Assembly (NCBI GenBank): GCA_037447605.1
Contig: CM074804.1
Span: forward strand, 7,355,909-7,419,908
Direction: 5' to 3'
DNA length: 64,000 bases
Origin: Zygnema circumcarinatum SAG 698-1b
Taxonomy: Eukaryota; Plantae; Zygnematophyceae
Position numbers and translations under genes: made by a program. Under the pieces are notes generated by a model, which saw only the letters and a list, made by a program, of their open reading frames with translations, was not told the origin of the DNA and made no database searches. This document shows, in pieces, positions 1-64,000 of the stretch; the stretch's first letter is position 1, and the number at the start of each line of letters is the position of its first letter.

Positions 1-320
1 TTTGAGATCCCACAATGCGAACTGTATTTTCCAGTGGCCTATGTGGCACAGGACTTTTAAATGGCTCGTTGTGATGTCTCATGTATAGCATAGGCCATGC
101 TATGTTGATTGGCCAATGTGAATTCCTCATCATGAAAAGTGATTTTTTTTAATGAACAATGGGAACTGCTCTAGCTTTCGGTTTACAAGCACAGGTGCCT
201 GATAGAACAATTTGTCCTGAGATTCCCTGCAAATCTCCCGTACTTAGTGGCTGGCATAATTTTGCCTGAATGGGACTTCACGACTTCTCTCGGCTGAAAT
301 TCCCTTTGATGTGGCATCAG

Positions 321-704
321 GTTGCGACCTTGAAGGAGTCGGATGTTGAGGTGCTCTATCGTGCCCTGCTGGCTGTAGGAACGCTGGTGAGCATCGTCTT
401 TCCATACGTTTGCACAGCTCTTCTTCATGTGCTCCTTCGGGTGTTCTTATTGCCGTGATTTTGTTATCGAAAGGCAAATCTATGCTTTTGTGGGAATCCT
501 GGACACTGCGGGAGGGAAGAGTTTTGCATTGCTTTTCTTTTGTTGTTAACTTGGTCTTTCTCTCTACTCTTCCAGGTGGGGAGCGGCTCTGTCAAGAGCA
601 TCGCATTGGATCTTGATGTGAACAGCATTGTAGCTGTGGCGGAACAATCCAAAGAAGCTAAACTCGCAGAGATCGGAAAGGAGTTGCGGGCTGCTTTAAA
701 CTAA
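321..704 (+). CDS. PLAA: Last two exons (321-386, 576-704) of a phospholipase A2-activating protein / DOA1-UFD3 homologue (PUL domain C-terminus); the gene starts upstream of the window
   Basis: AG/GT-bounded exons splice in frame to VATLKESDVEVLYRALLAVGTL + VGSGSVKSIALDLDVNSIVAVAEQSKEAKLAEIGKELRAALN*. This matches the recalled plant PLAA C-terminus (fRsLvAiGTL...vkklAlDfDvesia..sKEAKi.EvG). Confidence 0.8.
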
Positions 705-2321
705 AACCTTGCTCTGGATGGTTTGTTACAAACGTCGAATTTGAACGAATAAGAAATGATGATACATTTTGCAGTAGATGCCAAAACAGAAATTGCAACA
801 TGAGGGACGGTAGTGCTTGTCTTCGTGGAAATGCAAAGCCCGGTGAGATTGAAACCAAAAAGGCACTTTAGGGTTGACGCAATATTCCTCAGCATTGTCT
901 GTTGTCAGTCGATGTGCTGCCGCTCCCCTCTTTCCTTCCAAGGTCGAAGGTCAGCACACGGTTTCCTTATGGTATTTCCTCCTTTGCCTAAGGGACGTGC
1001 TTAGGAAATTCAACGAGTGGTTGCTGTGGGAAGTGGGCCCTTGTGCCACTCAAAAGGAATGACCATGGAGCTCTCTGTGAGATGCATCACAAATGCGTCC
1101 TACAGGCAAACGCTGACAGCCCGAGGCACACCATTTTCCAGCCTTCTCCAGACTCTGTTTAAACAGCACAGACTCTGGCACCCGCAGCTAATGCGAGACG
1201 GACTAACATTCTCGCCATGCTTGGTTTTCGAAATACTTCTGAGAAATGATTCTACGATTTTTCAGTCATAAGGGGGATGAGCGTGAGCTATGCGAGTCAT
1301 TGCTACTCAGTCCTCACCCAGCCTCAGTTCATCACGAGGAATTAATTGTTAAGGCACAACACAAGCTGCAGTCTTCCAACCACCGATGTGTGGCAGTGCA
1401 TCATACCATTACACTTAAGAGGGCATTCTTCCACAATTCGCGTGCATCCAGGAAATATTTGCATGCACTGGACAATGGGAAGCGCCTCTATGTGATCAGC
1501 AAGCAGCACATAGCAGACCGGTATGAGAGCGAAGTCGTGCCAATTGATTTCTTAACAGAATGATCTCAAAGTGGTCACACATTTCTCTTTTAAGAAGCAT
1601 AATCATGACATGCATTGTAATACAACGGTGTTTAACTTCAACAAAATAGCAAATCGCTATTTCAAGGGACAAAAAGGGAAAGTGATGTGGCCAAAAGGTA
1701 AGCCAAACACTCGACAACTTGAAGAGGAAAGTGGGTCATCCAAAACCAAGTAATTCACATGGCTTCCATGATCCACCCCCCACTCTCTTACTGAAAGAGA
1801 GAAAATATTCCATAACAAAGGTCAATCAAAGAAAAGACGAAACAAAAGGTTGACTTGAACTGCCACCCCTTAGACTGACCACCTTTGACCGACCCTGAAA
1901 TGTTTGACTTTCACTATCACTTGGCGACAAAGCATTGGCAAAGCCAATAAACAGATTGGACCTACTCCTAAAAAGCATGCAATAAATATTTACAATCGTG
2001 CCCAAAGCAAGTACCACTCCATTTTCACTCTTTCCAAGCCTTGCATCCGCGTGCAGCCGGAGGCTACAACCACCTCATTGTCACAAACATTCTAACTTAT
2101 TGGCCAGTCGCCCACTTATTGAGCTCTTCAATTTCTCCGCCCGCTTCCCTGCAACGTGCCGAACAATCCACCGTCCTCTCGACTTCTCTGCGGGCCGCTT
2201 TTGGCCTTATTTGTGCATGAGGAGAGTCGAACCCAAAGGGGTTCTCTTCGACATACCAAACATTAACGAATGTGGAGTACTCTCACCGTCCTTTCAAAAG
2301 TACCCCAATCTTTTTTTGCTC

Positions 2322-5300
2322 CTATCGATAGTAAGAACAAAACGACGTCGTCTGATTTCCTTGCGCCCATTTCTTGAATTCGGGCGATCGAACCAAATCG
2401 CCGAGAGCTGCCTGCGTGCAAGCTTGCGAGATGTAGGCCGCTTCTTGTGGGCTTCGGAATTTTCGATGTTTAGAGCCATGGAACGTCGAGACGAATGCTT
2501 GCTCTTGGATATGCATGGGAATGAAATCTTTCCCATAGTCAGCTGCATAAAAACCAAAACAAAATTCAGTTCAAGCACAAACACAAGTACCAGCAAAGAA
2601 CGAGAACAGTATGAGACTTTCTCTTATGAGAAAAAAGATTGGCACATCGTAAAAAAAATGAGCAGCCACATCCAAGTTGAATGCAAACTCGATTTCAACT
2701 GACATCACATCTCAATCCCTCGGAAACAACTGACTTCAATTGCATCTTGCATACAACAATCAAAAGACGACCGGTGTTGTTTTATGAAGACCTACCGCCA
2801 ATTGCAGGATCAAAACTGTTTTGCTCACAAGTACTCCTTTGCTTGGTCAGTCTCCTGCACATAGCGCAAACGTACAAGAGTAAAAAGAGAGAAAATACTA
2901 CATCCGACACAACGAGCCTCAAAAACATAAAAATGTCTCGTTTGAATTGCCCGATTCCCCAAACATGGTTCAGCTACAAGCCAGAAATAATAAAAGGCAG
3001 TTTAGCTGGGACATACCAAAGTTGTACATGAAGCAACTGCGAGGCGATAACCACCAGTAGAACGGCAAAAGTAGAGTCTTCTAGATCGTGAGAACTCTGC
3101 AATTCCCATATGAAAATATCAGAAGTGAGGACATCACTGGACACATTGAAATTGTAACATTCAATCAAACATTCCACCTATAGTCGAAATTTTCACCTCA
3201 AATTGAAAAAAAAAAAAAGCATAACTTCCTCTGATGAAGCAGCCGTATTCAACAAAAGAGAAAGGGAAAGAATTACCTGACTGAGGAGAGCTATAGCCAC
3301 AATGCGCATTGCCCACTTCACGAATTCAGCAATTGAAGGAGTTATTGCGCCTTCGGGCGTCAATATGATACTCCGAGTAGTCCAGAATCCGAGCCCAGCT
3401 CCAATCAAAAGAAACATAACGATCGATAATATAAGGATCTGCACAGAAATTAAAACCAATAAAAAAAAATGTTAATAATGTCAATTCTTTTTGTCGCAAT
3501 CCTATGTTGGAAGGCAAAAGAATGGGCAGAAGCAACTTACCGAAGTGGCTGCCTCTCCACTTCCGCTTGAACTTTGCATTGCATCGAATGCTTGAAACAA
3601 GAAATAGAGTTGTCCAATGTAACCGATTCCCGACTGCCATAAAATCACAAAACGGAACAGAAATCCCACATTTTAGCACATCTTTCCGAAAGCTACGATG
3701 ACGAAACCGATAGCCAAGCTGAGGATTCACCAATCAGTTCCAGATTGAAATGCGCAATACATCGCAATCTGAAACCAATGTAATCAACCAATCAGTTAAA
3801 CTTGAAATCAGTTTTCCTCCATCCGAATGATGCATTGACTGCTTAGTAACTTTCTAGAAAACGTAACAAGACATTTCAAAGTAGCGACAGGATGATGATG
3901 ACGCGTGACACAAAGTTAGCAACTTACAAAGGACCCCAAAAATAGAATATTCCAGATGCCTTGCCCAATAGTCGGCGCTTGTCGAAAGGCCTGCAAACAT
4001 ACCCTCTTACAGCCCAAATTAATCCTGAGTACCAAAATGTGTGCCGGTTAGCAATTGAAATTGAGTGGTTGGATGGATCAAGAGCTCAAAACACTCACGG
4101 ATCTAGAAACATGACAACATGCTTTAAATGGTTGAAGCAAATACCTTATATGGTATAATGAATGCAATAAAAGCTACTCCAAAAAGCATTCCGCTGCTGT
4201 AATAAAACAGCAGCCACTCGCTTAAAATCGGAGCCGTCAAGAACAAGAAGATGCCGAACATGAAGAGATATACACGATAAATACAGAATTCTGCAAACAC
4301 CGCAATTGCCCACACAGAAAAATAAGGATCAGCCTGAAACCCAAGCAACGAAATGTCTATCGATCTACTCCAAAAAAAGAACACTGTTTCTCTTCTTCAA
4401 AGCCTGCCCTGCAAGGCTGTACAGGTGAAAGTTGTCAACACGCACCTTCTGTGAGTTGCAGCTGTAACTTGGCATCCGAAAGTCCTCCGTTTAACGGAAT
4501 CTTAATGTCCACATAAGTAACTTCAGAATGGTACACAAGGAAAGTCAAGGCTACCGTCTTTTTTAAAGGAATCCAAGCACCAATGCACGAGCCCATTTCA
4601 ATGCTCTCATTCCTGCAACAAAAAGGCGAGAAACGACAAGAAAAAACAGCAAGTAAACTGTTAAACTAATGTAAATGACAAACAATTTTAACAAAATGAG
4701 GCAAAGTTCCTGATCCTGTCGTTAAACAGAACGACTGAAGACTTTTCTGAAAGCAAAGGAAACGCGCAAGAATCCACGATGCCCTTTGCACTAGTAATAG
4801 CATGCCAGGCCACGAAAGAGAAGCCAAAAAAAGCACGGCATGCAGTGAGCTCACCTGTGCAGACAGACCTCGGCACTCGAGGAAGTCGTCAGCAACCGGC
4901 CGAAATATGAAGCCTTCGTCTCATCGTTGAACGATGCAATCACCTTGCTGACGGAAAAATATTTCATTGCACGCGTATGGAGCGAGCAAGCAGGGACTTT
5001 GAATCGAATAACAGTCTGCAATGGATTCTGATTCGCTCCGTACACGTATCTTGATTCCAGAATTTCAATTGGAGCACTTACAGAAAGGCCACCTGGATGC
5101 CACGAAAGCAGATAAAGGTTCAAACTTTTGTGGACTATATTCTTGCAACGGAGCAAGATCTTGACAAAAGCTTAAAAGCAGTCTGAAAACAGCCAGTTTC
5201 TTACAGCAGAAGACACCACAAGGAATCTAAAAACTGCGCCTTTCCTAAGCAGCATCTTGCAATTGTTGCTGCTGCTCCCATCAAGCAACGGTCAAGCAAC

Positions 5301-5440
5301 GGAAAGCGCGGCAGACAAGCACAACTGAGCTCACCTGTTTCTACGAACGTTGGCATGTCTTCAGACTCCGACACAACGTCTCCACGCGCCAAAGGCACGC
5401 AGAGGAGTAAGAAAGCGAGAAAACACGATGCGAACGCCAT
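2322..5440 (-). CDS. NEMP: Nuclear envelope integral membrane protein (NEMP/TMEM194, DUF2215), multi-exon
   Basis: Exon 1 (5440-5335) MAFASCFLAFLLLCVPLARGD is signal-peptide-like and has a GTGAGC donor. Internal exons read LFLTAPILSEWLLFYYSSGMLFG and GAGLGFWTTRSIILTPEGAITPSIAEFVKWAMRIVA. The last exon (2542-2322) reads FVSTFHGSKHRKF...TQAALGDLVRSPEFKKWA. All are typical plant NEMP motifs. Confidence 0.85.
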
Positions 5441-5610
5441 GGATGGAAAGCAGAAGGGCAGAAGCAGCAGCAGCGCTCAGCAGCGCTCAGCAGCGCTCGC
5501 CTGAGGGGAAGATGAAGAATGCAGCAGGGGCCGAGGCCGAGCGCCTTTTGGCTCCCGGGCCGTGCCAGGGAAGGCTACCTACCAGCCTGCGGACGACGAA
5601 TCCTGTCCGT

Positions 5611-5768
5611 CCGTTGGTCCCGCAACGACCCGATAAGATTGGGACTGAGCCCGCCGTTCGATGACGGCGAAGCTGACGTGGCCGTTCGATGTGAACGGAA
5701 CTGCCTCCACTCTTCGATGTCTTAAATAATTTCACGCCGTTCGATATATGCGAAGCAGCGGAACCGTT
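5611..5768. promoter_or_regulatory. Cluster of MSA-like (AACGG/CCGTT) cores in the NEMP-SPC24 divergent promoter
   Basis: Cores at 5611, 5654, 5682, 5694, 5737 and 5764, three of them inside a repeated GCCGTTCGAT. A canonical CTCCAACGG lies at 6141-6149. Confidence 0.55.
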
Positions 5769-6421
5769 TGATGTAACCGTCACTATGTAATGCCTAGGGG
5801 AAGACCACAAGAGACTACTCGTGCCACATCATCATCCATTTCTTCAACCTCTCTCGTGCGTGCTAAGGGACGGAAAAGGGGGGGGGAATGTGGCATTGAT
5901 CTCACGATGGCGATGATGCCATCAAATGTACTGTACATGCACAAAATCAGCACGGGGAACCACGAGGAACTGGTCGCAAAGGAACTAAGCACAAAAAAAA
6001 AAGCTTGGGGTCGCATCGGCCAACACAACATCCCCAAAAAATGGGGCGAGCACCGGCAGAAGGAAAAGCGCAGAATGAAAAAATGTATGCTCTAAGGCAC
6101 AGGCGCCGAGGGCCGAGGGGGCTAACTTTGTAATTTTTTTCTCCAACGGGTGTGACTGAATTTCTGTTGTTTGGACTTCCAATCGTTGCTCAAAAATTCG
6201 TGTTCAAAGGCGTCGCCCGCGTCTGCAGGTCGTCCGTCCGTACGCGTTGGCTGGGCGCCAGCCCTCCTCCCTGGCAGGAGACGAGCTCGCCTCCCTATGT
6301 TGCGTTTATGGGCGATTGAAGCCACTGTAGTATGAAGGGAATGTGGAGGTGGACGTGAGCGGAAATGATATACGGTTTGTAGTTGGGTGTCGTGACGAGT
6401 TTCTGAGCAGGAAGACGGCGG

Positions 6422-8339
6422 ATGATGGAAAACACCGAGAGGATTCTGGATGATCTTTTGCAGCGGTTTCAGAGCAGGGATGACAGCCAGGCAGTGGTCG
6501 ACGTGCAGAGGCAGGTCAGGGAACTGCTCACACGGTCTGACAAGCGGGAGGCGCAAATAAGGCGGGAATTGCAAGGTATTGTGAATGTTGCCTTGGGAAG
6601 TCAAGTTCTGATGGTTTTCACTTTCTTTTATTCGGACTAATCGACAAATAGCTGAAGTTATTAAAATCAAGAATGATTTTTTCCTTGAACAATTTTCAAA
6701 CGAGGCATTGAACGTTCTTCTTGGATGAAAGTGACCATGCTCTGGAACCAGCATTCTGTCGTACAGGGAGATTAACCTGCAATTCTCTAAAGAAATTTAG
6801 ATGTGTATTAGTGTAGGGGCATTCCTACTCGCTGGATATAGGATTACCGATTTGAGATTTCCTAAAATGTTTAAGTTTGATGCTTGCCTTGTCCAGAACT
6901 GCGGCAAGCTGTGAAGGTCAAGAAGCAAAGTATCGCGTCTGATTCCGAGGAGGCGTTCGAGCAGGGTTTATCTGATATGCAGACGAAACGGAAGGAGTTG
7001 CAAGGAAGTATACTTAAGATGAAGGATGAGGCAATATATCCTTTTCAATTGACGAAAGGTCTTTTTGACAATAAAACTGATTGGTGTGAACCTTCCATTC
7101 TACCTTTTTGCAGCTTGAGCAAGGCAGCAGGTCTGTTTGTATTGTTGGATACTCTCAAATTTCGCCTCCTGAGGTGTTCGCTCGCTACTTTCAAACTTGT
7201 AGAGGAGCAGCACATTGAGACATGGTCCCGTTAACTCAGCCCCGCACAGATTTGGAGGAGCTTTTACATGGTCTCGACGAGCAGGCCAGCTCTTTACAGC
7301 GACGTCGAAAGCGCTTGGAGAGCCTTACCAGGGAACAAATGCCTCGTACATTGTAAGTTGTTCTTTCATTAATTGCCTTTTAAAGATTGCAGGTGTTCTT
7401 GAGTCACAGTGCATTATGTCGCTATCAGCTTTATGGCGAATTTTACCATGGTTAAGATTGTAGTGTTTTTGGCCCTGTCGGCATCTTTAGACGACAGGGC
7501 CGATTCCTTTGAGGACAACTCTTCACGGGAAACGTTTTGCAGGTATGAAGTAAGCCTCTACGGAAACATCAGCAGCCTTATTTGGGACGACACTGACCCA
7601 AACTCTGCCAAGGGCTGTATCCTTCTGCATGTTTTCATTTGTCAATAGTCTATCGGACAGCTGAACTGAATCAGACTGTCTGCCCGGAATTTTTTGGCGA
7701 AGCCATGAGATAGTTATTCCCGTCTTGGTCATTCATCCGAACCCAACGTAGGAACATATCAATCCCTTACTTGGTTGTCAGCCTTCATTCCGAACTTTGG
7801 AGGACTGAAAGTGGCTGTCTGATCCTGTCGCGGTGTAGTGTTTGGGGAAAATAAAAATTTAACTGAACAGTTTTTACTGGTTTTATCTTCTTACGAGCAC
7901 TCTCACTCTTCCAGTACTGTGGTATCCATATTACAGGCACAGAAGACTTAACTTTTATAAGCCTGGAGGAAGTACTTATGTTGTTTCGTGTAATCTGTAA
8001 ACTGGTGGGCATAAGTTCTCGCTGCATGGACAGGCTCGGGCTCTCTGCATTTAGACTAAGTCAATTCTAGCAAAATGGTACCACTTACAGAACGAGGACT
8101 GCTGGTGTCATCAGAATACCAATCCTCGGCCTCCTTAACGAATGTCCAAATCCAGTCATCAGTTTCAAATTCATGTTTGTGTCAGTCTCAGCCCAGTTCA
8201 TGAAGTGCCTTGACCATATTCAGGTATCACTCACGGAGGTGCCCAAATAACGATTTTCTCGGCCCAAGGGGACACTTCGGACTTCGCGATTTGCAACTCC
8301 CTGTGGGATGCAATCTCCCCTAGCCCTTCCACCATTTGA
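6422..8339 (+). CDS. SPC24: Kinetochore NDC80-complex subunit Spc24-like, multi-exon
   Basis: Coiled-coil exons (MENTERILDDLLQRF..., ELRQAVKVKKQ..., DLEELLHGLDEQASSLQRRRKRLESL) precede QMPRTLYEVSLYGNISSLIWDDTDPNSAKG. A phase-matched last exon (8224-8339) reads CITHGGAQITIFSAQGDTSDFAICNSLWDAISPSPSTI*, fitting the Spc24 C-terminal LY...I...CN.LW pattern. The junction near 7030-7240 is uncertain. Confidence 0.7.
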
Positions 8340-8835
8340 GTTCTGCAAAACTTTGTGACATGTCCTGCATGATGAAGCCCTCTGTTCGGTGTGAGAGGAC
8401 GGAGCCAAGACCTTCAGCACCCTGTTCAATCCCATCTTCCTTCAACATTTGGAGCCAGAGGAAGTCAGAGAAAGAGTGACGGCTGGGAAAAGGAAGGGGT
8501 AGAGGGAGCGGGAGAGCCTGGTAGCGAATAGTATTATTTTGCTATGTTGAAGGGCAATTTGTTTCTGATATACTGTATTATATTTTGAACAAGAGAAACA
8601 ACCCACACTTTATTCCCAACCAATAATTACTTAACTCCGTTGGTGATTCCTGCAAGTTGCGTTGCGTTGATTGAGAAAGCGTCAACACTATTATTAATAA
8701 TCCAAGCGGCAAACCAATCCAAGCCAACATATCCCTACACTTTGTACATGTAAGCTACACAAAGCAGAGCCAATACTTGATCCAACTTTGAATCCCACAT
8801 TGTTCGCGGTCACAGAAGGGGAAGGACTGCCGTCT

Positions 8836-10440
8836 TCACTCTGCCTCTATGTCAATGATGTTCGGATCGTTCTTGTTGAAGGTCTGCCCGGGCTGCCACA
8901 CGATCTGCCGACAGCGAGCGCACGCGAGCACGGCCGTCTTGGGTCCCGTGTAGGGCAGTCCGCAGTTCTGGCACGAGCCCTGCACACCTCGCTCGCCCAA
9001 TGTCTCCATGAATCCACGGTGAGGGCAAACAACGAGGGGAAGCTCAGCAGCTGAGCCCGGAAAGAACAAAAACCGACAACAGGCAAACATACATGGACTA
9101 TCTTTTCAGTAAAACGCACCAAAGATGGAGCATCATGTGCTGAGAGGTTGGGAGACTTCCAAAACAGTTTCAAGTCAGATGGGTGAGAGCGAGGCATGCC
9201 TGAACAAACGAATCGCGTATGAATAGTCGTAGAAAGAAGGGTAGAAGCGGCAGAATCCACAAGCTCCAGACAATAATTCGGAAGAGCCATCCAGAAAGTG
9301 CAAGCCAAGCGAACAAGCACACCTGAAGGACAAGAAAATGTGTCAATAAGGTGCATCGAATCAAAGGAAGGTTGATGAAGGACTAACATAATAGAAAGAG
9401 ATATGAAATTTAACTTTACAGATAACAAACTGTTCTTCAAAAAGTTCCTGGGTTTTGCTGAAAATGACGGACTATCTGTGATTGAAAAGCACAGCGAGGC
9501 TCAGGGCTTCGCTGTAGTCCCTAAAAAATCATATCGTGAGAGAAAGAAATACTTACCCCTAGGAACTGGCCGCCCGGAGTATTCATGAAAATTCTCAGTT
9601 GCCTTTGATACTGTCAACAAGACAACATAAACATATCAGTAAATACATAGCAGTTTCCAGAAGGGATATGCCTTTGATGACTGCAAGTAAGAATATCGGG
9701 ATATTCCATTAATCTTGTAATAAGAGGTCCGAAAAAAAGCATGGCTTAACAACAGAAAAACTCGCAACTGCAGTTGACGAGCGTGACTCGAACGGCGAAG
9801 GGCTCACTGATTCTACGAGTCAGACTCCAGAACAGGTTAAGTGATGAATATAGTTTACCATTGGCATTTTCAGTCTCAAGTCTGTACTGAATTCCTGCAG
9901 CCTTCGCCTGATTCCGAAGCTTCGATCGACAGTCTCAGCTTTGTCGGCAAAGGAATCTGCAAACCGTCTCGCCTTCTCCGACACCTTGTACTTCATGTTG
10001 AGCCTAGCCCCTTCTCTCTTAAGATTATACTCTAATTCCTCATACTTCTCCCCTGCCGTTACGAACAGCTGCTTAGCCTTCCCGGTGAGGTCGTTTCTGC
10101 GCTCAAACCTAGAAGCCTCGTATTTTGCGGAATCAAACAAATCAGCTGCTTTTTCTGACAGAGCTTGTGCGACCTTTGCAGAATTCCGCCTCAAAGAATC
10201 TGCTGTTTCTCTCGCTCGATCTTGAAAGCTGTCACCACCCCTTGCTGCAGCCAAAACAAGCGGCTGGCCCCTGCGAAGCACCAGCCTGCATGGCGTCCTG
10301 TCCAAGCCAGGCAACCCCACTACCACCTTGCTAGGGTAAGCGCTCGACCTCAAGCCAACTCCAACTCGATTGACATTCCCACCAGATGCTGGAGCCACTC
10401 CCTGCAGCATAGCTCCACAACAAGCTCCTTCTCCCGGCAT
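8836..10440 (-). CDS. Conserved plastid-type protein of unknown function (At2g44870-like; TM segment plus CxxC...CxxC C-terminus)
   Basis: Exons 10440-9859, ~9610-9557 (YQRQLRIFMNTPGGQFLG), ~9322-9200 (VCLFAWLALSGWLFRIIVWSLWILP) and 8979-8836 (GSCQNC...CARCRQIVWQP...DPNIIDIEAE*). The N-terminus is transit-peptide-like, and the start could instead be ATG 10506. Confidence 0.7.
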
Positions 10441-11555
10441 GGTACTCCCCTCCTCCCTCCTCTCCCCTACCCTCCACTCCCACGCCGCTCTCCCAACTCC
10501 ACTCAATCACCTTCTCAAACTCACCAAAAGCTTCTCAACCTGCTTGCCTCCCTGGCCCCCCTGCTACCTCTACACCCACAGCCCCTTCAAATTGAGCCTT
10601 TCTTTCCAGCCTTTCTCTGCTTCTAACCTCCCCTCCCTCCTGCTCCTCTCTCTCACCTCCCTGACCAGGCCACTCCCTCTTCCCTCTGAAGGCCGCCCTC
10701 GCCTCGAATGTTCCGTGGCCCCCGCAAGCCAACACTGTACGGGATCCCAGCAGGACCAGAAACCAGAATTAATACTCTTTGGATTCGAATTTTGCGCAGT
10801 CTCGGTTGAAAACATAATCAACGCAGTACGGATTCCGTGTTCCGCGGCCAACGGCACATGGAGGGGTCTCTAGGGGAGGTAGAGGGCCTGCTCAGGAGGG
10901 CGAGCGGCAAGGGCGAGGGGTCGGGTGGGGATCGTCCCGCCATGGCTGCCGAGAGGGAAGGAGGCGCGGCGATGAAGGACGTGAGGGAATGAGGCGAGGC
11001 GGTGGACTGCAAGGTAAGCGGTTTTTCGGGCTGGTCATGGTTGGGTTTCATGGCGGTTTCGGAAAGTTAGGGTTTGGGGGAGTGAGCAGGGAGGGAGTGA
11101 CGGGCTACTGGAGAGGAGGGAGAGAGAGCCGACTGAGCACGGGTGGTAGGAGGATGTCGCAGGGCTTTGGATTGACTGAGCAAGTGCGGGAGCACTGAGA
11201 AATATGAACGAAGAGGAGGGTGAATGGGGGCCTCTGGTTGCAAAGGAGGGTGACAATGGAAGTTTGAAGGTTGGGTTTCGATGCAGTAGTGGTGCTTTTT
11301 ATCGGATGTCTCTAGAGAACTGAAGAAACGGATTTATTGAAAGAGGTCGCCCCAAGAACTAGGTTTCCAGAGGGTTTGTGGGCGTCTGTTCAAGTGACAT
11401 GTCGTCTTCTGGTTCATTTTGCAGGAGTGGAGTGGGTTGTGCCGGTAGTCTTCAAAGTGGTCGTTTGAATGATATTTTAGGAAGGGCAGCCGTAGCAGAG
11501 TTCAAAGCCTGAATGCCAGACAGAGCTCGACCGTTTCTGGACTGCTTCGTCCAGC

Positions 11556-14500
11556 ATGCGTCAGGCTGATGAGTCGGCATCAGCTGTAGCCGCTGCCATG
11601 GAGAGCAATGTGGTCAGCGGGCGAACTGAGAAGGCCGTGGCTAGGGGAGGAAACGAGAATGTCGACGAACCCAGGGAGGGAGGGCAGGAATCTGTAGTGG
11701 TTGAGAGGAGAGGAGACTATGCGGCTGTGTGCAAGTGGACGATTGCCCAATTTGCAAAGGTGAAGGCGCGTGCACTTTGGAGCAAGTATTTTGAGGTCGG
11801 AGGTTATGACTGCAGGTTGTTAGTGTATCCCAAAGGAGATTCTCAGGCCCTTCCGGGGTATATTTCCATATACCTGCAAGTGACGGATCCCCGGGGCACT
11901 TCAAGCAGCAAGTGGGACTGCTTTGCTAGTTATCGTCTTTGTGTTGTCAACCAGCGTGACGACTCGAAAACAATTCAACGGGATAGCTGGCATCGCTTCT
12001 CAGGAAAAAAGAAGTCGCATGGATGGTGCGACTTCACACCTTCTGCAGCAGTTTTGGACACGAAGGCGGGGTTTATGGTCAATGAAGCAGTCCTTGTTAC
12101 TGCAGAAATTCTTGTGCTCCACGAATCCGTATCATTTTCTCGAGAAAACGAGCTGCCTTTGTCCGTTGGCCCCGTTGGAGAGGTTCTGAGCGGCAAGTTT
12201 ACATGGAAAGTGCACAACCTTTCTCTTTTCAAAGAGATGATTAAGACACAGAAAATTATGAGTCCTGTATTTCCAGCGGGGGAATGCAACCTTCGGTTAA
12301 GCGTGTATCAATCATCTGTTAGTGGGGTTGACTATCTTTCCATGTGCCTGGAAAGTAAAGACACGGAGAAATCTGCGGCGCCAGAACGCAGTTGTTGGTG
12401 TTTGTTTCGCATGTCTGTCTTAAATCAGCGCACGGGAGGCAATCATGTGCACCGAGATTCATATGGGCGTTTCGCAGCTGACAACAAAAGTGGGGATAAT
12501 ACCAGTCTTGGATGGAATGACTATATGAAGATGGCAGACTTCGTGTCCCCAGACATGGGGTACCTTGTGGAAGATACTGCAGTATTCTCTGCATCTTTTC
12601 ATGTCATTAAGGAATCTTCTACGTTCTCAAAGAACATAGGGCCTGTAGGTTCTCGAGGCAGCAGTGCCAAGAAGGGTGATGGCTACCAGGGCAAATTCGT
12701 ATGGCGTATTGACAACTTCACCCGCCTTAAGGATCTTCTGAAGAAACGCAAAATCACGGGCCTCTGCATCAAGAGCCGCCGATTCCAAGTTGGAAACCGG
12801 GACTGCCGGCTGATTGTTTATCCACGAGGTATGGCCATTTTTCGCTAGCTTATCCCTTCCTTTCTGGTGCTTTCGAGGTCGAGGATATAATGGCAGCTTG
12901 AACTTTTGTCGGGCATTTTTTGTCAATGGCAGCTGGAGGTGTTGGCGGTCAGATGTTTTAGGGTTTTTTATTATTTGGTGGGACTCCTTTTGATGGACCA
13001 TCTTGGGAAGCTGAGAACGGCTACTTAGCAGGAGCATTATAGTAACGTGTCCAGGCTAAAGATCTTGTGAATTGTTAGGGGGAAGAGCTATATGCTCTTG
13101 GAGCTGAGTTGACTCCACAGAGGCCACTTCGACTTCTTTGAAGATAAACTAGATGCCAAACATGTTAGTGGGTTGGGGATTCCTTCCCTTGCAGATAGAG
13201 GATAAAGGGCAGGTGCCAAACTGCTTTTTGGAACTTGCTCCAATTTTTCTCCAGTCATCTGAAATATGCACCTGGTCTTTACTTTTTTCTGACCTGCAGG
13301 GCAGTCGCAGCCCCCGTGCCACTTATCCATGTTCCTTGAGGTGACTGACCAGCGGTGCCCTTCAACGGATTGGAGCTGCTTTGTCAGCCACCGCCTTTCA
13401 GTTGTTAACCAGCGTTGGGATGAACGTTCGGTTAGCAAAGAGTCACAGAATAGGTACTCCAGGGCAGCGAAAGATTGGGGATGGAGAGAATTCGTAACTC
13501 TCACAAGCTTATTTGATCAGGACTCAGGTTTTCTTGTCCAGGATACAGTCGTGTTTTCCGCAGAGGTCCTCATCCTTCGAGAAACGTCCACTCTTTTGGA
13601 GCAGCCTGACAACAGTAATGGGCTGACCAGCGGTTCGAATGCACCGGTAGCTTCAGGTCCACCACCTGCATTAGGTCCAACCGGAGCGGGAGGGGGAGAG
13701 GGAGGGGATGCTCCGGTGGCACGTACTGGAAAGCGTGGGGTATTCACATGGCGGGTGGAGAATTTTGTTGCCTTTAAAGAGATCATGGAGACACGGAAAA
13801 TCTTCAGCAAGTTTTTCCCGGCAGGAGGAGTGGAACTTCGCATTGGTAAGCATTGGAACATCAAGCTGACTATGCCAATACCTGCATTTCAGAGGACATA
13901 AGAGTAGGGGGGGGTAAGGCTTTAGGTTACGTGACATCTTTGGTCATAATGCAAAGGTCCTTCCTCAAAACGACCCGCTCTGGGTTCAAGCCTTAAAGCA
14001 TGTGGGGAAACTGAGGATGATTCGACTGATAATCCAGAAGAGGAATATACGTACAGCAGAGGAGGTTATGATGTCCTTCTGCAGCAGTGATGCTGCGGAA
14101 GAGGCCATTCTGACTGCGACAATGCATTCTTCTGTCCTTAAGGTGGTGGGCAACGGCGAGAGGGATGGTGTTTCTTTGCTGAAATCCTTTCTTGCCCTTG
14201 CTGTCAGAACTTTAAATGGACAGCATGCACCCGGGGTTTAGTAAACTCATCCAGATTGGGGTATGTTGCAGAGCGTGATAGCGATGGTGAATTTGTGGTG
14301 GACACGCAAGAACCATGACATGCCATTATTTTGGATGAAAGAGGATTAGTGCTTGCCCATTATCTTCTAGTGGAATGTATGTTGCCTTTTCTCCATGGGT
14401 GCTGCTTTTGATGCATGGTGCTGAGCGTGTGCAGGCGTATACGAGTCTCTGGACACTCTCTGCATTTACTTGGAGAGTGACCAGGCCATGGCTGCCAGTC

Positions 14501-17500
14501 CTGTGAGTCCGGGTGCAGCGGCAGGAAATGAGCGTGACCCAAATTTCTGGGTGCGATATCGCATTGGAGTGGTGAATCAGAAGCACTCCGAGCGCACAAT
14601 ATGGAAGGAAGCGAGTATCTGCACCAAGACATGGAACAACTCAGTGCTGCAGTTCATGAAGGTGGCTGAGCTGCTCGACAGCGAGGCAGGCTTTCTCGTG
14701 CGCGATGCGATTGTGTTTGTGTGCGAGATATTGGACTGTTGCCCGTGGTTCGAATTTTCAGACATCGAGGTGATCTCCTTTTTACGACTTGGCTCTAATT
14801 TGGGAGTAACTCGTTCCCAGTTTTGCCTTACCAGTAGCATGGTGACGGCTGAGCTGTTTCACTCGGCATTGTTGTCGTATGGGTGCTGTACGGAACAATC
14901 AGCGAAGGTTCTGTACATGATGGTAAACCTGAACTTGGTCTTGAAACTGGATGACCTGTGAAGAGATAACCGTCCTGAAGGTCTGTTAGAACTGTTAATT
15001 TCCCGGCTACATAGGGGAAGGAGTCTCTATTGTGTTTGTCCTTTTGCAAGATGTAGATATTGATGTTCGCCAGCATAGTTTTCCTTGCAGGAAAATCGAG
15101 GACAGGCATTGATGTCGGATGAGGAGCAAGATGCATTAAGTACAGACCCGGACGAGCTTCTCGACTCGGATGGGTCGGAAAGCAATGTCAGTGGTGATGA
15201 AGAGGACATTTTCCGCAGTTTGCTTGCAAGAGCAGGCTTTCAACTTTCATATAATGACAGCCCGCCACTCCTCCTTGATCCATCACAACTGCAGGTTAGT
15301 CCACCTCGGGGGGTGTTTAATATTGCGACAGATTGCCAAACGGTCAATGATGCCCTTTCCCTTGATGACTTCAATTCAGTTATGGATGAGTTGCTTGCCG
15401 AGATTAGCGGCACTGGTCCAATCTCGTTACTTATACTTCAAGCATGGTCTGGTTAGCTTCCTGTATGCGCTGCAGCATCTTCATTGATGATGCTTGTTGC
15501 ACACATGCAGGTCACTCTGCGCGAGAAACTCCTAATGGATGCAGGTGCAGTCGCAGCATTCCTTGCGGGGCTGCGCGTGTATCTGGACGACCCCGCCAAA
15601 GTGAAGCGACTTCTGCTCCCAACGCAGGGTCTGAGTGGAGTAGCGGGGAATGGCCCGGAGATGAATGGGAATGGGGAGGGGGAGGGAAGCTCTCCCAGCC
15701 TCATGAACCTGCTCATGGGGGTCAAGGTGCTGCAGCAAGCTATTGTCGACCTGCTTTTGGATATCATGGTGGAGTGCTGTCAGCCGCCGGATGCAAGACG
15801 CTTCACTGATGCGGGCACTGCTGGTACGAGCTAACCACAATACATTGTTTCCACAATACATTATTCGTATGTGTGTGCAACAAGTTTGTATTCTTCTTGA
15901 GATGTCTATGCTAAACTTTGACACCAAATTGTCGGTCTACGTATTCACGAAAAGGAGCGCAGTTCGAGCTCTGGATAGACTGCAGGCATCCTTGACTTGT
16001 GATTGGCTTCTCATGCCTATTTTCGAAGCTTACGCGCAGGAAGTGAGCCTTCTTCCTCAGTGAAATCTCGGAGCAATGACGGAGCAGTCCCGAGTGGGTC
16101 TATTGGAGCAGATGCGCGGCCATCTGGTGGAGGCACAGTGGGGCCTGACTTCCGGAAAGGGGGAGCTGTCTCAAGCAGTTTGGGGAGTGCGGGAAGTATG
16201 GGTAACAATAGCAGCCATGGTTTAGGGGGGTCCGGGGTAGAGCAGCGACTTGAGAGAGGACCCCACGGGCCATATGATGGGCAAGCCGTACAAAGCAGTG
16301 ATGGGGCATCTAGTAGTGATGGCACACTTTCTATGGGGGGTGACTTGTGGAGACCTGACGTTTCTTCAGGCACGAGCTCCCAAACAAGCAGTGTATCGGG
16401 AAGAGGTGGGACTTCTTCTGGCCAAGATGGAGGTGCTGTTTCAGATGGAGCTGTGCGAGAAGTGCAGCCTCAACCTCAGAAGGTGACTCTCGCCTGCTAC
16501 ACGTTTCAACAATTGAATTGGTGCTCTTGGATTGGCATTTATATGGGCAGTTTTTGGGAAGGGCAATCGTTTCGTTTCGGCACACGAGCTATTGCCCACC
16601 TCCTAGCCTAGGGCATTTCCACACATCGTGTCTTCTTCGTATAAGGGGTTAGCGTTTGTAATTCAGGAATTGTGGAGATCCTTGCCATAAGGAGAAAATA
16701 AGTTTAGGTTGTCGATTTCTATTCGCCGTTAAAAAACTCGCTTTACATGCAGCAGGGGTCAGCTGAATGATTAACTATCGAAGTAGTAAAACTCCAATAA
16801 GAATGCGCTAGAACGAGCTTCCCTTTTCTGTTGAATGTCTTCTTGTGTTGCTTCTGAACCCAAAGTCGGTTTGTGCACTCTGCTTTTGTGACAGCCTAAG
16901 TGGCCTGAACAAGCGGATGAACTTTTGGGACTCATTGTGGAGTCGTTAAGGACTTTGGACGGCCACCATCACCTGCAAGCGCAGGCCTACTTAGAACCCC
17001 CCCTTCGCCGCAGACCGCAATCCTCTCAGAAAATTGCAATTGTGTTGGCACACGCCCCCCAAGGGCTGCAAGGTGCTCTCCTAGGATTGGTGCCCCGATT
17101 GGTCGATCAGGCAGAGCATCCCCAAGCAGCTCATGTGCTGTTGGACCGCCTCCGGCAACCGGAAGCAGAGCCTTCCCTGCGCTTACCAGTACGCCGCTGT
17201 CTCAAAACATATAGCAAGCTGGTGTTTTGTGGTATGAATGACATGATTCTACAGAAGATTGAGATGTTTTAGGACAGCTTCTGATCATGTAGGCATTCGA
17301 AAACTTGTGCTGCAGTGAAGGCTTTCTGTAGGAACAGCAAGTATGAGCAATTCAGCATCGCTACCTTCAAGAGGCAAAGTGATGGAGAGACAATGAATCT
17401 TTGCTAACATCAAACGACGAGTAGCCGCGTTGACGATTGAACATAAACTTGTGTTGTTATTTGCTTTTGGGTGTCATTCTGCCTCTGGGCTCCAATTCTG

Positions 17501-20500
17501 TAAGGTTAGAGACCTGAATTGTATACACATTGTGTGAATGTCAAAACTCATTTTTTTTTTGATGCTGCTGCAATTGATTATTTTTTGTGGAATGAATCAG
17601 TTTCCTATGAATGAAGTAACGGAGGTGATATCACGGGATTTTTGTCTGTGTTGCAGGTGTTGGGGGCGTTGGTGCAGTTGGATGTGGGAACTGACATATG
17701 GGTTGCTATATTAGAGGAGACGTTAGCGGTGCTACCGCATGCTTCCGATGATGCGCTTGCTGCTACGGCAAGCTTTGCCCTCAAGGCAGCCTCTGAATGC
17801 CAACAGCTTCCTCGAGCCGTGAGCATCTCCCTTCTTTATTTCAGCACTTTTTGTGGGCGGGCGAATGATGATGATGAATGATGAGACAAGGATTGTCGTT
17901 CTATCGAGAATTGATGTGCTGCCTGTTTTGAAATGCCTTGAATACTGCATATTTCCAGTGTAACAAGAACCTCCCTGCAATCTCATTGTGCTACCACGAG
18001 ATGTTCCTGGCGAATGCCATCCTTAAACTGCACCCCAATTTCTGTTTTTGCGTTTACGATCCCTCAAGTGGGCCAAGAGTCTGATAGCAGAGCACCGCAG
18101 CTCCGTTTGACTTCCTCCCTCCCTCCCTTACTGCTTGAATCTGCTCTGATTGCTTTACCCTCCAGGCCAAGGCAGTGAGAGCACGTCTCCAGCGACTAGG
18201 TCCCTCCGTCTCTCCGCGTGTCCTGCATGCTCTGCGAGCCTCAGTCAGTGCGCAGGCAGACGTGGCCACCGCCCTCCTGCGGGCCATTGATGCAGATGCT
18301 GAACCCTGCGATGCGCATTTCTTAGCCTCCGGCATGCAGCTCGCGGGGGGGGGAGTGCCCGGGTTCTATGAAGGGAACGGGGGGGGGGGGGAGCGGTGGC
18401 GGAGCTTCAGTTGGCAGCGCAACAGGCAGCACTTGCATGCTGGAGAGTGGCAGATGCAGATTTGTTGGTAGAGATGCTGACGATGCTTCCGTTGAGAGCA
18501 GAGGCTACAGCAGTTTTTGAACGTGCAGTGGCACGAGGGGCTTTTGGAGAGCAGGCCATAGTGATGGTTCTGGAGAGACGTAGACAGCAGCGTTTTAGCA
18601 TGGATGGGCATTCTCCAGGAACGTCTTCTCGATACGCGGCATATGCGGGTGGCTCCCCTGCAGGGGCTGATGCTGCCCAGCCAATAAGTAATGCAGCAGG
18701 CAGTGGGGAAGTTGTGCAGGGGGCTGCTCAAATGGCTCAGACCTTGGGAGGTCCCCTGTCATCTGCAATTGAAGGCATCGAGGAGGAGGATGACTTTCCA
18801 GCCATTTTGGGGTTGGCTGAAACCTTGTCCCTGTCAGAGGATGTTAGAGTACGCGAGTTTGTGGGAACCTTGTACGCTGTGATGTTTAAAGTGTATGGTG
18901 ATGAAGGGTATCGTGAGCGTATGCTGCGAGGTTTGGTTGGGCGAGCCACAAGTAGTGCCAGTGGAACATCCGAAGGAGAATTGGGACTGGATATTCTGGC
19001 CTTTTTGGTTAGTCACTAAACGTCCTAACATTGCACGGCCCTACTTTTTACTGCTGTTTTTATTGTCAGAGTTTCGACATCAACGTTGTCTTGCATTTGT
19101 TGCAGTAACCCAACTATCAGTCGTTGTTGGCGGTATCGTAGCTGCTTTCCTGAATGCTATAGCAAACATCCTTGTAGTAGTTGTAGGGAAAGCATTGTCT
19201 GATGCGAATGGAATGAGATTGCACATTCAGGTCCAAGAGGAGGGAGTTGCTCGGCCTGTATTGGGGCTCATGCGCGAGTCGGCTGAAGTCGCAGTGGCTG
19301 AGCGCGGAGCAGTTTGGCAGCAACTTCGCGCGACGGAGGATGAACTCCGCAGCGTGAGAGCAGAGAGGCAGACGGAGCAGCAGCGGTTGGCAAAGGAGAA
19401 GGCAGCCATTCAGCAGAAGCTGCAGGAGGCGGAGGCAACCTTGGGGCGCTTAAAGGTAGCCTCACGTTGCAGCTTTGGCAGTTCCATAACAGTCGTTTGA
19501 TTTTTATGAACGGTTTAACTTTCGCAGTTGGTGGGGTATTAGAGGGTACCTTTGATGTATGAGTTGGCTGAATTGGATTCTTGAAGTTTTGAACTGTACT
19601 TAATGTTCTGGAAACGGTAAGGCTACCGCTCAAGTTTAGCGTGCACCACTGTAGGCCTTCGATATGCAACCATAGTGAAACTACTTGACAAATTTCCACT
19701 TGATTTCGTGTTTCAGTTGCGTCCTAAAGCACTGTAATTAAGCAGAGATAGGATCCCAAGGCTCACTTCAGTGTGTTCTCTGTACGACGTTACATCAGGG
19801 GGATCTGCGACTCGAGGGAGAGAAGGCGGCCAAGGAAAGGAAGGAAAATGCAGAGCGATTGCGGGAAATGGAGAACCAACTTGAGTGGTCTCGCTCGGAG
19901 CGGGAGGAGGAAGCTCTCCGGCTAACTGCTGACAAAAAATCGCTGCAAGAGCGGCTCCGAGATGCAGAAGCACAATTGAATCAGCTCAAATCTCGAAAAC
20001 GCGAAGAGTTGAAGGTGGGCTTAGCTGGATTTCTGCTGTTGTGCGTCTCCTCCTGTCAATTCATGTACAGAGTACATGCTTATACTGAAATTTTTATCGG
20101 GAAAGATTGTACTGTTGCCGTATACCTCTGCTGCAGGCATCCCGCTATGCAGTGGGGGTTGTGTGTAGGAGGAGATCCATCTGTGCTGCCAGGTTCACCA
20201 GGGGAAGGTGGGACTGGGGTATTGCAGAAAGTTATGAAGGAGAAAAATGCACTTGCAGAGCGGCTTAAGAGTGCAGAAGGTGCTCGGAAGCGCTTTGACG
20301 AGGAGCTCAAGCGTTTCACGACGGAGACCGTGACTCGGGAGGAGGTTCGACAGTCCTTAGAGGCAGAAGTTCGCCGTCTGACCCACACAGTTGGCCAGAC
20401 GGAGGGAGGTCTGCGTGAGAAAGAGGAGCAGGTGCGAGCACCACCACCTTGTTTGAAAATATTGTTTTCTATCGCCTTATGTAGTGGAGATACCTGAGGA

Positions 20501-21102
20501 AGTGCATGAGTTTCAGATGGGCTGCTAATAGGTTAGCTGCGACTGCTGCCTTCACGCAGTGGAAACCGCACAGTTAAGAGTTGAGTTCTGTCTCCGGCGG
20601 CGTGAGTTACTTTTGCATTTCATCACTGTGAAAACTGCAGTCGTCATGAAGTCTACTGCAATGCTGACCTATCTCTAAATGGCAGGTGGTGCGCTGCGAG
20701 GCGTATATTGATGGCATGGAGGCCAAATTGCATGCCCATCAAGACTACATTCAAACCCTAGAGGCATCTCTGCAAGAAGAAATGTCTCGTCATGCTCCCC
20801 TCTATGGGGCTGGTCTTGAGCTGCTGTCCATGGCTGAGCTGGACACCTTGGCCCGCATTCACGATGAGGGGCTGCGTCAAGTGCGGGCGTTGCAGCAGCA
20901 GCGGCAGCAAACAGAGGCCCGAGGAGCCCCCTCGGAGCCCCCCTCCGGGTCACGCTTAAGCCCCACAACTTCCGTTGCAGCTTTGTATGGGCAGCCGCCC
21001 CCACTGGCTGTAGGCATGCCGCCAATTCTAGCCAATGGGGTAGGGGTACATGGGAATGGCCACCTTAATGGGACTGTGGGACCTTGGTACCCACCGGCTT
21101 GA
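11556..21102 (+). CDS. Large MATH/TRAF-domain protein with C-terminal coiled coil (At2g25320-like), multi-exon
   Basis: Four MATH domains (e.g. VCKWTIAQFAKVKARALWSKYFEVGGYDCRLLVYPKGDSQALPGYISIYLQ; FVWRIDNFTRLKDLLKKRKITGLCIKSRRFQVG; FTWRVENFVAFKEIMETRKIFSKFF). The C-terminus reads CEAYIDGMEAKL...LEASLQEEMSRHAPLYGAGLELLS...PWYPPA*. Introns are canonical GT-AG. Confidence 0.92.
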
Positions 21103-22755
21103 AAGGGGATATCTGCAGCAGGGCAGGTTGATATCCTGTGATTTCAGGGCCCATTGGTCGTAGGTCTCTTTCTATGAGCGTTTTGTTGCCCTCCCACCCA
21201 TAGGTATAGAGGAAAGAGGTGCCGTCTGGGGACGGCCTCGGTCGCTGACCTTTTTTTCTCCTGCAATGTTATTGCAACTGCGCTTTATATCATCAAGGGC
21301 ACCTGTAAAGCGTGGTCCCTTTTGCCTTCATTATGGTCCTGTGTGTGCTCTCTTCTCTGTTCTGGGATAGGAAAATTAGGGTTCTTCACAGGGAGCTGAG
21401 GGAGGGTGAAGGAAAAGGAAGTTTTGATTGGGATAATTTGGATGAGTTGGGTACGACCCACCTTCAAAATTGTGTAAGCAAAATGTACGCCTGTTGCTTT
21501 CTCTCCGCTAATGAGAGCAGCTATGCTTTGGGTAACCTTCAGGAGCCCTGCTTTTGGGGCTCTAATCTGGCACATCGCTTCTTTAATGTCGCTGGGATTG
21601 TCCTTAGACTGGGAGCAGATTTGAGATTTAGGGTTCTGGCGGCTTGTAGGATGGAGAGTCTTGGTAGGGGGCTTTATTCAGTTCCCCTCCTGAGACTTTT
21701 GTGTGGGACTGGGGAACAGGAGCTAGGTTTTGTTCACGCCGATTTGAATGTAACCAACTTGAGAGGAGAAGAAATGCTTGAGGAAGGTTATCAAACAGCT
21801 TGGGTTGTCAAAAGGTGAATATGTGTGTGTGTAATTCCTGAACCAGCACCCTCCAAATATATATGACGCGTTGGCAAACAGCTTTAGGCCACTGCTGCGT
21901 TTGTGCTCGTTCCTTCTACTTAGCACCTTCAGTCTAAAACCATTTCAATGGTACATGCTATTAGCTACAATAGACGCTGTTCTGGCTCTTGTAAAAACCA
22001 CATACACGTGCTGGGCAACGTAGATAGCTACACGGGAAAAAAGAGCTCGACAAAGCGTCTTTGCTGAGCACATTGTAGAAACAGGTCGATTCCGCTCATT
22101 TGAGAGCCCTTCGAGCCTTCCAATGTATCTCTGCCGATGTCCTTCTCCGTCCATCCTCACAACCGAAGTTAGTTATAATGGCTGCAGTTGTGAATGGCCG
22201 TTGAAATTGTTGAGACTATTGGACCCTTGCTCCGTGTCTGAGCACTTTCTAGCCTTGCCAAGCAGAAAGCATGTGCCCCCCTCCCCCGCATGGTCATGCT
22301 GCAAATGAATGGCCTTTACGGCTCTCTAATATATCCTTCACAAAAAATGGGCGAGTCATTAGTGTACTGACAATGACTGACATAAAGTACATCGTCAAGG
22401 TACAGATCTTCGAATATCTTCACATACCATATTTGAGAATGCATTGGAGTCCCTTATCTATAGGACAACGGGAATCAATTACCACAACGAATGAACTGAC
22501 TTGCCATTTAAATTGATCACTGATCATGCAAAAAAGCACTTTCATGACGAAACGAGCAATAAAAAAGGGAGAGAAAAGAGAGAGAGAGGAGAAATTTTCA
22601 TAAAGAGAATACATATTTTATTTCGTCATATTTTATTGTCTTTTGTTATCTTCATTTTCCTGTTGTTGTCGTTGCAACACGAATGGTTCATACCAGTTCA
22701 ATATGTGTGAACACAAACTCCATATGTAGCAAGAGGCCCTTGCCTCCTGTTCTAG

Positions 22756-23186
<431 letters not shown>

Positions 23187-23277
23187 ATAGCCAATAATAT
23201 GTATGTAATAATATGTAATATATGTATATGTATGTATGTAGCCAATATGTATGTATGTATGTAGCCTTAGCCTTATG

Positions 23278-25809
<2,532 letters not shown>

Positions 25810-26717
25810 CAGAGAGGGAGAGCTAGAACAGGAGGCAAGGGCCTCTTGCTACACCATCTGCCATGAGAATATTTTCGTCAATGACACTTTATGATCCCTT
25901 TTGACGATTCAATCAGTCTTCCTATTGAGATCTCCCATGGCTTATCTTGGAGCCTTTTCTCCAGCTTAACTATGTTCATGAAGTTTTTTCCTTCTCACGA
26001 AATATTCAATTTTTAGCTTGTCTCTTGGAGAGTCTAACAAGGCATCCAGAAGCCTATCCTCAAAAAAAAGGATGGTAAAATAATCACGGGTTCAGAACTC
26101 AATGAGACAAGGTTGGAAGATGGATATTTTGTGAGACGGAAAAAATTACATATACATGTCCAAGTTGGAGAAAAAAACTCCAAGATAAAACATGGGAGAT
26201 CTCGATCGAAAGATGATTGAATCGTAAAAAAGGATTTATACAAAGTATTTCACAAAAATGTTCTCATAAAGTATAGATTTTACGTGTCACATAACTCGAA
26301 CGGTATAAACCATTCCTTTACAAGGATAGGAACAGAAAAATGAGGATAATCAGGGAGAATGACATATGAAGAAAAAAAATATGCATTCACTTCATAACAA
26401 AATTTCATAATGGAAGAAAAGTCTAGATAACACAAAACTGAAATCAGAAAACTCTCGTGTTTGCCTGATCACTCAAATTGTGTTTTTTTGCCCATAGATT
26501 GCACCATCTCTCTTCACACTTTGCAGCTTTGTTCAATCGTGTCGTAAGTTCAGGAATCACAGACACTAATAGCCTTAAATCCATGCGTGCATTCTTACCC
26601 TAACTCAAACTGAATGCATACTCGCCCTTCATGCCCGACGCTGCGGCTCAAAAGTCGGCTCGCTCCCTTCTCCCCCTTCTGAGCTCAGAGAGTAAGATGG
26701 AGAGGGCCCTCAGAGGC

Positions 26718-26748
26718 GCTAACCCTAATTCAAACCCTAACTCTAATT

Positions 26749-26799
<51 letters not shown>

Positions 26800-26976
26800 C
26801 CGCACTGGCAGAACGCAGAGGAGACGAGAAGAGTACACGTGGCAATACGACGATGGTGACCCTATTAAAGTGGTAATTTCTGATTGGACGACTCTCAAAG
26901 TGTGTCCACGTGGCGCTTCGCCATTTGCAAAATGAGGCGCCAAAATGGCCACGTCGGATGAGAGGTGCCACGTGGC
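26718..26976. promoter_or_regulatory. Promoter-like region: telo-box, (GA)n tract and three G-boxes
   Basis: AAACCCTAA at 26732-26740 within a CCCTAA-like hexamer run; (GA)n at 26750-26798; CACGTG at 26836, 26907 and 26969; ATTGG (CCAAT box) at 26883. Confidence 0.5.
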
Positions 26977-27225
26977 CCTCCTTCCAAATGCAGGACCTGC
27001 AGCCTGCATTTCGAGTTTCTGTTAAGCAGAATTTTTTCAACATTACATTTTTGTTTTTCTTTTTTGGAAGTGCATTTTCTTTGTAGCCATGTTTTTATCT
27101 ATTTTTTCTTCCCCGTGTTGAGAGACTTTTTCTTTTTCTTTTCCTTCACATTGGTGTCAATATCTTGTGCAGAGTCCATTTCAAGGTCACGAGCTGCAAG
27201 CCTTCTCTCAATAGCTGCTGCTAAG

Positions 27226-29296
27226 GATTGGATTGGAAAGGCTTGCGGGCAGTTCTTGCTGCGGAGCCGCCCTTACATTCCAAGTCCAGTTATAGAGTTC
27301 CAGGATATGAGGAGGACCTCATCTCGCTGCTGGTGTTTCGGTTAGGGTTATGTTCTTTGCAGCAGCGGAAACATATTCTCGAAGCTTTTCTTCAATCCTT
27401 GCCGCACCGCACTTCCAGAGTGTCATCTCTTGTCAGGGTCTTATAATACTTCGACAATGGAACCTCTTCCTTATTTCAAGATTCAGGGCCAACCTCCGCC
27501 TGTCGGTACGGATGTTGGAGAGGGGAAACCGACGTCTGCTGAGCAGGAGGACCCGCAGAAGCAGGATGACGTAGTTGCTGAGATGCAGACGGCGCAGCAA
27601 AGCATGCGAATGTTGTCGGGGGTTTCCTGCTACGAGAGTTACATCTTTTCACCGACTCCTCCTCTCTTCCCACACCTTTCCATCGCGAAAGAAGATTTGG
27701 AAGCTGTGCATGCAGATGGAGCGTAAGGCGTTCTTTCCCCTTGGATTGTGGCAACGGCGCTTTATTAGTTAGTAGGATCGTACTCTCTTGTACGAAGCTT
27801 TAATCCAAATAAGGAAGTCGGACTCACGAGGTCATATAGTCTGCATATTCAATTACAATTCAGAGATTCGTCCAACTTCCTTTATCACTGACAGAGCAGC
27901 TCGCTAAGGCTGAAACGAAGCTTATTAGGACTTTCGTTAGATACAGCTATCACAAGGATGTAGCTTCTAGCCGTTTCGCCTGGCATTCCAGGACTTTTTT
28001 CAGTGAACAAGTGACCTAGCGTGCGTTTCAAACTTATGTTGTGGCTAAAGGGCTTGACACAGTATATGAGGCAACATGAGGCTGACACTTGCAGTTTATT
28101 GATCGCCATTGTGTGGCAGACCTCCGTTGGAAGAACTACAGCAGATGCTGGATGAATGCAAGGAGACGGTTGCAGAGAAGCAGTCAGTGACGGAGCAACT
28201 TCCTCCACACGAGGTTGGAGCTCTGCCCTGCAAATCCATTAATATACAGTATCTAGAGCTCCTTGGGTGCTGGATTGGCTTGAGGCCTATTTCTGAATGC
28301 CGATTTGCAGTATATGTTTGTCTTGCTGTCATCTTCAATATGGATTGACTTAGTTTTTCCTTAGAGCTATCATCACTTAAGAGACGATGTCTGTATCCTG
28401 CAGGTGCACAGTCGAGAGGAATTCGATGTGGAAAATTCTGACTATGAACAGATTGCTCAACGCTTCTATCAAAATTCAGAAGATTTTCGAATTCTTTTTG
28501 AAAAGGTACGGACCAGGGCTATTCCTTGTCTTCTTTGGTAGCAGACGCCTGCCGCCCCCGTTATTTATTTGGAATCAACCTTTTTCCAAGAGTCGTGACC
28601 TTGCGCCAGACACATCTTTCTGAGATTGGCATTCTTTCTGCAATGTTGCACATGCTTCTGCCCAGCAGGAAGGCTTGGAGAATGTTGTTCCCAGGTAATG
28701 GCACAATGCATCGTGTTTTGCTATCCTCTGCCTACTACATTGCATCATACTTTTTCACTTTTCGTCTGGGTACAGACCCTCCGAGTGTGGATACAACAAA
28801 TTCAACCAGAAAAAATGAGGGGCATTGGGCCAATGGCCAGGAAGGTCCTGCAGGCTACTGACAAGGTGGACAAGGTATGTTCTCAGCATTTGAGCTTTAT
28901 CTGCATGGTCTGAATGGAAGTGAAAACCCACTAATGCATCAGGCATATATCAAGGGTGAAATGCAATGCATGCTATGACTGCTTGTGCTGGAAGTTTTTG
29001 GGCAGTGACATTTGACGACATAATGCATGTTGCTAAGCTCATATACGAGCTCTATTGAACCATTGTTTGGGGGGTGAACTGGGGGCATCTGTCAGGTCCT
29101 CAGCAGCTTGCATGAGATCCACACAGCACAGGCCCAGATATTGGAGAAGGGGCATAGGCCGAGGGCAGGCAGTGAGGCTCTCAGCGCAAAGGAAGAGGAC
29201 ATTGACGACTTGGTGAAAGAATGTGCGGAGGAAAAAGTTTATCTCGCTGATATCCGGGCAGAGCTTTGCAGGACAAAGGCGACAGCTGGTGCTTGA
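27226..29296 (+). CDS. AUG7: Augmin subunit 7 (HAUS7/AUG7)-like, multi-exon; 5' exon(s) not identified
   Basis: The exon peptides YIFSPTPPLFP, RPPLEELQQML, SDYEQIAQRFYQNSEDFRILFEK, TLRVWIQQIQPEKMRGIGPMARKVLQATDK and VLSSLHEIHTAQ...IDDLVKECAEEKVYL run collinear with recalled plant AUG7 (LIFSEECKLFP, PDVSELETKL, EIRPW...LHGFGPAANRLL, TRIVSDCE). Confidence 0.68.
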
Positions 29297-29606
29297 TAGT
29301 GCCTTGTACAGAGCTGCCTCTCTCATTTCTTGGCCGGCAGGAACATGCGTCCGTGTAGCACGACTGAGCATGTACAGAACCAATGCTTTTGTAGGCGCAT
29401 TCCTTCACGGTTTTTCACAGAATGGGTTGAGAGTGCCACGCATGCAAACCTCATATTTGGGCAAATGGAACCACAACAAAACGAAAAGAACAATAAGGAA
29501 CGCTTTTTTTAATACAGGTAACTGTGCGTTCCTCGTAGATTTGTGGAACATTGAACTGCACGGGTCTGTTAGGATGATGCGCACTCTGTCCCCATAAAGG
29601 ATGGCG

Positions 29607-32600
29607 TCAGGAGACACCATGATCTGCAATTCGCTCAGTGAGGCGAGTGAACCGCGCATCGTCCTTCACAAGGGTGATGGCCTCCTGGATGACTCGCCTC
29701 GGCCCGACCACAATTGCTAACCGCTGAGCGCGAGTGATTGCGGTGTAAAGAAGCTTGCGGCTGCCATGACCAAAAACAGATTACGAGATCGGTTAGCTGT
29801 GGCTGAAGTCTTGGTCAACAGTGCGCTATCCCAAAAGGCATCTGTTTTGTTAGGCACGCGCTTGTGGTGGAGGGCAGTTCAGAGAGGACAGGGACTCCCA
29901 TGGGGATAGATGCATGCAGGCATCGTTTCGGCGTCATCTGTTTGGCAGAACATTTTTTTTTTTTTTCAAGCCCGGGGCGCTGCCGCTGGCAGAAGCTTGC
30001 AAGTCAGGGCGTGGCCCCCCTCACCTGAGGATGCGGCTGTAGGAGGCCGACATGGGAAGGATGACGACCGGGTACTCGCTGCCCTGCGACTTGTGCACAG
30101 TGATGGCCTGCAGGCCGGCATGCCCAGCAGGAGGGGGGGCACAGTCAGTTGATGCTGCGGACCGAAGGGTGACAAAAGCGACTGCAGCTTCAACTCTGTT
30201 AAAATGTTCAAATTTTAGAATCAGCTTCATCTCTCCCTCCCTCCCTCCCGCCCGCCCTCTCTCTATGTCTGTCTCTCTTACCCATGCCAAGGCGAGGTCG
30301 TCCATGTCAACCAATGGTATCGAGACGCGTCGACTGCTCTCTGATCCAACCACCATGTTGAACTCCACCAGCACCTGAGTTCCATGTGGTTGACACTGCA
30401 CAAACTTAGTAAAACAGTATTTGCAAAAGCCAAACAATGACAAGGATAGGCGGAATTCTGGCAGCATATCCATGCAAGCATGTGCTGCGCATTATAATCC
30501 TCTAACATAGGGATCTCATTTGAAAGCAAAATGGCAAAAACAAGTGGTTGGATCAAACGGTCAAGCACCCTTTTGTCGACTGAATCTATGTCCACAATAA
30601 CTCCAAAGTCTCCGTTGTAGATCTCATTGTCATAGTCATTGCGCTGCAACCACCGCCTTCCCCACATCCTCCATCCCAAACGAGGTATCCCATTGAGTTG
30701 CTCCACAATTACGACCTGCTTCGATCAAGCATTGCATTTTACCTTTTACTCTCCATCTCACATAACTGCTTGAAGTAACCGAAAGGGGTCGCACATGCCA
30801 TGGGTTGCTTACTCATCATCCCTTCCGCAGCACAGAACGAAAAACGACACATGAGCTACCTGAAGTTACTACTTTAGCATATGCTCTCCTCCTCCAACCT
30901 GTCGGCGATACACTAAACGAAGATTCCAGTAACACCCACTAAGCCATCCATCCGGAGTGCCTCACCAGCTGAATGACACGATCTCCCATTCTATAGATGA
31001 CTCCCTTGCGAGAAATCTCCTTCTTGTCCTTGTTGGGTGGATTCAGCAGGCTCTGCAGCATCTGGGCCCTCAGGTCACCATGTAGGAATCAGCTCAGGAC
31101 CCAAAAAGAAAAAACCCATGACATGTCTAAAAGCAGAAAAAACCCCCATAGCCTCAAAAACCCACAATGGAAAGAAACTGGGAATATGCCAATCACCTTA
31201 TTGAAGGCACCCGTTCCGAGCCCTCCCCGATGGATTGCACTTAACACTTGAACTTCCCGGCGGGGGTCCAATCCGAGCGCAGGAATTCCAACTGAAACGG
31301 CCTCTTTTACAGCATGCATCACAGGCTCGTTGTCGGGAACCTGCAAGCAAAAAGGAAAATTCCATAGATCAGAGAAAATACGGCAATAGCACACCAATCA
31401 CAACACTTCACACTTTCAGAAAATACTTCTCAAGGACCTCAAGACCAGCTCAAACGCTGCGGATTGCGTTTGAACGTTAGGTTGACCCTATGGTAACTGA
31501 TGTATTGTCATTGAAACCATCAATACTGATGTTGCGTATAGGAAGGAGTCCGAGAGAAACCAACCTCCAACCAGACGCAGTCTGCCTGCAGTCGCTCCCA
31601 CCACTTTGGCTCGTCGTCTTTTCCTTGAAGCGCCTTCTTGCTGTTATAACCCCCCTGAACTCGTACTATGGCAGGGAATTCCCCGCGGTTGATAGAATGG
31701 GCACAAGTGACGATGGCCGACTCCTGCGCTTGGCGAAATATTTCGCTGAGACGGTACACGTCGACCACGTTGGTTCTGTTCGAGAAAAGAGCAAGCAGAT
31801 TTAGAGTTTGAGTCAATGCTTGACAGTCAAGCAACAGCTTCACAGTCTCTGTTCCATAAGAAGGGTCACTCCAGCTATGACTTCCACGGTCAGATGAGGC
31901 GAAGCATGGCAACATTCCACATCGTTTGATCATCTGACCTTAATTCCAACTCCTCTAGGTCATCACCAACTAACCAGTATGCCTGTCATGCCATCCATCC
32001 TCAAACAACACTATCTGTAAGAATTCACCGGACAGCTGAAAGGAAGCCCCCCATGTCCCTGTTCACACTTATTTCGAATACAAGCAAGTACCGAATAATG
32101 TCGCGCAAGACTTGACCCGGCCCCACAGGAGGCAGCTGATCGACATCTCCCACGAAAAGCAGTTGTGCTTCACTAGGTACGGCTGAAAGGAGAGCTGCAG
32201 CGAGAGGGACGTCAAGCATTGAGGTCTCATCCACAATAACCGCATCAACCTGCACCTCAAAAACGATCCGACTTAAGTCCTTCAAGATAAAAAAAAATCA
32301 GCAAAAGGGGGATTGACTTCAAAGTCATCAAACCCGTGTGTTTATCACCGAAGGCAGTGAACGAGTGAATGCGCATCCCTCACCTCCAGCGGATTGTTCG
32401 CATTTCTCATAAAAGGTGTTCGATTTAGGTTCATAATACCAGACTGCTTCTCCTTTTCAATGGCTGCAGCTTCATTAGGAAGGTATCTTAAGAGTCGATG
32501 GATCGTCTTTGCTCCCACTCCCGCCGCTTCTCCCAACCTCTGAGCTGCTCTCCCTGTGGGAGCGCAAAGGTCGACCTGCAAGGCCTTCCCGGGGTAATTA

Positions 32601-35600
32601 CGTCGCTGCTCTGAACTTGTTCGCTTTCCCGAGTTTCAGCAGAGTACGACAAATTCGAACACATAACCCTCCCTCCACATGAGATTTAGGGCATGAAAGT
32701 CTCACAGTTTTTCCCATGGCTTTCCATAACTTGACAATCGTCCTTGTCGTATGCGTCTTCCCGCATCCCGGACCACCTGTCAGAACGAAGATGGACGCAT
32801 ATGCAGCAGCTATGACTGCTTTTCGCTGCTCCTCTGACAACAAAACATCGGTTTTCTTCTCTGCTTCTTTGATCCAGTTCTCCACCCTCTGCAAGTCTCT
32901 GTACTCAATCTTTCGACTCGCCCTCCTTCGGATGTCGTCGGAGATTCGGCACTGTCATCCACGAACTCCCTCAGAAAACCACACTCATTTACGCACCCGA
33001 ACATCCCATACATCCATTCAAAAGGCTTCTAGGAACACCCGAACTCCCTCCAAAGCATTAGGGCTCCAAAGGAAGATAAAAGGAAAATCCAAACTCTCAC
33101 CTCTGCAGCATAAAGATAAGCATCATAACATCTCGTTTGAGGGTCTATCCTTCCCCTCCTCGCCGGCAAATCCCTAGATCTACTTCTCTCCTTCTCCATA
33201 TCTCCCAACTCCGATTCTCTACTCCCACTTAACCCATCTGTTGCCAACTGAGTCATTGCCTCCCTCGACTCGCATGCCTCCTCCGTTTCCACCCCTCTCT
33301 CCATCACTACCCGTCCCATGCCCTCAAGCTCGAACATGGACTCCTCAAGCTCAGCCATGGAAGGCTCTTCACAACACCCAGAACAAGCAAGTTGTTTCCT
33401 TGTAAGCCTGGCAAGGGCAGCCCATGGGAGATATGTATGACCTTCACTAGAACAGAAACTCTCTAAACAGTGGCGTAAACCTCCGATTCTGCGGCTGGGG
33501 ATGTTCGGATCTGCTCCGATCCTTTGGGCAAAATCGTCGGTGCTCTCAAAACCCCAACCGAGAAGGCCTGCTGAGGCTGTCCATGGATCGGCCTTCATTT
33601 CCCTCTCAGAATTCACTCCATGTCGTTTCACTGCAGAAGACAAAACCCATCATGAGAACGTTACAAAATCTGACAACAATGATGACCGTTCCGATGACAA
33701 TTGATTTCAAATTATAAGTTTTATCGGATAGACTTGGAATGCCGACATACCCAGTCTTTGTGCCGCAGCCATTGAAGCTCCATTATCGATAAGGAACACC
33801 ATGGCCTCTCTCTCCCACCTGCGCTCGTTCCACTCACTCACTATATTGGCTGCCTTTTTTGGCCCAATTCCGACCACCTATTGACCCCCCATTCAGATTG
33901 CGTGTCAGGAGCCTCTAACACGGGGGCCCTCGATTCCCAGAAGCTGAGAAGGGAGGGTAAAAGAGAGAGGGCAAGGGGAAACCTTGGAGGCTTTCCTTCT
34001 TTGGCAATTCCATAGTGAGGTATATACCTTGCTGATGAGCTTCTCAGCCTCGGGGTCATCAAGGACCTTCAAAATTTCGTCGCCATATTTTGACACCATC
34101 AACGCCGCGGTCTTGGGCCCAACTCCTTTGATTACTCCGCCGGCCAGATATCTGCTTCCAGTATGTGCATGGATACCTCCAAGAAAGGGGTCAAACCTGA
34201 GATCAGCATGGCACGAAGAAACACATGCTCTAGCACAACTGAATTTGAGAGCTACCTGCTCACGTTTGGATGTCAAAAAACGAAGGGCGTTTCGGACTTC
34301 CTTTGGACCCATAAAAGCATGCTCGGTTGGTTACTATGGTAGCCTACTTCGCATGACACTTTGGCAACTCAATGAAGTGTTCCCGATCCTGATTCTGACC
34401 ATTGCAAGTCCAATCACCAGCAGACATTGTTGTGTCGTGCGCATCCAAGTCTTACCAAGGTCGTTCCAACCCAGCTACTTAAAAATGAAGCTAGTCAATA
34501 TTCAACCAATGGGTCGACTATCGGTTATTGCTGTGGGACTACATCACCCTGCCAGCTCTAGATACCTGGAGTGCCAAACTCTACATTCAGAAAAATATGG
34601 ACTTTCAGAAAATCAGCAAGTATAGAAAGCAAGCATGCCAGAATTCTTCGGGTTTGTGCCCAAGGAGTTACTGATTATGGAAGGATACAAAAGCGAAGAG
34701 GATAGAAGCGGCAAACGACAATGAAGCAATAAACTGCATGGGTCTTCAATGCGGGCCCCAATTAATATTCATCTTCACGTTGATTGTGTGTCAAGTGTTA
34801 CTTGACAATGTAGTTTCCATTAGCATATGCCCAGGAACTCCAATTATGCACGAAAAAAGCTAGTTCGTACATGAATTTTTAAGTTGACAGCTGAACGTGC
34901 ATTTCTACAAAAAAATGTCCAGAGAAAGGGAAGTAGCTGTTTTCTCAAACTTTTCTTATGAAAAGGTTGACAAAGAGTTCAAGTACAGGTACACTCTGTA
35001 TGTAATTTTCAGGCAAATGCATTGCCATTCAATCTCAAGCGTATAGCATGTTGATTGTCTGAGTCATACTTTTAACTGCCTTTGAAGGGTAAATCCCTCA
35101 CCTTTCCATATCTTCTTTCAAAATCGGCATGATCTCCTCGCTCCTCGCCGCTGCAAACTCAATTCCCCACTTTGATTCTTTCCAGTGACCATGAAACAGC
35201 ATAGATTGGCCCTCTCGAAGTCCCCCTAAAACTCCAACAACAGCAACTACACCTTCCCTAGGAGGTGGTGCCTTTAAAGCCATCTTCTTCCCGTTGTGCC
35301 TACTCCTAACCAGAATCTCTTTTCTACCACCTGCATTCTCTCCCCGGGGAATAGGCATTGGACTCGAAGAGCCGATTGGTCGCACCTTTGCCACAGTGTA
35401 GCCGTTTTCAGGATTTTGAAACGAGATTCTGACGACTATTCCTTGCAAAGAAATTGCTTCGACAGCTGGTGATGCTTGTTTCTGAACTGCTCTGCGTACT
35501 GGCCCTGCTTGTTTCAACAACAAAGAATCGCCTACTGCATTCGAGTTCCCCGGAATCCCATCTTTCGACTCCTGCTCATATCTCTTGCTCGGCGAATTCT

Positions 35601-36884
35601 GGCTGAGTTCCAGGCCTGGGTTGATTGCCATTCTCTGAGGAGACGGCGTCGTGTTCGCCTGTACCTTGAAATTACTTCTAAACGCTGTTCCATCACTCGC
35701 TGGCGCACGGCTTCCATCAAAGTAATTTCCTGCTTCCTGCAGGCAGCATCCTCGCCACTTTGAGGCTCAGATATTCTCAGCAGCAATGCGCTCGTGCGCT
35801 CAGATACTCTTTTAGGGTGACTGCATAGGAACAACTCCACGACTGGCTTGTGTAGTAATTAACATAATTAATGATCCCCTTTCAGCGCGATTGATATGAT
35901 TTTACTTCATGTAAGGCTCTCGTCTTATAAAACCCTCGTTCCTGCATGGTTTCTCAACGTCTATCTATTATGGACAAGAATTTGTCCTCTGTGAAAGATG
36001 ATCGTCCTTTGCAATTTAGTTTGAAAGGCCATGTCAACTAACAGGCCTCGCTTTAGCCAGAGAACAAAGGCCTGACTGCGTTCCTACAAGTTCAATTGAG
36101 AACCAAGAATTCGACAGTAACAAAGCTACGGCGTGATAAGAGTTTAACCTTCATCCGATAAGTCACTCAGGGGTTTTAGCCAATGTTTCGGTTTTTTAAG
36201 TTTTCTGGATCTCAGATTGTCCAGAGTGGCGAAATTTCTGCTTGATGCTTGAAAGAATAAATAATTCCACTTCAATTCAGCTTTAAGTGTAGGCTTTCAA
36301 TGTACTTGCATTTCAGATATTGGAAACGGAATTTAAAGTGTTAAGCACAGGATTTAATAGTAGCCTGCACTGTTCGACTCCCGGCTTCCACGAAAGATAA
36401 GATAGGATTTAAAATGCATGGAATTTAACTTGATTAAAAAGCAGAGGCGGAATGTAGTGAATGAATGAATTGACCGATAGCATTCCTCACAAACCAAACC
36501 TGAATCTGATGTGCAACATTTCCCCACCGCGTGAGTGGCCGGCACAGGAGCGGAGATGGAGTCCGTTTGGTGATAAAGCAGGACAGGGGAAAACCGTCAA
36601 CCTTTCAAAAAATTATCCCTAAAGTGCACTAGATGCTGACTGTTGCAGCTGCTCACCTTCTCATTGTCATACTCCGTTGAAGTCAGCGACACCGCCGATA
36701 AAGCGGATGACCTCTGCACACTACCCTTTTCCGGGAGCAAATAAGCGAACCTGTCCTGAAATTCTGGAGGAGAAAACAGCCGCTTAGGATTTGTGAAGCC
36801 TTCTGAGCTTGACAGAAGGGAGGCCCTGCGCTGTATGGACCTGCTCAATGTGCCTGCGACAGACTTGGCAAACACCGAAGCCAT
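29607..36884 (-). CDS. recD2: RecD2 (RecD/TraA family) SF1B 5'-3' DNA helicase with N-terminal organelle-targeting-like peptide, ~14 exons
   Basis: N-terminal OB region [22 protein letters not shown]; HhH region [15 protein letters not shown]; Walker [11 protein letters not shown]; [10 protein letters not shown]; KTIHRLL; IVDETSMLD; [13 protein letters not shown]; [11 protein letters not shown]; NGDFG; [12 protein letters not shown]; LLYTAITRA. The junctions I checked were phase-consistent GT-AG, and exon 1 is 36884-36657. Confidence 0.92.
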
Positions 36885-37394
36885 GGGACCCGGGAAGGAG
36901 GAGCAAGAGGACATGCGGAACCGCTCCTTGGGATGGGGAAGGCTTTGCACTGAGCGGCTTCTGCAATGGACTCAGCGGCCGCCTCCAAGGGGCCTCCCTT
37001 TCGTGACGGCATTCCCCTTTGGAAGGAGTGCAGTGCGGCTATGGCTGCCGGGAACTCACCCGACCTGCAAGGCCTTGCATGCAAACCCTAATTTTCAACT
37101 CCAACCCCCAACTGCAGCCTCTAATGATCTCTGCGTCTGTCGGCGTCAAAAGCCCGCGATGTCTCCAGGCGGCAATCGTCAGAAGAGAGGAGAGGCGAGG
37201 TAGGAGAGAGGGAGGATAGAGACAGAGAGAGAGGGAGAGAGAGAGAGAGGCGTAGAGAACGTGACAGCAAGCTACCAAAGCGTCCTCCCGCGCACGACAA
37301 TGCTGCAGGGGCGGTCTCCGTCCTGCGACAGCTTGCCTCGACGAAATTTTCTCTTCCTTCCGCACACTCCACATGCCATCTGCTTTTAGAAAGC

Positions 37395-38169
37395 ATGTCA
37401 AAGCTTCTGCTTCTCTTCCTGGTTGGCTTTATTTGGGGAAGTAGCAACCCTCTCATAAAACGGGGCTCACAAATAGTGGAAGCTCGCAGTAACGAGCAGT
37501 CACAAGCTTCTGCCCCTGGTGGTCAACAGCTGACCACTAAACCCGGTTCATCGTTTGTAGCGTTCTCCCGAAGCTTTGCTGTGTTTTGGCTCAACTTGCT
37601 GTCCGATTGGCAGGTATATGGCTCGGGTGTATTGCCAGGGGAAACCATTTCGGAAGAGCATGTCTGATCTATCCTGATGTCAATGAAACAGACGGTCGTG
37701 CTGAATGGCTGTCCAGACGTTTCTTTGCTATGAGATATCTGCATTAAGCATTAGCACCTGCTTTGATTTAGGTTATCCGTGTGGATTGTGCTGAACTTGG
37801 ATAAGGGAGGCCTGCATGAGTAAAACGTCAGCCTGCTGAAGCTCCCCGTAACAAGCTCGTATATGTGATAGTTTTCTGCATGCACAGAGCACCTTTCCAT
37901 ATACTTATTGGAGCGTTTCTCTTGTTGTATTTGTTGTCCAATTTTCTTTCCAGTACGTCATCCCCTTCCTGGTGAATTTGAGCGGATCAGTTCTTTTTTA
38001 TGCCACTCTTTCGGAGGTTGAGATATCCGTTGCAGTTCCTGTGGCTAATGCCACCACATTTTTCTTCACTGCTATTGTGGGTTCCTTGCTAGGAGAACCT
38101 GTCGATTTTGTTTATACCGGTGCTGGATTAGGGCTTGTTGTGCTAGGCATGTACCTCTGTGTAGTATGA
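37395..38169 (+). CDS. TMEM234: TMEM234-like small membrane protein (DMT/EamA-like), 2 exons (37395-37613, 37954-38169)
   Basis: LVGFIWGSSNPLIKRG ... DWQ|YVIPFLVNLSGSVLFYATLSEVEISVAVPVANATTFFFTAIVG, with an in-frame GT-AG intron. Confidence 0.87.
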
Positions 38170-38722
38170 GGTAGTCTTTTGCTGTCAAAAGACTGCTGTG
38201 TAACGCTGCCCGGACCTTTATCACCTGTTTAGTTAAGTCTGTAATGTTCGCAGTTGACCATTGAAGTAGTGTATCTAATCTATGGACATGCGGAAACGGC
38301 TATGAACACTGTCTCCTCCTGCTTCTGCTGTTGTATATCTAGTTCGTGTGAGCAGCATTTGACGTTGACATTGCCAGCCTGTTGAAGGGTATAACCGCAT
38401 GTGGCACAGAGCACTTTGACAACCTTGGACTGAGTTATGGCATATATGCCTCCACAAGTAAGAAGCTGAATGAGGACGAAAGGACTGAATGGCATCACCT
38501 TGCTCTTTTCCTGATGACTTGCCGGCGCTAGAGGCAACGGTACTCCCTGTGGCGCCCCATTGCTTCAGTTGCCCGAGGGCTTGCATCGCATTTGGAAGCA
38601 TGCAGTCCACCGAGCACTTTCGTACTAAAATGAGACATTCTGGTTCTTAGAATGCACATTTATGTTTTTTCTTGTGGCTTTTCTTGGTCATGGATGGGCA
38701 AACTTGCATCTGAATAACGGCC

Positions 38723-38725
<3 letters not shown>

Positions 38726-38762
<37 letters not shown>
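38726..38762 (+). repeat. Poly(T)37 homopolymer
   Basis: Directly visible. Confidence 0.95.
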
Positions 38763-38763
<1 letters not shown>

Positions 38764-39157
38764 TGCAACATCTAGCGCATGCTTGCCTCTTTTTGGAACA
38801 GCACGTTCTGCTGTTAGAGAGCTGGGAGAGCGTGTGCTGCAATGCAGCCGCACCCATATATCCCGCCCTCGTCACCAGCGTTCGCCAATCACTGGCAAGA
38901 TGCAGTAAAAGCCAGCCACATGAGCCCCTGTTGGAAACTGACCCATGATTTGCAGGATGAGAGCGGGGCTTGTGGGAAGGACACACCAAACATCTTGTCA
39001 CCATGCAAACGAGAGATAGTCATGGCAGACATGGGTCAGCAGTCCCCATGTGTGTCATGCATGTGGCATGTGGAATGTGGCATGTGGCATGCATTGACGA
39101 CAACATCCATCGTTAATGGACGCGCTACAGGACACAACACGGTCCATGTCTCCTCCA

Positions 39158-41930
39158 TCAATTTCCCTTCAGCTTCATCTGAAACACGATGCCTTCATGA
39201 AAGCCATTGTCAACAGGTATCCGCAACGCTTCTTGAACATCCAAGTTGTGTGAGGCTGCCAAGGCCGAAAGCATCTTCCCAATGCTGCACACATACAACG
39301 CAATGTTGGAAATCACAAACCATTTTCTGCTACTCAATCAACCTTGCATTTCTAGGGAAAGAAAGTTCTTTCCCCATAGACACCAGCAATACTGCTCAGA
39401 CAAAAGGGAACTGGCAACTGCATCCGTGTTTCGATCTGCATAGGACGGACATACGCACAAGTAAATAAAAAGTCTGGAAGTAACCCAGCTGCTCAAGAGA
39501 GGAGGGAATGCAACTTTAGAGTCTTTAGGGCTACTCACGAGTTCCATCTTGTGACGTATCCAAGAATGAAGCAGGGGGGCCTCGCAGGCCTTCCTTTCAT
39601 GATCGCCACAACTGTATCGAAAAGTAGCCCTAAGCTTTCATGCTGGTAACCTATGCGTAGTAGTAGGTCAAGGCCTCAGCGGATTCAGCCAAATATGCAT
39701 TCCACAAGTGCTGCATAGAAGGTCAGTAAGTGGCCTAAATCCCTCACCATCTCGTCCTAGGAATGAAGGGAAGAAGGGAAGGATACAGATGTCAGCTCCT
39801 AAGATAAAGTCGAAGCCCTCGGGATGCTTTTCAAGAATGGACTGAATATGTTCCTCGTTGCCCCAGTTAAGCTTCGCACATTCCAGTGATCCTGTACAAG
39901 GGATGGTGCATAAAACACGGAGTACAGTCAAAGCATTGAAACAAGCAAGCATTCTCATAAAGCAATAGGTTCAATCAATATGGCACTCATACCATACGTG
40001 CATCTTTTTATTTCTTGATGGTTCCCCAATGGACCAGAGATACAAAGATGATACCCATTAGAAAGAATCTCACCATGTGAGCCAGCTGTATAGGGACCAT
40101 TTCTTGATCTCTGAAGCTCTGCATTTCGCTCCATCACCTAGAAAAACTCTCTCCAATAGATACAGTTCAAAAATTCTGAAATAAAGCTTTGGCCATTCGT
40201 CTAGTTCGCACGCTTAGCTCCAATCTTTGCATAGCCATTGCCAACCTGAACCAATCCTTTGGAAAGCACGCCATTACAACAACATCGAATACGAACCCTT
40301 TCACCTTCAGAACGGTGTCATTGTGGTCCGTCATCACGACTTTGGAGCAGAATTTTGAACATAGAATCCCTGTGAGTCCTGAGACAGCATAGAGCAGGAG
40401 TGGTCCAATGATAGGCTCAAAAGAAAGACCTAAAAACCAGCAGACGGTGAAGCTTAAGACTCAGCTGTGCCTTAAATCTTAGTCCTTTAGTTCCAAACTG
40501 ACTGATTTAAGTGAAATGCAGTGCTCGACGATGAGAGCAGACGCCCCCCCCCCCCCTCTATGATCTATCCTCCATCAAGTGAAATATTTTGAAGTTCTGA
40601 CTACTGCTATAATGTTGCCTCACCAACTCCGGAGCCAAGTTCAAGAATCGACGCTCCTGCAAAATCCTTCTCGTGTTGGCATAGATAATCGTTTAATACT
40701 TCAGCTCCAATCCAAACCAGCTGTCCTGTTAGATCGAAGTCGGCTGCAAGAGCAGATCACAGCACCAGCAGCTCGAGAGTTATTTGAATTTCTGTCATGC
40801 GCCGACGTTTCATTCCATGTCCGTACATCCAAAAAACAAAAAAATCTGCAGAACAAGAAATTCCATTCGTTTATATATACCAATTGTGAAAAAAGTCTAT
40901 TTTGTCACTAATATCCATCAAAAGGTATAAAATGTTGAATCGAATTGAAGATGAGTTGCAAACAGAAAAAAGTCAAGGCAAAGTTGCTTCTTTGCAACTG
41001 ACACGAATGATAGGCTTTGTAAGACTGTAGATGACGTGAATTCTTAGCAAAGCCTTCTCTGTCCAATTATGCTGAAAAATGTCTACCTGCACTGAAAACC
41101 TTAAGTGCCAAAAGAAACAATGAGACACCACCATTTTCTACTGAATGGCACAATCATGCAAAGGTCATATTCTCCTGCATGCACGTTAAGCAGAGGGTAA
41201 AGTTTTGCAGGTTTGCCAACAGCCAAGGTGCCTACTTGACGACGCTTGCAGGGAGTAGGCGGAGAGAGAAAATCCTCCAATGTGGTAATCTCGAAGGACA
41301 TAGCTGAATGGATATTTAAGATGAGAAAACTAAGTCAACTTTGCTCAGAACAAGGACAAATAATCCGGTCTAGGGTTTAGCCTTTGGGCACAGGCTGTTA
41401 TCAGTTTTCTCAAGCAGAGTTACGACTCTGCTTTCAGGTCTATCTGTTGATATTTGGGAATGTCCTCACTTAAACTGGTTACGGTTAGGTGAAGTTTCAA
41501 CGTTGAGACATGTCGTTTAAAGTATACATCCAGTTCTGACCAATCAATGCCTAGAAATGCAAACGGATTGAATGTTGATAAACTATGGAGCCTGAAAGGA
41601 TTGTAGAAGTGCGATAAGGCATGCCGCCACTGTTCATAACTTCGAGCATGCAACAGATTTTAGACTCTAGCCTCACTTCACTTCAACAAGTACTCATGTA
41701 ATTCACAGTTCAAATCTAAAACGATAGCAAGATCTTTGGTCGAGGTGGTTTGGAATAACATCTTAAGGAAAGCTGGAATGGCTTTACCTTTCATCCACAA
41801 AGAGAGAAGATTCAAAATATGATTCTGAATCCAAAGCTTCTCTCTCTGCACCGGCGACCTGCTCGTGAATTATTCTCCTTTCATTCGTGTCCTCCTCTTG
41901 AACCTGGCGTGATTCTCTCATCGCCTCCAT
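39158..41930 (-). CDS. Seven-beta-strand protein-lysine methyltransferase (METTL21-like, At2g26810-type), multi-exon
   Basis: DFDLTGQLVWIGAEVLNDYL...ILELGSGVG; GILCSKFCSKVVMTDHNDTVLK; AKLNWGNEEHIQSILEKHPEGFDFILGADI; C-terminus ...GFHEGIVFQMKLKGN*. The start exon (MEAMRESRQVQEED...) is tentative. Confidence 0.78.
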
Positions 41931-42252
41931 TATCACCAGCGATAATTTCAAAGCTCTGGCAGCACTCTGAAATCGCAGCAGGAATTTTGCCCTAACGAGA
42001 GATTCACGTTCGATTGCAGAATTGCATTGAAACGCAACAACGATCGCTATGTCTGAATCGCTCCTGCGTTCAAGAAACCGTCTAGAAAATGATCTGCAGC
42101 AAACAAGGAGAATGGAAGGAGGCTGCCAGTTTTCAAAACGGTGAATTCACTCTCAGATTGAATGCAGGCTGACGAACATCAATCCATGGAGTCTCAGGCG
42201 CTTACGTTATGGCATCCGTGGAGGGCCCGTGAGTGAGGAAACGGGAGGGAGA

Positions 42253-44945
42253 ATGTTCGCAATCCGAGCACTGGCTAGCTCGCGCTTGTGTTCCCTTCCC
42301 TGCTTGAACAGCTTGGCCAGACCGTCTGAACGGTTTCTGAAGCAAAAAAGCAACGCTGAAGTAGCTTCCAGCTACCCTACGCTCTTGCACAGGTGTGATA
42401 ATGATAAATATGTTGTGTGAGGGAAGCCGCGCAAGCTTGAAGAATTAGGCGAGCATGTTTTAGACGTCTGGTGTGTCGCAAGTCTGCAATTTTGCGTGGA
42501 GTATTCCGTCTTAAGGCATTCTCTCCATGCTTTCTTCCTTGATGTTCATGGTGTCTGAGTAGATGAGCAGTGGTCACCGTGAAGACAAACTGTACCTCCC
42601 TTTGCTTGAATGAAATGAAGGAGAGAATATCTGCGTCAAAAGAATGACTTTTACAGCATGTCTTTTGGGTTTGATGCTGCATTGGCTGGATGGAGTATTG
42701 GATTAGAGTTCGTAGTAAAAAAGGCCATTGCAGACCAATGAACGGCTTACTGAGGATTTTTCAAAGCTTGAAGCTAAGGAAATGAAAAGTATAAAAAGGC
42801 GTTGATGGCAAGACGGATGGCCTAATGTACGAACAAATGAGCGCATTTTTATCACTCAGGAAATTGGAGGGGACAAACAACAGCGGACTGACGTGGATAT
42901 CCTCTGCTCACTTTATGTTGGTCTACAACATTTGATCGATCAAATACGTTATCATAAAGTTGAAGTTGGAGTGAATTCGCGTGCATTGTTGTGAGATGTA
43001 CAGCGGGGTTTGGTGGAGTTCAGGTTGATCTCGGAGAAATCCACTAAAGCAATGGCTGATCCTGAAGGCAGCACAGCTAACCTGGAGCCTTCACAACGAT
43101 CTCCAATGGATACGCTTTTCAACCAAAAAAAGGTTCTTCGAACACTCGTGAGGCAGAAGCTTCGCCAGCTTCCATCGGAGCAGCGAGCAGTTGAAGGTCA
43201 GCATCTGACTTACGCCAACAAACTTAATATGCATAGAGTTTGACATTTTATGTGCGGAGCAATGGGACCCTATGTATATGCAGATCCTGCTTCTTGTTGT
43301 CCAGCATATCTCGGCAGATATGGTTAGTTTACAAGATATCGATAGTTCAATGGTTATGTCGGACTAAAGCACTATGCTTGATCTATAAATCATTGTGTCA
43401 TTCGGATCTTTTTTTTGGTTCTATGTGATGATGTTACTCCAAGCAGATTAATCATTGTGGGCAATGTCAGTCACCTTGCAGATGATGCAGTGCAGCAGCA
43501 CATCCTGGCAGCAGATTGGTTTCAGAAGAGTCAGAGAATATGTGCCTACATCAGCTGCGCTTCCCTTCGAGAGGTAGCCACCGACACACTTCTTGCTCGC
43601 ATCTTGGAATCACACAACAAGTCGCTCTATGTGCCACGTGTCCAAGACAAACAGAGCCACATGTGCATGCTCCGAATCCGCAACACAACGGAAGATGTCG
43701 CAGCCAACAGCATGGGCATCATGGAGCCCACACCCATCCTGCCAGATGGGACCCCCCGCGATGATTGTAAGTATAAGAAGCCTCCTTTTCTCGAATGCTT
43801 TTCTCTTTTTTGTGGAGGGAGGGTCTCAGAATCCTTGGGATATGTGGCTACATGTCACAGTTATCGACAGTGGAGCACTAAACTGGATTGTCCAGTTTCG
43901 GAATAGGCATATCTGAGAATGTGGATTTTGCGGGTGTCTGGGTGCAGTGCTGTCTGCAGAGGAGCCTTTGGATCTATTGCTTCTTCCTGGTATCCCACAA
44001 AATCTCTCCTTTCTTTTTGTCTCACATACCTGCACGTTTGTTCCCAAATCACGGGCCACTAAGTGGAACCCAACATGTACAAGTCCAAACTCGAGAGGTC
44101 GACGTTGACCTCTCGAGTTGGCACATGTTAAGTTCCACATGTCAGTTTTTTCAGGGTTGTGATTGATCCACTCAAGCCGCATGATCTCCACTGCAGCCAT
44201 GCATTCTTAACATCATCGATCTGCTGCAATTTGCAGGACTTGCATTCGACCGCCTCGGTGGTCGTCTTGGTCGTGGAGGAGGGTGAGGCTTTCCAACCAT
44301 GGGCAGTGAAAAGGTTAGGGTCAGTGTTAGGGTTAGGGTCAGGGTCAGGGTTAGGGTTAAAATAGCTGAACGTGGTGTCTTTATGGAGCTTCTGTATGTT
44401 GAAGTTTTCAAGGACTTCGAGTTGCCTTGCTGTACTGCTCAACTCAGCACTTTGTAGTGAACATCGGTTCATTGTCAACTCGTGGTTTTCATTGATGTCG
44501 AAATTCGTGTTCGAACTTTATTCCATGAGATAGCCCTACACTTACCAAGATTGTCGCTGTCCTTTTCTGCTGGGTCAGATACTACGACCTGTTCATTCAG
44601 ACGTACTTGGAGCGAGCCAAAAGTAAAGGATGGCGCAGGCCCCTGCTAGGTACTTCTACCGAGCAGATGTTCCCTGCCATTTATTGTTGTCCCACGCTTG
44701 ATAGTTTTATCAGAATACCAAATAACGAGAGAAATTTCATCCACATGAGCTTTGACCCGTCTCCCTGCCTCCAACTTTCCTTGTTTCTTTCTTTGTTGAC
44801 AGTGGCCCTCTCCTACAAGATACAGATACAAGAGGAGGCCATCCCCATGGACCAAACGGATGTGCGGGTGGATGCCGTGATGTCAGCAGACGGCCTGCTC
44901 ACGTTTGCACGCAAAGAGGAGCCAGTCCTTGGACCCAGCCTTTAA
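42253..44945 (+). CDS. MTHFS: 5-formyltetrahydrofolate cyclo-ligase, probably with a mitochondrial presequence, multi-exon
   Basis: QKKVLRTLVRQKL; ICAYISCASLREVAT; LYVPRVQDK; NSMGIMEP; DLLLLPG|LAFDRLGGRLGRGGG|YYD; VALSYKIQI...IPMDQTDVRVDAV. The putative exon 1 MFAIRALASSRLCSL... joins in phase to LISEKSTKAMAD. Confidence 0.9.
44315..44359 (+). repeat. Telomere-like hexamer tract T(T/C)AGGG in a 5-FCL intron
   Basis: TTAGGG TCAGTG TTAGGG TTAGGG TCAGGG TCAGGG TTAGGG TTA. Confidence 0.8.
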
Positions 44946-45996
44946 CGTTTCGAAGTTTTAGGGGATCCCCACGATGCATATTCTTCAGGAGAGAGATGAA
45001 GTGCTTGGTTTCGGACATTGACTTCAAGTCCTCTGTACAATGGTTATGATAAAAAACGAAATGACAATACAACGGCTTTTTGGCCCTCCAGACAGGTGTG
45101 GTGGAAGTGTGAAATGGCTTTTGTGAGTACAGCAGGGGAAGGCAATCCTATGCCAAGACAGTATTTGTCTTTGCAGAGCAGAATTGGTGTACAAGCCCTT
45201 CCATGGAGCTTCGCGTTTCTTATGTGCGTTCAAAGGTGGCGCTCTTCCTTTTACCCCATTCTCTCGTCCCGGTCTTGGCTCCCACCGCCGTGCCCATCTC
45301 TTGCTTACTTTTTGCTGTGCCGAAACCTCCGCTTCTTCTATCGTGTGTGGTGAAAGTAACCCTCAACCAGTGCAAGCCCAGGCCTGAGTGCACCGCAAGC
45401 GGTTGACCAAGAGTCAACGTTTGGCAACATCATAGGGCAACACCAAAGCTCCAGCCCCCCCAAACCTTCCTTCCTTCGCGTTCCATTCCTTTTCTTCCAG
45501 TAATTGGGTGGTTTCTTCACAACGAAATGTGCAGAACGAGAGGGCAATGTTTCATGTATTCGCAACTAACTTTGAAAGAACTACAAAATAAGAAGAACGC
45601 ATCAAACAGCCCTTGTTTGAAGCAGCGAGTCGAGCAGCATGTCTGCTAACCTCGCAGCCGTGAGTAATAGAGCAAAATCACAGATCACAAAATGTACAAT
45701 GGTCCTCCTCTCACTGCGTGCAGCCTGCACACAATGTCACATGTTTGCTCTCTATGGGCACATATGTGCGCTCAAGATAAGCAGACACATGCTCACCATG
45801 GGCACTCGCCTGTATCAAAACCAGGGTTTGACTTCTGTATGTATGCGTCTACCCCCACCCCCCCAAAAGTATAATATCTATCTCTCTCGTGTCTCTCGCT
45901 CCTCCGTTCCAGAGGAGGAGCCCCCTGCTGTCAGCTTGTGGAGGCCGAACAAAATCACTGCCTGGAGGTCCAGCGATACATTTACTAAGCGCAGGG

Positions 45997-48900
45997 CTAC
46001 TGGGGGTTGAAAGGATCAACATCGTTGCTAGGCAGAGAAAACGGAGCTCCCTATGAGACGCCGCGCCCTTTAGGGCAAACGGATGGATGCATTTCGCCTA
46101 CAAAAAAGACACACTTTGGACTTACTGTTGACGCAGAGGAGGGGAGGCCCCCATGTCCTGTACAAACGGCAGGATAGTGATAGGTTCAAAGGGGAGCAGA
46201 CTCGGGGGAGGCGGAGAGGGAGAGGGAGGCGGAGGAGGAGATGGAGGCGGAGGGGGAGAGGGAGGCGGCGGGGGAGAGGGAGGCGGAGGAGGAGAGGGAG
46301 GCGGAGGGGGAGAGGGAGGCGGCGGAGGAGAGGGAGGCGGAGGGGGAGAGGGAGGCGGCGGAGGAGAGGGAGGCGGAGGAGAGGGAGGCGGAGGAGATTG
46401 ACGAGGAGGAGGCTTTGGACTCCCCCCACCCGACCCTGAACAGGACCCGCAGCTCCCTGAAAAGCAGCACTGCCCCGCAGGACAGGGGTAGCCGCTGTAT
46501 GCCGCCCCGCAGCTCCCCTCCGGCACCCCGAACCCGTTGCTGCATTCTCCCGCGACGGGGTTCAGCAGCTGCTGCGTGAAGTAGAGCGCCCCCCCGCTGC
46601 CCTTCACGGTGTAGTTCCGCCCGTCGCCGCTCCCCTTTACGGCGAAATAGTTCCGGCAGTGGTCACCCGCCTCGCCCCCGTCGTAGGTGCTCGTGAAGTC
46701 GACCCACGAGCTGATGTAGGGGTCCGTGGAAGACTCGCTGAGCTCGTGGAAGAGGGTGGAGATCATGCCGTCAACGCCTATGTCGCCGTTGGGGGCTTGG
46801 AACCACGGGTATGCGCAGCTGGTCACGCACTGCAGGGGAAATGGGGGGAGGGGGGGAGAGAGAGGGGGGAGGGGGAGGGGGAGCGGGAGAGGGGAGAGAG
46901 GAGAAGAGGAGGGAGAAGGGAGGGAGAGAGGAGAGGGAGAGGAGAGAAGAGAGTGGAAAGTAGAGAGAGAGGAGAGAGGGGAGAGAGGAACGAGAGAGAA
47001 TGGAGTGGGAGGAGAGAGATGGGGAAGCGGAAGAGGAGGACGAATAAGTCAGGCCATGGCGATGAAGGCTGCATCTGAGTTTTGCGGCATCCATACAAGA
47101 GATAATAGACTGCTTTGAGTCGCCATTTTCATTCCGTCAACTAAAGTATGCACTGCCCTAATGGCACGACGAGCATACGACCCCAAAAACGTGCACGAAG
47201 TGGAAATGAGTGGTTAGCCGGCTGACCTGCGTCTCCGGATTTCCCACCCAGACCATCTTCCCCCCCCACGAGTTGGACGTGTGGTAGCCGCAAATGTACG
47301 AGCAGAAGTCCTGCACTTGCGTGCCTGCGTCCGTGAGAACTACGTAGATGGCGTCCAGGTTCCGCGGGAACGCGCCGGCGGCAACCTGCGCATGCATGCA
47401 TGCAGCGGCAGGTAAGACAAGGAAGGAAGCACGCCCTCAGTACAGGGTGCAGGACAACGAAAAGAAAACTGGGCATCCTTCTAATGAAGGAACATGCATC
47501 TCCTCGTCGATGCAATGCGACTTCCTTTCATCCCAGTTTTCGGATCAAGTATTTTCTTTTTAAAACTAGAAGAAACTGAAAAGTAGAATCTTTAATATAT
47601 TTCTACTACGCTGGCATACCGAGCTGTCGATGGTAGCCCAAAGCTGCGAATGCTGAACATTGTTGCCATAAGGGCTCCCAACGCTTGCTTCCCCCTGCAA
47701 GCAAGCAATGGTAGCAAACAATTGAAGGTTGAATAACAAAGTCAAGAACCTAAACTTCACACTGTAAAAGAAACGCTTCAAAAAAGCTTCAAGTTTCACC
47801 CTATGAAACTTCTTGACCCCAACTCTTAATCTCTCCGTAATCCGCACCTCAACCTAGTCATTTGAACCAAACCTACGACCCTAAATTACACCTCAAAACG
47901 AACTCCTCCACTCCGAACTACCCACTTTAGACCGGTCCAATCTGTACCCCACGATCCCTATCCTACTCCAAAAAGAGCGACCTCCAAAACCAATGCAGGG
48001 CAAGCGCTATGGTTCGAACCCCGAGAGTGATCTCCCCCGAGACGTGGTTTCCCTCCGAGTCATAAAAAAGCTGCGCCACATTCCAGAGCTGCGCAGCGCT
48101 GTCCGGAGTCTGCTTCATGCTCTCGTCTCCGAGGGAGCGAATGAACCCGCGAACAATGCTCTTTTGGCTCTCCTTCCAGCTCCCATACCACACAAGGTAT
48201 ATGGAGATCGGGTTGTGCAGGACGGGCCCCCCATGATAAGGAATGTTTTTGGGGGGCAGGTTGGGCCCTCCGGGAGTCGGAGTGAGGTCCAAAGGCGAGA
48301 GGGAGTCCAAGGCTTCTCCTCCTCCTCCGAGGCTTTGGGGATCGGAGAGAGAGGAGAGGGAGGAGGCCTGCTCGGGGGCGGTGCCGGAAGCTTCGAGGAA
48401 GGAGGTGTGGGAGTGGATCAAGCACACCCCAAGTCTCGACCGTTTCGCATCATCACCTGCGGAGGGGTGAGGGGGGGTCAGACAGAGGAGAGGAGAGGAG
48501 AGGGCTGCTGGGAAGGGCAGCTCCATCTGGAAACCTGCATTGACTCGCATTGACCTGCGTTGACTTACGTTGACTCGCATTGACCTGCATGGACTTGCAT
48601 GGACCGAGGAGGGCCCACCTGGGCCGGCGGTCGTCTGTGGAATTGCGAGGGTGGCGGAGCCGCGCAGCTTCGTCGCTGCTGCCGGCTGGGGTGCTGTGAT
48701 TGGGGGGGGGGGGGACACGTGTCAGGCTTAGTGGGCCTCCGGGAGGAGCGCATGAGAGGGAGAGGAGAGCGACAAGAGAGAGAAAGAGAGAGAGGAGAGG
48801 GAGGGGAAGGGCGGGGAGGGAAGGGAAGCGTAGACCGTGGGAGGGAAGAGAAAACTTGGGGAGGGGGGGGAGGAAGGGGAGGGGTGAGGGAGGCGGAGCA

Positions 48901-49367
48901 AGGTAAGGGACACTATGGATGGCAGTGAGGCAGGCGAATCCTCCCTTCCAAATAGACGGCTTGACTTCAATTCAGCGCAAGAACCGAATAAACTTCTTAA
49001 ATGGAGAAATTTAAACGTGCGCTGAAAAATTCCTCTCATTCAGAAGAGGAGCATTTCTCAATGCGGAGGCGGAGGAGGCTCCTCGTGCTCTAAACAAAGG
49101 GGAAAAAAAAAACTCCAAAGGGGGAAAACTTTGAACTTGCGCTCCTCCATACATTCGAGAGAGGAGGCGGAAACGGGCCCTATTTCCCGGAAGCTGCCGC
49201 CAAGGAGGGGACACGTGGCAGGCAGCGAGAGGAGGGCACTGACCTCGCTGGGAGGCCTCCACCCGCCCCACGGTGGGGCCCACCATGAGGACTGCAAGGA
49301 CAGCTGTCACCACGAGATTCGCTGCCGAGGACTGCCGCCACCTCCGACCGGAGGGCGGAGGCGACAT
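45997..49367 (-). CDS. Secreted EXORDIUM/PHI-1-like protein fused to a Cys-rich hevein-like motif and an SPPPP extensin-like stalk
   Basis: Exon 1 signal peptide LVVTAVLAVLMVGPTVGRVEA. PHI-1 motifs YHGGPVL...ISIYLVWYG, IYVVLTD...FCSYICGYH and WVGNPETQC...APNGDIGVDGMISTLFHELSE. Then CGAAYSGYPCPAGQCCFSGSCG and (SPPPPP)n. The end is either TAA at 46122 or, via CA|GTAAGT, a last exon HNDVDPFNPQ* ending at 45997. Confidence 0.78.
48537..48606. promoter_or_regulatory. 10-bp tandem repeat (7 copies) containing five W-box hexamers, in intron 1 of the EXO-like gene
   Basis: Units GCATTGACTC GCATTGACCT GCGTTGACTT ACGTTGACTC GCATTGACCT GCATGGACTT GCATGGACCG; TTGAC(C/T) at 48540, 48550, 48560, 48570 and 48580. 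Confidence 0.6.
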
Positions 49368-49616
49368 TTGGGACAGAGAGAGAGAGAGAGGGAGGGAGCG
49401 AGGGGAGGGAAGAAGAGACACAGGAAGCGAGAGGGAGCGAGAGTGGAGAGAGAGAAGGAGAGTGGAGAGAGAGAGGGAGAGTGGAGAGAGAGAGGGAGAG
49501 CGGTAGAGAGAGGGAGAGAGCTCTGCGGGAGTGTTCGCAGAGACGGCGGCGCCCTCCCTCTTGTCAGCGCCGCGCGGCACGTCCGCCGGCGGCCGCCGAG
49601 GGCCCACTCGCTCGCC

Positions 49617-49985
49617 GCCACGTGGCGCTCCTTTTCACCCGCCGCGGTCCAGGGGCCCTGCCGTCCTCAAAACAGAAAAAGTATATTTATTTTCGATTCA
49701 ATATGGGATACTTGGTAAGCCCTGTACTGGCTCGGACTGGCTGTGACGGGTCAACTGTCGGAGATTCAGTCAATGGGGTTCCTCAGGGTGTCCGTTGCGC
49801 CGACATTGTTCGTACAATCGAATCTATTACTTTGGCTACGCGTCGCGCTCTCATTGGTGCCTTACGGTCACCGATCCGGTCCCACTAACGATCGGTTCCA
49901 CGTGACGTGCACCCATTGGCTTACAGGGACCGTCACACGTGGAAAGGCGTTCCGTGATTGGCTGCGCGGCGGCTGCTCTGATTGG
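49617..49985 (-). promoter_or_regulatory. Promoter of the EXO-like gene: G-boxes, four CCAAT boxes, TATA-like element
   Basis: GCCACGTGGC at 49617; CACGTG at 49899 and 49936; CCAAT on the minus strand at 49853, 49915, 49957 and 49981; TAAATATA at ~49682-49689 (minus). Confidence 0.5.
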
Positions 49986-51144
49986 GTGCCGCTGAAGGTG
50001 AAAGGCGCCGAGCGGGCAAGCCACGACGAGTTGGTGGAGCGGCGGCCTTTCCATGGAGGCTGTTGAACGGCGAGACGGCCTACGTGGACGTCCGAACCCG
50101 TAGAACTGTTACATTCGTAATAACGCATAGAAAATAAAATGGCATTCGATCTCTCCATGGGGGTGTCGTCAAATGGCCAAGGCCATGGCCATGGACATGG
50201 ACATGGACATGGACATGAATTTCATGGATGTTATGGACAAAGGCAAAAGGTAGTACAGTACCAAAGGAGAAGCGGTCACACATGACCCAGGAATGGAAGG
50301 CAAGCTTTGAGCTGAACTCTGCTTGTAGGCCCCGCAACAACACGGGCTTTAGAGGCTGCCGGTGTACCAGGGGTTTCAGACTTGCTTGGGCAACGGTATC
50401 AAATCAGGAATTGCTTGCTAGAAATTCTGACCCTGGACAGTGGCAATTCGCAGTAATCAGGGTTGGCTTTGCTGTGTTACGGAGTCCCCTCACTGTCACC
50501 TTTAGCTACATCTACGTCCTACGAGGTTGGTACTTAGTGGGCCGTGCCATACAGAGGAACCTTTAAGACGTTCACACATCGCCTGGCAACGCGTTTTCAC
50601 GGACAGGGTTTCTTTTTTTCGGGAAAAAATAGTTTTGTTTATTTTCTGGATGGCAACAGTGTGCATGCGAATAGCTCCAGACTGGAATGAAAAACTTCAC
50701 TCGCCAAGGCTTGCAGGTGTACAGACATTGGTGAGTACACCTTTTCAGCGAATGGGAGATCCGCGTTGCACACATCTCCAGTCGAGATTCCCTTACAAAC
50801 GTTTTGCTTTGCCCGAGCTGAATAGTATTGAGCACAATGACAAGACGAGTCGCCAAATGGCCCTGTTCCGCATACATTGGCATACAATTCGGCGAATCGT
50901 GCTAAGATGCCATTTGGCGTGTCCTTATTGGAAACGGTTGACTTTTACCCCTTGTCGCTGGCTTCAAAGCCGGAGCTGCAATTGCGGGCGATTCCCCCGC
51001 TTCTTCTGAACTCCTGATTCAGACTCAGGTCATAGCCAGGCTCTAATGTCTATATACAAAGTAACTACAGTTGAAAACATCCCCCATTCCATTTACAACA
51101 ACTAAACTGACCAACAGGTAAACTGAACTAGAACTGCCATCACC

Positions 51145-54100
51145 TCAGAACGGTTTTGCCACAGGTTCTCCACGCCGGACCGGGGGGGGGGCTTCCTCAT
51201 CGCTGTCATCCAGCCTCTTCCGCGGCAAGGCGAGCATCTTCAGTCCCTTGAATATGAGAGCCACTTCAACATCTCCATCATCCTCAACAATCCCCCCAAC
51301 GGACCCAATGGACTCGGACAACGAGGGGTCGTTCGAACCTCTCCGGACGCCACTCCGGGGAGGGCGAGGCACATCAGGAGCACTCCATGAAGTCGAACGA
51401 GTTTTTGACGGCGCTTGCTCTTTCTGCAGCTTAGTAATAGGGTCATCTGCAGGAGAAGAGTTTGGGGGAGCCCACCCAGGCAAGCGTCTCCTTGTCGGCC
51501 GTGAGTCGACCTCAGATTTGTTCTTGTCAGGGGAGCCTCCGGGGTCCTCCATTCTGAGGCTCGAACTTGAGCTCTTTCTTGAGAGGCTAAAGGTGAGGGG
51601 TCCGGAGAAAAAGGACCCCGGCCTTGTCCGTTTGTCAGGGCTCTCTTCACTCACCCTGTCACTTGAATCAGGCCCTCGGTCCATCTTCCCAACCTTCAAA
51701 ATGCCGCCTCCTTGCTGGCTACCACTTCCAGGAAGAATGGAAGATGGAGGGCTTGAAGCGGGGCGGGAAGGACTATGCAAGGGCCTATCTTCACCCTCAT
51801 TATCGGCAACGGGTGCCCTTATTGAAAACTTGGGGAGAATTCCTGTGAGGTGACGAGTTGCAGTTGGGCCCTGCACTTCTTTCATACTGACACCAGGTAG
51901 TTCTGATGGTGCTGGGTTACTATGGTAGAATTGATAGGCAGAGCGGATGAGTGTGCGTGGGATGTGAGTCTCCAGAACGCTGCGAGGAAGGTAGTCGGAC
52001 AGCTGGCAGAGCTCGTCCAGGAAGATAATTTGAGAGAAGAGGGAGGCTCTGCACGAACAGCACTCATCCCCGCACACAACTACAGTATAAGTAAGAAAAT
52101 CAAACAGTTCAGTGACATGTCAATCTAAAGTTAAGAACCCCATACATAGAGCCCATGGAAACCCACCATGGAAAAGGCCCAAAACCGTCTGCCCGTATGC
52201 AAAACTTGAAAAAAACAAAAATAACACCTACCTAGATTTCCTCAACTCTGTCCGTACCTGTTGCTGGTCTCCCAGTCTGTCAGCGCTATAGCTGCAGCAC
52301 ACTGCACCAATATCTGCATTCTCCGCTGTATGGCATCCTCCGCGGGGGCGCTGCTCCCGAGCTCGTCGTCCTCGTACCCTCCGCTCGGGGTCCTCCGCAG
52401 CGCCCTCTGCTGGGCGAGAAGCTCACGCTTCAACTCCCGCCGCTCTACTCCTGCACTCTCTGAACCCTCCACCAGAGAATGCATGCACCTGCAGGGGGGC
52501 TAACATGTAGCTTCAGCACAGATCACTCACTCTTCCTCTTTTCCCCCCCGCCCCTTCCCCCTCCCCACCCAGACAGCATGCAAAGTGGGTATCGAAGAAG
52601 GTCCAAGAAACGCGATAGCTGCAGCATGTTCAAAGGATGGAGAGTGTGGGTGACGAAGGGAAGGAGTGCTTCAAGTTCAGAGCGTACCTGGCAAGGCAGT
52701 TTACATTGTTGCTAAACCCACCGGTAGAGCGATTGAAGGCTGCTCCTTGCCACACCTCCGACTTCATGAATGCAGCAAAGAGGTACGGCAGCAGTGCCCA
52801 TGTGGAGTCCCCAACCCCCCCTATGTCCAGCAGCATTGCCAGCACATCCGGCGTAGTAACCTCTGCTCTCCGCATGGCTCCCACTCTGCCTGCAACTCGT
52901 CGAACTTGGGCCACATATCCATTTTCTGGGGCTCCCCGAGGGACATACATAGCCATGGATTGCAGAGTGGTGAAGATGAGAGGTGTGCTCGCTTGTAGGA
53001 CATGGGAAGAGGCAGTTGCCAGCAGATGTAGGAGGTGCAGAGTGTGGCCAACTTGGATGCAGATAGCTACTGCAAGTTCTAGGTTTGATATGTCTCTCAG
53101 GCAGGACCGCCTTCGCTTCTCCTGATGCATGTTTGCTGCAAGTGCTATTAACGTGGCTTTATTTGCACGCAAAATCTCCTCGAACCGGTTGAGCAAAGCC
53201 ATTAATATTTCTCTCGCTTCTCCGGCAAATCTGTCCACTCCATATGGGCCAAAACATCGTACATAGGCCTCTAATTCCGGCACACTCACAGTAAGTTTTC
53301 CTGCTCCTCCAACAGGCACTGCAGTGCTGTGAAAAGCCTTCTCAAAGGGTGAATACAAAATCCCCAAGTTCTTAGCGTCACATACCACAGTATGCATGAA
53401 CGTAGCGGCAATTATTCGCATGACTGGGGTGGAGTTTGCCATCTCTACTTCCGTCTGGTGAAGGTCTCGCATGCGGCCGCTGTACGCCTCCAAGAGGAGA
53501 GTCTCCCTGAAAGTGTGAGAGAGGTCCGCAGTACAATGCTGCTCTATCACATGGATGAGGGCAGCATATTGCCTGATGCCCAGCTCAAACGTAGAGGGAG
53601 AAGTGAGCTCTCCATTGGGCTGGATGGCACTCCGGATACGTTTCTTTATGTTGCTTGCCAGTCTCTCCCTCAAATACTGCAACACAGTTGGAGCAGTCCG
53701 TTTCTTAATGTAATGCAACTCCGATCCAACCCTACTTGAACAATCAAGGGGGCCCAATAAAGCATGGGAATGTATTCACAACGATAATGCCATTCCTTTG
53801 CATGTATTCTCTCACCTCTCGGGGGACGAAGACGGTCCCGGCAATGTTCATAGGCTCCATATCATTCAGCGCTGAAACCAATCCGGTCAGCCTGTACAGA
53901 GCTGCCTCCAATCTGCCCCAACACACAGCTACCTTCACACTCTCAACATATCCTCTATAGCCAGATAACGTTAAGTACCACACACCCAGGTTCCCGCAAG
54001 TGTTCGGAAAGCATAAGATAATTGCGAGAAATCAGGGCACGACACATTGGTCTACTCGGCCACCTGCAAATGCTTCCAGTAATCAACCTTTCTCTCAAAG

Positions 54101-57100
54101 GGCTGCAGCTATTTGAGAAAAAGACCACCTGCTGCCGTGCAATCCTTGCGGGCCCTTGAACCACTAGTAGACAGCCAAACTCTTTGGCCAAAAAGTGGTA
54201 AGCTAGAATGCTATGCTTCCGAAACAAGTGGCAGTCAATATATGAGTTACAAGCAATACAGGAAGAGCTTGAAGCCTTTAAGAGGAGAGTGGCCGTACCC
54301 TTCAAGAGCATGCTTTTGCGGACGGCTCTCATCCCCTGGCAACATGGCATTGGTTGTACTTGGCTGCTTTGTGGGGGGCAAAGTTCGAAGATACATCATC
54401 AGCATGGCCGCTTGTTGGGGCTCCAACTGCACACGGAAAGTTGCAAGGGGGCTATAAATAAAATCTCCACATTCTGCACCATGTTCTCTTTCGTTATCTC
54501 CCCCAGAGGCAAGATTCAAAGTTATCCTAAAAAAGAATCCAAAAAACCTGTGCGAAAATCTACGTACAATGTCCATCACAAGACCCCCACAAACCGCTAC
54601 AAAAACAAAGCATAGACTCTGAGTGGCTGAGAAGTGGACGAAGAAAAAAGGGTAGAAACCGAGATCTCAAAAAGTGGGTAAACTAACCTTGGAAGCAAGC
54701 CCTGTCAAGCCGCTGCCTGAGTCGAGGAATGCGAGGAGAAACTCTACTCCTCCCATTAGAGCCTCTAAGAGGGAGTGGGCATAGTCAACAGCTGCTCTCT
54801 TCAGCTTAGATGCCTGCATGCCCCTCAGAAAGAGAATTCCACTAACTCGTCTGCGTGCAGGTGCGGAAAGAGGGGAAGAACGGGAGGGGAAATAGTGAGA
54901 GTGAAGACATAGAGCGAGAAGAAATGGAGTCGCTCCTTCAACAGGCCTCAACTGTCAGCAGACAGTTTGAATAAGGTCTTAGCAGGACAAGGTGAAGGAT
55001 GTCCGACCTCATCCGGAGCAGATGGATGAATATTCTCCAGAAACGCACATGCAAGCAACATCCATGCAGGGCAATGCTTGGGGCATCCTTGCGGTCCAAA
55101 CATGGTGTATCTGAAAACCTGTGAAAAAGTTCACAGCAGAGCAAACTCGTCAAACACAGAGAACAGGCATGACTGCACAGGGCAGGAACAACCATTTCAC
55201 AATGAACAGGAAGGCTGCAGGCACAGCTATGTTGAGGCAGACTATTACCGTGACAAGATTATGACGGTAGAAGCAGAGGGCCTTCAGAGAGGAGCATTCG
55301 CGTAGTACATCCTCCAACTCATCCACGTGCCTGTTGAAGAATGGGCCAATTAAGCAGTGGAAGAAGCGAGACGAAGGCCCTACATTTTGAGAGCTCCAAG
55401 ACTCTGATCCCTCTGTTGCTACTGAACCTGAGAGCCGTAATACGACCTCTTTGACGTTCCTGAAGATGGAATAAGTGCAAATCGCAGGGAAGAGCGTAGA
55501 TACTATGCACAGAAAGGACATTGGTCCTCACCTCGACCAATAGTATGCGATGTTACACTCAGTCACAAGGCCTGCCTTCGTATCACCTGCGGTGGCCTCC
55601 TCCACCTGCTGAAGGCTCACAGGGGAATCTGATGCAGATAAGGCAGCAGATAGGCGAAACCAGTCTTCACGAAAGGTTTGCCAAGACATCTGTCCAGCCC
55701 ATAGAGCCCATAATGCCACGACGTTACTTTTCAGACAGTTCAGGAAAGGTTCTGCAATCCTTCATTATGACGAGCGTAGCTTGCCAATACTAATTCAGTA
55801 GTAAAAACCCAAAATAGACCTTAATGGGCTCAACCGTATCGACATCTCTTAAAACTGCCAAGGCGGGAGCCCTTATAAGAATTTCAACGTTCAATGACCC
55901 ACTGCTTTTACGAACTGCCAAATCCAGCTCTTCTCTGACACATTCCATGCCAACCACTTTTTTTTCAATCTCCAGAGGCAGAAAGCTGCTTTAAGCTCGG
56001 TGGAGGGCAAACAAAGGCCATCCTTTGCATCTCTTGCTCTACAACTAATTACTATCTCAACATTTAGGCAATAAAGTGGCAAGCTCCATACCGGCACACC
56101 TCCCGCTATGACGTCATTTTCGGTCTCCACCATGACCTCTAGGAGGTCCGCCACTGTCACCTTCAAGCTTGTGATGAGAACTTGGAGAGCCGCGTTCCAT
56201 GGCAGTTCTCCGTAATTGACAGTCTCCATGAGAGCCTTCACCCTTGTAGCCGCTACTTTGAGGCCAACTGTAGCATGGCCTTGTACAGCTGCAGGACCGC
56301 AACTACATAACTACATCAATAAATGAGAGAATGGTAAGAAAAACAGCATGCGATTAAGACCTACACTAAGCTTGAGTTCGTTCCAGCTTCCATATAGGCC
56401 TCTCTCAAAATCACTACCTGCGTAAACACTCCACCAAGTTCACAATGGGAAAGCGAATAATCCAGAAAGCTAAAAACAGCAATGTCGAGACTTCAATCAG
56501 ATCACTGTTCAAAGATACGATTCAACACGCAGTTAGCACAAGCAACGAGCTTTTCACCATCTTGGCTGATGTAAAAGCTTACCTGGAGAGTACTTGCGCA
56601 CAAGATTCGTTAACTGAAAAATGAGATCCAATAAACTGCCAACGGTGGTGTCTGCAACCTCCTGCAAAAGCAACAAAATGCATAGGACATATTGTGCGCA
56701 TGTACAAATGTAGTTTCTGGATGTAATTCGTCATTCGGTAAATGTGACAGCAGGTGTATAAACGTACCTTGAGGGATGCCAAAAAAGCTGAAACAACTGC
56801 AAAATCAAGGCTCTTGAAACAGCTAACTAGTGAAGAACCAAGAAAAATGCGTTTACTCTCCCTTTGAGTTTATCGAAGTACATGTGATGTAACCTAGAAC
56901 ATCTGAAAGGTGGGGTCATCTCAATGCTGTGTTAAATGCCAATCCTTCGATGACTCACGATTGTTGTATCCATTTGGACCATCCGTTCCATCCATTCTCA
57001 CTTGAATGTGTATTGGGGCGTTAAAAAGTGACCTACCAAGTCCACTGCGAGAATAGCATTGCCGGGTGTCAGTGGTCCACTATTTGTACTGGCCACAACC

Positions 57101-60100
57101 ACCCCTGCGTGTTGAAAGTACCACAACAGCTCTGACCGGGCCAAAGAAAGGGCTGCAAATACTACCTGCTCATACTCGAAACACAACAAAAAAAGATGAC
57201 GTTATAGTGGTCCTGATGCTGTGAAAAGAAAAGGTGTGAAAAGGCGCATCTGCATTGCATCAGCAACTTTTCGTACTGCCAGACTCTGAAGCAGATAAAG
57301 CCACTGCAGTACGGCCAAGTTCCTGCTTGCTCATCCTTAAGAGAGAGTGTGTAGGGGTTGGCATTCACCAATATGTTTGGGGCAAGAATGGTAGGGTAGT
57401 GTGAAAGGGAAAGAGTGAGGCGGCAGAGTTCATGCTGAAGGATGACTCGGCGCTTGTGATGCATCTCAGCCATGGACTCCGTGGCCTCATCCAGGACTTC
57501 ACTGGATGTACAAAGGCAAACAAGCAAGGGAATTAACAAGCCATGCCATATGTCCCGCGTGTTTATGTACGTGCAAGAGAGTGAAAGCAAAGGGGAGAGA
57601 GATAGAAGGATGTGTGCATCTCCATATCAGTGCGTGGACGAGCAGCTTCATGTGTGTATGTGAGTGGAGAAACAAAGGGGGCTGAAAGTGAAGAGTAATC
57701 TACCTCAGCTTTAACTTAAGCAACCTGTAAGCCTGATAGCCACGATCTGAGCTGTTTGCCCCATCTCCAGGCAGCGGGTGCAGATTATTCCAAACCTTAG
57801 GCAGCACATACATGGCGTACTCCTCATGAATGTACAGCATCTGCAAACCTGTCAGCCAGTGCTGGTATATGAGATGAGACTCGTCCCATAGGAAAGATAG
57901 TCAGAAGTCTAGATTTCAAGTACAGGCCCCATTCCGAACCCTATGTACAGACTCGTGTGAGGAAAAAAATCACCCCCAACTGCCTCGCTATGAGATGAGA
58001 GAAGGACAAATGCAGTTGAGGGCGGTATACCACCTCATCACGGAACAATGGCACGACGTACGTTGTCCGGAGAATCTCCTGCAAGGGGGAACTCACGGGT
58101 GCAAGTGAGCATGATAGTTTACCCGAGGGTACTTGCCAGTCTGCAATGACAGATAATCAGTTCATCTCAGCAACTGCAATATCACAACACAACAAGAGCG
58201 ACCTCTCACCCATTCACATCTCAACCAAGACCAATGAAGAAATCCTGCTGCGTACTTACACATTATTGTGATGAGAGGACGATTGGTCAAAGACACTAAA
58301 TGCTGCCTGACAAGCACCTGAGATGAGCCATCTGCATACCGTTAAGATGTTCGACGAGCTCCTATGTTGAAGCTGCTGGGGGCAAGCAAGGTAGCCGTAC
58401 AGCACCCACCGATGGTATGTTTCAAAATGGACGAAGCTTCTGCTCTGCATACATTAAGCACAGCGATATTGATCACTTGACTTGCTCCTCTGAAGCATTT
58501 TGTTCCACAATCCAGAACCAAAATCAAGCCCAGCAAGAAGAGCGTCTGCTTACAAGGCTGACCTTCTTGTTCAAGAAATATTCTACAAAGACAGTATTTG
58601 AGACAACATCTAAGAAATTAAAGGTTACCAAAAGACAACATAAACTCTAGCACATGACAACTGACCTCCTCCTGAAGTGGCGGCCGCCAATCCTCTGACT
58701 TCCACGAGGGCTCAAAAAAAGCTTTCTTACGAAGTGATGCCACATCTCCATGCTGCAGCACTTTGATTCCCGCCATTTCAAGAATCTGCAAAAGACTCAC
58801 AATCGACTCATGCTGATAAAAAATTAAAAATCATATTACCCTTCATTGCAGCACCCCCGAGAGAACTGCAAAATTTTGTGGTTCTATCAGTTTATGCCTG
58901 GCATGGAGTTTACAACTTCAAAAGGTAAAGCAACTTCTGAGTGTGCTAGAATGTGGAAGGAGAAGAAAATAAGAAAGTAAATCTGTTGCAAAGGACAGAC
59001 GAAATGGTCAATTAATTAGACAGTATCGTACCTCTCTAATCTGGGGTCCTAGAGGGCTTAAGTCCATCTGTACCCCGTCCAGAGGAGGATCGTACACAGA
59101 AAGATACTTCACCAATCTGCAGATGAGAAAGGATCCACCGAGATTAAACAAAGTTGATCTTAGTCAAACCATGCTCAAATCACAATCTTCCTTGTCAAGT
59201 TCATTGAAATGGAAAAACGTGGCCAGCTTCGAAAGTAGTGCAAAGCCTCACTAGCTAGTCAGATCTCAATAGCTCATAACTCATACCTGCGGTGATCTTC
59301 AGGGTCTTCCCCTTCGGCCATAAAATCGTACAGCATGGCATAAACTTGAACAACTAGTTTCCGGCCAGTCTGCATAACGCATGCCGCCACATCAAAACTT
59401 CGCCTAAAACATGTTATGTTCTTCAAAGAGCTGAGTGGGGGATGGGTCAAAGGTAGTCTTACGATTTATTTAATTGCTAAACCTCCTTGATAACACAGAA
59501 GAAGACAAAGTCAACCCATGTTGTGTACTGGCAGGTCTTAGAAGCATCAGAACACAGGTTGCTTTGACGCAAACCGAGAAGAAAACCGCGCACCTTTTCT
59601 AGCATGATGTGTACTTCGATGAAAGAACAAAGGAGGTCCATAAATAAATGACACAGTATAGGGTTGCTAAATGGCTGCACTCAAAATTAGAAAGTGAAGT
59701 CAGCTACATCATAACCATAGGTGAAGATTGAGAAGGCCAAAACTTAGCCACAGCCACAAGGGCAAGCTTCGTAATGACAAAATAAAGCGAAAACAGAACA
59801 CTGATCTGCTTAGAGTATACAGCGACGAAAAAGATGACTGTTCGGTCGAAATTATCACCAGGTTCTCATCCCCAGAAAGCATAGCAATTTATTATTTGAT
59901 GCTGACAGACAAAATAGAACAAGTGAAGGAGCTTTACTGGAACAACACTGGACGAGAAGTAGAAAAGAGGCACAAAATTCAAAGTGCTTGAATATGGCGC
60001 TGTACACAATTAAATAGCGATAGACGTGATAGAGGACGATCCATACAATGAAAGGGGCAAACCTATGGGGACTGAAGGCACTACTGCTTCCTTACATTTT

Positions 60101-61640
60101 GTACAAGAGGACTGTTGCTTATTTCAAGTAATAGTTTCAATGCCAGCCTCTTGAAGGCAAGAAGGTCAACCAGCACCTGAAGCCCTCCCGAATGTTCAAG
60201 CATCCACTTGCATTAATTGGCTGTCCCAATAACCTCCAAAAGTGTTTGACCAACAACATGGAGTAAAGAACAAAAGGTACAAGAATTTAGGGCATTGAAT
60301 ATGAGTGGTAAAGCAACATTTTCGCGCTCACTCATTGTGCCAAGAATGAGACTGAAAATAACTCGAAAAAGGCGTTGCATGGTACAAGGCAAAGACGTTT
60401 GCAAAATTCATTAGTCTACTGGATTTTCACATCTTCATTGCCATAATGAACAGGCATAGTCTTGACATGCTACTGTCTATCAAATCCAACTACACGGTTT
60501 GCACTTAACTGGCGCTCACTTCAGCGTGACATGACCTGAATGTACCTTCGCTACAGATGCTCTATGATGGTATTTCATGAAATTTGTGAAATTTAAAAAG
60601 GGAACCGGTCATTTCATTACCATGTACCACGGTTCCAGGGCCCGAAGGTACTTTTCAGCCAAGCCTCGCACCAGTTCGTATCCAGCCTTGTCGACCTGCA
60701 TGCGTAGCTACGAATGGGTCACGAATGAAATCAAACTATAAGTGGTAATTAAAAAGGTTTTTCAGCTCACCAGCTTTCAAGGCAACTACCGTGCTTTAAA
60801 TTTAAACAATACCTTTACTCCAGACGAGTTAGATGCGTGCATCAAAAGAACAGTGTTTTGGAACGGCGGTGTCATTTGTGACAATGCCAACGAAATCTGA
60901 TGAGATCAAGACGTCTTGCACCTTTAAATGGTGAAGGATAAGCAAATGGCAGCATTGGCGGTCGACTCATTTTCACCAAACAAAGTAAGTTGATCTCCAT
61001 AATCCAACGTCATCCATATTAGCACGATTAACACAAAGCGATGGACAATTCGATATCACGGCTGCGAAGTGTAAGCGAAAGAGGCACTAAATGTGCCTCT
61101 CTCAAGTACCTAGACATTTTTCCCGCTCGGCTCATGTCAGCTCAAGCCTTGTTATCTTATAATAAATCATAGTCAGCACCTTTTCGTCAGTAGATAACGC
61201 TGCTCGCTACAAGTTACCTTTTCCAACGGTAGTCTACGTGGGTGCTCCGGGAAATTCTTGGCCAAATACATGCACAGCTTCGGAACAGCTGGGAAAATGC
61301 CGACTTTCCACATGGTGTCAGTAACTTTGGGAGCTCCATTTGACAAATCAAGAGTCCGCCGTAGCAAGTAGAGCTTAGTCATGAGGCCTTCTGCAGCATT
61401 AATTAGATGAGGAATTCTCTCTGCCTTTTCCATCTTTGGCTGGCTCCTTCCATTCGTCAGCTGCTTAAACAAAACTTGGGGAGGGGATGACTGTTTTGGC
61501 CAACCAGACTGACGAGACTCTTTTTCTGAAACGACTCCGGCGCTTACTCTACCCGCTGACCCTCTGCTCCATCTGCTTGCTCCCTTCTCATGCCCTCCCT
61601 CCCTCCCTCTCTCCCTACTGAAGGCCTGCACATCCTCCAT
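51145..61640 (-). CDS. NAP1: NCK-associated protein 1 (NAP1/NAPP, SCAR/WAVE complex), many exons
   Basis: AEGLMTKLYLLRRTL...WKVGIFPAVPKLCMYLAKNFPEHPRRLPLEK; LVKYLSVYDPPLDGVQMDL; ALCFYRH; LLLEAYSG; CFGPYGVDR; WALLPYLFAAFMKSEVW...FSNNVNCLAR; FLDELCQLSDYLPRSVLETHIP. The start ATG is tentative. Confidence 0.92.
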
Positions 61641-62500
61641 CCCCTCCCTCCCTCTCCAGCGCCAGGCCGAGCCTGCAGCAAGCTGGGGCCCTGCCTGGTA
61701 CAACCACTCCCCTCCAAACTTGAAGGTCAAGGCCCAAATTTTAGGGTTACCGTACAGCTCTGTGCAAGGCCGATTTGCAGGGTTCGTCAAATAGGGGAGA
61801 TCCCCTAAATATCGTAAATAGCTTATTTATGTAAGATTTTGAGATTAGTTTACGTGATTTCAACTTAAATACCACACAAGCCCCAAAAAGCATTTTTTTG
61901 GTTAAAAACAAAAAGGAAATGAATTGCATTTGCAACCACGATAGCAATGATGTATATGAACTTTACTTGTTGGTATAACAATACGGCTTTAGAAACTGGT
62001 GCAACCTCTTCAACTCTTATAGATTGGTAAATTTTACCAATCAATTAGAACAACTGTGCATTTGGCAATCACAACATATAGTTGCTTATTCAAAAACCCA
62101 ATTGCTCGAAAACTTTGTAGATCCAATCCTAAGCTCTCTATTTCCTTTTCCATCCATCATTAATTACTCCAAGTATCACTTTAGAATCCATCATAGTCTT
62201 GAAATTTCCTCACAAAAACTCTATTCCAAATCATAACCTCTGAAATTCTAGGTGTAGTCACAAAAGAAAAACTGAAATAGAAACTAAAATTAGAAATGAA
62301 ATGAAAAATGGTCCCACTCCCTTAGGAGTTTTAGGCTGAACAAGACAGCTATAGAAGTGATGCAAACTACTCAAAGAGACCCTCGAAGAGCGGTCAAACT
62401 ATCAAACTGTTTGCAGTGAAGAATTCCTTCCAATGAAAAGTCTGTCAACCTCTTTCGAAACTCGTCTTTCTCCCAAACAATTCCTGCCTTCCTATATTCC

Positions 62501-62740
62501 TGTCTCGTCCGTACGCGTACGGTTTCGTCCGTACAGTCCATATTTACGTGTTTTTACAAAACCAATTTAGGGGACAGTCCCCTATCTTAAGCCGAAATCC
62601 CCAATTTGACGAACCCTGCCGATTTGACGATTCCGTACAAGAAATAGAGACAGAAAATACAGTATGTACGGTCAACGGAACGGACATTACAGTACAGTAA
62701 CATATCCGTACGGTACGAATATATTCATTCTGCGAATTTT
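62501..62740. mobile_element. Possible DNA-transposon end: palindromes and repeated CCGTAC subterminal motifs
   Basis: Begins TGTCTCG. Perfect palindrome CCGTACGCGTACGG at 62509-62522; hairpin TAGGGGAC-A-GTCCCCTA at 62568-62584; about six CCGTAC/GTACGG copies. The partner end is not in the window. Confidence 0.35.
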
Positions 62741-62741
62741 C

Positions 62742-64000
62742 CACAATTCGGACCAGTGGATCGGCAACCATTGGACAACCATTGGATGGCAATGGTTGGA
62801 CGTCTACTGGTTGGCAATCAGTCGACTGGTTGCCAACCAGTGGATGCCACTGGTTGGCAACCAGTCGAATGGTTGCACAGATCGGACCATTAGACAAACC
62901 AGTCGACTGGTTGGCAACCAGTCGAATGGTTTCCAACCAGTGGCATCCACTGGTTCCAAACCAGTCGAATGGTTGTTTCAATCCTGCGCCACTGGTTCGC
63001 AACCAGTCGAATGGTTGTTTCGATCCGGCGGCACTGGTTGCCAACCATTCGACTGGTTGCCAACCAGTGGCATCCACTGGTTCCAAACCAGTCGAATGGT
63101 TGCCAACCAGTGGCATCCACTGGTTCCAAACCAGTCGAATGGTTGCCAACCAGTGGCATCCACTGGTTCCAAACCAGTCGAATGGTTGCACAGATCGGAC
63201 CATTAGACAAACCAGTCGACTGGTTGGCAACCAGTCGAATGGTTGCCAACCATTCGACTGGTTGCCAACCATTGGATCACTGGTTCCGAACCAGTCGAAT
63301 GGTTGCACAGATCGGACCATTAGACAAACCAGTCGACTGGTTGGCAACCAGTCGAATGGTTGCACAGATCGGACCATTAGACAAACCAGTCGACTGGTTG
63401 CCAACCATTGGATCACTGGTTCGAACCAGTCGAATGGTTATATCCATTAAATCAAATGGTTGGCAACCATTCGACTGGTTGCCAACCAGTGGCATCCACT
63501 GGTTGGCAACCATTCGACTGGTTGCCAACCATTCGACTGGTTGCCAACCATTCGACTGGTTGCCAACCAGTCGACTGGTTGGCAACCATTCGACTGGTTG
63601 CCAACCAGTGGATGCCACTGGTTGGCAACCAGTCGAATGGTTGCACAGATCGGACCATTAGACAAACCAGTCGACTGGTTGGCAACCAGTGGTTGCGGAC
63701 CGAAACAACCATTCGACAGGTTACCAACCACTGGATGCCACTGGTTGGCAACCATTCGACTGGTTTGGAACCAGTGGATGCCAGTGGTTGGCAACTGATT
63801 GCCAACCAGTAGACGTCCAACCATTGCCATCCAATGGTTGTCCAATGGTTGCCGATCCACTGGTCCGAACTGTGAATGGTTGTTTCGGTCTGCAACCACT
63901 GGTTGGCAACCAGTCGAATGGTTGTTTCGATCTGGCGGCACTGGTTGGCAACCAGTCGAATGGTTATATCCATTAAATCAAATGGTTGGCAACCATTAAA
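62742..64000. repeat. Modular nested-palindrome satellite (19/24-bp monomers, 43- and 57-bp higher-order blocks) that runs off the window
   Basis: TGGTT-nnn-AACCA alternates with cores GTCGAC, GTCGAA/TTCGAC and GTGGCATCCAC/GTGGATGCCAC. A 43-bp unit occurs x3 from 63063. The GCACAGATCGGACCATTAGACA module occurs in blocks starting at 62870, 63183, 63300, 63357 and 63638. Confidence 0.95.

Follow-up and report, generated by a model that had tools for sequence, protein, structure and literature searches.

The right end of the 64,000-nucleotide stretch of Zygnema circumcarinatum SAG 698-1b DNA analysed in this work (hereafter the window) carries, at positions 62742-63874, what is probably a 1133-bp member of a non-autonomous DNA transposon family of foldback type (FB/MITE-like) with a high copy number. 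The element is of a known kind, the family is apparently undescribed, and its unusual point is that the subrepeats are themselves palindromes. The anatomy of the element, its dispersal, the ends that the copies share, their variation in size and the lack of a recognisable coding domain were observed directly. A sequence-only reading of the window had proposed, among other possibilities, an undescribed foldback-type element; this suggestion is supported by an 81-nt inverted repeat, by a core orientation that depends on the arm, and by copies that are dispersed, have common ends and differ in their interior.

The array is built from the 5-bp half-sites AACCA and TGGTT. The region 62742-64000 includes 99 of them (47 AACCA and 52 TGGTT), against 2.4 in shuffled sequences; they cover 495 of the 1259 bases (39%), and their density is 39-42 in the last kilobase versus 0-4 per kilobase in the rest of the window. 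The 16-mer AACCAGTCGAATGGTT, searched with up to two mismatches, gives 59 matches, all of them within 62816-63965 (0.05 expected). The half-sites form two types of dyad, the 16-bp AACCA-N6-TGGTT and the 13-bp TGGTT-N3-AACCA, and Tandem Repeats Finder identified periods of 19, 43, 117 and 127 bp. The same region holds the 6-bp cores GTCGAA (14), TTCGAC (8) and GTCGAC (6), the 11-bp cores GTGGCATCCAC (five copies) and GTGGATGCCAC (two copies) along with two one-base variants, and the 3-bp spacers GCC (13), GGC (13), CCA (4) and TGG (1). Three longer modules are also present: one of 22 bp, with five copies in a single orientation throughout, including the copy in the right arm; ATATCCATTAAATCAAA, with two copies in the array; and GTTTCGATC(C/T)GGCGGCAC, with two copies plus a diverged one. 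The palindrome array previously described for this region is confirmed by the excess of half-sites, and every core and module that had been listed was found at the counts given. In contrast, the statement that the half-sites alternate strictly in orientation was too strong, given that alternation holds for 86 of the 98 neighbouring pairs; the 12 remaining pairs are found within the terminal domains or next to the 17-18-bp modules.

The frame of the element, which was absent from the sequence-only reading, is an outer inverted repeat formed by 62742-62822 and 63794-63874, which are 99% complementary over 81 nt with a single mismatch at 62746, and which delimit the 1133-bp unit. The following features were recognised:

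62742-62822, plus strand: left terminal flanking domain, part of the outer inverted repeat; it starts with CACAATTCGGACCAGTGGATCGG, carries the 11-bp direct repeat CAACCATTGGA twice, and includes the first half-sites.
62823-63439, plus strand: left arm, formed by 16-bp and 13-bp dyads that repeat at higher-order periods of 19, 43 and 117 bp; its asymmetric cores are mostly in the plus orientation (GTCGAA, GTGGCATCCAC).
63440-63456, plus strand: middle module ATATCCATTAAATCAAA, 17 bp, A/T-rich and non-palindromic, the point at which core orientation switches.
63457-63793, plus strand: right arm, formed by the units of the left arm, mostly in the minus orientation (TTCGAC, GTGGATGCCAC).
63794-63874, minus strand: right terminal flanking domain, equal to 62742-62822 in inverted form and ending with CCACTGGTCCGAACTGTG.
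63875-64000, plus strand: start of a second array with units in the plus orientation and a second 17-bp middle module at 63966-63982; it continues beyond the window.

This layout, with a flanking domain at each end, two subrepeat arms and a short middle between them, is the anatomy of a foldback transposon, for which a scheme with a flanking domain, an outer tandem-repeat domain, an inner domain and a small middle has been reported (PMC4079207). The arms differ in length (approximately 617 bp for the left versus 337 bp for the right), and the predicted fold of the 1133-bp unit as single-stranded DNA has an energy of -530 kcal/mol and is closed by the 81-bp stem. When the element was aligned with its own reverse complement the score was 593, versus 455 +/- 19 for unit-shuffled versions; this excess comes largely from the 81-nt ends, and therefore the interior is only loosely mirror-symmetric. 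The right arm contains a near-perfect local palindrome of 182 bp (63463-63644, centred on 63553/63554), formed by the inverted pair 63463-63553 and 63554-63644 (95%), and it also holds one direct copy of the block carrying the 22-bp module (63627-63680). Another inverted pair joins 63056-63145 with 63706-63795 (93%).

The orientation of the asymmetric cores is related to the arm in which they lie: to the left of the middle module 15 are in the plus and 3 in the minus orientation, and to the right 2 are in the plus and 10 in the minus orientation (Fisher p = 0.0005). Higher-order blocks of 43-90 nt recur whole and inverted across the two sides, at 93%. The earlier observation that the cores occur in both orientations is correct for the asymmetric cores, but it mostly reflects the two arms of a foldback element. 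For both GTCGAA/TTCGAC and GCC/GGC, a palindromic or mirror form lies only one substitution away; a genuine inversion is required solely by the CAT/ATG centre of the 11-bp core, 3 nt that are inverted between GTGGCATCCAC and GTGGATGCCAC. Asymmetric cores in both orientations between inverted half-sites, together with this 3-nt inversion, would be expected of a site-specific invertible cassette, in which a recombinase flips the cores between inverted arms and their order varies within a clone. We consider such a cassette extremely improbable, since core orientation follows the arms, whole blocks of 43-90 nt are inverted together, and the ten window ORFs tested carry no recombinase domain; the sequencing runs described below also argue against it.

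The dispersal of the array was analysed by aligning contigs from four DNA runs, which belong to three studies of one organism, on 60501-64000. These runs had come from a first search with a query of 1701 bases, consisting of the array and approximately 440 bases of flank, in which they contained 37-54% of the sampled words. Across the runs the word depth is 24-55 for the unique flank on the NAP1 side and approximately 700-65,000 for the array bins, most of them with 1,250-65,000; these sums over bins differ from a true copy number, and the array words occur hundreds of times in the genome. The copies have common ends. On the right side, 8-13 contigs per run stop matching at 63874 in the four runs, and in three of them another 8-10 do so at 63876; beyond this end they continue for approximately 180-255 nt into sequences that are unlike each other (agreement about 0.47). 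On the left side, other contigs begin to align at 62740-62757 and are preceded by unrelated sequence. Dispersed copies with shared ends, which the sequence-only reading had named as the thing to look for, are accordingly seen in the contigs of all four runs.

The interior of the family is variable. In some contigs 62796-62802 is joined to 63814-63819 with 13-29 foreign letters in between, at approximately single-copy depth; these are hairpin members of about 130 bp built from the family ends alone. The ends that are common across the family span approximately 55 nt, versus the 81 nt of the copy in the window. Other joints skip 147-1021 nt of the interior or connect opposite strands, also at single-copy depth, from which it follows that other loci carry other module orders. 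The depth of these alternative joints is the full single-copy one, which fits other genomic copies better than sub-stoichiometric flips of this locus, although contigs drop rare variants and flips at low frequency may escape notice; moreover, hundreds of copies are unlike a dedicated switch. The description of the array as invertible-cassette-like is not supported, in view of an orientation that follows the arms, the lack of a recombinase in the tested ORFs, and the depth of the joints.

The contigs also bear on whether the array could be a misassembly or a long-read foldback artefact. No short-read contig spans it, so the order of the units as assembled has no independent confirmation, and palindromes are error-prone in assembly. 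Nonetheless, an artefact has a very small probability, since the sampled words are present at 37-54% in the four DNA runs and both terminal domains, as well as many of the internal junctions, are found in run contigs. Exact-pattern scans gave no match to a 24-mer of the array unit or to a 25-mer of the terminal domain in a metagenome contig collection, nor to the 25-mer in a genome contig collection; both collections evidently lack this organism. Of the sampled array words, 26-35% are present in transcriptome-like runs, whose contigs amount to 33-46 million letters, and 15% in a run marked "RNA?"; some members of the family may be transcribed.

The shared ends also weigh on a different explanation, namely a non-mobile palindromic minisatellite or satellite, perhaps derived from a transposon, that spread by segmental duplication and unequal exchange instead of transposition. 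Several features are consistent with it: the array has a clear tandem higher-order structure, the copy in the window lacks a target-site duplication, two arrays lie back to back, and satellites are known to originate from foldback elements (PMC4079207). However, the sharp end at 63874, shared by copies that continue into many unlike flanks, and the presence of ends-only members of approximately 130 bp in single-copy contexts fit discrete insertions, and we regard the satellite as unlikely.

Regarding the boundaries of the putative foldback element, the second array adjoins its right end directly, from 63875 onward, and this array aligns best, locally and in direct orientation, with the inner part of the first element. 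The ATATCCATTAAATCAAA copy at 63966-63982 lies in a context that matches that of the copy at 63440-63456, and no left terminal flanking domain was found for the second array from 63875 onward; this array is likely a left-truncated or rearranged member of the same family. Around 62742 and 63874 of this particular copy no target-site duplication was observed (left flank GAATTTTC, right flank AATGGTTG); this absence does not decide the matter, since the second array begins right at the end of the element. Many other copies in the read contigs run past 63874 with an A-rich motif of the AAAyTT type (CAAAsTT or AAAAAyTTGG), in the region corresponding to 63874-63886, that resembles the reverse complement of the left flank in the window, GAAAATTCG (62730-62741). 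This stretch may represent 8-10 additional nucleotides of the inverted repeat, approximately, or else an A/T-rich target preference, and the exact terminus of the family is uncertain by a few bases. Elements of the hAT superfamily are recognised by an 8-bp target-site duplication and YARNG-type termini. The unit at 62742-63874 differs from a non-autonomous hAT element in both respects, given that its termini are of the form CACAA... and that it has no 8-bp duplication.

With respect to coding capacity, no Pfam family was detected in the array ORFs, and neither a transposase nor a recombinase domain was detected by Pfam among the ten window ORFs tested. For the 230-aa ORF of the array, 2734 candidates shared words in a homologue search and none of them scored; the long ORFs of the array are a by-product of the repeat itself. 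In the material analysed we saw no autonomous copy, transposase, excision or empty site. Comparison with microRNA precursors of Rfam gave MIR9471 as the best match, with 62.3 bits versus a threshold of 150, and lower scores for others, mir-552 among them; these matches are generic long-hairpin look-alikes. A scan for bacterial promoters and terminators reported the dyads as terminators, and is uninformative in a eukaryote.

Several known elements can be compared with this family. The Drosophila Foldback (FB) element has, like the copy in the window, arms of short tandem subrepeats, a variable size, a small non-coding middle and conserved outer ends. The units of the FB arms are plain direct repeats, whereas those described here are palindromes of 13 and 16 bp, and as a consequence the arms are self-complementary too; in addition, the array of this streptophyte, unlike the insect element, shows neither a visible target-site duplication nor a coding partner. 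Among plants, the Hairpin elements of Arabidopsis and SoFT of the Solanaceae are foldback/MITE families. As described, elements of this sort are non-autonomous, hairpin-forming and of approximately 0.1-1 kb, and lie in gene-rich DNA of the plant lineage, as does the one in the window; to our knowledge neither these two families nor FARE is built from nested dyads. FARE is a foldback family of Arabidopsis (PMC4079207).

In Drosophila virilis, the long foldback element Tetris and its miniature form DAIBAM, a MITE, share only the final part of the TIRs (PMC4079207), a relation that the short ends-only members match. Further similarities are that the tandem repeats inside Tetris have sequence in common with its flanking domain, that rearranged copies are numerous, and that a target-site duplication can be recognised in few copies. 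In contrast, its repeats are of approximately 220 bp versus 19-43 bp here, and its TIRs reach 1.7 kb; no array of satellite size was seen here. For Galileo, the target-site duplication is of 7 bp. This element of the P superfamily of Drosophila (PMC3573991) resembles the family in its long and internally repetitive inverted repeats and in the strong structural variation between its copies, but autonomous copies with a P-type transposase exist in Galileo. The tandem repeats in the TIRs of Galileo act as extra transposase binding sites (PMC4079207).

By analogy with Galileo and Tetris, the foldback family of the window would be mobilised by a trans-acting transposase encoded elsewhere in the genome, to which the dyads could serve as binding sites. 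The AACCA/TGGTT dyads, which are already present within the flanking domain, would function as secondary transposase binding sites and would have been multiplied inside the arms through unequal exchange or slippage; recombination, gene conversion or template switching could then mix their orientations and produce long palindromes locally. Every unit is self-complementary, and hence the units are able to pair in either orientation. Remodelling of the array through recombination or template switching, with units of either orientation as partners, is compatible with the data: core and spacer orientations occur in mixed combinations, for instance GCC-TTCGAC-GCC beside GGC-GTCGAA-GCC, and such combinations, like the opposite-strand joints of other copies, are compatible with a process that is blind to orientation. 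A more elaborate proposal is that the nested dyads are functional, i.e. that they bind a dimeric transposase or host factor, that inversions arising by hairpin priming or template switching shuffle the modules both ways, and that transcripts form perfect hairpins which enter small-RNA pathways close to genes like NAP1; we give this proposal a low probability.

The gene near the array was identified as NAP1 by a match to PF09735 at 52633-53757 on the minus strand (E = 2e-48), and an exon at approximately 61220-61436 aligns to residues 80-154 of Selaginella NAP1. The closest relative found for the ORF of this exon is from Mesotaenium (52% identity), and the land-plant NAP1 proteins show approximately 38%; a follow-up protein search after the Mesotaenium match did not return the NAP1 of this genome itself. 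The array starts upstream of NAP1, approximately 1.3 kb from the first Met in the aligned exon (approximately 61433); the earlier figure was about 1.1 kb to the NAP1 start. This location, together with the density of the dyads and their fixed spacings of 3 and 6 bp, could suggest that a dimeric host protein binds along the array, which would be, for instance, a cis-regulatory platform or origin kept upstream of NAP1 for its function. We find this quite improbable: the array words are present at hundreds of times the single-copy depth with unrelated flanks, the order of the units varies between copies, and nothing ties the array specifically to NAP1.

Should the foldback reading be correct, a foldback/MITE lineage with clean limits would be present in a streptophyte; the closest NAP1 relative found for this genome is that of Mesotaenium. 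A Zygnema genome paper described the genome as rich in MITEs and simple repeats, and reported its repeats only as bulk percentages of these two classes. Hundreds of cruciform-prone copies near genes would be candidate hotspots for rearrangement, and they could supply hairpin RNA as well as cause assembly gaps. The finding opens no long-standing question; the dyad motif provides a concrete handle toward the cognate transposase.

Other features of the window were also observed. Between the array and NAP1 lies a hAT-like non-autonomous element of 841 bp (61778-62618), located upstream of the NAP1 exon at approximately 345 bp from its first Met. The 15-bp ends of this element, CAGGGTTCGTCAAAT and ATTTGACGAACCCTG, are perfect, and its 8-bp target-site duplication, CCGATTTG, is exact, so that both hAT characteristics, the 8-bp duplication and YARNG-type termini, are present; in the four DNA runs its words reach hundreds of times the single-copy depth. 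CCGTAC/GTACGG motifs flank this element at 62500-62741 and 61750-61765 and are also found in its right subterminal part; they may correspond to a third, older repeat or to subterminal motifs. Far from the array, 23251-25866 is a 2.6-kb microsatellite of (TA)n followed by (TC)n that reads as ORFs of 820-871 aa, and the ORF at 43415-43903 on the plus strand matches the 5-formyltetrahydrofolate cyclo-ligase family (PF01812, E = 1.3e-09) and is probably an exon of a host gene.
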